Source of the DNA: Bdellovibrionales bacterium
Lineage (GTDB): Bacteria > Bdellovibrionota > Bdellovibrionia > Bdellovibrionales > UBA1609
Direction of reading: 5' to 3'
Length of the DNA: 64,000 nucleotides
Assembly (NCBI GenBank): GCA_965219095.1
Contig: CBDCMT010000001.1
Location: 896,001 to 960,000 of the forward strand
The position numbers were made by a program, and so were the translations under genes. A model generated the notes under the pieces. The model had not been told where the DNA came from and searched no databases. It was given only the letters and a program-made list of their open reading frames with translations. This document shows positions 1-64,000 of this stretch, piece after piece; positions within the stretch are counted from its first letter, which is position 1, and every line of letters begins with the position of its first letter.

Positions 1-644
1 AAAACATTTGCTGTACCCTCTCTTTTATACTCATAATCTACTTTTTTTACTTCCGAGGGACGACAACCCGATGGAGGACGAACATCATCAAGTAACTGAA
101 GAGGCTTTTCATCAATACACACAACAGGCTTTCCTTTAATCGGAGGCTTCTCATACACTTTCAAAACATCCTCCATCCTCTCTATAAATTCATCATTAAG
201 CTCTGGTACACACCAACTCTTCTGTTGCCAAGGTTTTAGATCATGTTCTAAAAGAATAATCCTAACTTTTTCTTTGCTAATAGAGTCTACAATCTTGTTT
301 TTTTCTGCCCTCTCTTTAATGAGCTCTAAAGTCCATCGATCAAAGCCCTCCGGAGGATCTGAGCAGACCATAGCTATAATCTTTGACTTTATGCGATCAT
401 CAAACTTTGGAGGTTTTCCAGGACGAGGATCATCTTCAAGAGCTTTTTTCAGCCCAGAATTCTCATAGTTTTTTTGGATGTTGAAAACAGTTCTAGGAGT
501 TATCTCTAAGTAATCTGACGCCTCTACGGCAGTTAAACCTTTGTTCCTTAAGTTTAGAACATTGGCTCGATATATGGCTCTTGGATTTTTAGACTTCTTT
601 ATAATTTTAAGAATTTCTCTCTTATCTTTTGGCTTTAATAAATT

Positions 645-2168
645 GGCTCCTCCCGGGAATCTGTGGGTGAAAAGTAGCTAGAAATCCCCCAAAAAGGCTC
701 ATATTAATCAAAGCAAGAGTAAGACATTCTATCTTGTATTTTTGAGTTCTTTGAGGCCCTTACTGGCCTCTATCACCTCCGGTGATTGAACTCAAAAACA
801 TTCATTTTATTTGCTTTTATTTGCTGTGTTACATTAAAATTTTAAAAAAGAAGCACCTACTTCCCAGATGCCTTAAAATGTTATTCAAAAAAAAAAAAAA
901 AAAGGAGGGAAGAGATGCTTTTGAAGACTATACTAAATGATTGTTTAAGATGGAAGTCTTTTGTATACGGAGACATTTATTTTTCAAAAGATAGAAAGTC
1001 AATTAATGTTCCTATTAAGGCTCGTAAAAATGGCCAAGCTTTTTGTAGTGTTTGTAAGAAGCCCTGTTCAGTGTATGACAGCAGTAAATCATCACGGGAC
1101 TTTGAATCCCTTCCTATTTTAAGTTACAGGGTGTTTTTTGTTTATTTTGTAAGAAGAGTTAATTGTCCTTGCTGTGGGGTAAAAGTTGAGTATTTACCTT
1201 GGGCCGATGGTAAGAAGAGTTTAACGATCTTTTACATGAAGTATTTAGCAGACTGGTGTCGTCACCTGTCTTGGAAAGAGGTTTCTTGTAAGTTTCATGT
1301 CAGTTGGAATCAGGTCTATGCTTCGGTAGAATGGGTCGTAGAATATGGTTTAAAACAAAGGGTTTTAAAGGGAATACAAGCTATAGGTGTAGATGAAATA
1401 CAATGGAAAAAGAACCATCAGTATCTCACCTTAGTCTATGAAATAAGCAAAGAAAGTGTTCGTTTGCTATGGATAGGAGAAAAAAGAACAGAAAAGAGTT
1501 TTAGAAAATTCTTTGATTTACTAGGAGAGAAGTCAAAAGATATACAGTTTGTGTGTTCTGATATGTGGAAGCCTTATTTAAAAGTCATAAAGGAGAGGGC
1601 AAGTGGAGCTTTACACATATTAGATCGGTTTCATATCGTAGCAAGACTCAATAAGGCTTTAGACGAAGTGAGAGCTTCAGAACACAAAAAAATGAAAGAA
1701 GACGGGTATGAACCCCTTTTAACAAAAGCTAGATGGCCCTTGTTAAAAAATGCAGAAAATTTAAAATCTTATGAGAAAGTAAAATTAAGGCATTTAATAC
1801 AGTACAATTTAAAAAGTATCCGCTGTTATTTTTTAAAAGAAGACTTCCGACAGTTATGGACCTATGTTTCACCAACTTGGGCTGGTAAATTTATAGACAG
1901 TTGGACGAGACGAGTCATGCTTTCAAAAATTGAACCTATGAAAAGAGAAGCAAAAACCATACGAAGACATAAGCTACTTATTCTTAATTACTTCAAGGCT
2001 AAAAAAGCCTTCTCCTCAGGGATTGTAGAGGGTTTAAACAACAAAGTAAAACTCACTATGAGAAAATCTTACGGCTTTAGAACCTCTAAAGCTATAAAAA
2101 TCGCCTTATATCATAACCTTGGAAAACTGCCAGAACCTCCGGGAACCCACAGATTCTTTTGAGGAGGC
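645..2168 (+). mobile_element. Complete ISL3-family insertion sequence with 8-bp target duplication
   Basis: Imperfect IRs GGCTCCTCCCGGGAATCTGTGGGT / rc GCCTCCTCAAAAGAATCTGTGGGT; AATAAATT duplicated at 637-644 and 2169-2176; empty site visible in IS630 copy 2 near 22814. Confidence 0.95.
915..2162 (+). CDS. ISL3-family transposase
   Basis: 415 aa; CxxC zinc-finger motifs, IGVDE, CSDMWKPY, LDRFHIV, VEGLNNKVK and R.SYGFR motifs. Confidence 0.95.
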   Translation: MLLKTILNDCLRWKSFVYGDIYFSKDRKSINVPIKARKNGQAFCSVCKKPCSVYDSSKSSRDFESLPILSYRVFFVYFVRRVNCPCCGVKVEYLPWADGKKSLTIFYMKYLADWCRHLSWKEVSCKFHVSWNQVYASVEWVVEYGLKQRVLKGIQAIGVDEIQWKKNHQYLTLVYEISKESVRLLWIGEKRTEKSFRKFFDLLGEKSKDIQFVCSDMWKPYLKVIKERASGALHILDRFHIVARLNKALDEVRASEHKKMKEDGYEPLLTKARWPLLKNAENLKSYEKVKLRHLIQYNLKSIRCYFLKEDFRQLWTYVSPTWAGKFIDSWTRRVMLSKIEPMKREAKTIRRHKLLILNYFKAKKAFSSGIVEGLNNKVKLTMRKSYGFRTSKAIKIALYHNLGKLPEPPGTHRFF

Positions 2169-2270
2169 AATAAATTTAACATATGAGTATTAAAACATAA
2201 AAAATAAATAAATAAAATGACCTGGATTAAAGGCTTGAAAATTGTGAAAAAAATTACTGGTCAGAACACT

Positions 2271-2561
2271 AGTTGGAAAGTGGTTTGGGCTATCTTATCA
2301 GTTATTTTAAAGTCTCTTGCATGAGGTGATGCTTTTGCTATGGAGGGGAACTATTTAACCCTTGTGGTGATGAATTTTGTTATTGCTCTTTGTATGTTAG
2401 GAACACCTTTGGTTGTAAAAAGTTTAGTTTCTTCTGGATTATCAAGTTTTAGCAGTTCTTTAGTTCCTGTAGTAGGTATGACAATAGCCTCTGTTTACTC
2501 AAAAAGTGCTAGGATAGCCAAGTTAACAAAAAGAAATAAAGAAAAAGATGAAGTTTTTTAG
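2271..2561 (+). pseudogene. C-terminal remnant of a membrane protein, possibly VirB6/TrbL-like conjugation protein
   Basis: Hydrophobic ORF 2340..2561 extends upstream in frame through a premature TGA to the IS630 end; lies immediately before a VirB8-like gene. Confidence 0.4.
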
Positions 2562-3150
2562 GAAAGGAGTTTATATTATGAATTATAAAAAATATTTTGA
2601 GATATGGGCTGATGAACAGGCTCAAAACGTTTTTTTAAAAGGTTTACTCGGTTTTATGTTTTTCATAAATGCAGTTCTTTTAATTTCTGTCGTGATTTTA
2701 GCCACAAACGATCCCTTTATTATCTCTATAAGTGACACTGAATCTAAAATAGCTCATGTTTCAAAAGAAGAGACTCAAGAGCAAATTAAAAAAGAGTTAG
2801 AAAGGGCTATTGAAAGGTTTGTGAAATACAGACATAACTGGGATAGCGATTCAATACAAGAGAAATTAGAAGAATCCTCTCAATTTATAGCCTCTCATTT
2901 TAGAAAGAAGTTCCTAAGAGCTAATCAAGGACAATTAAAAGAAGCTAAAAAGAAGAAAATTAAACAAAGGTTTTATTTATCTTCTGATATAGTGTTTGAT
3001 TTGGAAAACAAAAAAGCTCAAATTACAGGAGATAGGATTCTTATTGTTGATGGGTTTCGTGCTACACAACCTATGAGTTTTAGGTTGGGTTATGAATTTT
3101 CTAAGAGGACGGTTTTAAATCCAGAAGGGGTCTATAGTGCTTCCGTTTAG
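2548..3150 (+). CDS. VirB8/TrbF-like type IV secretion protein, extreme C-terminus cut by IS630
   Basis: Single N-terminal TM helix, C-terminal RTVLNPEGVY resembling the VirB8 R..NP.G motif; IS begins at 3135. Confidence 0.55.
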   Translation: MKFFRKGVYIMNYKKYFEIWADEQAQNVFLKGLLGFMFFINAVLLISVVILATNDPFIISISDTESKIAHVSKEETQEQIKKELERAIERFVKYRHNWDSDSIQEKLEESSQFIASHFRKKFLRANQGQLKEAKKKKIKQRFYLSSDIVFDLENKKAQITGDRILIVDGFRATQPMSFRLGYEFSKRTVLNPEGVYSASV

Positions 3151-4271
3151 GTTTTCAGGTTCCTAAGATGGAGAAGTTATCAGTTATCAAAGTTTCTAAT
3201 TTAGGCCTGTGGTTTCGTATTCCTCTAAAAAATTGACTTAAACTTCCCTTGAAATCGTCATAGTTTTCATAATATCGATTCGCCGTGACCTCTTTTTTCA
3301 TAAACTTCCAAAGCCTTTCTATAGGATTTAAATTCGGTGAGTACGGAGGAAGTAAACAAGTTTTATATTCAACTCTTTCGCTAACTTCTTGACAGACTTC
3401 GATCTATTGTATCCGGCCCCATCTAAGATAAGATGAATCTCTTTTTCATCGGAATACTTCTTAATGAATATGATAGAGCATATCACATAGAAAAACTTTG
3501 TTAACTGTCTTATAACTCCTGACTACCGTCTTCAAACTATTGATCTCAATAGCTCCACAAACATTCACTCTTTTTCTCCAGCCTGAATTGGTCTTCACTT
3601 CAAACTTCTTACCCTCTCTTATCCAACCATATAAAATCGTAAGGCCCCACTCAGGATGTGTGGAATCAGCAAAGTAAACAGAACCGTCTTTCTTCTTAAT
3701 TCTCTTGTATTTACGCACAAACTTTTTCTGCTCTTCTTTCTTTGCCTTACCCGGTATCGCTGTGGCTTTTTTATAAGAAAAACCAAGGCGATGGAGAAGA
3801 TCAATTACACCACTTGTTAAAGTACGTAACACCAAAATTCTCCTCAATGAACTGAATAAGGGCCTGTGATGATGGAAAAATTCTTTTCTCTAATTCCTTT
3901 AAAAGCATTTTCTACTCTTTCTGAGTTAAAAAAGACCTTTTAGAATTGTAATTGTCGTTGATTAAACATTCTATCCCGCCTTTGTTATAACGATCTCTAC
4001 AGGCTCTTATCGTGCCTTCATCAATGAAAAGAAAACGGGAAATATCTTTACACAACTCACCTTTATCTAAATGGAGGATTGTCATAATGCTTTTTGCGTA
4101 TTTAAGATTTTTCTCTAGAGATAGTTCATAGAGTAAATCTTCTCGCTCTTTTTTTGATAGAAACCCTGACATATGAAGCTATTTTTAAAAACAAATGACT
4201 TTTTATCAAGATCTTAGAATAAAAACTAGACCTCAACTCAAAAAAAACGGAAAACTTAAACGGAAGCACTA
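3135..4271 (-). mobile_element. IS630-family element (second type), frameshifted transposase
   Basis: IRs TAGTGCTTCCGTTTA(G/A)GTTTTC at both ends flanked by TA; fragments 3912..4172 (HTH), 3461..3847 (LGFSYKK, FADSTHP) and a PPYSPNLNPIERLW segment near 3310-3350. Confidence 0.9.
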
Positions 4272-4303
4272 TATAACCGACTTACTTAAAATAGAACTTA
4301 AGT

Positions 4304-5295
4304 ATGAGGTTTTTGATTCTTTTTTTTCTTATCTTTCTTCCCATCCTCTTAGAGGCTTGTGATGAAGAAAATCCCTTCTCAAAACTTAACTCCATAGCAA
4401 CTCTTTTTTGCCCTCACCCACCTTGTCATTTTTTTAAGGCCCTTGTTGATGAAACCATCAGAAATGCAACTGTAAGAGTAGAAACAACAGTCATTTGTTC
4501 AGGACTTGTTATAAGACTTAAAAGAGGAGCAAAAAAATGTAAAGACCCTCTTCTTCTTACAGCAGGTCATTGTGTAGCACCTAGTAAAGATTATAAAGTT
4601 ATTACGGTTTATAATCATAACGGTGATTTTGATATTCCAAGAAAGAATATCTTTTCTCTTTAAAAAAAATGTCTTAAACCTCACAACTGTCTTGTAAGTC
4701 CTGGTTATGTTCTGGATGATGAACTTCATTATTCAGGAGTGGATCAAGCCCTGATTCCTATGCCTAAACGATACCGCAAAAAAGGCAATATCCCTGCTTT
4801 TGAGATCGATATAGAAAGGGTAGCAAACAAAGAAGACTTAGATTCCTGCTTTAAAGACCCCTATCTTCAAGCAAGAATTACTTCAGTTTTAACAGAATCT
4901 CATTTAAAAAAGATGAAAAAAAATGAACTAAAAGCTATAAAAGATTACATACAAAGCCATACTTGCCACAATCTTAGTTGGATGAAAATACGAAGAAATG
5001 AAGGAGTGATCAAAAGGAGCCTAGGCCATAGATGTCCTGGTTTATATGGCATGTCGGGGTCTTTTATGAATTTTGAGTGTCATAACAAGAAAGCTCTTTT
5101 TGTTCATAAGGGACATCTCTTCATAGCTGCTAGTGATGAAGTTTACAACAGAGCAAAGGCAGGTGAGATCATTTACTCTTCTGAATATGAAAGAAAGGAA
5201 TCTTTTAAAAACACAGCCATTTATATTGAACCTGAGCTTCTTGAATTTTATTTTAACAACTACTGTGATTCTAATGTGGCTTATCAAAAAGAAAA
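4304..5295 (+). pseudogene. Trypsin-like (S1) serine protease lipoprotein paralog with internal stop, 3' end cut by mini-ISL3
   Basis: Close paralog of 42507..43529; TAA at 4661-4663 where the paralog has CAA; TAGHC and GMSGS motifs. Confidence 0.85.
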
Positions 5296-5333
5296 GGCTC
5301 CTCCCGGGAACCCACAGATTCTTTTGAGGAGGC
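5296..5333 (+). mobile_element. 38-bp mini-ISL3 (left end fused to right end)
   Basis: GGCTCCTCCCGGGAA + CCCACAGATTCTTTTGAGGAGGC, joined at the shared CCGGGAA. Confidence 0.85.
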
Positions 5334-5541
5334 AAAAAATATTGACCTATGAATTTTCAAAGTCTTATACAGACATTTAAAAAATACCAGTCATAAGATT
5401 TTAAACGCTTTGGGAAGATGTTAGGAAATAAAATGAGAAAAAGAAGAAAAGTTTCCTCAGTAGAAGTCAAGGGCTGTTAAGAAACCGACTTACAATAAAG
5501 CTGGGGTAGAAAAAGGAGGGAAAATCTTTACTCTTGCCTCT

Positions 5542-6468
5542 GTGTATACTCTTTTAACCAATAGAGCCTATATTGGAGAACGTGAAATCAATAAGAAGAA
5601 AAAAGAGATAAAAAGGGAAGTGGTAAAAGCTGTATGGAAGCCTATTCTTTCAAAATCTATTTTTAACAAAGCTCAGGGGATACTAAAAGCAAATAAAAAT
5701 CGCTATAAGCCCGATGAGTGGAAAATCTATCCCTACCCCTTAACGAACAAGATTCAGTGCGGAGAGTGTGGCAAACTTATGGGAGGAAAGTCAGCTACAG
5801 GAAGAAATAAAAAGCATTACTATTACTCTCACACCAAAGGAAACAGTCTTTTTACAGAGACAGGAAAAAAATGTCGTCTCCATAGAATCCGAGCAGAGAG
5901 AACAGAAGATATTATCTTAAATGTTATTCAAGAGAAGATAACAAAACCACAAATTATCAATCAAATGATCAAAGACTATGAACAATCCAGCGCTAAGGAA
6001 GCTCCCAAAGTACAAGGCCAGCTCTTAAGTGTAGAAAAAGAAATAAAATCTTTAGTCAGGAAGCTAGAAAATCTTTCCATAAGGCTTTCTGAAATCCCTC
6101 ATGACATTCCAGCAGAACCCATTTATGAGCAAATGAGAAGAATCAAAGAAAAACGAGAAAAACTTATGGAAAGTGAGTTATTTCTAAGAGAGGAGCTTTT
6201 AAAAAGAAGCCACTTAGAAGTAGATCAAGAAAGGCTTATAGAAAATCTCAAAGTAACTACTGAAAATCTAAGAAAAACTCCCAAAGAAAAGCATAAAGAA
6301 ATCTATGATAATGTGATTGATTTTATAGAGGTTCACCCTCAAAAGGTACACTTGGGGCTTTATGCCCCAGCAAAACCAGTCTCATTAAGTTGTGTGGGTT
6401 CGACTAGTGTCTTACTTGGTGCCCATGAAGGGATTCGAACCCCCATACCTTGCGGTACTAGATCCTAA
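5542..6468 (+). pseudogene. Large serine recombinase, N-terminally truncated (recombinase domain end, zinc ribbon, coiled coil)
   Basis: LTNRAYIG, CGECGKLMGG...YYY..C motifs and coiled coil; resolvase catalytic domain absent; reads into tRNA-Leu antisense. Confidence 0.8.
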
Positions 6469-6501
6469 GTCTAGCGTGTCTGCCAGTTCCACCACATGGG
6501 C
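6417..6501 (-). tRNA. tRNA-Leu(UAG)
   Basis: rc GCCCATGTGGTGGAACTGGCAGACACG CTAGA-CTTAGGA-TCTAG, long variable arm, GGTTCGAATCC...CATGGGCACCA. Confidence 0.97.
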
Positions 6502-6546
6502 TGATAAATTATTTTTTTTCATTTTGCTTTCTAAACTATATATTTT

Positions 6547-6942
6547 TCATTTACTTTCTCGTGTAATTAAATTTTTATAATCAGAAAACCTTAATAGTTG
6601 TGCTAATTCTTTTTCTGTGTCCATTTCAATTTTTATAAGCCAGCCTTTTTCCATAGGGTCATCATTTAACACTCCTGGATCATCTAAAAGTTGCGTGTTT
6701 ACTTCTACAACAGTTCCTGAAACAGGAGCATACAAATCACTCACAGCTTTTACACTTTCCACTACACCAAAAACATCACTTTGAGTAACTTTCTGCCCTT
6801 CTTCAGGCAAATCCACATAGACAATCTCTCCAAGGGCATTTTGAGCATATTCTGTGATTCCAACTGTCACTAAATTTTCATCCACATGAGCCCACTCATG
6901 ATTTTTTGTATAATAGTTTATTTCAGGTATTTGAAAGTTCAT
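6547..6942 (-). CDS. gcvH: Glycine cleavage system H protein
   Basis: HEW, GITEYAQ, VESVKAVSDLYAPVSG lipoyl motif. Confidence 0.97.
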   Translation of the reverse strand: MNFQIPEINYYTKNHEWAHVDENLVTVGITEYAQNALGEIVYVDLPEEGQKVTQSDVFGVVESVKAVSDLYAPVSGTVVEVNTQLLDDPGVLNDDPMEKGWLIKIEMDTEKELAQLLRFSDYKNLITRESK

Positions 6943-8015
6943 GTTTTTTCCTCCTTTGATGGTCTTTTTATAAAAGGTGTATTTACAATTTTTGCTCTAT
7001 AAGCTTTTTTTCTTATTATAACGTCTAAAAGTTCTCCTTTTTTTGCATACTCTTTTTTTACATAACCTATACCAATTGAAGCTTTCAAAAGAGGTGAATA
7101 GGTACCACTAGTTACCCATCCTAAGGGTTTTTTGTCAAATGAAATTAATTCGTAGCCTGCCCTTGCTATAATGGAATTTTCCATAACAAAACCAATTAAC
7201 CTATTATTATAATTAGATTTTTTAAGATTTCGAGAGCCTAAAAATTCCTTTTCATTGTGTTTTATAGCCCAAAAAAGACCTGCTTCTAAGGGGTTTATTT
7301 TTTCTGTCAGTTCTTGCCCATAGAGAGGGTAGTTCATTTCTATACGAAGACTGTCTCTTGCAGCTAAGCCTATAGGGGGTACTTTTTTTTCTAAGATTTT
7401 TCTCCATAAAAAGGGGGCTTTTTTAGGTGAGAGAAAGATTTCAAAACCCTTTTCTCCTGTATAGCCTGTGGAAGCGATCATAAGATCTTCATGAAACATA
7501 AAACAAAAACGAGGTAAATCTCTAAAATCTTTAAAAATTTGCTTTAAAACCTCAAAACTTCTAGGCCCTTGTAAGGCAAGTTGGGCCCACTTGTGGCTTT
7601 CATTAGTAATTTTAACTTCAAATGAGTTATTTTGATTAAGCCATTGAAAGTCTTTTTCAATATTAATGGCATTGGTACACAAAAGATAATCTTTTTTTTC
7701 TTTCAAGCAGTAAACTATAATATCATCTATTACACCTGCTTTTTCGTTGAGAAGAAGGCTGTATTGGCTTTTGTGTTTTTCTAATTTTCCCACTTGGTTT
7801 GTAGTAAGCCACTCTAAAAAATCTAAAGCCTTGTCTCCTTGAACTCTAATCTCTCCCATATGAGACACATCAAAAACGCCAACATCTGTTCTTACTTTCA
7901 TATGCTCTTGTTTTTGGCTTGTAAAATATAAAGGTAGCTTCCAGCCAGAAAAGTTGAAGATAAAACTTTTATTCTTATATTCATGGTAAAGAGGAGTAGT
8001 TTGTTCTTTATCCAT
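6939..8015 (-). CDS. gcvT: Glycine cleavage system aminomethyltransferase T
   Basis: FDVSHMGE, TGYTGEKGFE, GLAARDSLRIE motifs. Confidence 0.97.
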   Translation of the reverse strand: MDKEQTTPLYHEYKNKSFIFNFSGWKLPLYFTSQKQEHMKVRTDVGVFDVSHMGEIRVQGDKALDFLEWLTTNQVGKLEKHKSQYSLLLNEKAGVIDDIIVYCLKEKKDYLLCTNAINIEKDFQWLNQNNSFEVKITNESHKWAQLALQGPRSFEVLKQIFKDFRDLPRFCFMFHEDLMIASTGYTGEKGFEIFLSPKKAPFLWRKILEKKVPPIGLAARDSLRIEMNYPLYGQELTEKINPLEAGLFWAIKHNEKEFLGSRNLKKSNYNNRLIGFVMENSIIARAGYELISFDKKPLGWVTSGTYSPLLKASIGIGYVKKEYAKKGELLDVIIRKKAYRAKIVNTPFIKRPSKEEKT

Positions 8016-8847
8016 TTTTTTTATAAAGCTCTACTGTATTTTCTAACAGTTGATAAATAGTCATAGGTCCTACACCTCCTGGAACAGGAGTAAAAGCTTT
8101 CACCTTTAAACCTTCACAATCAACATCACCGCATAGCTTTCTTTTACCGTTTTTTCTTCCTAAATCATGAATTCCTACATCAATCACTGTAGCATCAGAT
8201 TTGAAGTAGGTTTTATCAAGAAATTTTTTCTTTCCCACAGCTACAACAACAATATCTGCACTTAAGGTCTCTTTTTTTATATCTTGCGTTTGAGAATGGC
8301 AGATGGTCACAGTAGCTCCTTCGTTTAAAAGGAGTGCAACCATAGGCTTTCCTACAATAGCACTACGACCTAAAACCACAGCCTTTTTTGTTTTTATGGG
8401 GATTTTATAATGAAGAAGTAATTTAAAAATTCCGTAAGGAGTACAGGGTCTTATTCCTGGTTGGTTGAGCCATAAACGAGCTTGGTTTATTAAAGTTAAA
8501 CCATCTACATCTTTTGAAGGTGAAAGGTGATTAAGAATGTTTTGACTATCAAGGTGAGAAGGTAGGGGCAGTTGTAATAAAAGACTATGAATTTGAGGGT
8601 TTCGATTGCATTTATGAATTACTTCTATAAGCTGATCTTGGTTTATCTGAGAATCAAGCTTGATAAGATAGCTTTTAATTCCTGTTTTTTCGCAAGATTT
8701 TATTTTATGATCCACGTAGATCTTGCTGGCAGGATCGTTTCCTACAAGAATAACAGCTAGCTTAGGAGGTGAGGGAAGAGAGGAAATCTCTTGACAAAGA
8801 AATTCTAGTTTCTGAGAACACACTAATTGGCCGTCTATTTTTATCAT
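8008..8847 (-). CDS. folD: Methylenetetrahydrofolate dehydrogenase/cyclohydrolase
   Basis: LQLPLP, KDVDG, PCTP, GRS.IVGKP, TPVPGGVGPMT. Confidence 0.97.
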   Translation of the reverse strand: MIKIDGQLVCSQKLEFLCQEISSLPSPPKLAVILVGNDPASKIYVDHKIKSCEKTGIKSYLIKLDSQINQDQLIEVIHKCNRNPQIHSLLLQLPLPSHLDSQNILNHLSPSKDVDGLTLINQARLWLNQPGIRPCTPYGIFKLLLHYKIPIKTKKAVVLGRSAIVGKPMVALLLNEGATVTICHSQTQDIKKETLSADIVVVAVGKKKFLDKTYFKSDATVIDVGIHDLGRKNGKRKLCGDVDCEGLKVKAFTPVPGGVGPMTIYQLLENTVELYKKNG

Positions 8848-8996
8848 TTCTGAATTTTATCATACTATTTGAAAAAAGCCTTTGTCACTTTTAAGACAAA
8901 AAACTCTCCTCCATTTATCAATGCAATGCGACTATTGATTGGAAACTTTAATTAGATTTTCATTGACTTTTTCTCAAAAAAAATCAAAAAATAAGT

Positions 8997-9554
8997 ATGC
9001 CTTTTAAACAACAAGCAAAGAGTTCTTCAATACAGTCTCCTAAGAAGTTTCGTAAGAATCCTGATGTATCAGCTTTTTATCGCCTGCTCTATGAGTATGA
9101 CTTGCGTACAGAGGCCTTTAGAGTTCTCAATGAAATGCTTTTTGAGAGGTTATTTCCAAAGGGAGTTCCAAAAGCTTTGACTCAAGAAGTTGAGAAAAGT
9201 CAAGAAAAACATATTATTAAAGACTCCGAGAATAAAATGGCAAAAACACCCTCCACATTAGTTAAAAAGAAAGGCAAAAAACAAGCTTCAAAATCTAAAA
9301 AGAAAGCTAAAAAACCTGTTCAAAAAAAGAAGGCTAAGAAAACCTCCAAAAAAACTTCTAAGAAAGCTAAGAAGTCCTCTCAAAGAAAGAAGGTTAGAAA
9401 GAGTGTCAAAAAACCTATCAAGAAAGAAGCTAAAATTCAAAAAAAGAAGGCTAAGAAAACCTCCAAAAAAACTTCTAAGAAAGCTAGGAAGTCCTCTCAA
9501 AGAAAGAAAGTTAAGAAGAGTGTCAAAAAACCTATCAAGAAAGCTAAAAAATAG
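8997..9554 (+). CDS. Protein with histone H1-like Lys/Ala/Ser-rich C-terminal tail
   Basis: Small globular N-terminus followed by about 100 aa of extremely basic low-complexity sequence. Confidence 0.75.
   Translation: MPFKQQAKSSSIQSPKKFRKNPDVSAFYRLLYEYDLRTEAFRVLNEMLFERLFPKGVPKALTQEVEKSQEKHIIKDSENKMAKTPSTLVKKKGKKQASKSKKKAKKPVQKKKAKKTSKKTSKKAKKSSQRKKVRKSVKKPIKKEAKIQKKKAKKTSKKTSKKARKSSQRKKVKKSVKKPIKKAKK
9321..9542 (+). repeat. 117-bp (39-aa) tandem duplication
   Basis: QKKKAKKTSKKTSKKA(K/R)KSSQRKKV(R/K)KSVKKPIKK starts at 9321 and 9438. Confidence 0.9.
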
Positions 9555-9649
9555 GACCTGTCAATCAAATTGTGTAACTGATTTTTTCATTTCAAATTTT
9601 ACCTTATTCTTTAATAATCCTAGAATCAACTTACTGGTCAGAACACTAG
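9554..9649. mobile_element. IS-end scar: IS256-like terminus plus IS630 terminus
   Basis: GGACCTGTCAATCAAATTGTGTAACTGA (rc matches 26791..26821) and TTACTGGTCAGAACACTAG at 9631-9649, identical to the IS630 end. Confidence 0.65.
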
Positions 9650-9710
9650 AGTTTGAAGAGTTTACAGAAAGGAACAGAAAACTCAGAATCTGGTAAGCCA
9701 ATTAAAAGAG

Positions 9711-10244
9711 TCAACAAGATGATGAGAAGTCACTTTTTTGAAATAAAAAATGAAGATTAAGATTTTCTTTTTTTAAAATATCTATAGCTTTAGTGTCTCT
9801 TAAAATAAGACATACTACATCTGTGATTTGAGCTTTATTTTTTCTTAAAGCTTTAGCACTTTTCACCACTTGCCCTCCTGTAGTGATGACATCTTCTATA
9901 ATGCAAATTTTTTTATTTTCAATACAGGCTCCTTCTGCGAGCTTGCAAGTTCCATAACTTTTTGCTTTCTTTCTCACAAAGGAAAGCGGCTTTTTTAATT
10001 TTAAGGAAAGAGCTGTGGCAAGGGGAATTCCTCCAAGAGTAAGTCCTGCTAAAACCTCTATGTGAGAAGGGATAAGAGGAATTAAGGCTTCACTTATTTT
10101 TTCTAAAAGCTCTGGATCGGATTCAATTTGGTATTTGTCAAAATATTCATCACTAAAGGTCCCTGAACGGAGTTTAAAATGCCCTCTCAAATAGGTTTTT
10201 TTATACACAGCTTGTGCTAATTTTTTATGTTCTGATGAATCCAA
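9711..10244 (-). CDS. pyrE: Orotate phosphoribosyltransferase
   Basis: F.LRSG..S..YFDKY, VRKKAK.YGT, IIEDVITTGG. Confidence 0.93.
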   Translation of the reverse strand: MDSSEHKKLAQAVYKKTYLRGHFKLRSGTFSDEYFDKYQIESDPELLEKISEALIPLIPSHIEVLAGLTLGGIPLATALSLKLKKPLSFVRKKAKSYGTCKLAEGACIENKKICIIEDVITTGGQVVKSAKALRKNKAQITDVVCLILRDTKAIDILKKENLNLHFLFQKSDFSSSC

Positions 10245-10528
10245 TCTAAAAACTCCTTATGAACTTTATCGACAGAAAAACTTACAATACAAGGGCATTC
10301 ATACTCATGATAAGAAAGGATTTCCTTTTTGACTGTCTCGAAAAGCTCTTTTTTTGTTTTAAAAATTCCGACACACTCTTGAGATTCTTCGACTTTTGAT
10401 TTCCAAGAATAAATAGAGTTTACAGAAGGAAAAAGATTGGCACAAGCAATGAGCTTTTCTTTAACGAGATGGGCGGAGATTTTACGAGCTAGTTCTTGAG
10501 AAGGAAAAGTAGTGTAGATAAAGATCAT
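10217..10528 (-). CDS. cutA: Divalent-cation tolerance protein
   Basis: LIACAN, SIYSW, H.YECPCI. Confidence 0.93.
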   Translation of the reverse strand: MIFIYTTFPSQELARKISAHLVKEKLIACANLFPSVNSIYSWKSKVEESQECVGIFKTKKELFETVKKEILSYHEYECPCIVSFSVDKVHKEFLDWIHQNIKN

Positions 10529-11574
10529 GATCTTTTAGGAATATTTTTACTTTTTCTTTTTTCTTTCCATTTTTCAAGGGCTAAGGCTCTCATGTCAGTA
10601 ACACTGTCATATTCATCTACAATCTCTACTCCTAAAAGAGTTTCAATGGCATCCTCTAATGTGATAATTCCTGAGAGAACTCCATAGTTATCTACAACAC
10701 AAAACAAATGTTCTTTTCTTTTAAGAAACTGATCAATAGCAGCTCTTATGGACATTGTCTCAGGAACACTGTGAAGAGGTTTTATAAGATTTTTAAGTGT
10801 CAGGTTATGGAGATCTTGAGAAGATGCTTCTAAGATTTTATAACGGTGTACTACACCTACAATATTGTCTATAGTCTCTTTATAGACAGGAATACGAGAA
10901 AACCGAATGGTTTTATGTCCATCTTTCAAAAAAGTTTGAATTTTTGTGTCTTGTTCAAAAGAGTAGATGACCGTTCGAGGGGTCATGACTTCTGAAACAG
11001 GAATACTATCAAGACAGAGTAAGTTTTTGATGATGACACTTTCTTTTTCTTCTAAAGAGCCTTCACTTGCTCCTATTTGTGCTGTTTCAATCACTTCCTC
11101 TCTCGATAGAGTAAGATCATCGGTTAAAATATCTTTTTTGTATGTCTTTTCAAGAAGAATCACTAATGGATAAGCACAGTAAATCATAAGATGAATGACA
11201 TAACCTGCAAAAGGTACAAGCATCCTCCACTTTCTAGCACCTATACTTTTGGGAATAATTTCTGAAAAAATAAGGATGATGAGTGTTAGGAACACACTAA
11301 AAATGGTTACATAAGTGTTGCCATAAAGTTTTTGTACTTGAGCCCCTACTCCTGCAGCACCTAACATGTTAGCAAAAGTATTCACAGTCAATATAGCTAT
11401 TAAAGATCTTTCTAAATTATCTCGAAGTTTATAAACAAGTTGAGCACTCTTGATTCCTTCTTTAATTTTTACTTTTAAATAAGACGGACGTACAGAAAGA
11501 ATGAAAGATTCAGCTAAACTGCAGGTAAAACTTATTGTAACAGCAAACAGAGCATAAAAGATAATCCCTGTCAT
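10525..11574 (-). CDS. CNNM (DUF21) + CBS domain protein (CorB/TlyC family)
   Basis: SEIIPK, VMTPR, FSRIPVY, GIITLEDAIETLLG.EIVDE. Confidence 0.92.
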   Translation of the reverse strand: MTGIIFYALFAVTISFTCSLAESFILSVRPSYLKVKIKEGIKSAQLVYKLRDNLERSLIAILTVNTFANMLGAAGVGAQVQKLYGNTYVTIFSVFLTLIILIFSEIIPKSIGARKWRMLVPFAGYVIHLMIYCAYPLVILLEKTYKKDILTDDLTLSREEVIETAQIGASEGSLEEKESVIIKNLLCLDSIPVSEVMTPRTVIYSFEQDTKIQTFLKDGHKTIRFSRIPVYKETIDNIVGVVHRYKILEASSQDLHNLTLKNLIKPLHSVPETMSIRAAIDQFLKRKEHLFCVVDNYGVLSGIITLEDAIETLLGVEIVDEYDSVTDMRALALEKWKEKRKSKNIPKRS

Positions 11575-11590
11575 AAAGTCAGATCACTTT

Positions 11591-12124
11591 CTAACATTTC
11601 ACCTCATTATCTTGATAGATTAGACTTCCCATAGTACCTTTTTGACCTAAGTATTTACCCTGATAGGGGTGTTTAGCTTTTTGATCCATTTTACAAAAGA
11701 CCATTTGACAAATGCGTCGCCCCCTTTCAAGCTCAATGGGAACTGTGTTAGCATTGTAAAGTTCTAAAGTAATCGTTCCTTTAAAACCAGCGTCCACCCA
11801 GCCTGCGTTTTGTATAAAAAGACCTATACGTCCTATAGAACTTCTTCCTTCTACAAAAGCTGTCAAATCGTCAGGGATTTCAAGATATTCCTCAGTTGTA
11901 GCAAGGATAAACGTTTTAGGTTCAATGGTAAGTTTCTCTGCTTTGTGACTTTTGTACTTAACTTGTTTATCTAATTTAATTGTGTCATCGTCTTCAATCA
12001 TCAAAAACTCATTTCCTAAACGACAATCTAAAGAGGCAGGTTGTATTGAGCTAGACTCAAAGGGTCTGACAATAAGTTTTTTTTGGGTGATGAATTCTAA
12101 AATTGTCCTGTCGGAAAGAATCAT
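11591..12124 (-). CDS. dcd: dCTP deaminase
   Basis: MILSD, QPASLD, EGRSSIGR.GL, AGWVD.GF.G.ITLE. Confidence 0.96.
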   Translation of the reverse strand: MILSDRTILEFITQKKLIVRPFESSSIQPASLDCRLGNEFLMIEDDDTIKLDKQVKYKSHKAEKLTIEPKTFILATTEEYLEIPDDLTAFVEGRSSIGRIGLFIQNAGWVDAGFKGTITLELYNANTVPIELERGRRICQMVFCKMDQKAKHPYQGKYLGQKGTMGSLIYQDNEVKC

Positions 12125-12129
12125 TTCAA

Positions 12130-14241
12130 TTAAGCTTCTTTTTGTTTTTTCTCTAAATGGATTTTAATAAGATCTTCTTGAACATTACGTGGCACAGCAT
12201 GGTAGCGAGAAAACTCCATAGTGAACTCCCCTTTTCCTTGAGTAGCTGATCTAAGTTCTGTAGAGTAGCCAAACATTTCAGCTAAGGGAACTTCTGCATC
12301 TACAGTCACAAAACCTTCTACAGTTTGTGTGCCTTGAATGATTCCTCGTCTTTGGTTGATTTGCCCCATGATATTTCCCTGGAACTCTTCAGGAGCAGAA
12401 GTTTGAAGTCTCATAATGGGCTCTAAAATGGTGGGAGTAGCCTTTTTATAAGACTCTCTAAAAGCCGCCATAGCACAGATCCGAAAGGCCATCTCACTGG
12501 AGTCAACATCATGAAAAGCCCCATCAACAAGTTCTACTTTAACACCAATCACAGGGGCTTTAATGAGAGAACCTTTTGTCATTTGCTCTTGAAAGCCTTT
12601 ATTGCATGCAGGGATGTACTCTTTAGGAATTCGTCCTCCTGTAATTTTACTATTAAAAATATAAGTTTCTTGGTCATCTTTTAAAGCTAAAGGTTCAATA
12701 GAACCTACAATTTTTGCAAACTGTCCTGCTCCTCCTGTTTGTTTTTTATGAGTATAGTCAAATTCAGCTTTTTGACCAATGGTTTCTCGATAAGCCACTT
12801 GAGGTTGTCCTGCTAAAACTTCACAATCAAACTCTCTTTTCATTCTTTCAATATAAACTTCTAAATGAAGTTCTCCCATACCTGAGATGATTGTTTCATT
12901 GGATTCTTTATCCCGGTGGACTCTCAAAGTAGGATCTTCTTTTTTAAATTTTTGAAGAGCCTTAGAGAAGTTATTGGATTGAGATTTTTCCTTTGGTTTA
13001 ATTGCTAAAGAGATCACAGCATTAGGTACGAACATAGAGGTCATGGACACTCTTATGTTACCGTCAGTAAAAGTGTCTCCCGAAGAACAGTCCACGCCAA
13101 AAGTAGCTACAATATCTCCAGCCTTAGCTTCTATAATATCTTCCATTTCATCAGAATGCATATGAACCAGACGTGGAACTTTAACTTTTTTCCCGTTATT
13201 TACATTATAAATAAAATCTCCTTTTCTAAGAACACCTTGATAAATTCTCATGTAAGTGAGTTGTCCGAAGCGACCGTCTTCAAGTTTAAAAGCTAAAGCC
13301 ACAAGAGGTTTGTCAGGATCAGGGACAAGGTTTACTTTTTCCTCATCCTTATCTTGATTAAGACCTTCATTGCTACATTCAGAAGGGTTAGGAAGGTAAT
13401 CCGCTACTGCATTTAAAAGTAGCTGAACTCCTTTGTTTTTATAAGCTGAACCACAAAAGACAGGAGTAAGTTGTAAAGATAAAGTTCCTTTACGTACAGC
13501 TGTTTTAATCTCTTCTTGAGTAGGCTCTTCTTCCATTAAATATTTTTCACCTAAGGTTTCATCAAAATCTGCTACTTTAGCAATCAATTCTTTCCTCCAT
13601 TTTTGCATTTTTTCAACTAAATTATGAGGGATTTCAGTCTCTTTAACCCTTTCACCGTCATCACCTTCAAAATAATAAGCTTTTTTTGTAATAAGGTCTA
13701 TCACTCCCTCATGTTGATTCTCTAAACCAATAGGAATTTGCATCATAACAGAATTATGCCTTAATTTTTCACGAAGCTGCTCACAAACACGAAAAGGGTT
13801 AGCCCCTGATCGATCCAACTTATTTACAAAAGCAAGGCGAGGAACACTGTAACGCTTCATTTGTCGATCTACAGTAATGGATTGGGACTGAACCCCCGCC
13901 ACACCGCAAAGAACTAAAATAGCTCCATCCAAAACTCTTAAAGAACGTTCTACTTCAATGGTAAAGTCCACATGCCCTGGAGTGTCAATAATGTTAATTT
14001 CAATGTCTTTTTTATCCCATCTTACATTAGTAGCTGCAGACTGGATGGTAATACCCCGTTCTTTTTCCAATTCCATAGAATCCATTTTAGCTCCCACACC
14101 ATCCTTTCCTTTCACATCATGGATGGCATGAATGCGTCCTGTATAAAATAAAACACGCTCTGTGAGTGTTGTTTTTCCTGAATCAATATGAGCTGAAATT
14201 CCTATATTTCTTACTTTTTCAAGCACCCATTTTTGAACCAT
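12130..14241 (-). CDS. fusA: Elongation factor G (likely start ATG 14241)
   Basis: [43 protein letters not shown] upstream. Confidence 0.98.
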
Positions 14242-14303
14242 TTTATTTTTCTCCTTCAACTAAATTAGTATAAATTTACATTAATTTAGTATATGAATTT
14301 ATC

Positions 14304-14990
14304 ATGAAGTCTCTCAAAGAGCAAATCCTAGAATGGGGCTGGCCTGAAGATGAAGAGGTTGGCTGTGTCACAGACTTTACTACTGCTTCTATGCTTGTAG
14401 AAGCCTATAGTTTAGGCCTTTTTCCATGGCCTAGATCTGAGAGGTATGTGCCTTGGACCAGTCCCTTAGAAAGAGGGATTTTAGAGTTTAAAAATTTCCA
14501 TAAACAGAGAAGTTTTTTAAAGTTTTTACCTAAAATCTCAAAATTATGGACTATAAGCTTTGACCGTGCTTTTCAAGCTGTTATTGAAGGTTGTGCTTTA
14601 GCCCACTCTGAGACATGGCTTACAGAAGATCTGAGAAACTCTTACTGTAAGCTTCATGAAAAAGGCCTTGCTCATAGTGTGGAGTGTTGGGAAAAGGACG
14701 AACTTATAGGGGGCCTTTATGGTGTGTTTATTGAGGGCTTTTTTAGTGCGGAAAGTATGTTCTATAAAAAAAGTCAAGCCTCTAAAGTATGCTTTTATTC
14801 TCTTACAAAACATCTTGAAAAAAACAAAATAACTTGGATGGATTTGCAAATGATCACAAGCTTCACTCAGTCTCTAGGAGCTCTCCTTGTTAAAAGGGAT
14901 GAGTTTTATGAAAGGTATTTCCTCCAAAGGGATTTAAAGAAAAAAATTTTTTGGCCTAAAAAGCACAAGTTTGTAGAAGATTATCTTTGA
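14304..14990 (+). CDS. aat: Leucyl/phenylalanyl-tRNA--protein transferase
   Basis: AY..GLFPW, AHSVECW, GGLYGV, ESMF, ASK. Confidence 0.93.
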   Translation: MKSLKEQILEWGWPEDEEVGCVTDFTTASMLVEAYSLGLFPWPRSERYVPWTSPLERGILEFKNFHKQRSFLKFLPKISKLWTISFDRAFQAVIEGCALAHSETWLTEDLRNSYCKLHEKGLAHSVECWEKDELIGGLYGVFIEGFFSAESMFYKKSQASKVCFYSLTKHLEKNKITWMDLQMITSFTQSLGALLVKRDEFYERYFLQRDLKKKIFWPKKHKFVEDYL

Positions 14991-15059
14991 GTCTTTATCG
15001 CTCTGTGCCAAAAAATCAAAGTTGTTTTATGGCTTTACAAGTGCTATAAGGGAGGTCTT

Positions 15060-15317
15060 ATGAGAGAAAAACTACATCCTAAGATGAGAGAAATTGTATT
15101 TAAAGATGTTTCTTGTGATTTTTCTTATAAAACCATTTCAACGTTAAAATCTAAGGAGTCTATTGAGTGGGAAGATGGAAAAACCTACCCTCTTGTGTGT
15201 GTGGAAATCTCTAGTGCTTCTCATCCTTTTTATACAGGACAACAAAGGCTTGTGGATACAGAGGGCAGGGCTGAGAAATTCTTTAAAAAATACGGAAAAC
15301 GACACGGTAAAAAGTAA
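15060..15317 (+). CDS. rpmE2: 50S ribosomal protein L31 type B
   Basis: 85 aa; [24 protein letters not shown]; no CxC/CxxC zinc motif. Confidence 0.95.
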
Positions 15318-15903
15318 AAAACTGCCCCTTAGCTTTTATTCCCAAGAAACCACTAAAGTAGCATGTGGGCTTTTAGGAAAAAGGCTTGTACGTATCTTAA
15401 AGAAGCAAAGACTCTCAGGTTTGATTTATGAAGTAGAAGCTTATTTAGGAGTGAGAGATCCTTCTTGTCATACTTATAAAAATAAAAAAAGTTTGCGTAA
15501 TCAAGTTATGTATGAAAAGGGAGGAACATGTTATGTGTACTTTACATATGGTATGCACTACTGCTTCAATGTTGTAACATCTCGAAAGAGTGTTCCTGAA
15601 GCTGTCCTCATTCGTTCTGTATTTCCCTTTGAAGGTGTTCAAAACATGTTCTTTCACAGAAAGCATCTTAAGAGAAAAAAAGACATTGCTAATGGCCCAG
15701 CTAAACTTTGTCAAGCCCTTCAAATAGATAGAAAATTTAACGGAGTGAGTTTAGATAGTGATTTACTTTTTATTGAGAAGGACTTTAAAAAGACAGGAGC
15801 GGTACTTTCTTCCGAAAGAGTAGGGCTTAACCCTTCTTATGATTCCTGTTTTTGGCCTTTAAGATTTTATTTAAAAGAGTATGAATCTCTTATTACAGTT
15901 TAA
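15304..15903 (+). CDS. DNA-3-methyladenine glycosylase (MPG family); start uncertain
   Basis: [45 protein letters not shown]. Confidence 0.9.
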
Positions 15904-16889
15904 GAACAAATTTGTGAGAAATCAACAGGAAGGATATTTTTTTTTTCTAGCTGTGAGTTAAACTGAAGTTCCATAAGCTTCCATGTATTCTCCTCTATAG
16001 ATTCAGCATCTTTTTCCTGCACCCTTTTTAACTCACATAAGTTTTTTGCAAGATTTTCGTACTGAGATTTTTCAAAATTAAAAAAAGATAAATTTTGAAT
16101 GATCTTTCTCGAAGCAGAGAAATCTTTTTTTTGAAAAATTTCTATAAAAGAATTCTCAAGAAGTTTTAACGTGTCTTGAGAGTTTTTTGATTTGTTATAA
16201 ATAAGTTGAAGCACAGAAAACTTAGGCTGTCCTTTGATGTCTTTTATTTTTTCTATAATATTTTTTTGCATTTCTATGTCGGAATCCATTCGCAAAAGAA
16301 GGTCTGTTGCATAAATAGAGATATTGTTATTTTGAAGAGAAGTAGCTTCTAAGAGCCACTCTTTTCTTAAAAAATTGAGAGTCTCTGGTAATTTCTCTGA
16401 AGCTACTCCCAGAAAAAGAAGCCCCTTTTCTAAGCTTTGGTGATAGAGAGTTCTTTCAGGGTGAAAATAATCCTCTTTAGCCTGTTTTTGATTGCACCAG
16501 TTGTTTTCCTCATTTAAACAAGAAATAACTTTCTCAGAAAAAACTTGAATGGAATTGGCATATTCTTTAATTTTTTCCGAACTTAGTGCTTCTATCATGT
16601 TCTCTGGATGGTGATAAGAGAGAACTTCTTTTGGCAGAATTTCTTCTGGAGTTTTCTTGTGCGAAAGAGAATCTTCAGATAAGGCTTGAGAAGAATCGTC
16701 TTTACTACCTTTAGAACCTTCTTTACCTTCTGCACTAGATTCTAAATTTTCCCCTTCTTTTTCTTCTAATTCTTCTAAAGAAATTTCTTCACTTTTGCTC
16801 TTTTGTAAGATTTGTGTGGAGCTTTCTTGTCGAAAACTCATCCAAGTAAGAAAACTAAAAAACAAAAATAAAGTTATAATCGGTTTCAT
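15900..16889 (-). CDS. Hypothetical membrane-anchored protein (likely start MKPII)
   Basis: Long ORF, N-terminal hydrophobic segment, acidic/Ser-rich linker, helical domain. Confidence 0.7.
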   Translation of the reverse strand: MKPIITLFLFFSFLTWMSFRQESSTQILQKSKSEEISLEELEEKEGENLESSAEGKEGSKGSKDDSSQALSEDSLSHKKTPEEILPKEVLSYHHPENMIEALSSEKIKEYANSIQVFSEKVISCLNEENNWCNQKQAKEDYFHPERTLYHQSLEKGLLFLGVASEKLPETLNFLRKEWLLEATSLQNNNISIYATDLLLRMDSDIEMQKNIIEKIKDIKGQPKFSVLQLIYNKSKNSQDTLKLLENSFIEIFQKKDFSASRKIIQNLSFFNFEKSQYENLAKNLCELKRVQEKDAESIEENTWKLMELQFNSQLEKKNILPVDFSQICS

Positions 16890-16897
16890 TATTGAAA

Positions 16898-18775
16898 TTA
16901 ATCTTTCATATTTTCCATGAGTTGAATTTTTTCTAAGGAACCTGACCAAATCCATAGATGTTTTCCTGGATTACCAAAGGGGTTAGAAACTTTGTACCAA
17001 AAAGGAAATCTTATATCTTGAGTATCTTTTTTATCAAAAATCACAACACGAATACTTTTTTTTCGATTAAAGGTTTGGAAAATAATGGTGTCTGCTGTAC
17101 TAGGGCCTTTTCTTAGTCTAATGGATTTTGAAGATTTCAAATAGGCTTGTCCTATAAAATCTGAAAAATTATAAGAAAGAGCTTTATGTTTTATATAAAA
17201 TTGAGTATTTTCTTCAGAAAGTTCGCAGTCAAGACGTATAGGTTTTTCTTTGATGAGGATGTTATTTTTATAAACATAGGCTCTTTGTCCTTTGTATAAA
17301 ATAGGATAATAAGATGTTTTTCTGCCATTGAGTTCTGCTTGGCCCCCTAAGAGAAGAAATCGAGAGTTGAGTGTGGGACTATGGAGTTCAAGAGGTTCAT
17401 TGTTTTTTGTTGTAGGAAGAATTCGAATATTAGTCCTTCTTACAATCAAAGCTTCTCTTGCGGGGTTTAAGAAAATATTATAAAGGGGAAGCTCTACAAT
17501 ACTCCAGGGTTTCTCATATTTTAAAACTTTAATCCCTAGGTTGAATTGAGTGTTATCTATAAAACCGCAGACTCTTTCTTCCCTTTTTTCTGAATAAAAA
17601 GGGACCTCTTCTTTTTTAAGAAAATGAGTGGGTCTGTATTTAAAACGATCGGGAAGTATGAAATTTTTGTTGTTAGAAATATCCATTTTTAAAAGTTCCT
17701 TAAGATATAAGTTTTTTTCTTTTTCGATAACATTGGCTGTAAAAATAGAACGAAAGTTGTAGACAATCTCTTCAAGAACTTTTCTTTCTAAGCTGTTTTC
17801 TGGAAGATATTGATGAAAAAGACTATCTCCTGTTATAATCAAACTATTAAGAGCTTCTTTTAATCTTTTCACTTTAGAATTATTTGGATTTAGGAAGTAA
17901 CAGAATTTTTTGCGAATTCTTTCATTGGTTTTTAATCTTTTGAAGCTCACTAAAGATTTTCCTTGATTGTAATTTGAACTCCAAGTTGTTATTGCTAAGC
18001 GATAATATTTTGTTTCTCTTGTGTAACTTCCATTTATTTTTTGTCCTCGAAAAGGATTTTCAAGAAAGGTGTTAGAAGAACACATTTCGTTAAAGCTGTA
18101 TAAGTTGTTTCTTATAATTTCAAAACCTTCATAAAGTATCTCTAAACCTATATTGATGTTGCGATATGTATCAAAAAGAGTGCTGGGATCGTTAAGGAAG
18201 TTTTTCCAAGTTTTTAAATTGAATTGCATAATCCCTACATCACCACGATGGTACAGTAATTGATAGCTGTTTTCCTTACAATTTTTTACAAAAATAGGAG
18301 AGTAAGTACTTTGAAGAGCTTCTGTAGGAAGTTTCATAAATCGATTGAATTCTTCAATAACATATTGAGATTTTGAAGGGCAAGAGTCTATGCTTTGGGT
18401 TTTTTTAACATGAATAAGACGGCTTTCATGCTGTCCTACAGCTAAAGCTGTAAGTAAAAAAGTGTAGTAGGTGTAGTTTTTATGATATTCAGGATTGTCA
18501 TTATAATAATCTAATCTGACAAGTTTGTCGGCTCCTGTGATAAAGGCAATGAAAATACGACGAACATATTCTGAGAGACCCTTTTCGGTATTATTTTCCA
18601 AATAAATAGGACCTACAGGTTTGATGTCTGAAGCTATATTAATAAAATTTTTATTTTTATCTACAACTTTGAAAGTAGGATATAGAGTGCTTTTCCTATA
18701 AGTATTGAGATTGCTTTGGGCTGAAAAAATCCCAAAAAATAGCATGAGAATTACGAAAAAAATAACTTGCCTCAT
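16898..18775 (-). CDS. Secreted protein with SLT-like lytic transglycosylase motifs and C-terminal SH3b-like segments
   Basis: Signal peptide; AVGQHES, GIMQFN, NINIGLEIL; IRLRKGPST and TNIRILP...; WYKV. Confidence 0.6.
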   Translation of the reverse strand: MRQVIFFVILMLFFGIFSAQSNLNTYRKSTLYPTFKVVDKNKNFINIASDIKPVGPIYLENNTEKGLSEYVRRIFIAFITGADKLVRLDYYNDNPEYHKNYTYYTFLLTALAVGQHESRLIHVKKTQSIDSCPSKSQYVIEEFNRFMKLPTEALQSTYSPIFVKNCKENSYQLLYHRGDVGIMQFNLKTWKNFLNDPSTLFDTYRNINIGLEILYEGFEIIRNNLYSFNEMCSSNTFLENPFRGQKINGSYTRETKYYRLAITTWSSNYNQGKSLVSFKRLKTNERIRKKFCYFLNPNNSKVKRLKEALNSLIITGDSLFHQYLPENSLERKVLEEIVYNFRSIFTANVIEKEKNLYLKELLKMDISNNKNFILPDRFKYRPTHFLKKEEVPFYSEKREERVCGFIDNTQFNLGIKVLKYEKPWSIVELPLYNIFLNPAREALIVRRTNIRILPTTKNNEPLELHSPTLNSRFLLLGGQAELNGRKTSYYPILYKGQRAYVYKNNILIKEKPIRLDCELSEENTQFYIKHKALSYNFSDFIGQAYLKSSKSIRLRKGPSTADTIIFQTFNRKKSIRVVIFDKKDTQDIRFPFWYKVSNPFGNPGKHLWIWSGSLEKIQLMENMKD

Positions 18776-19452
18776 ATATAAAAATATACAGCAAGATCAG
18801 TTCCTAGTTGAGAGGTGTTTTATTTTGAGTTGAGCCTTTGATCCATGTATTTTTTTTAAAACAGTGCCGTTTTTTGTCACTTTTTCAGTTTTTTGGACCT
18901 AAATTGTGTGACTGAAGATAATACACTGCAATGGAAGTGTTGCATTAAGTTATAGTATTCTTAAGGTAAATTGAAGGTTAAATGAAAATGCCCTTTCTGA
19001 AAGAGCCTAACAAGATTACGGACATATTCGAAGGGATTAATCCCTACTCTCATTCTCTTAATACACCCTGCTTGCAACATAAGCTCAGCAATTAATTGAT
19101 TTCTAGAAACACTGATCTTACCTTGATTTTTTAGGGATAGCCTCTACTTCTTCTTAGGCTTTAATTTTAGAACTTTCCAATATCATTTATTTTGAGATAA
19201 GGGAGAAAAATCAAAAAAGAGTTTTACCTGTAGAAGCAAAGTGACACCCTTTCTTTTTCATATTTACAATTTTTTGACAAAATTGATACTTTATTTAAGG
19301 TGAGTTATATGAATTTTTTTTAAGACCTCTTATGTGCCTTATTTGCTTCATTTTTTTCAGAGTACACCAAATATCAATAATAAGGTTTTTTCGTATATAG
19401 CCTTGATTTTTATAAGAAAATTTGATCCTCTTACAATAAGACACACTCAAAA

Positions 19453-19526
19453 GGTGGCGTGGGAGAGTGGTTATCCAGAGGACTGCAAATCCTTGCACAC
19501 CGGTTCAAATCCGGTCGCCACCTCCA
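19453..19526 (+). tRNA. tRNA-Cys(GCA)
   Basis: GGTGGCG...GAGGA-CTGCAAA-TCCTT...CCGGTTCAAATCCGG TCGCCACC TCCA. Confidence 0.97.
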
Positions 19527-19889
19527 ACCTTAAAAATTAGACAACTTTACCTAAATTCGGGGTTAAAAATATACACCACAAGCCTTCTAAGGGCTTTAAA
19601 GTTTGAGAAAGGCCATTCTCCCTCTAAAAAGACAAAATTTTAGAACCCAAAGTCAAAGTCTTTTTTTTGCTCCTTCTTTTTTGCACCAGAAAAATGCTGA
19701 TAAAGCTCGTACTATAGTGCTATCAATAGAAAGATGTTCGTTTTTAAAATCTTTTATAAGATGAGAGGAAATCTTCTTTAGAAATTCTAGATTTCTCCCA
19801 ACGAGTGAAATGAGAGCGAACGTTCTTTAAGTGTCCATGAGGTTCCGAAAGAAACCTCCAAGAGGTTCCAGCCCTCAAAATCCATAGGA

Positions 19890-20228
19890 CTTATACTGGT
19901 CACACTTTAGAATCCATACACAGAGAGGGGGGCTAGTTTTTGTAAAAATGTTTTGATAACATAAAGTTTTATGCAAACAATATCTTTTATGGGAGCCTTA
20001 TTATCAAAAAAAGAGCGTCAAGAGCTTTTATCAGCATTAAAACGAAAAGATATGCTTATACCAATTACAGAAATTAATTTGACATTTTTATGTTCAAATT
20101 TAAAATTTTAAAATTGACTTAAGGAAAAGCTTCAGTTAGGAGATTTTAAAAAAACTTCTTTTGAGGAGGCAATTAATATTTCAAATCATCTATGAAAAAG
20201 TCAGTTATGCAATTTAGTTTACGGGATC
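19890..20228. mobile_element. Mosaic of IS remnants downstream of tRNA-Cys
   Basis: MGALLSKKERQELL fragment like the N-terminus of 3912..4172; ISL3 right tip TTCTTTTGAGGAGGC at 20156-20170; IS256-like end at 20200-20228. Confidence 0.6.
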
Positions 20229-20263
20229 AGATTACAAGCCCTTCCTTTTAAGAAAATGAGTGT

Positions 20264-20968
20264 TTAGGTTTTAATTCTTTTTGTCTTTGAGATAACAATT
20301 ATAAAACATTCCTTATTCTTTGTGCAGGGAACTTTAATCCACCGCCTCATTTTAATTAAATACCTCCTTTTAACGTTCTCAAGTTTTAATTCTTTAACAG
20401 TATGTGCAGGAATTTTAGGATCAATACTACTATAGACCCTTGGCCCACGAATAAAAACTTCTACTTGAGATAAAATTTGATTTTGAATTTCATTATCCCT
20501 ATCATAAATTTCATACCAAGGATTTCGAATGGTTGTGAGATAGTCATATTTACATTCATGGAGAAACTCAAAATTTCTATGAATCTGTCTATGATCTTCA
20601 GTGTACACTTCTATAACATTACCTTCTTTAATCTCTCTAAAGACTTCCGTAGGAGCAAGTACGTTATACTTATCAAAGAAAATCCTAAGAATCTTAACTT
20701 CTTCTTGATTTCTCAATTTTCCTGTATTCTCTAGAATGGGCTTTAGCTTGATGATCTCCAAATAGTTCCTTGCCTCCTCAAGAGAAGCGATTTGTTTTTC
20801 TTCAGGATCTTCAGAGAATTTTTGAAGAGAGTCAGAGGTGTAAGGGGTAAGGCTATAGCCTCTTCTCTCTAAAATGCTTTGTATTTCTTCAGTCATGAAC
20901 TTCATTTGATCAATATGATCTATGTTTGATGAAATAAAAAGTTTCTGTTTCAATCTTGGTTTTGCCAT
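20264..20968 (-). CDS. Hypothetical protein
   Basis: 234-aa ORF with ATG start; no recognisable motif. Confidence 0.7.
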   Translation of the reverse strand: MAKPRLKQKLFISSNIDHIDQMKFMTEEIQSILERRGYSLTPYTSDSLQKFSEDPEEKQIASLEEARNYLEIIKLKPILENTGKLRNQEEVKILRIFFDKYNVLAPTEVFREIKEGNVIEVYTEDHRQIHRNFEFLHECKYDYLTTIRNPWYEIYDRDNEIQNQILSQVEVFIRGPRVYSSIDPKIPAHTVKELKLENVKRRYLIKMRRWIKVPCTKNKECFIIVISKTKRIKT

Positions 20969-21468
20969 TGGAATCTCTATCGGCTTTTTTAAGTAAATTT
21001 TTTAAAAAAAAGTAAAAAAGTGAGTTATTTTTACTTTTTCGTATCTTAATAAGACAACTTTTTTTCTCTTGTATCTTTTCAAGACAAATTTTTGATCCGA
21101 AAGGAAAGATTTATAAACAAATGAAGACTTTTAGGCACTACTTCTTTTAAAGGTATTAGGGGAATGGTATGTATAAAAGTAGTAAAATCAGAAGAGGATT
21201 GTTTTTAAAATTTTCTTCGATTTCTTTTGTGATTTTTTCCCAGCTTAACTCTTTCTTGAGGGCGAACTTGAAAGAAAATTCTCTATTTTTTTTCTTGAGT
21301 GATTCCGGGAGAAACCATTTCTTTTTCCAACTTCAAAATCAGTTTATCGACAAAAACAGCTAACAAGGCTGCGGGAATAGCTCCTAATAGGATCAACTGA
21401 GAGTTTACTGTGGCCAGACCTCTAAAAATGGGATCTCCTAAGCCCCCCTGCTCCAACTAAAGCGGCTA

Positions 21469-22917
21469 GTGTTCTGACCAGTAAATTTTTTCACAATTTT
21501 CAAGCCTTTAATCCAGGTCATTTTATTAAATTATTTTTATATTAAAAAGAATAAAAGTGAAATGTTTAGAGTTATACCAATTCCAAAAGTTAATTCTACA
21601 TTTTCATGTATAAGTTTGGATTTTTACTTCTAGAAATTTATAACTTTTAAGTACGGGTAAAGAGTGTATCAAATTCATTGGAAAGATATGATTCTCTAAT
21701 GTTTATATACAATTTAGTTTACAGGCTCTTACAGGCTCGTCTCATTTTTTATAATGGAACTTTTCTCTGGCTGATTTTCTTGAAAAATTCCATTTTATTA
21801 TAATCTTCCGTCTGTTCATAATATTTACCCAAGCCTTGGTTCTTTTTCTTAAAGTTTCTATGTCAGGTATTCTTGATTTTCCTAAACATTGACGAGAGTA
21901 CATATTGATTGCAATTTCTGCTTGATTTAACCAACTTCCATGATTCGGAGTATAATGAACCTCAAAGCGAGACCATAGATGCAAACCTCGCTCTTTTCCA
22001 TAAAAATCAGTAAGACTTTTTTTTCTATGAGTGTTCAAATTATCCATAACTAGAACAATCTTCTTGGAATCAGAATAATGTCTCTCAACAGAAGATAAAA
22101 ACTTAGCAAAATCCGGACCTGTCCTTCTCTCTGTTACCTTATTCATATAAAAACCTCTCTTAGGCTCCACAGCACAGAAAACATTTGCTGTACCCTCTCT
22201 TTTATACTCATAATCTACTTTTTTTACTTCCGAGGGACGACAACCCGATGGAGGACGAACATCATCAAGTAACTGAAGAGGCTTTTCATCAATACACACA
22301 ACAGGCTTTCCTTTAATCGGAGGCTTCTCATACACTTTCAAAACATCCTCCATCCTCTCTATAAATTCATCATTAAGCTCTGGTACACACCAACTCTTCT
22401 GTTGCCAAGGTTTTAGATCATGTTCTAAAAGAATAATCCTAACTTTTTCTTTGCTAATAGAGTCTACAATCTTGTTTTTTTCTGCCCTCTCTTTAATGAG
22501 CTCTAAAGTCCATCGATCAAAGCCCTCCGGAGGATCTGAGCAGACCATAGCTATAATCTTTGACTTTATGCGATCATCAAACTTTGGAGGCTTTCCAGGA
22601 CGAGGATCATCTTCAAGAGCTTTTTTCAACCCAAAATCCTCATAGTTTTTTTGGATGTTGAAAACAGTTCTAGGAGTTATCTCTAAGTAATCTGCTGTCT
22701 CTACGGCAGTTAATCTTTTGTTCCTTAAGTTTAGAACATTGGCTCGATATATGGCTCTTGGATTTTTAGACTTCTTTATAATTTTAAGAATTTCTCTCTT
22801 ATCTTTTGGCTTTAATAAATTTAACATATGAGTATTAAAACATAATAAAAAAAAATTAAATAAAATGACCTGGATTAAAGGCTTGAAAATTGTGAAAAAA
22901 ATTACTGGTCAGAACAC
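21469..22917 (-). mobile_element. IS630-family element (copy 2) with TA target duplication
   Basis: About 65-bp inverted ends GTGTTCTGACCAGTAA...; TA at 21467-68 and 22918-19 with continuous target sequence on either side. Confidence 0.9.
21742..22827 (-). CDS. IS630-family transposase
   Basis: PRPGKP, CIDEKP, DYEYKREGT, VMDNLNTH, HYTP.HGSWLNQAE. Confidence 0.95.
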   Translation of the reverse strand: MLNLLKPKDKREILKIIKKSKNPRAIYRANVLNLRNKRLTAVETADYLEITPRTVFNIQKNYEDFGLKKALEDDPRPGKPPKFDDRIKSKIIAMVCSDPPEGFDRWTLELIKERAEKNKIVDSISKEKVRIILLEHDLKPWQQKSWCVPELNDEFIERMEDVLKVYEKPPIKGKPVVCIDEKPLQLLDDVRPPSGCRPSEVKKVDYEYKREGTANVFCAVEPKRGFYMNKVTERRTGPDFAKFLSSVERHYSDSKKIVLVMDNLNTHRKKSLTDFYGKERGLHLWSRFEVHYTPNHGSWLNQAEIAINMYSRQCLGKSRIPDIETLRKRTKAWVNIMNRRKIIIKWNFSRKSAREKFHYKK

Positions 22918-23015
22918 TAGAGTGGTGATTCCAATAATGATGACTGCAGTCGTTCTAATGCCTGCTAAAATAAAAGGAAGTGCAAGAGGGATTTCCACAT
23001 ATCTTAAGATTTGAC

Positions 23016-23898
23016 TATGAAAACTTAAAGGTTATGGAAGAAAGAGGGATCAACTATGTGGTGGCTTGCAAATTAAAAACTCTTCCTAAAGAAAAGAAGC
23101 AGGAAATTTTAGATAGCAAAGACTATAAACTGTGTAGCCTTGGGTTTGATCTTTTTTGGAGGAAGGAGTTTGAACATGAATCAAGGAGGCTTGTCGTAAG
23201 CTATTCAAAGAAAAGAACTCATAAAGATAAAAACCAGAGAGAACGTTTGATCAATCGTTTAATGAAAAAAGCAAGAAACAATCAAATTCCTGTCAATCAG
23301 TTGATTTCCAACCACGGAACAAAAAGGTTTATTAAAGTTGACAAAACAAAAGCAGTGATAGATGAGGAGAAAATATCTAAAGAAGCTCTATGGGACGGTC
23401 TTCATGGGATCATTACAAATATTAAAGAAAAATCGGCCCAAGAACTTTTAGAACGTTACCGAGGACTTTGGAGGATTGAAGAGGCTTTTAGAGTGAACAA
23501 GCACTCATTAAAAATGAGGCCTATTTATCATTGGAAGAAAAGACGTATAGAAGCTCACATAGCAATCTGTTTTTTAGCCTATGCCATCTCCTATACGATG
23601 AAACACAGACTCCATCAGGCCGGCCTAAATCTTAGCATTGATAAAATGAGAAAAATCCTCATAAAAGACCAATACAGTGTTTTAGAAGAAAAGGCGACTC
23701 AAAAGTTTTATCAAATTCCTTCTCGAAACACGAAGGAAATAGAGGCCATCTAGAGCCTTTCACCTTCAAAGAAACTCTACCATGAGGCTTCTTTCACAAA
23801 ATTCCACCCAACAATAAATAACCCTGATTCTGTGACCCCAGAATCTCTTAACCTATTGTAATTATTAATTTGTCGCTATGTGTTGTGTCGAAGTCAGG
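23016..23898 (+). mobile_element. IS1634-family remnant (3' half of transposase and right end)
   Basis: WDGLHGIITN, Y.GLWRIEEAFR..K..LKMRPIYHW...RIEAHIAICFLAY; end GTCGAAGTCAGG. Confidence 0.85.
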
Positions 23899-23939
23899 AT
23901 AAAAAACTCAAACAAAAAAACATCAAAGCCTTAGTCCTT

Positions 23940-25122
23940 CACCTTCTTGTATTAACAAGCCTGATCTAGACGGTAAATCAAAAAGACAGGTCACTGGTTT
24001 AAGCCATGATAGTGACCCTAAAGTACTTGCAGAAGGAGGTGAGCTTTTCGAGACAAATTCTAAACCCTTTAGCTGGCCTGGTTTTTAAGGCCTCAAAGGG
24101 AAAAGCAAAAAAAAGATGTAAAATAGGATTTCAAGACTTTATTTATAAACAAACCAACAAAGGAGGAAAATAAAATGTATGATCACTATATAGCCGTAGA
24201 TTGGGCACAAAGTAACATGGCCATTTCAAGGATGACAGGCAAATCAAAAGATATTAAGACTATGGACACGATTTCAGATCTTGGGAATCTTCGTGCCTAT
24301 TTAAAAACTCTGAAAGGTAAGAAGATATTGACTATCGAAGAGACTACAACTTCGATAGTGGTTGTATTCAGAATTAAAGGATAGTGTTGATGAGTTCATA
24401 GTCTGTGATCCTCTTCGGAACAAACTTTTAAGTGAAGGGGCTAAAACTGATAAAATTGATGCTGAAAAACTTGTTTTATTGTTACGCTCTGGCCTTTTGA
24501 AACCAGTTTTTCACTCAGGTGATGAATTCATTTACCTTCGTAAGATTGTCAGTGGGTATGAAGATGTGGTTAAAAGAGGAGTTCGTGTTAAAAACCAAAG
24601 ATCAGCTCTGTTTCGAGCTTCCCATCTTGATGCTAAGAAGCAGACTCAATTAAAACGGGCAGAAGAGATATATTTGTTCTAGAAGGCTTAGATAAAGCTA
24701 TCAGTTCTTATGGGGAGGAGAAAGCACGTTATGAAGCAGAGTTTAAGAGGCTAAGTAAAAAACACAAAGATATTAGAAATCTTAGTAGCATTCCAGGAAT
24801 TGGTTCTATCAAGGCTATCAAGATTGTAGCCAGGGTTGTAGTGCCTCACCGATTTAAACGTAATTCCTGGTGGAGTGGACTGCGGACTTGTAAAGATACA
24901 TAAAATGAGTGGCGGAAGGTCTTATGGAACTAAGAAGTCTAGGTTTTGCCCACAAATGAAAAGTGTTTTTAAGACAGCTGCACTCTCAGTTATAGGAAAT
25001 AACAATGAATTTAATGATTTTTATGAAGAGCTGATCAAAAAAAATTATCCAACACATACTGCTTATTGCTAGAAGAATTGCAACTTTAACTTTAGGTGTT
25101 TTCAAGTCTGGGAAAAAAATAT
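23940..25122 (+). mobile_element. IS110-family element, frameshifted transposase with structured 5' non-coding region; boundaries approximate
   Basis: YIAVDW, KTDKIDAEKL, SIPGIG motifs across 24175..25072. Confidence 0.8.
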
Positions 25123-25216
25123 GCCTCCTCAAAAGAATCTGTGGGTTCCCGGAGGTTCTTTTGAGGAGGCAAAAGGGCTCCTCCCGGGAATCTGTGGGTG
25201 AAAAGTAGCTAGAAAT
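25123..25216. mobile_element. Cluster of three ISL3 ends
   Basis: rc right end 25123-25158, right tip to 25170, AAAAG spacer, left end 25176-25216. Confidence 0.9.
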
Positions 25217-25259
25217 ATAAACCTTATGGAGAACGTAAAAATGTAAATAATAATAAAAC

Positions 25260-26790
25260 GTAACTGCTCACTCTCGTAAGTTTTTATTTAAAGCCATAGA
25301 GATGGCTTCTAAAGAAGAATACCCTCTATTTCTCATTGTTTTAACATAGCTGGTAATGCGACAAAAATATTTCGCCATTTCTTCTGTTCTGAAACACCCT
25401 GACACTTTCTTTTTCACCTTAGTCATTCTTAGATCTCTTTCAGCTCTGTTATTAGTAGAATCTACGTTCTTTCTTTTAGAAAAACACAGTATTTCTGCTT
25501 CATACTTTTTAAATCGCAGCCAAAGGTTTTGAGCTTGTGTGTGCTTTAGTCGTCCTTTCTTGCCATTTTTCTTAGGAAATTCTGGAAGCTCTTTTAAGCC
25601 TTTTGTAAGAATACTCCTATACCTTCTCTGAAGAGTTTCGTACTCTTTTTGAGTCAGAACTCTTGACTCTTTTTTATGAACTAACTCCACAGTCTCTTTA
25701 AGAAGTTTTTTGAGATTTGTAGCCCATTTGAATCCATTGCTTTCTTCTATAAATTTAAGCTCTCTCAAAAGGTGAGCCACACACAAAGCATGAGTTATCT
25801 TATCATAACAAAAGTAAGGACTCCAACAATCATGCACAAGCACTCCTCCATATCTATCCAAGAGACCAATATCTTTTATGGCTTCCCTTCCACCTGAAAG
25901 GTGGAGAAACTGCAAGACTAATTCTCCTGAACTATAAGTATGAATCCAGTAGTTTTTACCCTTAACCCTCATAGAGGTCTCATCAACATGAATGACCTCT
26001 GATTCAAGTATCTTTTCTTTCATCTGCTCTTCCCAACTTTTAAGAAACTCTCCTAATTCAGCAATGTATCTCAACATAACTGCAGGAGAAATCATTCGAC
26101 CTATAAGCCCCATGTAATGTTCCCCAACACGCTCTAAAAGACAGCATCTGAACTATAATGAAATTGATGATGGAAGCTCTAATGCCTATACCATACTGAA
26201 GAGGACCACTCATACCTTTAGGGAATTGACCTTTATTTCTAGCTCCACATGAGGGACAATCCTTAACTTCAGAAGTTACAGTATGGGTCTGAATTTCATA
26301 AAAAATATCAATCTTTTTACGCTTCTCAAGGCTTTTTACCTCTGCTGTCTTTAAACACATCCCACACTGAGAACACTCTGAGGGAGAGACAGTCTCCTCG
26401 CTGTTTTGTATCTTTACTGATAAGTCTAGAGCCCTTTTTCTGACTCCCACTAGCTTTCTTATTACGATTCCCTTGACGACTAAAATCTTGCGAAGGAGGA
26501 AGACCGCTGTTGCTGGAATTTTTTCGAACCTGTTTTTCTAAAAGCACAGCAATCAGAATGTTCACAACCTTAAAGAGAGATTCAAAAACCACAGAAATCT
26601 CAGTAGGCACAGAACCTTTCTTTGCAAACTTATCAAAGTCACTTCTTGTATTTTCAATCTCATTTCTGATGGAGGTCTTATTTATTGTCATTTGAAAAAA
26701 GTATTTAAAAGAAAATCTGTAAGAGCAAGACTTTTATCTTAAAACAGGTCTAAAGTTAGGGATAACTGAACAATGTAGGTGAGCAGTTAC
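25260..26790 (-). mobile_element. IS66-family element (single-ORF type), frameshifted transposase
   Basis: IRs GTAACTGCTCAC / GTGAGCAGTTAC; KNSSNSGLPPS, HVDET, HDCW, C.AHLLREL, TNNRAERDLR..KVK.KVSGCFR. Confidence 0.92.
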
Positions 26791-27204
26791 AAATCAGTTA
26801 CACAATTTGGTTTACAGACTCAATTATAGATTCTCTATTCTTCTTGTTTTGAAGCCTCACAAGTAACATGTCTCATAGGGATGACCAGTCAGTCAAACCA
26901 GAAAAGTAAGTCACCGGTTTGAAGGATGATGTCTGTAGTTTCCTTAAAGTTTAAGAAAAGGCTTGGTCGTATAATTATGCGATCTTCTGTTTAAGTTCAA
27001 AGTTTATTTTTTATTGATTCAATCAGTTTGATCTTGTTCCATAGTTTTCGTTGTTAATTCATATCTTATGAAGATATCCTTCACTTCCTTTCTCATAACA
27101 AGGTTAGCACATTAAATCAACTGACAACTCTAGATCAGGGTAAGTGTTGCTATTGCTCCGAAACACTGAAGTCAGAATAAATAAAAATTATTTAAACAAA
27201 TTCT

Positions 27205-28755
27205 CTACTTCTTTTCTTGAGTAATGCCGGGAGAGACCATTCCTTTTTCTAACTTTAAAATCAGCTTATCGACAAAAACAGCCAGCAAAGCTGCAGGGAT
27301 AGCTCCTAATAAGATCAACTGAGAGTTTAATGTGGCTAAACCTCTAAAAATGGGATCTCCTAAGCCCCCTGCTCCGACTAAGGCGGCTAGAGTTGTGATT
27401 CCGATAATGATGACTGCAGCGGTTCTAATGCCTGCCAAAATAAAAGGAAGAGCAAGAGGGATTTCCACATACCTTAAGATTTGACCATTTGTAAGCCCTA
27501 AGCCCTTTGAAATCTGAATGTATTTTCTATCTAATTTTGAAATACCAGTGTAGGTATTTCTCACAAGAGGTAAAAGAGCGTATGCACATAAAGCGACTAT
27601 AGCAGGTGCAAAACCAATGCCTAAAAGAGGAACTAAAAAACCTAAAAGAGCTAAGCTGGGAATGGTTTGTAAAAGGTTAATTACAGGAAAGAAAGTCTTG
27701 GCTAAAAATTCATAGCGGGTTAGTAAAATTCCCAAAGGAAAACTTAATAAAAGAGCGAAAAAAAGAGCTGTGAAACAAAGGTATAAATGCTCCTTTATGA
27801 TTTTCCACAAATATGATCTTTTTGTAAAAGCATAGTGAAAAAAGTTATCTGTTTTAGAAGTAGTCCTGACCTTCCCTTTTATGAGATTATTTTCTAAAAG
27901 AAAATTGTGAGCTACAGTTGAAATCTCTTGCTTGTCTTTATCTACAGCCTTATTCATAGCTATCATTTCTTTTTCGGAAATAAGATCTTTCATGATATGA
28001 AAAGCTTTTCTCAAAGAAGGGCTTTGCTCTAAAGTTTTTTTCTTTGCTAAAAAACAAGCATAATAAGGGGGAAAAAATTTTCTATCATCTTTGAGAGTTT
28101 TTAAACGATAAGCTTTGATTCTACCATCCGTAGAATAAGCTGTGATAAGGTCTGCTTTTTTATTACGAACAGCAGAGTACATAAGACCCGAATCCATAGA
28201 AAGAATATTTTTAGGAGAGAACTTCAATCCATAGGTTTTTATAAAATGATTAAAGCCATCTGGTCTTTCCATAAACTCATGTGGTGTTGCTATTTTTTTC
28301 TTTTCTACTTTGTTGACCAGATCTGAAACATAAAAAACATCCTTAAAGTAAGGGTCTGATTCTCTAACTGCTATAGTATAGGTGTTATTAAAACCAAGAG
28401 GAGGAGACCATACAAGTTGAAACCTTCTTTCGTACTCTCTTTGAAGAAGGTTATAAATTTTATTAGGATCTTTTAACCCTTTCTTCTTTAAGATCATCAC
28501 ATACCCTGTTCCTGTATAATCAGGGTAGGCGTGAATGTCTCCTGAAAGCAGAGCTTCGAATACAAACTGGGTTCCTCCCAAAGCGTATTTTCTCACAACT
28601 TTTTGAGAAAATTTTTTCTCAAGTAAGAGGGCTAAAATCTCACTTAAAATGATGGATTCTGTAAATTTTTTCGAGCCTATGACAAGAGGTTTTTTAGCAT
28701 GAAGAGTATTAAAATTAAAAAAAAATAAGAAAAGAAAAAAGGAAAACAGTTTCAC
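27205..28755 (-). CDS. Glycine betaine/osmoprotectant ABC transporter substrate-binding + permease fusion
   Basis: IGSKKFTE, YP.YTGTG, GFNNTY, YSTDG, FPPY; QTIPSLAL, GAGGLG. Confidence 0.93.
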   Translation of the reverse strand: MKLFSFFLFLFFFNFNTLHAKKPLVIGSKKFTESIILSEILALLLEKKFSQKVVRKYALGGTQFVFEALLSGDIHAYPDYTGTGYVMILKKKGLKDPNKIYNLLQREYERRFQLVWSPPLGFNNTYTIAVRESDPYFKDVFYVSDLVNKVEKKKIATPHEFMERPDGFNHFIKTYGLKFSPKNILSMDSGLMYSAVRNKKADLITAYSTDGRIKAYRLKTLKDDRKFFPPYYACFLAKKKTLEQSPSLRKAFHIMKDLISEKEMIAMNKAVDKDKQEISTVAHNFLLENNLIKGKVRTTSKTDNFFHYAFTKRSYLWKIIKEHLYLCFTALFFALLLSFPLGILLTRYEFLAKTFFPVINLLQTIPSLALLGFLVPLLGIGFAPAIVALCAYALLPLVRNTYTGISKLDRKYIQISKGLGLTNGQILRYVEIPLALPFILAGIRTAAVIIIGITTLAALVGAGGLGDPIFRGLATLNSQLILLGAIPAALLAVFVDKLILKLEKGMVSPGITQEKK

Positions 28756-29489
28756 TTGTTTTCTTTTCTTTTTCTTTTCATAAACTCAGCTACAAAATTA
28801 TTTTTAGGATTTTCTAAAAAATACTCCTTTGTGCCCTGTTGAACCACTTTCCCTTTGTCCATTAAAAAAATCACATCTCCTAAGCGGAAAGCCTCCTGAA
28901 GATCATGAGTGACGACAATAATAGTTTTGTTCAATTTTTTATTGAGCCCTAAGATCTCTTCATGAAGGCTTTGAGTTAAAAGAGGGTCTAAAGCTGCAAA
29001 AGGTTCATCCATAAGAAGAACAGGAGGATCTTCCATCAAAGCCCTTGCAATACCGACTCTTTGTTTCTGCCCTCCACTTAATTCATGGGGATAGCGATGG
29101 CTGAGATTTTCATAAGATATGGATACAAGACTCATAAGCTCTCTGACTCTTTTCTCCCGCTTTTGAGAATCAAGTCCTAAAATTTTTGCTAAAAAAGAGA
29201 TGTTGTCTTTAACAGTTAAGTGAGGTAAAAGTCCTGCTCCCTGTACAACATAACCAATACCACGGCGCCACTTTATAGGATGTACCTCGGAAGACTTCCA
29301 ATCTCCAATAAAAATCTCACCTGAGGTGGGCTCAACAAGTCTATTGATCATTTGTAAAATAGTTGTTTTCCCACAGCCGCTAGTTCCCATAAAGCAAGCC
29401 ATCTTTCCTTCATTAACCTCAAAGGAAATGTTATCAACAGCTACAATATCTTTTTGAAATTTTTTTGTTAAGCTTTTAACTTTGATCAT
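28752..29489 (-). CDS. Osmoprotectant ABC transporter ATP-binding protein (likely start MIKVK)
   Basis: GTSGCGKTT, LSGGQKQRVG, LLMDEPF. Confidence 0.93.
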   Translation of the reverse strand: MIKVKSLTKKFQKDIVAVDNISFEVNEGKMACFMGTSGCGKTTILQMINRLVEPTSGEIFIGDWKSSEVHPIKWRRGIGYVVQGAGLLPHLTVKDNISFLAKILGLDSQKREKRVRELMSLVSISYENLSHRYPHELSGGQKQRVGIARALMEDPPVLLMDEPFAALDPLLTQSLHEEILGLNKKLNKTIIVVTHDLQEAFRLGDVIFLMDKGKVVQQGTKEYFLENPKNNFVAEFMKRKRKENK

Positions 29490-29490
29490 T

Positions 29491-31890
29491 TTACTTTGAA
29501 TACCCATGGTATTCTTGAGTGGTAAAGGCATCAACCTGTATAGCTTGATCCCTAAGATCTTCTGCATACAGAAGCTCTTCTGCTTCAGTTGAACTTATGA
29601 GCTTCATTTCTAGAGCTTTTGTTAATTGATCCCTCCTTCTCATCTTTCTTGGTATCTTTTTTTCTCTGACAGCTTTTTTGACTTTTTTGCGGATATTTTC
29701 TACTTTCTGAAGGGCTAAAAATGCTTTATCTAAAAGATGAAAACTATCGTTTTGAGGAATAAAAATACCTTTTGTTAATCTTTCTCTGTTTTTAGGAGAT
29801 GTCATAACCTGACAAAGTTTACGTTCTACCTCTTCAGAAGGAAGGCCTTGAAGTTGATTCAAACGAGACCAATCATAAAGTATCTTAAAGAACCAACCTA
29901 AATAAGGAGGTTTAAAGTTTTTTAGTAAAATATCAAAACCTCTTTGAACATGGTATAGAGAAGTTCCACAAGCGTATTCAACATAAGGAAAGTCTTCTTT
30001 TTGACAGCCTTCTTGTTGGTAACGCCACAAGACAGCATGAGATATATAAAGCCATGAGACAATATCTGCAAACTGACCTGTAAGTTTTTCTTTAAATTTA
30101 AGTTTTCCCCCTAGTAAGATCATTGCAAGATCAGCTAACAAAGCAAAACTAGCACTCGCCCAAGCTATTTTTTGATAATATCTTAAGGTACCCTTAGGGG
30201 CTTTAGGATAAAAGTATAAATAACCTCTTGAAAGGCTTAAAATCAAAACACGACATAAAGTGGAAAAAATATGACTTATATGGGAGAAAAAAACTTTATC
30301 AAAATCTTTAAGGTTATTTTCCTCAACAGCTTTAATCTCTTTATAAGCATAGGGATGTGCTCTTAGAAGACCTTGTCCAAAAATCATAAGAGTTCTAGTT
30401 AAGATGTTAGCTCCCTCAACAGTAATACCGATAGGAAGTCCAATATAACCTACAGCTAAAGGATTAGAAGGGCCCATAGAAACGCCTTTGCCAGCAATAA
30501 TATCCATACCTTTGATGAGTGCTGTACGAGAGGTTTCTGTACTATAGTACTTTGCTATAGCTGTGATTACAGGAGGACTGATTCCATCTACAAGAGCTCT
30601 TAAAGTAAAAAGCCTTAAACTTTCTATCCAATAATTACCAGCACCAATAAAACTTAGTGGTTCTCTAATTCCTTCAAATTGTCCAATGGAAACACCAAAT
30701 TGTTTTCTTACCACAGAGTAAGCTGTACACACGTAATGGGTCAGCTTTAAAGAACTCACACTTTGTGAAGGTAAAGAAATTCCTCTTCCCATACCCAAAC
30801 AAGCCATTAACATCTCCCAGCCATGTCCTGCTTTCTCTAAGCCCCCAATAATAGCTTCCTCAGCTATGACTTCCACGTCTTCTCCTTGAATGGGGCAATT
30901 ATTAAAGGGAATGCCCATAGGATCATGTCTTTTTCCTCTTTTAATACCCTTTGTTGTGGAGGGGATTAAAGCCAAAGTAATACCTATGTTTTTTTTCTCA
31001 GATAAGAGATGATCAGGATCTTTGAGTTGAAATGCAATGCCAATCAAAGTGGCAATTCCAGAAAGCGTGATCCATCGTTTGTTCCAATTGATTCTTATTC
31101 CTAATTTCCCATCATTTCTTTTGTACAAAAGGCCTTTTGATCTCAAACTTCCTGCGTCACTACCTGCCTTAGGCTCAGTTAAGCCAAAACACGGAATTTC
31201 TTCTCCTGTAGCTAATCTAGGTAAGTAATAGTTTTTTTGTTTCTCAGTTCCGTAATGGAGTAAAAGCTCTGCAGGCCCTAGGGAGTTAGGGACCATAGCA
31301 GTAACCCCTACAGCTAAGGAACGAGAGGTTAACTTTTCAATCACACAGGCATGTCCAAAGGGACTAAAACCTAAACCTCCGTATTTTTTGGGAATGATCA
31401 TACTAAAAAATTTCTTTTGACAAAGAAATTTAAAGATATCTTCTGGAATATCTCTGTTTTTCCAAATATTCCAATCATCAGTCATTGTGCAGAGTTCTTC
31501 GACCTCATGGTCTAAAAAGTCTTTCTCCTGTTGACTTAACTGAGGTTTTTTGAGTTGAGACCATTCTCTAAACTTAGGGATTCCTGAAAAAAACCCTGAC
31601 TCCACCCATACGACTCCTGCATCTAAAGCCACTTTTTCTGTTTTAGAAATAGGGGGCAGAACCCTTTTCATAACTTTCATAATTATAGCAGAAAATAAAT
31701 ACCTTCTTATGGGAGAAATGTTAACTAGGAGTAAAATCAAAAAAACAAAAAAAGCAGTTTGAGGTGTTGTGTAGTAAAGAGAGAGGCTGGGAAGGGCTAA
31801 AAGCCAAAACCAAAAAGGAGCTCTTAAGTAGCCAAATAATAAAATAAGAAACACTACGAAAAGAGCTAAAAAAAAGGTCATTAATATCAC
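29491..31890 (-). CDS. fadE: Long acyl-CoA dehydrogenase (FadE type)
   Basis: MVPNSLGPAELL, CFGLTEP.AGSDA, GRGISLP, ITVEGANILTR. Confidence 0.93.
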   Translation of the reverse strand: MILMTFFLALFVVFLILLFGYLRAPFWFWLLALPSLSLYYTTPQTAFFVFLILLLVNISPIRRYLFSAIIMKVMKRVLPPISKTEKVALDAGVVWVESGFFSGIPKFREWSQLKKPQLSQQEKDFLDHEVEELCTMTDDWNIWKNRDIPEDIFKFLCQKKFFSMIIPKKYGGLGFSPFGHACVIEKLTSRSLAVGVTAMVPNSLGPAELLLHYGTEKQKNYYLPRLATGEEIPCFGLTEPKAGSDAGSLRSKGLLYKRNDGKLGIRINWNKRWITLSGIATLIGIAFQLKDPDHLLSEKKNIGITLALIPSTTKGIKRGKRHDPMGIPFNNCPIQGEDVEVIAEEAIIGGLEKAGHGWEMLMACLGMGRGISLPSQSVSSLKLTHYVCTAYSVVRKQFGVSIGQFEGIREPLSFIGAGNYWIESLRLFTLRALVDGISPPVITAIAKYYSTETSRTALIKGMDIIAGKGVSMGPSNPLAVGYIGLPIGITVEGANILTRTLMIFGQGLLRAHPYAYKEIKAVEENNLKDFDKVFFSHISHIFSTLCRVLILSLSRGYLYFYPKAPKGTLRYYQKIAWASASFALLADLAMILLGGKLKFKEKLTGQFADIVSWLYISHAVLWRYQQEGCQKEDFPYVEYACGTSLYHVQRGFDILLKNFKPPYLGWFFKILYDWSRLNQLQGLPSEEVERKLCQVMTSPKNRERLTKGIFIPQNDSFHLLDKAFLALQKVENIRKKVKKAVREKKIPRKMRRRDQLTKALEMKLISSTEAEELLYAEDLRDQAIQVDAFTTQEYHGYSK

Positions 31891-31907
31891 AATAATTCCA
31901 TTCTACA

Positions 31908-32897
31908 CTAAGGAGTTTGTTTTTCAAGGTTAGGAGCGAAAACAACTACAAGCTGATGAGGCTTTAAAGAAACCTGTACAAAAGAACCGATTTGGTAGTT
32001 TTGAGAGGAAAAGCAAAGAAGTAAATCCCCTTTTTTTGACTTTAAGGATAACAAATATGAAGCTCCTAAAAAGGATGTGTTTAAAACTTTACACTCTAAA
32101 CCTTGACCTAAGATCAACTGCTCTGGTCTTATAAAAAGCTGAGGCTCTGAAACATCTGTTTTTTGAAAGAGAGGTTGAAAGTTCCCTAAAGAGCAAGAGT
32201 TCTTCTCAAAGCTTTTAAGAAAAAATCCTGTCCCTAAAAGTTGTGCTACAAAGGGATGTTGTGGTTTTTGGTAAACTTCCTGAGGAAGACCTTTTTGAAG
32301 GAGCCGTCCTTTTTTCATAATACCTATGGTTTGAGCTAAGTTAAAAGCCTCTTGTTGAGAGTGAGTGACAAACAAAACTGTCTTTTTTTCTTTCTTAAAG
32401 AGCCGTTTTAAAGTGAAAGCTAAATCCTTTTTGTTATGTTTATCGATGTGAGAAAAAGGTTCATCTAAGAGCAAAAGATCATATGAGGAGTTTAAGGTGC
32501 GAGCTAGAGCTACTTTTTGACCTTCTCCTCCTGAAATTTCATGGGGGTATTTATAAAGAAGGGTCTCTAAGCTTAGGCTTTCTATTAAATAAGAGGGACA
32601 CTTTTTTTTAATTTCAAGGTTTTCTAGAACATTCAAGTGGGGGAATAAATTGAGTTCTTGAAACACAAAACCTAAATTTCTTTTATAACAAGCTTTATTT
32701 TTTACATAAGAGCCTCTTAAAAAGATCTCCCCTCTATCATAGACTTCTAAACCTGCTATAAGTCTCAAAACGCTTGTTTTTCCCGAACCACTTTCTCCTA
32801 AAAGACAAGCTATTTCTTCTTTTTTAAGACAAAAGGAAATATTTAAAAGAGTGGGTTTTGTATCATAGGAAAAACAAACATTTTCAAACTTTAACAT
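31908..32897 (-). CDS. Fe3+ ABC transporter ATP-binding protein
   Basis: GESGSGKT, ISGGE, LLLDEPFS; operon context. Confidence 0.85.
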   Translation of the reverse strand: MLKFENVCFSYDTKPTLLNISFCLKKEEIACLLGESGSGKTSVLRLIAGLEVYDRGEIFLRGSYVKNKACYKRNLGFVFQELNLFPHLNVLENLEIKKKCPSYLIESLSLETLLYKYPHEISGGEGQKVALARTLNSSYDLLLLDEPFSHIDKHNKKDLAFTLKRLFKKEKKTVLFVTHSQQEAFNLAQTIGIMKKGRLLQKGLPQEVYQKPQHPFVAQLLGTGFFLKSFEKNSCSLGNFQPLFQKTDVSEPQLFIRPEQLILGQGLECKVLNTSFLGASYLLSLKSKKGDLLLCFSSQNYQIGSFVQVSLKPHQLVVVFAPNLEKQTP

Positions 32898-34423
32898 TTA
32901 CACTCTCTTTACTTTCCAGCAGACTAAAAACGTTAAGACTACAATGCATAAAGAAAAAGGAGCTGCTCTCTCCCACTCTCCCTCAGAAGTAAGTTCAAAA
33001 ATTTTAGCTGATAAAGGGCTCCATCCAGAAGGCCTCATCATCAAAGTCATGGGCATTTCTTTTAAAATCTCTATAAAAACCAAAACGAAAGCCAATCTAT
33101 AAGTCGATTTTAACAAAGGAATCTGCAAACGAAAAAACACCTTAAAAGGTCGAAGTCCTAAGAGCATAGCTCCTTCATCTAAAGACCATTTAAGACGTTC
33201 AAAACCAGCTTCTAAAGGCTTCATTCCCACCATTAAAAATCTTAAAGAAAAGCCTAAAAACAAAGCTATTAAAGATGTAAGAGAAGCCCAAGAACTTAAT
33301 TTCAAAACACTCACAGCCCACACCGTTCCCGGTATTCCATAACCTAAGATAGATATTTTTACCAAAGTCTTTAAAACTATATTCTTTTTCCTTATAAACC
33401 ATCTTTGTGTGAAGCTAAAAACTAAACTTAGAACAATGACTATAAAGGCTCCTATGCTTCCTAAAAAGCAAGATTGAAAAAAAGAGTTAACATACTCTAT
33501 GTCAAAAGACTTTCCCCAACTCCAAAAAACAAGTTGTAAAAGAGGAAATCCAAAACTTAAAAACAATAAAACACTTAAGAACAAAAAAACAAATACTCCC
33601 TTTAACCCAGAAAGTTTTTTCAAAGGAGTTTGGAAGCCTTGAGTATCTGTTGTGAAGCGAGCTTTTTTAAGAGCCTTTTCGCAAGAAAAAATCATAAAAA
33701 GTGAAATTAAAATAAGAGAAAGTGAAATCTGGGCTGAAATTTCCCATGAAAAAAAATCATACCAAGCATGATAGATCACCACACTCAAAGACCTGTAGTT
33801 AAAAAGTGAACTAGCTCCAAAGTCACTAATCACATCAAGACTTACAATTAAAAGCCCTGTCATAATCCAGGGTTTATGAGAAGGTAAAACGAGTTTAAAA
33901 AAACTTTTACCTTCAGAAAAACCTAAGCTCTGAGCCGTTTCTAAACACCTCATCCCATAACTTTTGAAAGCTCTAGAACATATAAAATACACATAGGGAA
34001 AAAGAGACAAGCTCATCACAAAAGAAAGGCCAAACAAATTGTTAACAGGAAAAAAAATATCATATCCATTCTGTCTTAAAAAGCTAAAAAAAGCTCCTGA
34101 ATGAGAGAAAAATCCTAAATAAATAAAAGCTAAAACATAGGAAGGAAAGGCCAAGGGAAGGATGAGGCTTTTTGCAAAGAAATGACGTCCTAAAAAAGAG
34201 TATCTAGCACAAAACCAAGCCGATGACACTCCGAAGATAAGGCTTAAAGACCCTACAATTAAGACGAGAAAGAAAGTGTTCCTAAACGCTTGAGGTAAAA
34301 TGTTAGTTAAAAACAAATTCCAGAGATGAGAGGGTTCAAAAAGAGAGTAAAAAAGAGGAAAGAGAGCTGTAAAAACTAAGAGTGAAAAAAAAACAAAAAA
34401 CTTCGAAAAATAATTTTAGTCAT
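32898..34423 (-). CDS. Fe3+ ABC transporter permease; natural start at 34423 is out of frame by one base in a T9 tract
   Basis: LPLAFPSYVLA, DFGA, LKEMP.TL.MRP; hydrophobic N-terminal extension continues across 34385-34393. Confidence 0.85.
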
Positions 34424-35465
34424 AATGAACTTCATGCATTAAGCTTACAGCTTGAAGTTGGTGTTTTGCTATGTCTTGAAGACGAAAGGACTCATTAACT
34501 TTGATGTTATGGCTGAAAGAATCCAAAAGAACGTGTTCATGTTCAGTGTAAAACAAAGGGTATTCTAAATTTGCGTGAGCGAAAATTTTTTGTGCTTGAG
34601 GAGAAAAAAGCCATTTCACAAATTGTTTTGCTTCGAGATTCCTTTTTGACTGCGTTAAAATACCCACTCCTGAAATGTTCACATGAACCCCCATACTATC
34701 TTGGGGCCAAAAAACTTTTAACGTTTCAGAGATTTTAGAATCTTGCTTTAACAAACGCCCATAGTAATATGAGTTGGCTATCCCTACATCACATTGACCT
34801 GAACTGATAGCTTTGAGTAGGAGTGTGTCACTTGTAAAAACTTTTGTCGCTAGATTTTTCATCCAGTTTTTTAAAACTTGTTTTGTCTTTTCCTCACCCC
34901 AGGCTAAAAGAAAAAACGCCACAAGGGATTGGTTATAAACTTTTTTAGAAGTTCTCAGACAAAGACGGTTTTTAAACTTCGAAGATCCTAGGTTTTCATA
35001 ATTAACAATCTCTAGAGGAGAGAGTTTTTTAGGGTTATAGAAAATAGAACGTGCTCTTAGGGACACACCAAACCAATACCCCTCATCATCCCTTAAGTGT
35101 TCAGGAACAAGATCTAAAAACTTTTTTTGCGGGCTTAGAAGCCCTTTTTCTTTAGCGAAGTCCAAATAGCCTGCGTCAACGGTCATAAAAACATCAGCCT
35201 TAAGGTTTTGGTTTTTAAGTTTTTCAATCAAGCTAGGAGCTTTGTCTGTATGAACTTTAAATGATACATGAGAGTTTTTTTCTTTGTAGGCCTTCAATAC
35301 AGGCTTTAAAAGCTCTGTGTTTCTTTCTGAGTAAATTACTAGACTGTATTTTTGGGTCTTAGAATCGCCAGCTTGTAAAAAAACCCGAGCCTGGCCCATA
35401 AAAAAAGATAAAAAAAGAGCTAATCCGCTGAAAACAATGAGGAAAAAAGTATTTCGGTAAAGTAT
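34416..35465 (-). CDS. Fe3+ ABC transporter substrate-binding protein (FbpA/FutA-like)
   Basis: IYSER, ADVFMTVDAG, YNQSLVA, IANSYYYGR, HVNISG; signal peptide lies upstream of ATG 35399, beginning at ATA 35465. Confidence 0.88.
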   Translation of the reverse strand: MLYRNTFFLIVFSGLALFLSFFMGQARVFLQAGDSKTQKYSLVIYSERNTELLKPVLKAYKEKNSHVSFKVHTDKAPSLIEKLKNQNLKADVFMTVDAGYLDFAKEKGLLSPQKKFLDLVPEHLRDDEGYWFGVSLRARSIFYNPKKLSPLEIVNYENLGSSKFKNRLCLRTSKKVYNQSLVAFFLLAWGEEKTKQVLKNWMKNLATKVFTSDTLLLKAISSGQCDVGIANSYYYGRLLKQDSKISETLKVFWPQDSMGVHVNISGVGILTQSKRNLEAKQFVKWLFSPQAQKIFAHANLEYPLFYTEHEHVLLDSFSHNIKVNESFRLQDIAKHQLQAVSLMHEVHYD

Positions 35466-35520
35466 AAAAGGTCCTTTCTCTTGTTAATCTCAAGTTTTTG
35501 GAGGCTCTAAACCCCTTCTA

Positions 35521-35541
35521 ATTGAAATTAAGTTTCACTTT
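35521..35541. promoter_or_regulatory. Fur-box-like palindrome
   Basis: AATTGAAATTAAGTTTCACTT (TGAAA-N5-TTTCA) upstream of the Fe3+ uptake operon. Confidence 0.55.
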
Positions 35542-35660
35542 CAAAAATCACTATTAGGAAGAAAAAAGTCAATAAAGATTTTGTTATAAAAATCAAATGA
35601 TAGAGAAATGAAAACATTTTGAACTTGACTTTTAAGGTTCCTTGTATGAAATTCAGCTTC

Positions 35661-36281
35661 ATGAGACAAGCTCGTTTTAAAGTGCAAAGACGTCTGGGAG
35701 GGGAGCTTCCTGGGCTAGGAAAACCAGGGGCTTTGGGGCGCCGTCCCTATCCCCCTGGAGAAAATGGCAATAAAAGGCGTAAATACTCTGACTATGCCCT
35801 CCGCATGGAAGAGAAGCAAAAAATAAGGCATCACTACGTTCTCAAAGAACGACAACTTAGACGCTTCATTCGCAACTCCAAAAAAGGACAAGCCACAACA
35901 GCTTGGATTGACACTCTTATAGGTCTTCTCGAACGTCGCCTTGATAACATTGTCTTTCGTTTAGGTTTTGCTCCCAGCATACGAGCTGCCAGACAGTTAG
36001 TCAGTCATGGACATGTTCTTGTCAATGGAAAAAAACTTGATATTAGTTCTTGTGTTTTAAACCAAGATGATGAAGTCACCTTAAGAGACAAATCTTATGA
36101 ACATCAATCTGTAATTTATGCTCAACAAAACCCTCGATTCGATGTCCCAGATTATCTAAAAAAAGAAATGCTTAAAGGTAAAGAAGGTGGTGTTATTTTA
36201 TCTATACCAGAAAGAGGGCATGTACCTTTTACTTTTGACGCTAGCCTTTTTACAGAATACTATGCTGCTAGAAAAGTTTAA
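35661..36281 (+). CDS. rpsD: 30S ribosomal protein S4 (stand-alone, no zinc-binding cysteines)
   Basis: RRPYPPG, SDY..R..EKQK, LERRLDNIVFRLGFA, ARQLVSHGH. Confidence 0.95.
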   Translation: MRQARFKVQRRLGGELPGLGKPGALGRRPYPPGENGNKRRKYSDYALRMEEKQKIRHHYVLKERQLRRFIRNSKKGQATTAWIDTLIGLLERRLDNIVFRLGFAPSIRAARQLVSHGHVLVNGKKLDISSCVLNQDDEVTLRDKSYEHQSVIYAQQNPRFDVPDYLKKEMLKGKEGGVILSIPERGHVPFTFDASLFTEYYAARKV

Positions 36282-36470
36282 AAGTTTGTGACAATTTTTG
36301 TCACCAGTGTTTAACAATTTTTGTTACTTTCCAAATTGTAAAAGGTTCAATTCTGAACAATGAGGAGTAAATATGGCATGTTTTTTGCAAGACTTTATTA
36401 TAAGAAGGTTAAAAGTCTTTGCCTATAAGAAATAAATAAGACTAAAAAATAAAACAAAGGAGAGGAAAAA

Positions 36471-37472
36471 ATGAACCAAATCAGAACACTAGTCAAAAAA
36501 CTAAAAATGATAATAAAACAAACGAGATATTTTGTTTTATTAACCCTTATTTTGTGTTTGAACACCTTCGCTGTATCAGTCAAGGCAAACGTATTAAAAG
36601 AAAAGAAGGGAGAGGAATTTAAAGAGCAAGCTATTTATTATGGCAATACTCATAAATGCAGGATAGCAGAGCCTATTGAAGGAGAAAATAGCTCTGATAT
36701 TTTGTGTTCCAAAAACCCCAAGACAAGCACGTTAAAAGAAAAGAAGGGAGAGGAATTTGAAGAGCAAGCTATTATTTATTATGGCGATACTCATAAATGC
36801 AGGATAGCAGAGCCTATTGAAGGAGAAAATAGCTCTGGTATTTTGTGTTTCAAAAACCCCAAGACAAGCACGTTAAAAGAAAAGAAGGGAGAGGGATTTG
36901 AAGAGCCAACTATTTATATAAGTAGCGATATTTATAAGTGCAGGATAGCAGAGCCTGGTATTTTGTGTTTCAAAAACTTCAAGACAAGCACGTTAAAGGA
37001 TATCTATTATGGCGATTATAAATGCAGGATAGCAGAGTCTGTTGAAGGAGAAAATAGCTCTGATATTTTGTGTTCCAAAAACCCCAAGACAAGCACGTTA
37101 AAAGAAAAGAAGGGAGAGGAATTTAAAGAGCAAGCTATTTATTATGGCAATACTCATAAATGCAGGATAGCAGAGCCTATTGAAGGAGAAAATAGCTCTG
37201 ATATTTTGTGTTCCAAAAACCCCAAGACAAGCACGTTAAAAGAAAAGAAGGGAGAGGGATTTGAAGAGCCAACTATTTATATAAGTAGCGATATTTATAA
37301 GTGCAGGATAGCAGAGCCTGGTATTTTGTGTTTCAAAAACTTCAAGACAAGCACGTTAAAGGATATCTATTATGGCGATTATAAATGCAGGATAGCAGAG
37401 TCTGTTGAAGGAGAAAATAGCTCTGATATTTTGTGTTCCAAAAAGAGGGAAAAAAAAGGCAGGTTTAGATAA
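36471..37472 (+). CDS. Secreted tandem-repeat protein with seven Cys-pair units
   Basis: Signal-like FVLLTLILCLNTFAVSVKA then repeats of YY..KCRIAE...ILC.KN.KTST. Confidence 0.8.
   Translation: MNQIRTLVKKLKMIIKQTRYFVLLTLILCLNTFAVSVKANVLKEKKGEEFKEQAIYYGNTHKCRIAEPIEGENSSDILCSKNPKTSTLKEKKGEEFEEQAIIYYGDTHKCRIAEPIEGENSSGILCFKNPKTSTLKEKKGEGFEEPTIYISSDIYKCRIAEPGILCFKNFKTSTLKDIYYGDYKCRIAESVEGENSSDILCSKNPKTSTLKEKKGEEFKEQAIYYGNTHKCRIAEPIEGENSSDILCSKNPKTSTLKEKKGEGFEEPTIYISSDIYKCRIAEPGILCFKNFKTSTLKDIYYGDYKCRIAESVEGENSSDILCSKKREKKGRFR
36594..37443 (+). repeat. Seven imperfect coding repeats (105-141 bp) with a 363-bp higher-order duplication
   Basis: Units of 46, 47, 40, 35, 46, 40 and about 30 aa; AAGAGCCAAC at 36901 and 37264. 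Confidence 0.92.
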
Positions 37473-37486
37473 AACTAACCTGCCTT
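37451..37486 (-). terminator. Intrinsic terminator of rnpB (possibly bidirectional)
   Basis: Hairpin AAGGCAGGTT.AG / CTAACCTGCCTT with A-run on the left (U-tract on minus strand). Confidence 0.7.
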
Positions 37487-37496
37487 AAATGGCTGT

Positions 37497-37832
37497 GAAG
37501 GCGATTTATAAGCCGGATTCTGTACTTTCTTGAGTTTTGCCAAAACTCAAGAAAGCTGTGTTCATTCATCTGAGAATAAAGTTACCTCTACTCTTCAAGC
37601 GATCGACCCGAAAACTTGTGCTGGCTACACTTACAAACGTTTTCCTATTTGATCTTGCTCCATGCAGAGTTTAGCTGATTTCACTCTAGCAGTTTTAATA
37701 AAAACCCTAGACATACTTTCTGTTCCACTAGTCCTCACCTCAGGGTGGGGGGGCGTTACCCCCTGCAATGCCATAAGGAGTCCGGACTTTCCTCCCTACA
37801 CAAAAATGTAGAGCAAACACATAATCACCTCC
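37497..37832 (-). ncRNA. rnpB: RNase P RNA (class A)
   Basis: rc GAGGAAAGTCCGGAC near 5' end, AGAATCCGGCTTA near 3' end, P1 pairing GGAGGTGATT / AATCGCCTTC; downstream of rnhA. Confidence 0.95.
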
Positions 37833-37857
37833 TAAGATGAAAGCCTATCATAAGAAT

Positions 37858-38298
37858 TTACAAAAAGCCATCTAAAATTTGATTGGCTAACTCATCAGCA
37901 CGAGTGTTCTCTTCTCTTGGAATGTGGTAAAATTCAATATAGGGAATACGTTCGATAAACTGTCTGCATTCCAAAAAAATAGGTTTTAAATGAGAGGCTT
38001 TGACCTTATATTTCCCTTGGATTTGACGAATTAAAAGCTGACTGTCGGTTTTTAAAGTAACCTTTTTAAGTGTGTTTTTTTGTAAACTTGCAAGCTCTAA
38101 AGCTGTTCTTACACCTAAGTACTCGGCTACGTTGTTTGTTGCTTTGCCCACCTTATGGGCTAGTTCTAAAACAGTTTCCCCCTTCTTTGATAACACAACA
38201 ACTCCAAAAGCAGAAGGGCCGGGATTACCACGACTGGCTCCATCTGTGTAGATGGCAACCTCAGAAGGCCAGACTTTTAAAAGTTCATTTTTCCACAT
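37858..38298 (-). CDS. rnhA: Ribonuclease HI family protein
   Basis: YTDGASRGNPG, TNNVAEY, DSQL, HIPREEN.RAD.LAN. Confidence 0.92.
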   Translation of the reverse strand: MWKNELLKVWPSEVAIYTDGASRGNPGPSAFGVVVLSKKGETVLELAHKVGKATNNVAEYLGVRTALELASLQKNTLKKVTLKTDSQLLIRQIQGKYKVKASHLKPIFLECRQFIERIPYIEFYHIPREENTRADELANQILDGFL

Positions 38299-38386
38299 GA
38301 TTTTAGACTAAAAATTCTCTACATTATTGTCCATTTGCAACACATGTAGACATAATGAAAATTATTCTATAATTTGAACTTAACAA

Positions 38387-40405
38387 ATGAAGTCTTTAGA
38401 AAAAAATAAAAAACTAATTCAACATAAAGATGTTCGAATTGATCCTTATTATTGGATGAAGAGAAGAGATGATACTTATGTCTTAAAGTTTTTAAATGAA
38501 GAGAATCAAAAAGTTGAAAAGGCCTTAGAAAGCGTTAAACCTTTGCGGAAAGAACTTTTTCAAGAAATGAAAGGTCGTATCGTAAAAGAGGACATCACAG
38601 TTCCTATAAAAAGAGGTTTTTTTTACTACTATATAAAGTACACAAAAAGCAAAGAATATCCTATATACTGTCGTAAAAAGGGTTCTCTTAAAGCTAAAGA
38701 AGAGGTTTTCTTAGATGTGAACTTCCTAGCAAAAGGTCATTCTTACTTTCAAGTTATTGCTGTAACTATGAGCGACGATCACAGCATGGTATCTTTTGCT
38801 GTGGATACAGTGGGAAGGAGAATTTACACCCTTTATTTTAAAGATCTGAAAAAAAGGAGAATCTTAAATACAAAAATTAAGGACGTAACCGGAAACCATG
38901 TTTGGACTCATGATAACAAGACTCTCTTTTTTACAGATTTAGATAAAACAATCTTGAGACATGATAAAGTGTATCGCTACAACTTAAAAACCAACAAAAA
39001 AACTCTTGTCTATACTGAAAAGGATAAAAGTTTTTTTGTAAATTTAAGTAAGTCAAAAACCAAAAAGTACATTTATATTGAATCCATTGCTAAAGAATGG
39101 AATGAAACACAGTACATAGAAGCAAACAAGCCTTATGGAAAATTTCAAATCTTTCAAGAAAGAAAGCCAAAGCTTGAGTATTTTGTAAGCCATGGAGAGA
39201 ATTGTTTTTTTATTTTAAATAACCAAAAGGCTAAAAATTTTAAAATATCGAAAACTCAAGAAAACAAAACAGATATAAAGCACTGGAAGCCTTGGCTTAA
39301 ACACAGAAAAGATGTGTTTCTAGAGAGTTTTGAAGTTTTTAAGGATTTTTTAGTTATTGATACAAAAGAAAAAGGTCTTTCTGAAATTTCTATTATTTTC
39401 AGAAAGAACAAGAAAATTAGAAAGCTTAAGTTTAAAGAAAAAACTTATATGGCACATTCTTTAGGTCATCCTGAGTACAATTCATTGAAATTTCATTATA
39501 GTTTTGAATCACTTAATACACCTCCTTCTGTTTTTGAGTGTAATGTGAAGACTTTAAAATCTAGATTAAAGAAAAAAGTCAAAGTTCTAGGAGGTTTTCG
39601 TTCCTCTTCTTATAAAACAGAAAGACTCTGGGCAAAAGGACATGATAATACTTTTATTCCTATCTCTTTAGTTTACAATAAACGTTTCAAAAGAAATAAG
39701 AACAGACCTCTTCTTCTGTATGGCTATGGAGCTTATGGTATTAGTTCGGAACCTTATTTTAGCTCTTCGAGATTAAGTCTTTTGAATCGAGGTTTTGTGT
39801 TTGCTATAGCCCACGTACGTGGAGGCTCAGAGATGGGAGTTAAATGGTATGAAAAAGGAAAAAAGCTTTATAAGAAAAATACTTTTTATGATTTCATCTC
39901 TTGTACTGAGTATTTAATTGAAAAAAAATACACATCCTCTGAACATCTCTATGCTTACGGAGGAAGTGCAGGAGGACTTCTTATGGGAGCTATCAGCAAT
40001 ATGAGATCTGATTTGTTTCATGGCATCATTGCAGCAGTTCCTTTTGTAGATGTCCTAACAACTATGCTTGATGATAGTATCCCCTTGACAACTATTGAAT
40101 ACGAAGAGTGGGGTAACCCTCATAAGAAGAAATACTACAATTATATAAAATCTTATTCTCCTTATGATAAGGTCAAGGCCCAAGACTATCCTCATTTTCT
40201 TATCCTTTCAGGCTATCATGATTCTCAAGTACAGTACTGGGAGCCTAGCAAGTGGGCTTGTAAATTAAGCTCATATAAAACAAGTGATAGTCTTGTTCTT
40301 CTAAAAACTAACATGGAGGCTGGTCATTCAGGATCTACGGGGAGATTTAAGTATTTAGAAGAAATAGCTCTTATGTGGGCTTTTTTAATTTACTTAGAAA
40401 AATAG
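38387..40405 (+). CDS. ptrB: Oligopeptidase B (S9A)
   Basis: DPYYWM, YGYGAYG, HVRGG, GGSAGG, D.QVQYWEP.KW, AGH. Confidence 0.95.
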   Translation: MKSLEKNKKLIQHKDVRIDPYYWMKRRDDTYVLKFLNEENQKVEKALESVKPLRKELFQEMKGRIVKEDITVPIKRGFFYYYIKYTKSKEYPIYCRKKGSLKAKEEVFLDVNFLAKGHSYFQVIAVTMSDDHSMVSFAVDTVGRRIYTLYFKDLKKRRILNTKIKDVTGNHVWTHDNKTLFFTDLDKTILRHDKVYRYNLKTNKKTLVYTEKDKSFFVNLSKSKTKKYIYIESIAKEWNETQYIEANKPYGKFQIFQERKPKLEYFVSHGENCFFILNNQKAKNFKISKTQENKTDIKHWKPWLKHRKDVFLESFEVFKDFLVIDTKEKGLSEISIIFRKNKKIRKLKFKEKTYMAHSLGHPEYNSLKFHYSFESLNTPPSVFECNVKTLKSRLKKKVKVLGGFRSSSYKTERLWAKGHDNTFIPISLVYNKRFKRNKNRPLLLYGYGAYGISSEPYFSSSRLSLLNRGFVFAIAHVRGGSEMGVKWYEKGKKLYKKNTFYDFISCTEYLIEKKYTSSEHLYAYGGSAGGLLMGAISNMRSDLFHGIIAAVPFVDVLTTMLDDSIPLTTIEYEEWGNPHKKKYYNYIKSYSPYDKVKAQDYPHFLILSGYHDSQVQYWEPSKWACKLSSYKTSDSLVLLKTNMEAGHSGSTGRFKYLEEIALMWAFLIYLEK

Positions 40406-40469
40406 CCTCCTCAAAAAAATCTGTGAGTTCCGGAGGTTCTGGCAGTTTTCCAACGCTGTGATATAAGGC
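40405..40469 (-). mobile_element. Degenerate ISL3 right-end remnant
   Basis: Matches rc of 2103..2168 with several substitutions. Confidence 0.8.
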
Positions 40470-40473
40470 CAAT

Positions 40474-41586
40474 TTATTTTACAGTGCTAACTTTAAAAAT
40501 AGGCTCTAAGCATTGGACTGCAGACTTAAGAAGAAACCATGCAAATTTTTGAGAAATCTTTACATCTTGATTGTAAAAAGCAATAAATTCGTCATAAGCT
40601 TGAGCACCTTTGTTTCTCTTAAATCCTCCATTTCCTGCACCTAAATTAACTTTGATTTCTTTTCTTTCTCCTTCCTGGAGAAGGTCTTGAATCAGAGTAG
40701 GATAAAGATTGTTTTTTTGAGGGAGTTCTAAGTCATAGCCAATAAAAACTCCTACAAGAGAACTGCCTCCTTGTTTAAACCCGTAAACAGCATCTATTTT
40801 GTCACCCTTTTTTAAAGTTTTAATTTTTATACTTGAGTTCCTATAAGCTTTAAAGATTTCTTTTGTAAGATGAGGATTATTTTTAAAGTGTTTATTAATG
40901 TAGAGTTGAGAGTAAAGCTTATAAACCCTGTTAACATCTGATTCTTTAAAATCAGAGAAAAAATATCCGCTTTTTTTAAACCTTTTCTTATCTGATTTAA
41001 GAGATTTTCGTGCAGAAATTTCCTGACCTTTACTGTCAACAATATAGGTTGTTCTGTTGTATACAAATTCATAACCTAGCCTCTTAAGATTTTCCATAAG
41101 ATCATAGTTGATGGATTTGTTAAGTGATGGCCATAGAATAATTTTCTTAGGAAATTTCTTTTTAAGAGCAAACGTTATCTCTCTTACTTCATCAAATGTT
41201 AAATCTGAATAAATGTTTTCAGACAGGAGCCAATTGTTCACATAAATAACATCATTAAGGCCACAAAAATGAACAAAAGCTCCTATGAAATCGATAAGGG
41301 GAATAAGAATTTTTTTTCTTCTAGGAAGAAGTGACTTTGCGTAAGAAACATAATGTTCATAGGGGCTACATAAATAACAGTTCTTTTTGTTTCCAGAAGC
41401 TAAAATAATAGGAATGATCTTGTTTTCAATTACAAGAATATAAAAAACCCCTTCTGCATTGGAAATAAAGTGAGAGATACCTTCATTCATTAAGGTTTTA
41501 AGGAAAGGTTTGTCAAGGTGAACTTCTTGTTCTTTAGGCCAGCGAATGTTTTCTAGATTTTCTTTTGAATAAATTTCTATGTCCAT
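40474..41586 (-). CDS. Hypothetical protein, possible GNAT/FemAB-like fold
   Basis: 370-aa ORF; C-terminal GYD...LY..L....NLGAG..GFK..KGA pattern typical of GNAT-like domains. Confidence 0.55.
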   Translation of the reverse strand: MDIEIYSKENLENIRWPKEQEVHLDKPFLKTLMNEGISHFISNAEGVFYILVIENKIIPIILASGNKKNCYLCSPYEHYVSYAKSLLPRRKKILIPLIDFIGAFVHFCGLNDVIYVNNWLLSENIYSDLTFDEVREITFALKKKFPKKIILWPSLNKSINYDLMENLKRLGYEFVYNRTTYIVDSKGQEISARKSLKSDKKRFKKSGYFFSDFKESDVNRVYKLYSQLYINKHFKNNPHLTKEIFKAYRNSSIKIKTLKKGDKIDAVYGFKQGGSSLVGVFIGYDLELPQKNNLYPTLIQDLLQEGERKEIKVNLGAGNGGFKRNKGAQAYDEFIAFYNQDVKISQKFAWFLLKSAVQCLEPIFKVSTVK

Positions 41587-42392
41587 AACACAGGTTTCTT
41601 AATTTTAACTTCTTCAGAGGGTTCAGATTTTGGTCTTAGAATTGTGTTGTCGGGAATGTTGGTGCCTTCCTTTAAAAGGGTATGAGGTGGAATGATACAA
41701 TTAGTACCAATATTTACATTATTTTCAATAACCACATAAGAAGAAATACAGGACATAGCTCCTATGAAAACATGATCTTTAATTTCAACCGATTTAGAAA
41801 TAGAAACATCAGCTTGGATGAAAACATGGTTTCCAATATTTGTTCCTGGGCCTACCTTGCTGAGCCCTCCTAAAACAGTAAAATCTCCTATGCGAATGGT
41901 TCCTGTTTTTAAAACTCCATTTTTAGGAACAAGAGAACTTGCAAGAATTGTTTTTTCACCTAAAACAGATTTTTTACCTAAGTAAAGAAGGTTAGGATCC
42001 ATAATTTGAGAGTTTGTTGAAATGTGAGCTGTTCTATGTACATAAGCTCCTAAAGCTCTAAGAATAAAAATTTGAAGAAAGGAGTTTAAAAAAAGAATGG
42101 GTTGAAAAAGGGTTAAATAAAATTGAGAAGAAACTCTTCTTAAAGTCCAAAAAATATACTCTTTATTACTGGCATCAAAAAGAGAGTATTTACCAGGTTT
42201 TAAGGGAGGAAGAAACCAACTTAACAAAGAAAAAGGAATGAGCATAAAGAAAGGAATAAAAATACAAGAAAGGGGTATAGACCAGAAAAGATGATAACCT
42301 GAAGTCAAAAAAAAAGCCGAAAGAACAGGCAGAAGAGCAAAAAAAGAGGCTATAAAGAACCCAAAGAAAAAAATGATATTAAGGAGCAACAT
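41577..42392 (-). CDS. Membrane-anchored hexapeptide-repeat (left-handed beta-helix) acyltransferase-like protein
   Basis: Two TM helices, LRALGA.V, multiple IG..V.I repeats. Confidence 0.75.
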   Translation of the reverse strand: MLLLNIIFFFGFFIASFFALLPVLSAFFLTSGYHLFWSIPLSCIFIPFFMLIPFSLLSWFLPPLKPGKYSLFDASNKEYIFWTLRRVSSQFYLTLFQPILFLNSFLQIFILRALGAYVHRTAHISTNSQIMDPNLLYLGKKSVLGEKTILASSLVPKNGVLKTGTIRIGDFTVLGGLSKVGPGTNIGNHVFIQADVSISKSVEIKDHVFIGAMSCISSYVVIENNVNIGTNCIIPPHTLLKEGTNIPDNTILRPKSEPSEEVKIKKPVLWT

Positions 42393-42506
42393 ATTATTAT
42401 TCTGGTGCTTCGTAAAGCTTATGTCAAACTTTCATACCAGACCTAAGCCTTATATAATAAAGACGTTTTCAAGAAAGAACGATACTCTATAAAAAGTTAG
42501 AAAATC

Positions 42507-43529
42507 TTAATTTCTTGAAATCTTTGTTCTAAAATTTTTTTCTTTTTGATAAGCCACATTAGAATCGCAGTAGTTGTTAAAGTAAAATTCAAGAAGCTCA
42601 GGCTCAATATAAATGGCTGTGTTTTTAAAAGATTCCTTTCTTTCATATTCAGAAGAGTAAATGATCTCACCTGCCTCTGCTCTGTCTCGAACTTCATCAC
42701 TAGCAACTACGAGTCTTTCTCCTTGATAAACAAAAAAAGCTCTTTTATTATGACACTTAAGATTTATAAAAGACCCTGACATACCAAGTAAGAGAGGACA
42801 TCTATGGCCTAATTTTCTTTTGATCACTCCTTCATTTCTTCGTATTTTCATCCAACTAAGATTGTGGCAAGTATGGCTTTGTATGTAATCTTTTCTAGTT
42901 TTAGGTTCATTTTTTTTCATCTTTTTTAAATGAGGTTTTGTTAAAACTGAAGTAATTCTTGCTTGAAGATAGGGGTCTTTAAAGCAGGAATCTAAGTCTT
43001 CTTTGTTTGCTACCTTGTCTATATCGATCTCAAAAACAGGGATATTGCCTTTTTTGCGGTATCGTATCGGCATAGGAATCAGGGCTTGATCCACTCCTGA
43101 ATGATGAAATTCATCCTCCAGAACATAATCAGGACTCACAAGACAGTTGTGAGGCTTAAGACATTTTTCTTGAAGAGAGGAGATCTTCTTTCTTGGAATA
43201 CGAAAAGTACCTTTATAATTAATAATCCTAATGAGCTTAAAATCCTTTTCAGGTGCCACACAATGACCTGCTGTAAGAAGAAGAGGGTCTTTACACTTTT
43301 TTTCTCCTCTTTTAAGTCTTATCACAAGTCCTGAACAAGTGCCTGCTCCTATCACTCTTACAGTAGCCTTTCTGATGTTTTCATCAACAGGGGTGTTGAA
43401 AAAATGACAGGGCGGGTGAGGACAAAAAAGAGTTACTATGGGATTAAGTTTTGAGAAGGGATTTTCTTCATCACAAGCCTCTAAGAGGATGGGAAGAAAG
43501 ATAAGAAAAAAAAGAATCAAAAACCTCAT
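42507..43529 (-). CDS. Trypsin-like (S1) serine protease, putative lipoprotein
   Basis: LEAC lipobox-like site; CSG, LLTAGHCV (His), VDQALI (Asp), GMSGS (Ser). Confidence 0.75.
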   Translation of the reverse strand: MRFLILFFLIFLPILLEACDEENPFSKLNPIVTLFCPHPPCHFFNTPVDENIRKATVRVIGAGTCSGLVIRLKRGEKKCKDPLLLTAGHCVAPEKDFKLIRIINYKGTFRIPRKKISSLQEKCLKPHNCLVSPDYVLEDEFHHSGVDQALIPMPIRYRKKGNIPVFEIDIDKVANKEDLDSCFKDPYLQARITSVLTKPHLKKMKKNEPKTRKDYIQSHTCHNLSWMKIRRNEGVIKRKLGHRCPLLLGMSGSFINLKCHNKRAFFVYQGERLVVASDEVRDRAEAGEIIYSSEYERKESFKNTAIYIEPELLEFYFNNYCDSNVAYQKEKNFRTKISRN

Positions 43530-43577
43530 ACTTAAGTTCTATTTTAACATGTAAAGAGGGCTAAAAATAAAGATTTT

Positions 43578-45092
43578 TTAATGCTCATACTTACAATCAA
43601 AAAGTTGGCCTTTCAGACAGATAGTTCTTAAAACTTCATTGTTTTTTTCAATTAAGTCTATGTAGTAGGGAAGGTAATCGATCTTGCTCTTTGTTTGAGT
43701 TGCACTTCCTGAAAGGCCTCTGTCTTTATTCAATAAGGATCTAAGTTCCTCAGCTAAGTTTTTTTTCTTATCTCTTTTAAAGGAGGTGGTTTTTTTGATT
43801 TGAGAAGGAGGAATTTTAAAGCCTATGTAATTTTTACGAAATTCTGCTTGTTTATTAAAGCCCTTTCCTAAAACCCTGCTCTCTTCTTCTGAAAGATAGG
43901 AGTTTTGTTTTGTTTCAGGTGAGGTAGGTTTTGAGAAGGGCTGGGAGTTAAGAAGAGATCCGCTACTGTGGGCTTTTCCTTTGTTAAGGCCTGTGAGTGA
44001 GTTTTGAGAGGCTTTAGGTTGTAGATTTTTATCATTAGGTAAAGAAAGAAGAGGGGAATCATAATCATAGGAAGACTTATGCTGAATATTTTTTACTCTT
44101 CTAGCTGTATCTGGAGGAAGAAGGCTAAAAGAGGGCTTTGGGTATTTTTTACCTTTGTGTCGAGCTTGATTTAACAAACCTTTAGATAAAGTAAGAGCAC
44201 AGGCTATGTTTTTTGCAGAACTCTGATGGCTTGATTTTTCTTGCTTCACCAGTTTGTTTCGGGAAACTTCGTTATTGGCACATTCCGATAAATACTCCGT
44301 ATCAACATTACCACAAACCTTTTGACACTCATTGATAGCTCTTGTGCAAGCTGTATGGTGTGAGTTTGTATCGTATCTTAGAACAGCAGAGTTCACAGCC
44401 CCTTGAGAGCAGGAAGCTAGAGTGCCCATGGTGCCTGCAGCAGAAAGAGCAGGGTCTTTGGAGAAGGTAAGCAACATAGCACCTAAGCTTCCTAGAGTGG
44501 GCATGATTTTAACTTCTGTGGCTTGGTTGAGAGCTTGAGTGAACTCTTCTCCGCATTGAGCATCGGAAGAACAGCAGTTTTGAGTTTCTGTGATCTTTTG
44601 TTGGCAGAGTTGTTGAGTGGTTGCCATTTTTTCGGTGTTTTCTATACAAACACCATCAGTAAGTGTTTGGTTTTCATCATCACAAACGCAAACCCCTTCT
44701 TTGCGTGAAGAATTTTCAGGACAAGAAAGAAAACAACTAATAGTCCCGTTATCAAAGTCGTCAGAACAAGCTTTATAACAACAATTACCTCTTTTTTTGT
44801 ACCCTTCTTTACAAACAGATCCGCTTGAATCAGGTTTCGAAAATATCAAAACACCGTTAGGGTCATGATGATAACCTGGACTACTGGGATCATTCATGCA
44901 CCTTGATATTACCATATTAAATCTTTCTCCCTCAGGACAGAAGTAGCATCCACTTTTTCCAAAACTTTCTTGAACTAAAAAAATACCCAAAAGAAAAAGA
45001 AGAAAACTTAAAATATTTATGAAAAAGTGCTGTTTTCTCTTTACTCTTCTATTTTTTGAAAAAATTCTATTATAAAACAAAATGAAGTTCAT
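43578..45092 (-). CDS. Cys-rich secreted hypothetical protein
   Basis: Hydrophobic signal, many Cys (CPENSSRKEGVCVC...GVC), low-complexity C-terminal half. Confidence 0.7.
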   Translation of the reverse strand: MNFILFYNRIFSKNRRVKRKQHFFINILSFLLFLLGIFLVQESFGKSGCYFCPEGERFNMVISRCMNDPSSPGYHHDPNGVLIFSKPDSSGSVCKEGYKKRGNCCYKACSDDFDNGTISCFLSCPENSSRKEGVCVCDDENQTLTDGVCIENTEKMATTQQLCQQKITETQNCCSSDAQCGEEFTQALNQATEVKIMPTLGSLGAMLLTFSKDPALSAAGTMGTLASCSQGAVNSAVLRYDTNSHHTACTRAINECQKVCGNVDTEYLSECANNEVSRNKLVKQEKSSHQSSAKNIACALTLSKGLLNQARHKGKKYPKPSFSLLPPDTARRVKNIQHKSSYDYDSPLLSLPNDKNLQPKASQNSLTGLNKGKAHSSGSLLNSQPFSKPTSPETKQNSYLSEEESRVLGKGFNKQAEFRKNYIGFKIPPSQIKKTTSFKRDKKKNLAEELRSLLNKDRGLSGSATQTKSKIDYLPYYIDLIEKNNEVLRTICLKGQLFDCKYEH

Positions 45093-45318
45093 ATAGTTTT
45101 TTCGACAAAAGTCTATAAAAACTTAAATGAAAGTGTTTCATTTTGATACAAAAAGACCCTCAAGATGACCTTGCTTTTTCGTAACTCGGTTATCTGACCG
45201 CCCTATCCAAGCTTAAATTTCTCTTATAAGTTTTTCTTAGAGGGAGGATTTTATGGAAGAAGGGATTAATTTCTGTAATTGGTATTATCTCAATTTTTCA
45301 TAAAAGACTCAGTACGTA

Positions 45319-45645
45319 ACCCGAGTTTCGACTTTTTTCAGGACTAAAGGCTAGCTGATATAAACAAACATCAAATTAAATATAGAAAATAAATTGATTC
45401 CCTTAATTGATTCCCTTATTTGACAAGTTGATGTTGAAAAAACGTTCTGTTGTGGAGGTCAGTGATTGGAGTGTTAAAAGGAGAGTTTCATCTTGAGCAT
45501 TTCGCCATCGTAGCCCACAAAACTTTGTCATCAATCTTTTAGGTACTCTCATCTCGTACTTACTTAAAACCTAAAAAACCCTCCATTCAACTTAGAACTC
45601 AAGAACAGAGGCCTCTGAAAAATATATAAAAGTCAAAACTCGGGT
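45319..45645 (+). mobile_element. Internally deleted IS982-family element
   Basis: IRs ACCCGAGTTT(C/T)GACT; interior encodes frameshifted DKLMLKKRSVVE and HLEH..RHRSPQNFVIN...KPKKPS, like IS982 transposase C-termini. Confidence 0.75.
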
Positions 45646-45936
45646 TATGTACGTGGATTTTTTGCGGTTGGGTAGAGCGGAAAATCTATGCACCACTTTT
45701 TGAGCTGAAAAAAGAACAGTTTAGAAAGTTTAAGGCTTCTAAACAAAGGAAAACTGAACATGACGTATTTTTTTATTAAAGAGTTTAACAAAAATGTTCG
45801 GATGCCATGCGTTAACAATGTCGAGTTAATTTATTTTTGGATTTGGATTTTTTTAATGCTTTTTTCAATTGTTTTAAAAGTTGTGTTTTATGTGAATTTA
45901 ATGTAAAAAATTCATGTCTAGATAGGTAAGGAGAAC

Positions 45937-46554
45937 GTGAATATGAGATCTATTTTTATTTATTTTTTGTTTTTATTTATGGTTCCTTTTTCCGTTCACG
46001 GTATAAAAGTAGGTACGTATTTCGTTGGCTTTGATTGGGTAAACTTTCATGAAGTGGATAAAAACCAACTCTATCGAGCAGCCCAAATGGATCCAAAGAT
46101 ATTGCAGGAGACTATAGAAGACTATGGCATTCAGACGGTAATAAATTTAAGAGGAGCAAAAGAACATAAGAAATGGTACCGAAAAGAGGTGCAAGTAGTG
46201 GAGGATACGGGTGTTGAGTATATTAGCATTAGAATGAGGGCAGGGACTCTTCCTAGAAAGGAAAACTTGGTGGAGCTTTTAGATGCATATAGGAGTGCTC
46301 CTAAGCCTATTTTAATTCACTGTGAGTCGGGAGCAGATAGAACAGGAGAAGCTGCAGCTCTTTACCAGATAGAACATATGAATATTAGCAAAAAAAAAGC
46401 TTCTAAGAAGTCCCTTTCTATGTACTATGCTCATATTGCTTTCCTTTGGCCAGCAAAAAAGTATTTTGTGGAAGAAGTGTATCAGGACTATAGGTGGGCT
46501 GTCGAAGAATATGATCCTTGTGCATACTCTTTTGCTCCTAGTAGTTGTGAGTGA
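45937..46554 (+). CDS. Secreted protein-tyrosine/dual-specificity phosphatase family protein
   Basis: Signal peptide, LYRAAQ, TVINLRG, HCESGADRTG. Confidence 0.88.
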   Translation: MNMRSIFIYFLFLFMVPFSVHGIKVGTYFVGFDWVNFHEVDKNQLYRAAQMDPKILQETIEDYGIQTVINLRGAKEHKKWYRKEVQVVEDTGVEYISIRMRAGTLPRKENLVELLDAYRSAPKPILIHCESGADRTGEAAALYQIEHMNISKKKASKKSLSMYYAHIAFLWPAKKYFVEEVYQDYRWAVEEYDPCAYSFAPSSCE

Positions 46555-46581
46555 AAACCTGTGAGCCTGTAAAGAATCGTT

Positions 46582-47373
46582 TTAAACTGATCTTTTTTCT
46601 AAAACTTCTTCTTGTTTGAAAAAAGATTTTAATCGTACTCTAAGCTTCTGAATGGCTTGAGCATGAAGCTGTGACACACGACTTTCTGTAACTCTTAAGA
46701 CTTGTCCAATTTCTTTTAATCTTAGTTCTTCGTAGTAATACAGAACTAAGACAAGCCTTTGTCTTTCAGGAAGTTCATTGAGTACTCTTGTAAGAATTCT
46801 TTGCAAAGCTGTCATATCAAGAGATAGATGAGGGTTACTCATCTTACAAACTTCTAAAATGCTCATAAGAGACTTTTTATCCACGTTGCTGTAGGTTGAA
46901 GGTTCATCAATTGATAAAATACTGATCGGCCTAACTGCATTAACTAGTTCGTAATACTGATCAAGACTTAAGTTCATATAATCAGCAATTTCTTGATCAG
47001 TAACATATCTTCCTTTTTCCATTTCTAAATCAGAAACAGTTTTATCTAAGTGCTTAGCTTTATCTCTCAAAGAACGAGGAACCCAGTCCTTAGATCTTAA
47101 TTCATCTAAAATTGCTCCACGAATACGAAACTCAGCATAGGTTTTAAACTTGTTTTTTCTTTCAGGATCGTATTTTTTCACAGCATCCATAAGCCCTATA
47201 ATACCACTGGAAATAAGATCATCGAGTTCAATGTTAGATGGCAATCTTAAAGCGATCTTTTGAGCCACAAACCTTACAATAGGTGCATACTCTAAGATAA
47301 TGTCTTCTAGATCCTTGTCTGTAAGCTCTTTATTCTCCTTGAGTTTTTTCTCTAAAAGATCTCTTTTTGACAC
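46582..47373 (-). CDS. fliA: Sigma-28 (FliA/WhiG family)
   Basis: RLPSNIELDDLIS.G.IGL, FKTYAEFRIRGAILDELR..DWVPRS, VTESRVSQLH. Confidence 0.96.
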   Translation of the reverse strand: MSKRDLLEKKLKENKELTDKDLEDIILEYAPIVRFVAQKIALRLPSNIELDDLISSGIIGLMDAVKKYDPERKNKFKTYAEFRIRGAILDELRSKDWVPRSLRDKAKHLDKTVSDLEMEKGRYVTDQEIADYMNLSLDQYYELVNAVRPISILSIDEPSTYSNVDKKSLMSILEVCKMSNPHLSLDMTALQRILTRVLNELPERQRLVLVLYYYEELRLKEIGQVLRVTESRVSQLHAQAIQKLRVRLKSFFKQEEVLEKRSV

Positions 47374-47520
47374 AACTCCCCCCCTTTCTATAAGTTTAAA
47401 AAGAAATTTATAAAATTAAAAGTCCTGAACAAGGCTAGAATCTATCTAGACAACAGCCTAGAAGCTATAACCTACTTAATATATGTCATTTTTTTAATTT
47501 TTAAGATTTTTTTGTGTTTT

Positions 47521-48672
47521 TTAAAGCATCTCATTATGAGACACTTTTGGGCTTTTAGATAAAAAGTTATTTTTAAAATCTGCGAATTCAAAAATCAAAC
47601 TGACAAGCCTTTCTTTTTGAGCTTTTTCAAAGCTATGGGGAATTTCAGGGCCTGAACTAAAGGAATGAAGGGGGCTTTGAAAGTATCTTTGAAAGTTGAA
47701 CATCATACCATAGTTATGCACTTGATCTAGATAAGAAAAGATCACATCATCAAAGCAAAAAAGAGCTTTATAGCGACCAGCTGTCTTGAAGCCTTGTTCT
47801 TCCTTTTCTTTTAAAGACTGAACAAAATGTACAGTGTATCTTATATTTTCAGGGGGAAGAAGACGCTTTAAGGAGCAATAAGCTAACTCATCTTCTAAAT
47901 CATAACTGGGACAATCCGTTAAAATGCAATCAAAATGCTTGAGCTTTTCATAAGCCTTATACCAATCTGAGGGCTTGCGAATCACTCCAAAGGGAACTTC
48001 TAGAGCTTGAGCATGGCGTTTTAATTGTTCAGTATTCTCTTCACATAAAGACAAAATCCCTATTTTCTTTCTTTGTTTTTTAAGTGCATAAGCATATTTA
48101 ATTAAGCAAGTAGTTTTTCCGCTTTTTTCACCTCCAACAAAGCACTGAAAAAGGTTTTTGTCAGAATTTGCTATCTCTATTTGACTCATAATATACTTAC
48201 AGACTTGAGCTTTCACTAAAGATATATTTCTTAAAAGATGTCTTGGCGTTGTCGCTTCAACAGATTTGACAATTTCAAAAGAGTACTCTGGACGAATGCC
48301 AGAGCAAATCATCTGTTTAAAAATTTTTTCAACCAACCTTGAAGGATCGTAATTAGAGTCATTTTTCTGAATATGATAGTTTTTTAAATGAGACTTTAAA
48401 ATAGAAAGCTCTTTTTGTAGCTTCAAAAAACCCTGTTTTTCTTCTTTTTGTTTTTCCTGCTCCATAAGATAATTATAAGAAAGTGCTTGTGGGGAGGTTT
48501 TTAGAGCCTTTTTATGATCCACAGCAGTGACTTCAACGCTTCTCTCCCCTGCTAAACCAAAAGTTTTTTTGTATTCTTTTATAGAAAGTACAATAGCCTC
48601 ACTTCCCATTTCTTTTTTTACAAGGCAAAGTGCATCCTTTAAACTCTTTGCTTCAAATTTTCGAATCTTCAT
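47521..48672 (-). CDS. flhF: FlhF-like protein with degenerate GTPase motifs
   Basis: MKIRKFEA..L..AL..VK.EMG.EAIVLS N-terminus; GGEKSGKTT; position after flhA. Confidence 0.85.
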   Translation of the reverse strand: MKIRKFEAKSLKDALCLVKKEMGSEAIVLSIKEYKKTFGLAGERSVEVTAVDHKKALKTSPQALSYNYLMEQEKQKEEKQGFLKLQKELSILKSHLKNYHIQKNDSNYDPSRLVEKIFKQMICSGIRPEYSFEIVKSVEATTPRHLLRNISLVKAQVCKYIMSQIEIANSDKNLFQCFVGGEKSGKTTCLIKYAYALKKQRKKIGILSLCEENTEQLKRHAQALEVPFGVIRKPSDWYKAYEKLKHFDCILTDCPSYDLEDELAYCSLKRLLPPENIRYTVHFVQSLKEKEEQGFKTAGRYKALFCFDDVIFSYLDQVHNYGMMFNFQRYFQSPLHSFSSGPEIPHSFEKAQKERLVSLIFEFADFKNNFLSKSPKVSHNEML

Positions 48673-50431
48673 CTTGTTTTAGCTTTTGAGAACTCCTCTT
48701 TATTCTTTCTTTAACATTTTTTAAAAGCTCTTCTTGATTTGAAGAAAACTCTATTTCCTCAGAAATAATTTCAAAAATCATAAAAGCTTCTCTAATAGAG
48801 CCTTCCTCTTCCAATAAAGTTTTTAAAATATAAAAAAGCTGTGTCATAGAAATTTTTTCAGGAATCAATTCAGAACACATATAAGGCTGATCTATCTTGA
48901 TTCTTTCAAACCATTTTTTAGCCTCTAAACGAGTAAAAAGCAAAGCCGCATGGGTCTGCAAAACATGTTTTATGCGATAAGACAGCACTTGTTCAGGTTG
49001 AAAAACACGACATCCTTGAAGGGATGCTTTTTTTTCATCATCTTTAGAAATCCAATAGCTGGGAAGCCCCCAAATAGGTTCACTTGATTCAAAGCCGCAA
49101 AAAAACTCCAAATGCCTCTCATCCTCTATTAGAACAAGAAGTCTTCTTACAGGAATTCTTTCTTCGTAAATTACTTTTCCTTTGATAAAAAGTCTTACTT
49201 CTCCTGTTTTTAAATCCAAATTATCTCTTATTTGAATAAAAGGAATTTTATACCCCATGGAACGGCACAATTCTTTGCGCACACGAGAGAGTTCATGTAA
49301 AAAAGAAGATAGACAAGGAGTCCAATCATACGACATCTGTATTTCTAAAGGACTTGTGCTAATAAGCAAATGATCTTGTTTTTCACTTTGTAAAAAAGTA
49401 GATGAAGATTTTTTTTCTAATTGTTTTATAGATCTTAAGAGAAAGGGGGGCTTTCTTATTTCCGAAACCTCACTTTCTTTCTTAAAAGATGAGAGATAGG
49501 CTATAAGAAATAAACTGACAGAGGTTGTCATAAACAGAAAAACCGGAACTCCTGGTAAAAGACCTATGAACATCAAAATAAAGGCTACAGAATAAATAGT
49601 TTTAGATTGAAAAAGCTCTTTACTTAAAGTTTTAAGCAAGGTCTGAGAGCGACGACTTCCTGTAATTAGGATACCTGCTGAAATGGAAATTAAAACAGCC
49701 GGTATCTGATTGGCCAAACCGTCTCCTATAGTCAACATAGTGTAATGATTTGAAGACTCAGAGAAACTCAAGCCTTTTTGAAAAACACCAATAACAATAC
49801 CTCCTACAAGATTTAGAGCCATAATACAGAGGCTTGCTATAGCATCTCCCCTCAAAAATTTACTAGCACCATCCATAGCTCCATAAAAATCAGATTCTCT
49901 TTCAAGATTTTCTCTTTTCTTCTGTGCTTGTTCTTCTGTAAGATGGCCTGCTTTAAGTTCTGATTCAATAGACATTTGTTTTCCTGGTAAAGCATCAAGT
50001 GTAAAACGAGCTACAACCTCTGCAACTCTCTGAGATCCATTAGAAATCACAATAAAATTTACAAGAACAAGGGTTAGAAAAATCACAAAACCAATGACAA
50101 TATTATTATCACTCACAAGATAACCAAAAAAAGAAATAATTGATCCCACAGCTTCTGTTCCATAATGGCCTTCTGTGAGAATCTTCCGTGTCGAAGCCAC
50201 ATTCAAACAAAGTCTAAAAAAAGTTGTCAAAAGCAATAGCACAGGAAAGACGCTAAAATGAGAAAAATTTTCTGATTTGACCGTCACAATAAGAACGAAC
50301 AAAGAAAAAGTCAAAGACATCATTAGGCCTATGTCTAAGGCTAAAGAGGAAACGGGAAATAGCATAAAGAATAAAGAACTTATGAAAAGGCCTATCATAA
50401 ACATCTCTAAGAACTGAAATCTTTTGATCAT
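48653..50431 (-). CDS. flhA: Flagellar export gate protein FlhA, C-terminally shortened
   Basis: RL.LNVASTR, RVAEV.ARFTLDALPGKQM, FYGAMDGASKF.RGDA, LTIGDGL..QIPA, IRDN; 592 aa. Confidence 0.93.
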   Translation of the reverse strand: MIKRFQFLEMFMIGLFISSLFFMLFPVSSLALDIGLMMSLTFSLFVLIVTVKSENFSHFSVFPVLLLLTTFFRLCLNVASTRKILTEGHYGTEAVGSIISFFGYLVSDNNIVIGFVIFLTLVLVNFIVISNGSQRVAEVVARFTLDALPGKQMSIESELKAGHLTEEQAQKKRENLERESDFYGAMDGASKFLRGDAIASLCIMALNLVGGIVIGVFQKGLSFSESSNHYTMLTIGDGLANQIPAVLISISAGILITGSRRSQTLLKTLSKELFQSKTIYSVAFILMFIGLLPGVPVFLFMTTSVSLFLIAYLSSFKKESEVSEIRKPPFLLRSIKQLEKKSSSTFLQSEKQDHLLISTSPLEIQMSYDWTPCLSSFLHELSRVRKELCRSMGYKIPFIQIRDNLDLKTGEVRLFIKGKVIYEERIPVRRLLVLIEDERHLEFFCGFESSEPIWGLPSYWISKDDEKKASLQGCRVFQPEQVLSYRIKHVLQTHAALLFTRLEAKKWFERIKIDQPYMCSELIPEKISMTQLFYILKTLLEEEGSIREAFMIFEIISEEIEFSSNQEELLKNVKERIKRSSQKLKQDEDSKI

Positions 50432-51087
50432 TTTCTATTCCTCATTTTGTTTTTTATGAAACTCCACCGACCAGCTTCTTTCATTTCCCTTCTAGCTTCG
50501 TAATAAGAGACAAGGAGATCTTTTTGATACTCATAGTAGGAACAAATCTGATCTAAGGCAGATGATAGAAAAGACATTCCTAAGAAGAAAATTAGAATAT
50601 AAAAGATAGATGTTTTTACAAAAGTAATTTGATCTTCTATAGAAGAGGTTGCAAAAAGTCCAAGCTCTAAAGAAAGCAAATAATTTATAAGAATGACAAC
50701 TAAAATCATGAAAAGGATCCACTGAAAGAGAAGAGAGATAAGCTTTTCTTTGTTTTCTAATTTCAACTTTATAGGCTTAAAAAAACTTTTCTTAAAATGA
50801 AAACCTTTAGTAAAATGCTGGAAAAGAAAATGCATAACCCAAAAACTTACAAAGGGACTTAAGATTAACAAAAGATCCGAAAAACTTATGAATAACATTT
50901 TATTCCAAGACCTAGGATCTATAGATTGTTTTAAAATTTCGATAATTTTTGAAAAATAAATATCAGAAAACTTCATAAAAAAAATAAGCAAAAGAAAGCT
51001 AAAAACAGTTGACCAAGAACGAGAAAAAAGCTCTCTTTTTTCTTCTTTAAATTGCTTTTCCTTTAAAAAACTTTTATACTGTTTCAT
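50428..51087 (-). CDS. flhB: Highly diverged FlhB lacking the cytoplasmic switch domain
   Basis: Four hydrophobic segments, ends with D...YEYQKDL.VS..E.RREMKE-like linker; between fliR and flhA; no NPTH. Confidence 0.75.
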   Translation of the reverse strand: MKQYKSFLKEKQFKEEKRELFSRSWSTVFSFLLLIFFMKFSDIYFSKIIEILKQSIDPRSWNKMLFISFSDLLLILSPFVSFWVMHFLFQHFTKGFHFKKSFFKPIKLKLENKEKLISLLFQWILFMILVVILINYLLSLELGLFATSSIEDQITFVKTSIFYILIFFLGMSFLSSALDQICSYYEYQKDLLVSYYEARREMKEAGRWSFIKNKMRNRK

Positions 51088-51088
51088 A

Positions 51089-51805
51089 TCACACTACCTT
51101 CATCCAATAGAACATTCTCTCTAAAGAAAATTGGATTAAGCTATTTACAAAGTCTGATAAAAAAGGAAGGTAAGTTAAGAAGATAAAGAGAAAAGCTCCA
51201 AAAGCAAGCATTGTATCAGAAAGAAAAGTTCTCAAATAAGGAGACCATCGGTAAGTCAACAAAGTTAAAACTCTAAGAAGGAAAATACATATGACAAAAG
51301 GCAGGGACAGTCTCAATCCTATCTCCACAATTTGCTGAAAAAATAAAGACCAACTAAAACCATCAAAGTGAATCCAGTCATTTGATATAGGTAAAAGTTC
51401 GAAACTTTTCAAAAGAGCTGAAACAAAAGCATAATGTCCGTTTAAGCAGAAAAACAAAACTGTGATCAAAATAATTTGAAAATCGGAAAAAATATCCTCT
51501 CCTTCTATTTGATGGTGAAAAAAGGTAGCCTGAATCAAATTTCCTGAAATATGAGAAGCTACAAAAAAAATACGACTTAAAAACCCTAGAGAAAAGCCAA
51601 TAAAAATCTCTTTAAAGCCTATCCAAAAAAGACCTGTTTTTGGCAAGTGAGGTGTTTCCTGAATCAAAAGAGGGAACAACATAATCGAAAGACCAAAAGC
51701 TAATGTAAATTTAATAAAAAAAGATACCCTGATTTTATCAAAAACAGGCCAAATCATAAGAAACGTCAACATACGCAATGAAATGAAAAAAAAGGACTCC
51801 ATCAC
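51089..51805 (-). CDS. fliR: Flagellar export protein FliR (diverged)
   Basis: R......PVF, KEIFIG..LG, NGH, SFELLP; synteny. Confidence 0.85.
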   Translation of the reverse strand: MMESFFFISLRMLTFLMIWPVFDKIRVSFFIKFTLAFGLSIMLFPLLIQETPHLPKTGLFWIGFKEIFIGFSLGFLSRIFFVASHISGNLIQATFFHHQIEGEDIFSDFQIILITVLFFCLNGHYAFVSALLKSFELLPISNDWIHFDGFSWSLFFQQIVEIGLRLSLPFVICIFLLRVLTLLTYRWSPYLRTFLSDTMLAFGAFLFIFLTYLPFLSDFVNSLIQFSLERMFYWMKVV

Positions 51806-52077
51806 AGGGGAACTCCTTTGAGTGAAGGAATTATATGAAATATCTCCTTTGTAAATTCTAGAATCATATCAAACATCCAAGGGCTTAGAACTATAAGGAC
51901 TATAGAAAGAACGATAACTTTGGGTACAAAGCTTAAACTTGCTTCTTGGACCTGGGTCATGGCTTGGAAAAAACCTAAAAGTAAACCTACAGCTAAAGAT
52001 GTTACTAGTAAAGGAGAAGCTAACATAGCTGTCACTTTAAAAGCCTCTTGAGTTAAATTCAACATAATATCTTCCAT
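51802..52077 (-). CDS. fliQ: Flagellar export protein FliQ
   Basis: FQAMTQVQEASLSFVPK, PWM. Confidence 0.95.
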   Translation of the reverse strand: MEDIMLNLTQEAFKVTAMLASPLLVTSLAVGLLLGFFQAMTQVQEASLSFVPKVIVLSIVLIVLSPWMFDMILEFTKEIFHIIPSLKGVPL

Positions 52078-52084
52078 AAAACCT

Positions 52085-52786
52085 CTAATAAAAACTCTTT
52101 ACAAGAGCGTCTGTTAACAAAGACCATCCATCAACAAATAAAAACAACATAATTTTTAAAGGTAAAGAAATAGTAAAAGGTGATAAAGCCATCATACCCA
52201 TAGACATAAGGAGTCCTGCCACAACTAAGTCAATAATAAGAAAAGGTATGTAAATGATAAAACCTATTTGAAATGCGGTTTTCAATTCAGAAAGGACAAA
52301 GGCTGGCAGTAAAGCCATATTTTTTTCTTCTTGATCTTGTTTTTTACTTAGTTTTTGAAACAATTGAAGGTCTTGTGGTCTTGTTTGATTCAGCATAAAA
52401 GCTTTCAGAGGCTTAAAGCCTTCCTCTAAAGCTTCTTTTTGAGAAATTTTTTCTTCAGCATAAGGTTGGAGGCTTTTGTTATAGATTTTTTCAAAAGAAG
52501 ATGACATGATGAAAAATGTGAGAAGCAAGGACAAACCTATAAGAAGCTGGTAAGGTAAAAGTTGGGAAAGACCTAAAGCTTGTCTTAAAAAAGAAAAGAT
52601 AATAATAAGGCGGGTAAAGCTTGTCATCATAATTAAAGCAATAGGTATGAGGGCTATCGCTACAAAGTTCATAACAACCTTTAAAGAACCTGCTATATCT
52701 TGGGAGTGATCGAGAAAAGAAATCAAATCCCCAGCCCAGGAGGTCAAAGGAAAAAACAGAAAAAGTAGAAGTAATTTTATTTTCAA
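52085..52786 (-). CDS. fliP: Flagellar export protein FliP
   Basis: MTSFTRLII...LRQALG, PAFVLSELKTAFQIGF, SMGMM.L.P, LP.K..LF..VDGW. Confidence 0.96.
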   Translation of the reverse strand: MKIKLLLLFLFFPLTSWAGDLISFLDHSQDIAGSLKVVMNFVAIALIPIALIMMTSFTRLIIIFSFLRQALGLSQLLPYQLLIGLSLLLTFFIMSSSFEKIYNKSLQPYAEEKISQKEALEEGFKPLKAFMLNQTRPQDLQLFQKLSKKQDQEEKNMALLPAFVLSELKTAFQIGFIIYIPFLIIDLVVAGLLMSMGMMALSPFTISLPLKIMLFLFVDGWSLLTDALVKSFY

Positions 52787-52787
52787 T

Positions 52788-53744
52788 TCAAGACACCTCT
52801 TCTGTAAATTTCAGCTCACTGTATTTATGAGGAGCTACTTCACAAGATGTCTGTTCTTTTTGAGTGTGATTTTTTAAAGGGCTTTGAGAGGGAAGTTTTT
52901 TAAGAAAAGATATATTATAGTCAGTAATTCCTAAAAGTAAAAACTCATCACCAATCTTCACAATAGATAAACTTTTTTTAGTACCTAAATAGTGCTGGTG
53001 GATGATTTCCATAGAGTAATTTTTGTTTTTGAAAAGAGGAGGGGTAAAAACATTCTTTTTTTTCCAAAATAAGAGCAAAAGCGTTCCTAAGAGAAGAAAA
53101 GATAAGAGTCCAAAAAACTTAGACAAAAAAGAAGATTGCTTATGGTTTAAACTTTCAAGTTTTGAAGGTTTTTTTAGCTGTAAGGCTTTCTGTGATGAAA
53201 ACTCTTGTGAGGGGTTTTTTTTTGAAAGGACTTTTTTTCTGAACTTCTGACTGTTCTTTGTTGTTTTCCTAAACTTTGATTCCCCCGTTCTTTTTAAACC
53301 CTTTGTTGTAGCTAAAAGAGGTGCTGTAAAAGAACGGTTTGCACCTTGTTTAATAGCTATACGGAGCATATGAGAGCTAAAAGACAGATTGACTTTTCCT
53401 GAAAAATCTTTCGCTTGGAACTTTTTTTGATAAATGATCCGAGTCCTTAATATTTTTTTATTGAATTGATAAATATAAATACTTTTTACTTTGTCATTTT
53501 TTATTTTTTTTACAAACGGCTTCTTTAAGAAACCTCCAGGAATGTTTACCTGAACAGTCTGGTTAATGTAATCTACAGAAACTTTTTCAAAGTCTATGGT
53601 GTTATCGAAAATAAGCTCAGTAATAAACCAGTCTTTTTCTTGATAGGAATAAAAGTCTTCAAGATAGGATGTTTCCAAAAGAGAGGCACTTGACAAGGGA
53701 AAGTAGAAAAAGACTCCTAAAAAATATATGATGAATTTAAACAT
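52788..53744 (-). CDS. fliO: Long FliO-type protein with periplasmic N-terminal domain
   Basis: DYINQTVQVNI, TM helix, QHYLG.KKSL.IVKI..E.LL.G.TD.NI. Confidence 0.8.
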   Translation of the reverse strand: MFKFIIYFLGVFFYFPLSSASLLETSYLEDFYSYQEKDWFITELIFDNTIDFEKVSVDYINQTVQVNIPGGFLKKPFVKKIKNDKVKSIYIYQFNKKILRTRIIYQKKFQAKDFSGKVNLSFSSHMLRIAIKQGANRSFTAPLLATTKGLKRTGESKFRKTTKNSQKFRKKVLSKKNPSQEFSSQKALQLKKPSKLESLNHKQSSFLSKFFGLLSFLLLGTLLLLFWKKKNVFTPPLFKNKNYSMEIIHQHYLGTKKSLSIVKIGDEFLLLGITDYNISFLKKLPSQSPLKNHTQKEQTSCEVAPHKYSELKFTEEVS

Positions 53745-53770
53745 AAGCCCTCCTAGCTTTATTGGTTGTA

Positions 53771-54352
53771 TTAAATTCTCTTAAAATTTTTCAAATAAAC
53801 TTGAACAATTTCTCCTTTTGTTAGAAACTGATTTAATCGTGTTTTTATTTTATCCTGTATGAGGTTGACTTTTCTTTCATTAGAAAAATCTGAAAAATCT
53901 GTTTTAGATAACATCATGAGAGAAAATTTTCTTATTTGGTTTTCTGTATTTTTAACCTCTTTTTTAGCAGAATCTTGATTTAAATAAAACTCTACATCCA
54001 AACGGGCTATTTTTTTTCCTGATGAGGAGTTTAAATGTAGTAAAAAATCAGACAACTCAAGTTTAGGACCCTTATGATGAAGTATGATAAAATCTTTCCT
54101 CAAAATTTGATCCGTAATGACAAGTTGCTCATAAGACACCGATCGATTCCACTGAAAGTAAGTTAAAATTAGAAACACAACAATGACTTGAGAGCTTAAG
54201 AAAAGAGAGAGCTTTTTTTTGTTCTCTGAATCGGATTTATTCTCTGAAGGGATGTTGTAGCCAGACTTATAAGCTTCTAGCTTAGAAGCTGTATTATGAC
54301 ACTCCACTTTATAAGCACAGTTATGGTTTTTTTTCATACACTCAAACCTCAA
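53771..54352 (-). CDS. fliL: FliL-like protein
   Basis: Single TM; L..F...L....GKKIA, QIR......LS, N.FLTKG.I..VY. Confidence 0.75.
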   Translation of the reverse strand: MRFECMKKNHNCAYKVECHNTASKLEAYKSGYNIPSENKSDSENKKKLSLFLSSQVIVVFLILTYFQWNRSVSYEQLVITDQILRKDFIILHHKGPKLELSDFLLHLNSSSGKKIARLDVEFYLNQDSAKKEVKNTENQIRKFSLMMLSKTDFSDFSNERKVNLIQDKIKTRLNQFLTKGEIVQVYLKNFKRI

Positions 54353-54513
54353 TACTTCATTTTACTCTCCGTAGAGAAGAACTACCATAGAGCTTTCGGA
54401 CAAAATGCTTGATTTCTTTACAAAAACAGTCTCTTTGTCTTATTAAAATAGACTTTTGTGCCCGCTGTCTTAATTTTGACAAGCTTTCCTAATCAAGCTA
54501 TACTTTAGTCCTA

Positions 54514-54990
54514 GTGTTGATTCAAAAGACGTTTTTACATTTTCTTTTTCTCCTTTTTTTCTTTTTTTGTTCTTTTTGTCTAGGAGTGTACTGGAGGGAG
54601 CTTGTTCGACCCTCTCAAGCCACCTCATCTAAATCATATCCCCCCCAGTTGCAACAAAAGTTTAGCTCTTCTAAAACTAGGGCAGGTTTCTCAAAATTGC
54701 AAAAAAAATCAAAACCTCAAACCCATTCTCTTCAAAAGAAAAAAAACTATACCCTGCAAATAGCCTCTTATAGGGATGAAAGAGATGCTGTTTACCACAG
54801 TCTTTCGCTAAAGTCTCAAGGCTATACAGCGTTTTATAGAAAAGCCCTTATACGAAAAAAAACATGGTATCGTGTGTTTATGGGTTTGTTTGACCATTAC
54901 CAAGAAGCACGCACTTTTAAAAACAAACTTATAAGGAAAAATAAATTAAAGGAGGCTTTTGTTTTTAAACTTCATGAACCATCACTCTAA
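54514..54990 (+). CDS. SPOR domain protein
   Basis: TM anchor; YTLQIASY, WYRVFMG.F. Confidence 0.85.
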   Translation: MLIQKTFLHFLFLLFFFFCSFCLGVYWRELVRPSQATSSKSYPPQLQQKFSSSKTRAGFSKLQKKSKPQTHSLQKKKNYTLQIASYRDERDAVYHSLSLKSQGYTAFYRKALIRKKTWYRVFMGLFDHYQEARTFKNKLIRKNKLKEAFVFKLHEPSL

Positions 54991-57256
54991 AAGCCTTTTT
55001 TTCGAAAACAAACTCAATTTAGCCCAAAACCAAGCTGTCTCTTGCATTGATGGCCCCCTTCTTGTTTTAGCAGGGGCTGGTTCAGGAAAAACAAGGGTTC
55101 TGACTTATCGTATGGCGGAAATCATCCTTAGGAAAAAAGCCTCTCCTACTGAGATTCTATGTGTCACTTTCACCAACAAGGCCGCAGAAGAGATGAAACT
55201 TAGAATTGAAAGTATTTTATCTGGCTTAGAGCTCAATTTACGTCAAAATCTCTGGGTGAGTACTTTTCACTCTTTTTGTTTTCGCATCCTACGGCAAACC
55301 ATTCACCTTATAGGCTATGATTCTAACTTTTTAATCTATGACCAAGCTGATCAGTTGAATCTTATTAAAACCTGCATGAAAGAATTAAGGATAAACACCC
55401 AAACCTTAGACCCTAAAAAAGTTCAAAGTTCATTACAAAAAGTAAAAAATTTAGGTCTGTCGCCTTCTTCAGGGCAGCTTTCCTATTTTATGAGCCACAG
55501 AGAAAAAATCGTTTATAACCTCTACGAACAGAAGCTCAAAGAATCACAAGCACTGGATTTTAATGACTTGTTGTTAAAGACTTATGAAGTCTTTAACAAA
55601 AGCCCCCAAACCTTAGAACACTATCAAAACCATTTTCTTTATATTATGGTTGACGAGTACCAAGATACAAATGCCATTCAATATAATTTACTCAAACAAT
55701 TAGCCCAAAAAAATAAGAACATCTGTGCTGTAGGAGATGAAGATCAATCAATTTACAGCTGGAGAGGTGCTGATTACTCTAACATCACAAATTTTAAAAG
55801 AGACTTTAGAGGAACAAAGACCATAAAGCTAGAGGAAAACTACAGGTCTTCTAAAAACATTGTAAGTGCTGCTAATGGCTTGATCTCTAAAAACAAAAAA
55901 AGAAGTGCTAAAACTCTATTCACTCATAATCCAGAAGGAGAAAAAATTCTTCTCTTTAATTTAAAAAATGAATACGATGAAGCCCGGTTTATTGCAGAGA
56001 CCATCTCTCAAGAAATACAATTCAGATCTTTAGATGAAGTTGCCATTTTTTACAGAACAAATGCTCAGTCAAGAACTTTAGAAGAAGAACTTAGGAGACA
56101 CGACTTAAAGTATAAAATTGTAGGTGGTATGAAGTTTTATCAAAGAAAAGAAATTAAAGATCTTTTAGCTTACTTGAGACTGATTGTAAATTCCAAAGAC
56201 AACATGGCCTTTCAGAGAATCATCAATACTCCTATAAGAGGTCTTGGAAAAACAACAATTAATAAACTAGAGGATTTTTCTTTAGAAAATTCTAAATCAT
56301 TCTACGAAGCTATCCCTATTTGCTTGGAAACAGATCTTTTTAACTCAAGTATAAAGAAAAAGCTTTTAGATTTTTATAAATTGATAGCTGACTTAAGAAA
56401 ATTTTCCTTATCTCACTCTCCTAAAAACGTTTACACGAAAGTGTTAAACCAAACAGAGTACATAGAAATTTTAAAGAAAAAGAATCCCTTAGAAGCAGAA
56501 AACAAATCTGAAAATCTAGAAGCTTTCTATAATGCTTTAGAAGCTTTTGAAAAAAAGCATAAAAGAAAAGCAAAAATTGAGCTCTTTTTAGAAGAGTTGT
56601 CTTTGAGCTCCGATTCAGAAGATGAAGAACAACACTCTTCTGACTGTGTTCATTTAATGACTTTACATGCTTCAAAGGGTTTAGAATTTCCAGTTGTATT
56701 TATCATAGGTTGTAATGAAAACCTACTCCCTTCGTCACAATCCACCCAATCATCTCAACTTTTAGAAGAAGAAAGAAGGCTTTTTTATGTCGGAATGACA
56801 AGAGCAAAAGAAAAGCTCTATCTTTCCTACTCCCATACAAGAAAAAACTGGGGTGTAGAGGTTCATTATTTGTCTAGTCGGTTTTTAAGTGACTTGCCTG
56901 ATGATTACATAGAGTGCTTTAACAAAACATCTTATAACATGTTCTCAAAAAAACATAAAAAACCTAATAGCCAAAAACTATGGAAAGCCCCTCTTCCCTA
57001 TAACAAATCTAATAACTACAAAATAGATAAAACCATTCAAGACAGCAGGCATAAAGACGATTGGATTCAAACAAGACCAGAAGAAGAACCCTATTATCTG
57101 TGGAAAAAAGGCATGAAAGTCCTTCACCCTCAATTTGGAAAAGGTACAATTTTTAAAATCGAAGGAAAAGGCAATTCAGAAAAACTGAGCATTTCCTTTG
57201 AAGATCACAGGACAAAAAAATTTATATCTAAATACGTAAAGCTTCAAAGACTTTAA
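54974..57256 (+). CDS. pcrA: ATP-dependent DNA helicase PcrA/UvrD
   Basis: LAGAGSGKTRVLT, TFTNKAA, VDEYQDTN, GDEDQSIYSWRGA, LEENYRS, TLHASKGLEF, EEERRLFYVGMTRA. Confidence 0.95.
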   Translation: MNHHSKSLFFENKLNLAQNQAVSCIDGPLLVLAGAGSGKTRVLTYRMAEIILRKKASPTEILCVTFTNKAAEEMKLRIESILSGLELNLRQNLWVSTFHSFCFRILRQTIHLIGYDSNFLIYDQADQLNLIKTCMKELRINTQTLDPKKVQSSLQKVKNLGLSPSSGQLSYFMSHREKIVYNLYEQKLKESQALDFNDLLLKTYEVFNKSPQTLEHYQNHFLYIMVDEYQDTNAIQYNLLKQLAQKNKNICAVGDEDQSIYSWRGADYSNITNFKRDFRGTKTIKLEENYRSSKNIVSAANGLISKNKKRSAKTLFTHNPEGEKILLFNLKNEYDEARFIAETISQEIQFRSLDEVAIFYRTNAQSRTLEEELRRHDLKYKIVGGMKFYQRKEIKDLLAYLRLIVNSKDNMAFQRIINTPIRGLGKTTINKLEDFSLENSKSFYEAIPICLETDLFNSSIKKKLLDFYKLIADLRKFSLSHSPKNVYTKVLNQTEYIEILKKKNPLEAENKSENLEAFYNALEAFEKKHKRKAKIELFLEELSLSSDSEDEEQHSSDCVHLMTLHASKGLEFPVVFIIGCNENLLPSSQSTQSSQLLEEERRLFYVGMTRAKEKLYLSYSHTRKNWGVEVHYLSSRFLSDLPDDYIECFNKTSYNMFSKKHKKPNSQKLWKAPLPYNKSNNYKIDKTIQDSRHKDDWIQTRPEEEPYYLWKKGMKVLHPQFGKGTIFKIEGKGNSEKLSISFEDHRTKKFISKYVKLQRL

Positions 57257-57498
57257 CAAAACAAAAAGGGAACAAAATTTTGTCATTTTGATCTTAAAAA
57301 ATCAAGCTACCTAACCCTTTGAAATTTAAGACAAAATAAAACAGTAGCAAAAAACTGTTTTACTTTTTAACAACTGATCATATTTTTTACATGTCCTTTT
57401 TCTTGTTTTTCATCAATCATTTCAATAAGTTAAAAATTCTATGGATTTTTTATTTTTTGGCCTTATTTTTGAAGTTCTTAAAAGTAAAGGAGGTTTTT

Positions 57499-58545
57499 AT
57501 GAAAAAATCAAGTCCCATATTTTTAAGCCTTATGACTTTAGTAGCTTTTAACCTATGGTTGGAGCAAACCCCTACAGGAGGAACTGAAATGTTCTCTGAA
57601 TCTGAATGTCCTGAAGAGAATACCTTCACTTCAGAAGACGGAAGGAAATTGTGTTGGGATCCAACTCTAGAACAAGCTACTACGTGTACAGACTGTACAA
57701 ACGCAAAATCGTCAGTTAGGATCAGAGGAGGAATACTTCTTCGCAAAGGAGAGTATTTTACACCCTTTGATGAAGATAAAGTAAATTATGAAGAAATTTG
57801 GCCTGATAAACTTGAAGCCTGTTTTGAAGAAGACTTTTCCGAAGAAGCTAAAAGAACACTTATTAGCCTTTCTAGAATTAATGACGAAAGCCTATCGAGT
57901 AAAAAAGAGGAGTACAAAAAACAACTAGAAAACATCGAAGAGACCTTGAGGGAAGCAAAAAGAGAGGAAGTAAAGAACTTTGATTTCTTTGACGATACAG
58001 AAGATGATAGCTTTAAAGAGAAAGGGAGTGAAATTTGTGCAGGACAAATTGTGCATCTTATGAGTAAAAAAACAGTTGATTGGACTAAAAATCAAAGGTG
58101 GATCAAGGCTCTAAAGACAAAATTTTATAATATTTCTAAGCTTCATAATTTTGCAAAAAAGGTAAGTAAAGAAAAAATAGCTCTTAGTAAAATTAAAGAT
58201 ATTAAAGGCTACATAAATCAAAGGTCTAAGATAGATCAAATAGAAAAAGAACTCTATCAAATCTTTGTTAAAACAGAGGGTAAAGATTTCAAAGATGATT
58301 CTTTTAAAAGTCTTATTTCACAGGTAAAAGAAAATATTAATGATGGCATGATTAGACTTAAAGATGATCTTTTCCACAATAGGTGGGGAAATAATGGAAA
58401 TAGGCGGGAAAATAATGGGAATAGGCGGGAAAATAATGGGAATAGGCGGGAAAATAATGGGAATAGGCGGGAAAATAATAGGAATGAAAACAACTCTAAT
58501 AACCTTTCTCCTATATCTCGCCCTAATAATTTGAGGCCTTTGTGA
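57499..58545 (+). CDS. Hypothetical exported protein with C-terminal NNGNRRE repeats (likely start MKKSS)
   Basis: AAGGAGG RBS before ATG 57499; hydrophobic N-terminus. Confidence 0.72.
   Translation: MKKSSPIFLSLMTLVAFNLWLEQTPTGGTEMFSESECPEENTFTSEDGRKLCWDPTLEQATTCTDCTNAKSSVRIRGGILLRKGEYFTPFDEDKVNYEEIWPDKLEACFEEDFSEEAKRTLISLSRINDESLSSKKEEYKKQLENIEETLREAKREEVKNFDFFDDTEDDSFKEKGSEICAGQIVHLMSKKTVDWTKNQRWIKALKTKFYNISKLHNFAKKVSKEKIALSKIKDIKGYINQRSKIDQIEKELYQIFVKTEGKDFKDDSFKSLISQVKENINDGMIRLKDDLFHNRWGNNGNRRENNGNRRENNGNRRENNGNRRENNRNENNSNNLSPISRPNNLRPL
58390..58473 (+). repeat. 21-bp coding VNTR, four copies
   Basis: AATAATGG(A/G)AATAGGCGGGAA x4. Confidence 0.92.
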
Positions 58546-58586
58546 CCAGTCGGCCAACCAACCTCATTAACAAAATTGGCTATGGG

Positions 58587-59963
58587 CTAAAAGCTCATAG
58601 CCAAACGAGTTCCCATACCCCAAGTGTTGTTTTTTCCTCCTAAAGCAGATCCTGAAAACAAATAAGCTCCTTCAAAAATCCACTTAAACGAAGCTACAGG
58701 TTGATAAGTGAGCGACACATCCAATTCATAACCTAAAGTAGAACCTCTATTTAAAAGCTCTCTTCTTGCAAACGCAGCCACAAACGTACTCTGAAGGCTC
58801 CAATTCTGCTTCCATCTAAATTGAACACTAGGAGCTAAAAAATAAGCATTTGTAAGAGTCTCTCCTTCCAAAAACTCTGTACGACGAGACTGACCTTCCT
58901 CTGTTTTAGGATAAAAAAGATCAGTTCCCAAAGCATCACCTTCTCCTAAAGGTTGGTTAAATAAAATGTAAGCTACATTATAGTTGCGATCTAGAAAATA
59001 GCCCTCATAAAGATTTTCTGTACTAGGGTCGTCTCCGGAAACAACTCCTCCTTTGAGGAGATATGTGAATAAAGAGTGCTTACGAGGTATAAATTTCATG
59101 TCTCCTATTACAGCAAAACTTTTAAAATTGACAATTTGTGTTCCAGCCAAGAGGCCTGAAGAACCCCTATGAAAGGCTCCTTCAACAGCCCATTCAAACC
59201 TTTTAAGTTTCTTTTTAGCATAAAGATTCCATAGTTTAGAACTCACACCTTGATCGCTCCTACTTTCTCCAATACTGCCGGTAGGTAAATCATTAGCCTG
59301 AGCTGAACCTGTACGAGACTGGTAATAAAAGCCTGTTTCAATTCCTTTTTCATAGCTATGATAAAAGACTTTGAAATTCCTTTCAGAAAGATCATCAGCT
59401 TCACTACTTTTTCCTTCAGAGAACTTGCTGTAACCAAAAAAGACAGATAAATTACCAAAATGAGTCTCGTAAGAGATCATATCTCTTGTATCGTACCAGT
59501 GATCAAACTCGCTGTAACCACTATTATGAGTGATCCCTAAACCAAAATGAAGAGGGATTCTTCCTACACGAAGAATTCCATAACGGTGAGAGAAGGTAGC
59601 ATACAGGTCACCTACTTGAAGTAGGCCTGAGTTTTGAGTCTGGGAGAGGAGATTAGAATCAAAAAAACTCCCTCCCCCTGAGCCGCTCCCTAAAAATTGG
59701 CCTAATTGGTTGTTTTTATTTACGCAATGATCTTTGTCACAGTTTAAAATATGAAATCTCCCTTGAACTGAAACTCCATCTCTTAAAATTAAAGTAGGCC
59801 TTAACACTAAATGATGAAGAGCGTACTTTCTACCTTTTGTTTTTCCACTTAAGCTGAGATCAGAAAAAGAACCGTATTCAAAGCGATAAACACCTTTCCA
59901 GTTAAACAAATTAGCGTAAGTTGGCAAATTTATGAATATTATGAGAATCAAATATTTTTTCAT
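58587..59963 (-). CDS. Outer-membrane beta-barrel protein
   Basis: Signal peptide, alternating beta strands, VGR.PLHFGLG, LG.ELD, terminal Phe. Confidence 0.75.
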   Translation of the reverse strand: MKKYLILIIFINLPTYANLFNWKGVYRFEYGSFSDLSLSGKTKGRKYALHHLVLRPTLILRDGVSVQGRFHILNCDKDHCVNKNNQLGQFLGSGSGGGSFFDSNLLSQTQNSGLLQVGDLYATFSHRYGILRVGRIPLHFGLGITHNSGYSEFDHWYDTRDMISYETHFGNLSVFFGYSKFSEGKSSEADDLSERNFKVFYHSYEKGIETGFYYQSRTGSAQANDLPTGSIGESRSDQGVSSKLWNLYAKKKLKRFEWAVEGAFHRGSSGLLAGTQIVNFKSFAVIGDMKFIPRKHSLFTYLLKGGVVSGDDPSTENLYEGYFLDRNYNVAYILFNQPLGEGDALGTDLFYPKTEEGQSRRTEFLEGETLTNAYFLAPSVQFRWKQNWSLQSTFVAAFARRELLNRGSTLGYELDVSLTYQPVASFKWIFEGAYLFSGSALGGKNNTWGMGTRLAMSF

Positions 59964-60235
59964 GATTGTCCTTTCCTTATGAGCTCTTCTTCATAATATT
60001 TATAATAAAGTACATTCCATTCCTCTGAACCTTCTATAACATTTCTTTTTAAAGAGCGGATTTTATTTTCTACATTTTGATCTATTTTTTTACACAAAAA
60101 GACAAACTCTTCTACCCCTTTTAAAGCCCATCTCCTTACCTCTTCTTGATTGCTGGATTTAATCATACCCTGCTTCAAAAACTCATTAACCAGTAAATAA
60201 GCTAAACTTTTTTGACGATCTACGGAAAGGTTCAT
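59960..60235 (-). CDS. DUF507-like protein
   Basis: KI.SLKR.V.EGS.EW.VLY.KYYEEE. Confidence 0.7.
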   Translation of the reverse strand: MNLSVDRQKSLAYLLVNEFLKQGMIKSSNQEEVRRWALKGVEEFVFLCKKIDQNVENKIRSLKRNVIEGSEEWNVLYYKYYEEELIRKGQS

Positions 60236-60498
60236 AAAATAAAACCTTTCTTCTCAGCTAATTTCCTTTTTAGCATAGGAAACATTTTGTGTCTTTCAAA
60301 AGATTGGGTTTGTTCTAACTGATCCATCAAAAGATAAACTTCTTCATCCAAACGCTTTTCTTGATCAAAGTCAGTGCGTATGAGAGAACAGCCTTTTTTA
60401 ATAAGGTCTTCTCTAGGCACTTCGTAGGAAATAAGTTTTCGTTCCTCGAGAGTATTTAAAACCATATTCACTAAACACTCGATTTGCTTTTCTCTCAT
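60232..60498 (-). CDS. DUF507-like protein (start uncertain)
   Basis: E..LD.EV, KMFPMLK.KLA..KG.IL; paired with the adjacent small gene. Confidence 0.65.
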   Translation of the reverse strand: MREKQIECLVNMVLNTLEERKLISYEVPREDLIKKGCSLIRTDFDQEKRLDEEVYLLMDQLEQTQSFERHKMFPMLKRKLAEKKGFIL

Positions 60499-60539
60499 AC
60501 TTTTGACTAAAAAAACTCTTGGGGGTATTGTCAAGGAAG

Positions 60540-62807
60540 ATGAAGAAAATTTTTCTTTTTTTTAGCTTATTAACGCTTCTTGTTATAGTTTTAGCCCTCC
60601 CTTACTATTTTACTTACACTCAGCTCATTGAAGATTTAAAGACTCAGAAATGGCTACCTACGTTAGATATTTATGTTCCTGAAGTCATGCTTAATAGAGG
60701 ACAAAAAATGGATTTAGCTTTGTTTATTAGAAATCTCAAGAACCTAGGTTTTCGCAAAAGAGAAGTTTCAAAAAGACTTTTCGAAAAAGACTATAGTTTG
60801 CTTACAAAAGATGAGTGTAGAGAAAAGATCGATTTAGAAGAAAAAGACAATGTATGCCTTTTCATTTACAATAAGTTTTTACAAATTCTAGTTTTAGATC
60901 AAAACTTAAACATTTCAAACATCTTAAAAGTCTCTTCAAACAATCAAATTTTAGAAACAAAAAGTCTTAACTTTCACCCACAGCTTTTAGCACAAACATC
61001 TCAAGGGAAGTTTGTCTTACAAAATTTCTCTACCTTATCCCAAACACCCCTTTATTGTATTCACTCAACTCTTGCTATCGAAGACCATAGCTTTCTTGAT
61101 CACAAAGGTTTTAATTTGAAGGCTATCTTAAGAGCTTTCACGAGAAATCTGTTAGAAGGGAGGTATGTTCAAGGGGGAAGTACTATAACACAACAGCTTG
61201 TAAAAAATTATTTTTTAACCAATGAAAAAACGATTAAGAGAAAAATAAAGGAGCTGTTTCTGTCCATTCTACTGGAACTTAAAGCCAGTAAGGATCAAAT
61301 TCTAGAAACTTACCTCAATATCATTTACATGGGACAAAAGAAATCCTATGAAATCAGAGGATTCAATTCAGCTTCTTATTTTTACTTTGGAAAACCTTTG
61401 TCATCTTTAAATTTAAGCGAATGTGCTCTTTTGTCTGCTGTGATCAGAAGCCCTGGGACTTATAATCCTTTTCGACATCCTGAGAGAAGCTTAAAAAGAC
61501 GCAACCAAGTTCTACAAAAGATGAAAAATAAAAATTGGATTAATGAAAATCAACTCAAAAAAGCTTCTTCCGTTCCTCTGCCACACCGCTTCTTTAAGAT
61601 TCATACAAATGTCTTTCCTCCTTCTTTAAGCCAAAGTATTGTGGAATTTGTTCATAAAAACCATTCTCAGAAAAAAGGGCTAAAAGTCTTTGTCAATATT
61701 GACCTTCAAGTACAAAAGTGGGCTGAAGACTCTCTTCGAGAAGGGCTTAAACACTTAGAAAAAAAATTTCCTAAGCTAAAAGAAAAGACCCTACAAGCGA
61801 GTCTTATATCTATACACATACCCTCAGCAAAAGTTCTTGCCCTAGTGGGAGGAAGAGACTTTAAAATTAGCCAGTTCAATAGGGTCTTAAAGGCTAAAAG
61901 ACAAATAGGTTCTCTTATGAAGCCTTTTATCTATCTTGCAGGATTTAAAAGTCTTGAAATAAATCCTCTCACTCCATTAAATGATAAACCCTTTGAGTAT
62001 AGCTATAACAAAAAAACTTGGAGGCCTAAAAACTATAAAAACAAATTTTTTGGAAACATACCTCTTTTTTCTTCTCTCATTTATTCTCTCAATGCCTCTA
62101 CAGCTAGATTTGGTTTGGAGAAAGTCGGTTTAGAAAATATTTTATCTGAAATTCAAAAATTAGACCTTCATCAAAACTTAGAAAAGTTACCTTCTATTGT
62201 TTTAGGTGCTTTTACCTTAACGCCTTATGAAGTAGCCCAAATGTACTTGCCTTTAGCAAGACAAGGTCTCACAAAAAAAATTGCTATGATAGATAAAATC
62301 TTAGATAAAAATGACAAAGTTTTATGGGAAAGCTCTCAAAAACAAAAAAAAGCTTTTGATTCCTTAAGAACGGCTCTTGTTTTATCCATCTTAAAACAAA
62401 ACATGATTCATGGCACAGGACAACTAGCTTATTGGCAGAATTTTAGAAGACCTTCTGCGGGAAAAACAGGAACTACAAACAACTCTAAAGACTCATGGTT
62501 TGTAGGTTTTACTCCTGATGTTTTGACTGTGGTGTGGGTGGGTTATGATGATAATACACCCACAGAACTGACAGGAAGTTCCGCAGCCCTACTTCTTTGG
62601 CTTCAGTTTATGAAAAAAGTAAGACCTCTTTATGAGAAAAAAGATTTCCTATGGCCTCAAGAGCTACAGAAAGTTTCTTTTTTTCAAAACATAAAAACAT
62701 CAAAAGTTAAAAAAATGGTGGAACTTTATATCAGAAAAGAAAACAAAGATGAAGTTCTCAAGCTCCTTAAGTTTTGGTACGAAAAAGCTAAGGAAAACTC
62801 AAAATAA
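60540..62807 (+). CDS. Class A penicillin-binding protein (transglycosylase/transpeptidase, PBP1B-like)
   Basis: AIED..F..H.G, QGGSTITQQLVKN, GSLMKPF, SLN, GKTGT. Confidence 0.93.
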   Translation: MKKIFLFFSLLTLLVIVLALPYYFTYTQLIEDLKTQKWLPTLDIYVPEVMLNRGQKMDLALFIRNLKNLGFRKREVSKRLFEKDYSLLTKDECREKIDLEEKDNVCLFIYNKFLQILVLDQNLNISNILKVSSNNQILETKSLNFHPQLLAQTSQGKFVLQNFSTLSQTPLYCIHSTLAIEDHSFLDHKGFNLKAILRAFTRNLLEGRYVQGGSTITQQLVKNYFLTNEKTIKRKIKELFLSILLELKASKDQILETYLNIIYMGQKKSYEIRGFNSASYFYFGKPLSSLNLSECALLSAVIRSPGTYNPFRHPERSLKRRNQVLQKMKNKNWINENQLKKASSVPLPHRFFKIHTNVFPPSLSQSIVEFVHKNHSQKKGLKVFVNIDLQVQKWAEDSLREGLKHLEKKFPKLKEKTLQASLISIHIPSAKVLALVGGRDFKISQFNRVLKAKRQIGSLMKPFIYLAGFKSLEINPLTPLNDKPFEYSYNKKTWRPKNYKNKFFGNIPLFSSLIYSLNASTARFGLEKVGLENILSEIQKLDLHQNLEKLPSIVLGAFTLTPYEVAQMYLPLARQGLTKKIAMIDKILDKNDKVLWESSQKQKKAFDSLRTALVLSILKQNMIHGTGQLAYWQNFRRPSAGKTGTTNNSKDSWFVGFTPDVLTVVWVGYDDNTPTELTGSSAALLLWLQFMKKVRPLYEKKDFLWPQELQKVSFFQNIKTSKVKKMVELYIRKENKDEVLKLLKFWYEKAKENSK

Positions 62808-62979
62808 ACCTTATAGAAGGAAATGGACTATGAGAAGAACTTTAGTGTTGTGAAACGACTTTGTTGCATGCTAAGCCTCTGAGCTTAACTAAGGTCTAGC
62901 GATTCATTGATAAACACAAGATGCTTTCCTGTAACCTAAGACCTTAAAAATACAAAATAAGGATGGTTTAGAGGTTTTA

Positions 62980-63290
62980 TGGGAAAATGTTTTTAAAAGA
63001 TCGATTGGAGAAAGATCGATTGGAGAAAGTATAATAAAGAGTTCGTTAAGTGGTGGTATGCCAACTGGCTCTGTCCATTAAAACAATTCCATGATAGTTT
63101 TCTTGAATATTTTTAGATATCTCATCTAAGTGAATTTGCATCATTCCTGAATTACATTCTGGTAAAATCCAAGCACAGCCTTTATCTCTATCCGGACAAA
63201 CTGCTCCAAAAATATAAGTGGATAAAAATTGTCTTTCTCTCACCACTCTAGGCTGTGTGCTGATCTTCCCCTGTTTCTGCGGACAGTCAA
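62980..63290. mobile_element. Mosaic of IS fragments (IS630 DDE fragment on minus strand; possible IS5-like N-terminus and IS3-like end)
   Basis: 63046..63246 YIFGAVCP...VLMDRASWH; IDWRKYNKEFVK fragment; TGATCTTCCCC...GGACA. Confidence 0.55.
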
Positions 63291-63441
63291 TTTTCTATAG
63301 ATGTAGAAAAACTTTCTAAAAGAAACAAATAGTTCTCTAAAACTTTTCTAATCAGGGTTTTTAAGTCCCAGCTTTTCAAAAAAAGGCTGGTCATCCATAT
63401 TTTCTTTTTGATAGACACTCTAAAAATTTAACAGAGTTTGA

Positions 63442-63618
63442 TCAAAAATCCAGGACGCTATGCGTTAAAAGAATAATGAGAAGCTTTCCTCCAAGCTCTC
63501 TTTCAAGTCTCTTGATGGCATAACTCAAAGCAGCCTGAGTGATCTCTAACATTTCTGAAGCTCTCGTCATGTTAAGAGTACTTGAAATTACAGTAAAATA
63601 GCGAAGATCATCCATCAT
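63442..63618 (-). pseudogene. LysR-type regulator HTH fragment
   Basis: rc translates MDDLRYF..ISSTLNMTRASEMLEITQAALSYAIKRLERELGGKL then breaks off. Confidence 0.75.
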
Positions 63619-63718
63619 TAAAGATTAATTAAATTAACCATGTCTTTTTTCTTTAAGTTTGTAATTTCAGGTAATGTGCAATTATATAACTTGGAGAAAA
63701 AAGAGGGAGGGATTTTTT

Positions 63719-64000
63719 ATGTTCATGGCTTGTCCTAAAAGAAAAGATGGAAATATTGTCTGATTGTATCCTATAGAAAGGAGGGTAAACCTAAATCCAA
63801 AATAGTTCAGAAAAAAAAGGACTAAAGATAGAGGGTGCTATTCGTAATAAGATTACAGTAAATCTTTCAGATGTAGACAAGTGAAGAGCGTCGTAATAAT
63901 GGCTTTAATGACATTCTAGGTTTTACTTACCAACAGTTGGGTTTTAATGATCTCATCCAAGCAGGAAAGAGTTGAGGAGCATTTTGGTAAAAATATAACT
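63719..64000 (+). pseudogene. Degraded N-terminus of an IS1634-like transposase
   Basis: Fragments SYRKEGKPKSKIVQ and EERRNNGFNDILGFTYQQLGF with stops and frameshifts. Confidence 0.45.

Follow-up and report, generated by a model that had tools for sequence, protein, structure and literature searches.

Organization of the flagellar export operon

The window, which is the whole stretch of 64,000 nucleotides that was analyzed, belongs to the study genome (G000; 94% complete, 2 contigs) and carries a minus-strand operon composed of fliL-fliO-fliP-fliQ-fliR-flhB-flhA-flhF-fliA. Each of these nine genes has an open frame and, in a profile search, matched its own NCBIfam or Pfam family, some below the cut-off. 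The fliL gene (53771..54352; 193 amino acids (aa) from the first start) encodes a protein with one membrane helix (PF03748 over the cut-off). It is followed after 26 bp by fliO (52788..53744; 318 aa), which encodes the chaperone for FliP assembly, a protein whose N-terminal domain is periplasmic (PF04347 over the cut-off and TIGR03500 below it). The export pore is encoded by fliP (52085..52786; 233 aa; TIGR01103, 238 bits, over the cut-off), fliQ (51802..52077; 91 aa; TIGR01402 at the cut-off), and fliR (51089..51805; 238 aa; TIGR01400, E 6e-21, below the cut-off). Downstream are a truncated flhB (50428..51087; 219 aa; PF01312 positions 22–235 of 335), a truncated flhA (48653..50431; 592 aa; PF00771 positions 2–557 of 657), the SRP-type GTPase gene flhF (47521..48672; 383 aa; TIGR03499 below the cut-off), and the sigma-28 gene fliA (46582..47373; 263 aa; TIGR02479, 259 bits, over the cut-off). 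The fliQ/fliR and flhB/flhA junctions are 4-bp ATGA overlaps, and 147 bp separate flhF from fliA. At 54394..54420 on the minus strand, a FliA (sigma-28) promoter for the operon is predicted that departs from the Bdellovibrio consensus at one position.

The gene order, open frames, and tight junctions given in a preliminary description were confirmed by open reading frame, profile, and junction checks. The same holds for its report that fliM-fliN are missing between fliL and fliO and flhG between flhF and fliA, where motile relatives carry them. A Logan contig, which may come from the source sample itself, spans 46400–54532 with zero differences, and shorter Logan contigs that represent further runs of the same study are identical at several junctions. 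Because these contigs agree with the sequence, assembly error was rejected as the cause of the gaps. Four Logan runs, all from one study, gave zero variants for pN/pS, and the codon-position GC of the operon was not clearly informative. Multi-copy repeats account for 35% of the study genome. Half of its unique bases lie in stretches of at least 7.8 kb, and the IS-free state of the operon is therefore weak evidence.

Trimmed proteins of the export gate

The export gate, comprising FliP, FliQ, FliR, and the membrane domains of FlhA and FlhB, is of the flagellar type, with FliR and FlhB scoring below the cut-off. FliP, a single-copy protein with an almost intact methionine loop in the alignment, scored 238 bits against flagellar TIGR01103 versus 168 bits against injectisome TIGR01102 (under the cut-off), and FlhA scored 542 against the flagellar model versus 421 against the injectisome model. 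FliR has a short deletion within a loop region of the alignment.

Two larger losses were absent from the preliminary description. FlhB has four membrane helices by hydropathy and stops approximately 21 residues before the aligned NPTH autocleavage site, so that both this site and the entire cytoplasmic switch domain are missing. No separate gene for the FlhB C-domain was found in the whole genome. A homologue search with FlhB matched only FlhB itself, and the protein is 19% identical to its relatives. FlhA keeps its membrane domain and D1–D3, while D4 is gone; residue 579 aligns to residue 584 of a solved 692-aa FlhA. Its predicted model fits FlhA-C structures over 221 columns, and the D1–D2 chaperone dock is retained. 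In FlhF, the B domain is shortened and the GTPase motifs are eroded in the alignment, and the N-terminal 58 residues show 55% identity.

D4 is required for the closed form of FlhA and binds FliJ, according to the available text of bioRxiv 10.1101/2022.03.25.485897, and the export ATPase can be dispensable (available portions of PMC4230889 and PMC7911332). A V404-equivalent change in FlhA was considered as an ATPase bypass and dropped, because V404M is presented in PMC7911332 as a change that helps FliI to bind. Open-close cycling of FlhA has been reported to be necessary for efficient export. C-terminal truncations of flhA reportedly permit the export of FlgM-Bla, which we do not count as evidence.

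Flagellar genes in the rest of the genome

Rod, hook, filament, ring, C-ring, ATPase, stator, and CheW genes were not found in the whole genome at 94% completeness. Profile searches recovered no orthologue of FliM or FliN anywhere in it, and FliG, the further C-ring component of a complete flagellum or a Buchnera-type basal body, was also not found. There was no FlhG orthologue in the genome, and FlhG profiles matched ParA/MinD-like proteins only. FliH and FliJ were likewise not found there, and the FliI profile matched nothing but three paralogous ATPases, which were taken to be F1 subunits and Rho. Neither FliK nor FlgE was found in the genome, which leaves no hook-completion trigger via FliK. 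A relocated or second flagellar set was sought across the genome, as the preliminary description had suggested, and neither a second export cluster nor a complete motile set was present. Genes flanking the former flagellar regions show clean deletions at three loci.

Three flagellar parts survive alone elsewhere, all on contig C2: flgM and a shortened fliF, both on the minus strand, and a FlgN/FliT-like gene on the plus strand. The flgM gene (1439340–1439618) is full length (PF04316 over the cut-off), is the sole survivor of the flgF-flgL cluster, and still adjoins slt. The fliF gene (1413298–1414248; 316 aa) is the sole survivor of its own cluster and encodes a shortened MS-ring protein with RBM1–2 and two membrane helices. 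It lacks RBM3 and the rod- and FliG-facing parts; in the alignment, a conserved cytoplasmic motif is kept and the FliG-binding end is lost. Judged from the alignments, the trims of FlhB, FlhA, and FliF each remove a domain whose partner is gone. FlgM is the only surviving flagellar export substrate and therefore points to a regulatory use of the gate.

A type III secretion system of the non-flagellar kind (injectisome) appears not to be encoded: the genome has no SctN-type ATPase and no dedicated secretin, and its three secretins are located in T2SS, PilMNOPQ (T4P), and Tad loci. A Buchnera-type basal body or general secretion role, as proposed in the preliminary description, is not supported by this inventory, since rod, ring, hook, and ATPase genes are lacking and the secretins are all assigned to other loci, leaving no part that would take cargo past the periplasm. 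Minimal secretion of a new non-flagellar cargo into the cell's own periplasm, perhaps passed on to T2SS or pili, would be compatible with a complete membrane core under selection, the D1–D2 chaperone dock of FlhA, and a genome that looks host-associated. A FlgN/FliT-like chaperone gene on contig C2 (1124655–1125065, plus strand) survives and is a lead only. However, this gene also occurs in two gate-less relatives (G103 and G028), no candidate cargo lies next to the operon or fliF, and the ATPase, rod, and a linked secretin are absent, which makes such secretion quite unlikely.

FliA, FlgM, and predicted promoters

Both members of the sigma-28 checkpoint, FliA and full-length FlgM, are present (TIGR02479 and PF04316 over their cut-offs). 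The exact FliA motif occurs in 8 of 2,801 upstream windows, whereas 13 other spacings gave 0–1 each and shuffles gave 0.25; sites with one mismatch occur in approximately 6 of 2,801 shuffled upstream windows. Predicted FliA-type promoters precede pilA and signalling genes, and no FliA site was found upstream of flgM. Upstream of fliL, a sigma-54-type site was present in all five motile relatives checked, and the study genome has a FliA-type site in this position. In B. bacteriovorus, FliA runs the attack phase and its deletion was not obtained (available text of PMC3627812 and PMC5430801).

The predicted FliA–FlgM complex scored 0.52, compared with 0.01 for the best control, with at least 75% of the contacts common to the runs and a partner pLDDT of at least 61. 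The mark applied was reached by 116 of 157 solved pairs and 2 of 215 mismatched pairs; among scores of 0.60 or less, it was reached by only 18 of the 157 solved pairs and by both passing mismatches. This gives weak support, and because FliA and FlgM are a textbook pair, the score may reflect likeness to solved structures.

Distribution and evolutionary constraint

Within the order, 274 good genomes were covered, and the study genome was the only one with a trimmed gate. A weak FliP match in G036 was an ATP synthase subunit a, the short FlhA of G099 was caused by a contig end, and G334 and G235, which have FlhA without FlgI, both carry rod and hook genes. In the 46 genomes of gate-less genera, FlgM is missing from 35, weak and N-terminally short in 10, and full length in one (G030). 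Since G030 and the 10 genomes with a short FlgM lack the gate, FlgM can be handled in another way. FliA is present in all 83 good genomes with or without the gate. Gate-less relatives also retain fliL, fliO, and flhF-like genes, and the presence of these genes therefore says little about the gate.

The trims recur in metagenome proteins. FlhA P0007 (57% identical) has the same D4 trim, as does P0157, and FliF P0002 (46% identical) is trimmed like FliF of the study genome. FlgM has two relatives, at 68 and 71% identity; of its 31 N-terminal residues, they share 17 and 15, respectively. These FlgM, FliF, and FlhA proteins lie on separate contigs and may stem from different genomes. A 626-aa FlhA that also ends after D3 (P0010) had no close genome among the genome contigs or 384 genomes of the order, and no sister-lineage DNA was found in JGI metagenomes.

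When FlhA of the study genome is compared with P0007, 83 of the 99 columns conserved in the family are the same in both, versus 244 of 467 variable columns (p=2.6e-9), supporting constraint on FlhA after truncation, as read from these sequences. On FliF, with four references, the same test gave no significant result (p=0.12). FliP, FliQ, and FliR evolve at 2.0–2.6 times the motile rate, similar to RpoB (2.1), versus 3.3–4.3 times for FlhB, FlhA, FliF, and FliL, of which FliL is the fastest (4.3). The earlier view that selection kept the gate while the C-ring switch was lost is thus supported by the constraint on FlhA and the lack of a C-ring, rod, and motor.

Slow decay, in which the operon is a relic held between fliL and a needed fliA under a shared promoter and the gate-less genera are the end state, is unlikely in our assessment. 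The low FlhB identity, the raised rates of FlhB, FlhA, FliF, and FliL, and the large share of multi-copy repeats are consistent with it. So are the odd subsets left elsewhere (fliL-fliM-flhF-flhG-fliA in G030; fliL, a fliM-like gene, and fliO in G024) and the position of the study genome near gate-less genera on a weak RpoB tree, from a set of poorly resolved trees of which one places an outgroup inside the family. On the other hand, the frames stay open across 43–54% protein divergence with conserved columns spared, the pore proteins keep an RpoB-like rate, and fliF is unlinked yet kept, with an identical trim in P0002. Linkage does not force retention either, because the gate-less genera deleted the gate cleanly with fliL and fliA still adjacent.

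Alternatively, a complex of FlhA, FliF, and FlhF might mark a cell pole or sense membrane potential without exporting protein. The conserved FlhF N-terminus and FliF cytoplasmic motif, and FlhA and FliF of Chlamydia at 583 and 342 aa (alike in size; available text of PMC2830194), argue for such a scaffold. It is nevertheless decidedly unlikely, as it leaves the housekeeping-like relative rates of FliO, FliP, FliQ, and FliR and the conserved FlgM N-terminus unexplained.

Discussion

We propose that the trimmed gate is kept to export FlgM to the periplasm, freeing FliA, and would act as a flagellum-free switch and not as an effector pipe; we give this reading an even chance. FliO would help to assemble the FliPQR pore inside the FliF RBM1–2 ring. 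With the switch domain of FlhB and D4 of FlhA gone, the gate would be locked in late-substrate mode in the absence of a hook and FliK. Powered by the proton-motive force alone, the gate would pass FlgM to the periplasm. The freed FliA would then transcribe its own gene and those of the gate along with the pilus and signalling genes, and a self-reinforcing life-stage switch would take over from the hook-completion checkpoint. The lone survival of flgM and fliF, the partner-matched trims, the metagenome trims, the constraint on FlhA, the two FlgM relatives, the lack of FlgM in most genomes of gate-less genera, the FliA sites, and the promoter swap of the operon count for this FlgM switch, with weak support from the predicted FliA–FlgM complex. 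The 19% identity and early end of FlhB, the raised rates, and the 46 relatives without the gate count against it. So do the reported need for FlhA cycling, the special conditions of the Salmonella export described below, the retention of FliA and of some FlgM in gate-less genomes, the non-significant FliF test, the separate contigs of the metagenome proteins, and the lack of a FliA site before flgM.

In its full form, the proposal describes a type III exporter serving gene regulation solely. This would be a late-mode pore without ATPase or C-ring, its operon rewired from sigma-54 to sigma-28, expelling FlgM as a membrane-potential-gated, self-reinforcing life-stage switch, and the smallest natural type III exporter. 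We place this just short of an even chance. No prior description of such a gate was found in the literature covered, mostly outside subscription journals and supplements, and Table S2 of PMC6456723 may list similar gene sets.

If true, a machine was kept after the loss of its organelle because a regulator under its control became indispensable. It would provide a natural test of the smallest set of parts with which type III export can work, of lasting export without an ATPase and C-ring, and of whether removal of the FlhB C-domain together with FlhA opening is the entire specificity switch. The family also presents flagellar loss in grades (members that retain the gate, the C-ring, just a short FlgM, or just FliA), a series in which the uncoupling of the Bdellovibrio attack-phase regulator from motility can be studied.

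In injectisomes, export of the inhibitors ExsE and LcrQ turns on transcription and reports on a working organelle, whereas no organelle is left in the study genome. Buchnera basal bodies keep export genes in a host-associated cell that has neither filament nor motor, and retain the rod, rings, hook, and ATPase. All of these are absent here, and the gate therefore has no channel to the outside. Judged from gene content, a CORE-type platform (FliO, FliP, FliQ, and FliR with FlhB and FlhA) for membrane nanotubes, a disputed model, or for contact exchange is very unlikely, even with all six CORE genes present. In the available text of PMC6456723, nanotubes need CORE genes and not FliI, the rod, or flagellin, and species with CORE but little else are named. 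However, neither FliF nor FlgM nor the late-mode trims are required by CORE, and the study genome differs from it by the added trimmed FliF and FlgM/FliA pair and by the cut FlhB and FlhA.

Non-motile Chlamydia has the flagellar remnants FlhA, FliF, and FliI with sigma-28 (available text of PMC2830194), and its FlhA and FliF resemble those of the study genome (592 and 316 aa) in size. Unlike the study genome, Chlamydia keeps FliI and a separate injectisome, and that text names no flagellar FliPQR, FlhB, or FlgM.

In gene content, the study genome is like a Salmonella laboratory mutant (available text of PMC13344023), with which it shares the gate core, FliA, FlgM, and an FlhB without the cleaved domain. 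There, in cells without the rod, hook, or other late substrates, flhB stops removing the C-domain combined with loss of Fluke led to FliK-independent export of FlgM to the periplasm, as proposed by analogy here. That export required flhDC overexpression, with the C-ring and ATPase present. Even the shortest allele named there as working extends approximately 10 residues beyond the end of FlhB in the study genome, and this genome further lacks the C-ring, ATPase complex, FlhA D4, and outer part of FliF. In contrast to the mutant, the system described here is natural and long-lived, its export of FlgM is a prediction, and its predicted FliA targets are non-flagellar.

The flagellar export operon and gene inventory of G000

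The nine genes of the gate operon are open frames on the minus strand of the window (46582-54352), in the order fliL-fliO-fliP-fliQ-fliR-flhB-flhA-flhF-fliA reported in the preliminary description, and each frame matches its family. The successive spacings are 26, 1, 7, -4, 1, -4, -20, and 147 bp. The gaps claimed for fliM-fliN and flhG are also borne out, as motile relatives carry these genes at the same positions, which are empty in G000, the genome containing the operon. A short-read contig spans 46400-54532 with zero differences, and several junctions are also covered by other runs of the same study. The operon sits within 17 kb of sequence free of repeats, in a genome with an extreme IS expansion, in which repeats with at least three copies (613 blocks) make up 35% of the sequence; these surroundings are a weak sign that the operon is maintained. 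A gene for a dual-specificity phosphatase with a signal-peptide-like sequence (45937-46554, plus strand) is convergent with fliA. Two further plus-strand genes encode proteins of unknown kind, one with internal Cys-containing long repeats (36471-37472) and the other with internal short Asn/Arg repeats (57391-58545).

In Pfam searches, in which control genomes scored, no flagellin, FliM/N, rod-hook protein, FlgI, MotB, FliG, or CheW was found in G000 (3.11 Mb, 2 contigs, 34 tRNAs, 94% completeness). Profiles built from four motile relatives did not detect FlgB-E, FlgF-L, FlgN, FliC, FliD, FliS, FliE, FliG, FliH, FliJ, FliK, FliM, FliN, MotA, or MotB in G000, and those for FliI and FlhG matched only paralogous ATPases. 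The genome-wide profile search for relocated flagellar genes revealed no motile set, in agreement with the loss first proposed. Outside the window, G000 retains FliF (316 aa), FlgM (92 aa), an FlgN/FliT-like gene, fliW, and a csrA-like gene. The last two (C2:1973718-1974224 and C2:1607651-1607884, on a G000 contig) persist without flagellin and are now far apart. In G000, flgM still adjoins slt, the arrangement seen in motile G025, and flgF-flgJ have disappeared from one flank and flgN-flgL from the opposite one; because this adjacency persists with the flanking flg genes removed, the losses are not due to the 6% incompleteness. Among 274 good genomes of the order, FlhA is present in 227 and FlgI in 226, and FlhA without FlgI occurs in G000, G334, and G235 alone when the two lists are compared by eye. 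G334 and G235 both carry rod and hook genes and were ruled out as further gate-only genomes.

Domain trims and selection

FlhB keeps its four membrane helices and ends approximately 21 residues short of the Asn at which autocleavage occurs, near position 248 by solved-FlhB numbering. FlhA ends 13 residues beyond the point aligned to residue 584 of a solved 692-residue FlhA. The model of G000 FlhA, with a mean pLDDT of 62, matches structures of the cytoplasmic part of FlhA across 221 columns; therefore, D1-D3 are kept and D4 is lost. In FliF, RBM1-2, the two membrane helices, and a short motif on the cytoplasmic side remain; RBM3 and the C-terminal end, the part that binds FliG, are gone. None of the domains lost from these proteins is encoded as a separate gene in G000. 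Every lost domain faces a lost partner: FliK/early substrates, FliJ, the rod, and FliG. In FlhA (window 48653-50431), the conserved GYXLI hinge motif at residues 366-370 is SYDW in both G000 and the metagenome protein P0007, a common change that would fit a loss of D4 motion.

Proteins from ENA metagenomes have the same trims: P0002 (320 aa, 46% identity) that of G000 FliF, and P0007 (57% identity) and P0157, both 587 aa, that of G000 FlhA. P0010, a 626-aa FlhA on a 65.6-kb ENA contig, is 37% identical to G000 FlhA and also ends past D3; this trim may have arisen independently. Of the 99 columns conserved across 135 full-length FlhA, 83 are unchanged between G000 and P0007; of the 467 variable columns, 244 are unchanged (p = 2.6e-9). 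For FliF, the conserved-column test used four references and gave p = 0.12. Divergence ratios, which scale the G000 distance to those among three motile relatives, are 2.1 for RpoB, 2.0-2.6 for FliP, FliQ, and FliR, 2.2 for FlgM, 1.9 for FlhF, 2.7 for FliA, and 3.3-4.3 for FliF, FlhA, FlhB, and FliL. Therefore, the pore evolves at the lineage rate and the trimmed parts evolve faster. Decay of the gate operon would fit the eroded FlhB and the other odd subsets of flagellar genes kept by relatives; however, the trims are common to metagenome proteins and conserved columns are spared, and we consider decay unlikely.

The relative G030 is a mirror case of G000, with fliO-flhA cleanly deleted. Its loci (L109:7712-12726 and L108:4658-5964) hold fliL-fliM-fliM/N-like-flhF-flhG-fliA with their own sigma-54 site, a flgF/G-like gene, and full flgM; FliF, FlgI, and CheW were not found in this genome. 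In gate-less, flagellum-less genera with genomes down to 1.2 Mb, fliL adjoins fliA (L120, L121, L122, L123, and L126), a gene order that suggests a non-flagellar role for FliL.

FlgM as the candidate cargo

FlgM is the sole known flagellar substrate left in G000. Cargo could reach the periplasm only, since no axial protein, ATPase, or linked secretin was found in G000, whose three secretins belong to T2SS, PilMNOPQ, and Tad loci. Two ENA FlgM relatives, on contigs separate from those of P0007 and P0002, are 68% and 71% identical to G000 FlgM. Of its first 31 aligned residues, 17 and 15 are common to these relatives; two motile relatives give 14/36. This N-terminal region presumably bears the export signal. 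Export of a new cargo is about as unlikely as decay, and so is a polar scaffold or sensor; we favor FlgM export.

All 83 good genomes of the family contain FliA, and 46 of them contain FlhA. The gate-less genomes (46 genomes, eleven genera), which represent a few related lineages and no independent trials, have no FlgM in 35 cases, weak matches in 10, and a full FlgM in one. The weak matches begin 18-62 positions into the 103-position profile, and the five ORFs read among these weak matches encode 69-87 aa without the N-terminal part. The full FlgM without a gate, in G030, is a real counter-example to an association of gate and FlgM. The short FlgM loci in genera g29 and g19 (L111, L112, L114, L115, and L116) encode the C-terminal part, 69-87 aa, beside csrA, and their product is possibly a non-exported anti-sigma factor.

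The putative FliA regulon

The motif TTAAG-N16-CCGATA is reported at 92 of 140 attack-phase promoters of B. bacteriovorus (PMC3627812), and fliA of this species is described as driving the Tad operon, its deletion being unobtainable (PMC5430801). Using this consensus with T or A allowed at position 2, we found the exact motif at spacing 16 in 8 of 2,801 upstream windows of G000, compared with 0-1 for each of 13 alternative spacings and 0.25 in shuffles. Allowing one mismatch raised the number to 20 windows, where shuffled sequence gave 6 on average; roughly one in three of these sites may thus be a chance match. Predicted exact sites lie upstream of pilA, of genes for a response regulator and diadenylate cyclase, and of a PilZ-like gene. 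Predicted sites with one mismatch lie before genes for a TadA-like ATPase and another response regulator, before cpaB, and before the fliL operon. The sigma-54-type site before fliL, called with the sigma-54 consensus, is present in 5/5 motile relatives and G030; in G000, it is absent and replaced by the predicted FliA-type site. Genome-wide, the distance from the end of the site to a start codon is 7-11 bases for 7 of the 20 FliA-type sites, a placement that suggests leaderless sigma-28 transcripts. A 234-aa gene of unknown kind without a Pfam match (window 20264-20968, minus strand) has a second copy at C2:1287592-1288296, each with a predicted FliA-type promoter.

Proposed mechanism and comparison with known systems

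In Salmonella strains that lack the rod, the hook, and the other late substrates, FlgM-Bla is reported to reach the periplasm without FliK when Fluke is absent and the FlhB C-domain has been removed, for example by a stop at residue 258; flhDC had to be overexpressed (PMC13344023). Late substrates are blocked by the closed form of FlhA, which is described as resting on D4 contacts, with FliJ binding between D4 domains and open-close cycling of FlhA aiding export (bioRxiv 10.1101/2022.03.25.485897). ATPase-independent export has also been reported (PMC4230889, PMC7911332). By analogy, G000 looks like a natural end point of these mutants. The pore would assemble inside a short FliF ring, with the gate in a constitutive late mode and FlgM export driven by protons. 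FliA would be released once FlgM is exported and could exert positive feedback on the gate and fliA. The FliA-FlgM fold prediction (0.52 versus 0.01 for the best control) lends weak support to binding of the two proteins. The threshold it passed was reached by 116 of 157 solved pairs and 2 of 215 mismatched ones, but scores of 0.60 or less account for 18 of those 157 and for both mismatches; resemblance of this textbook pair to solved structures may also account for the score.

Our literature search found no prior description of such a gate; the available part of a report on sponge Bdellovibrionota without flagellar genes mentions no retained gate (PMC9944714). CORE nanotubes, as outlined in PMC6456723, are a very improbable explanation. 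The resemblance to flagellar basal bodies drawn in the preliminary description is not supported, with rod-hook proteins, FlgI, and FliG not found in G000. The G000 set is neither flagellum nor basal body nor injectisome, but its gate would work like the FlgM/sigma-28 checkpoint.
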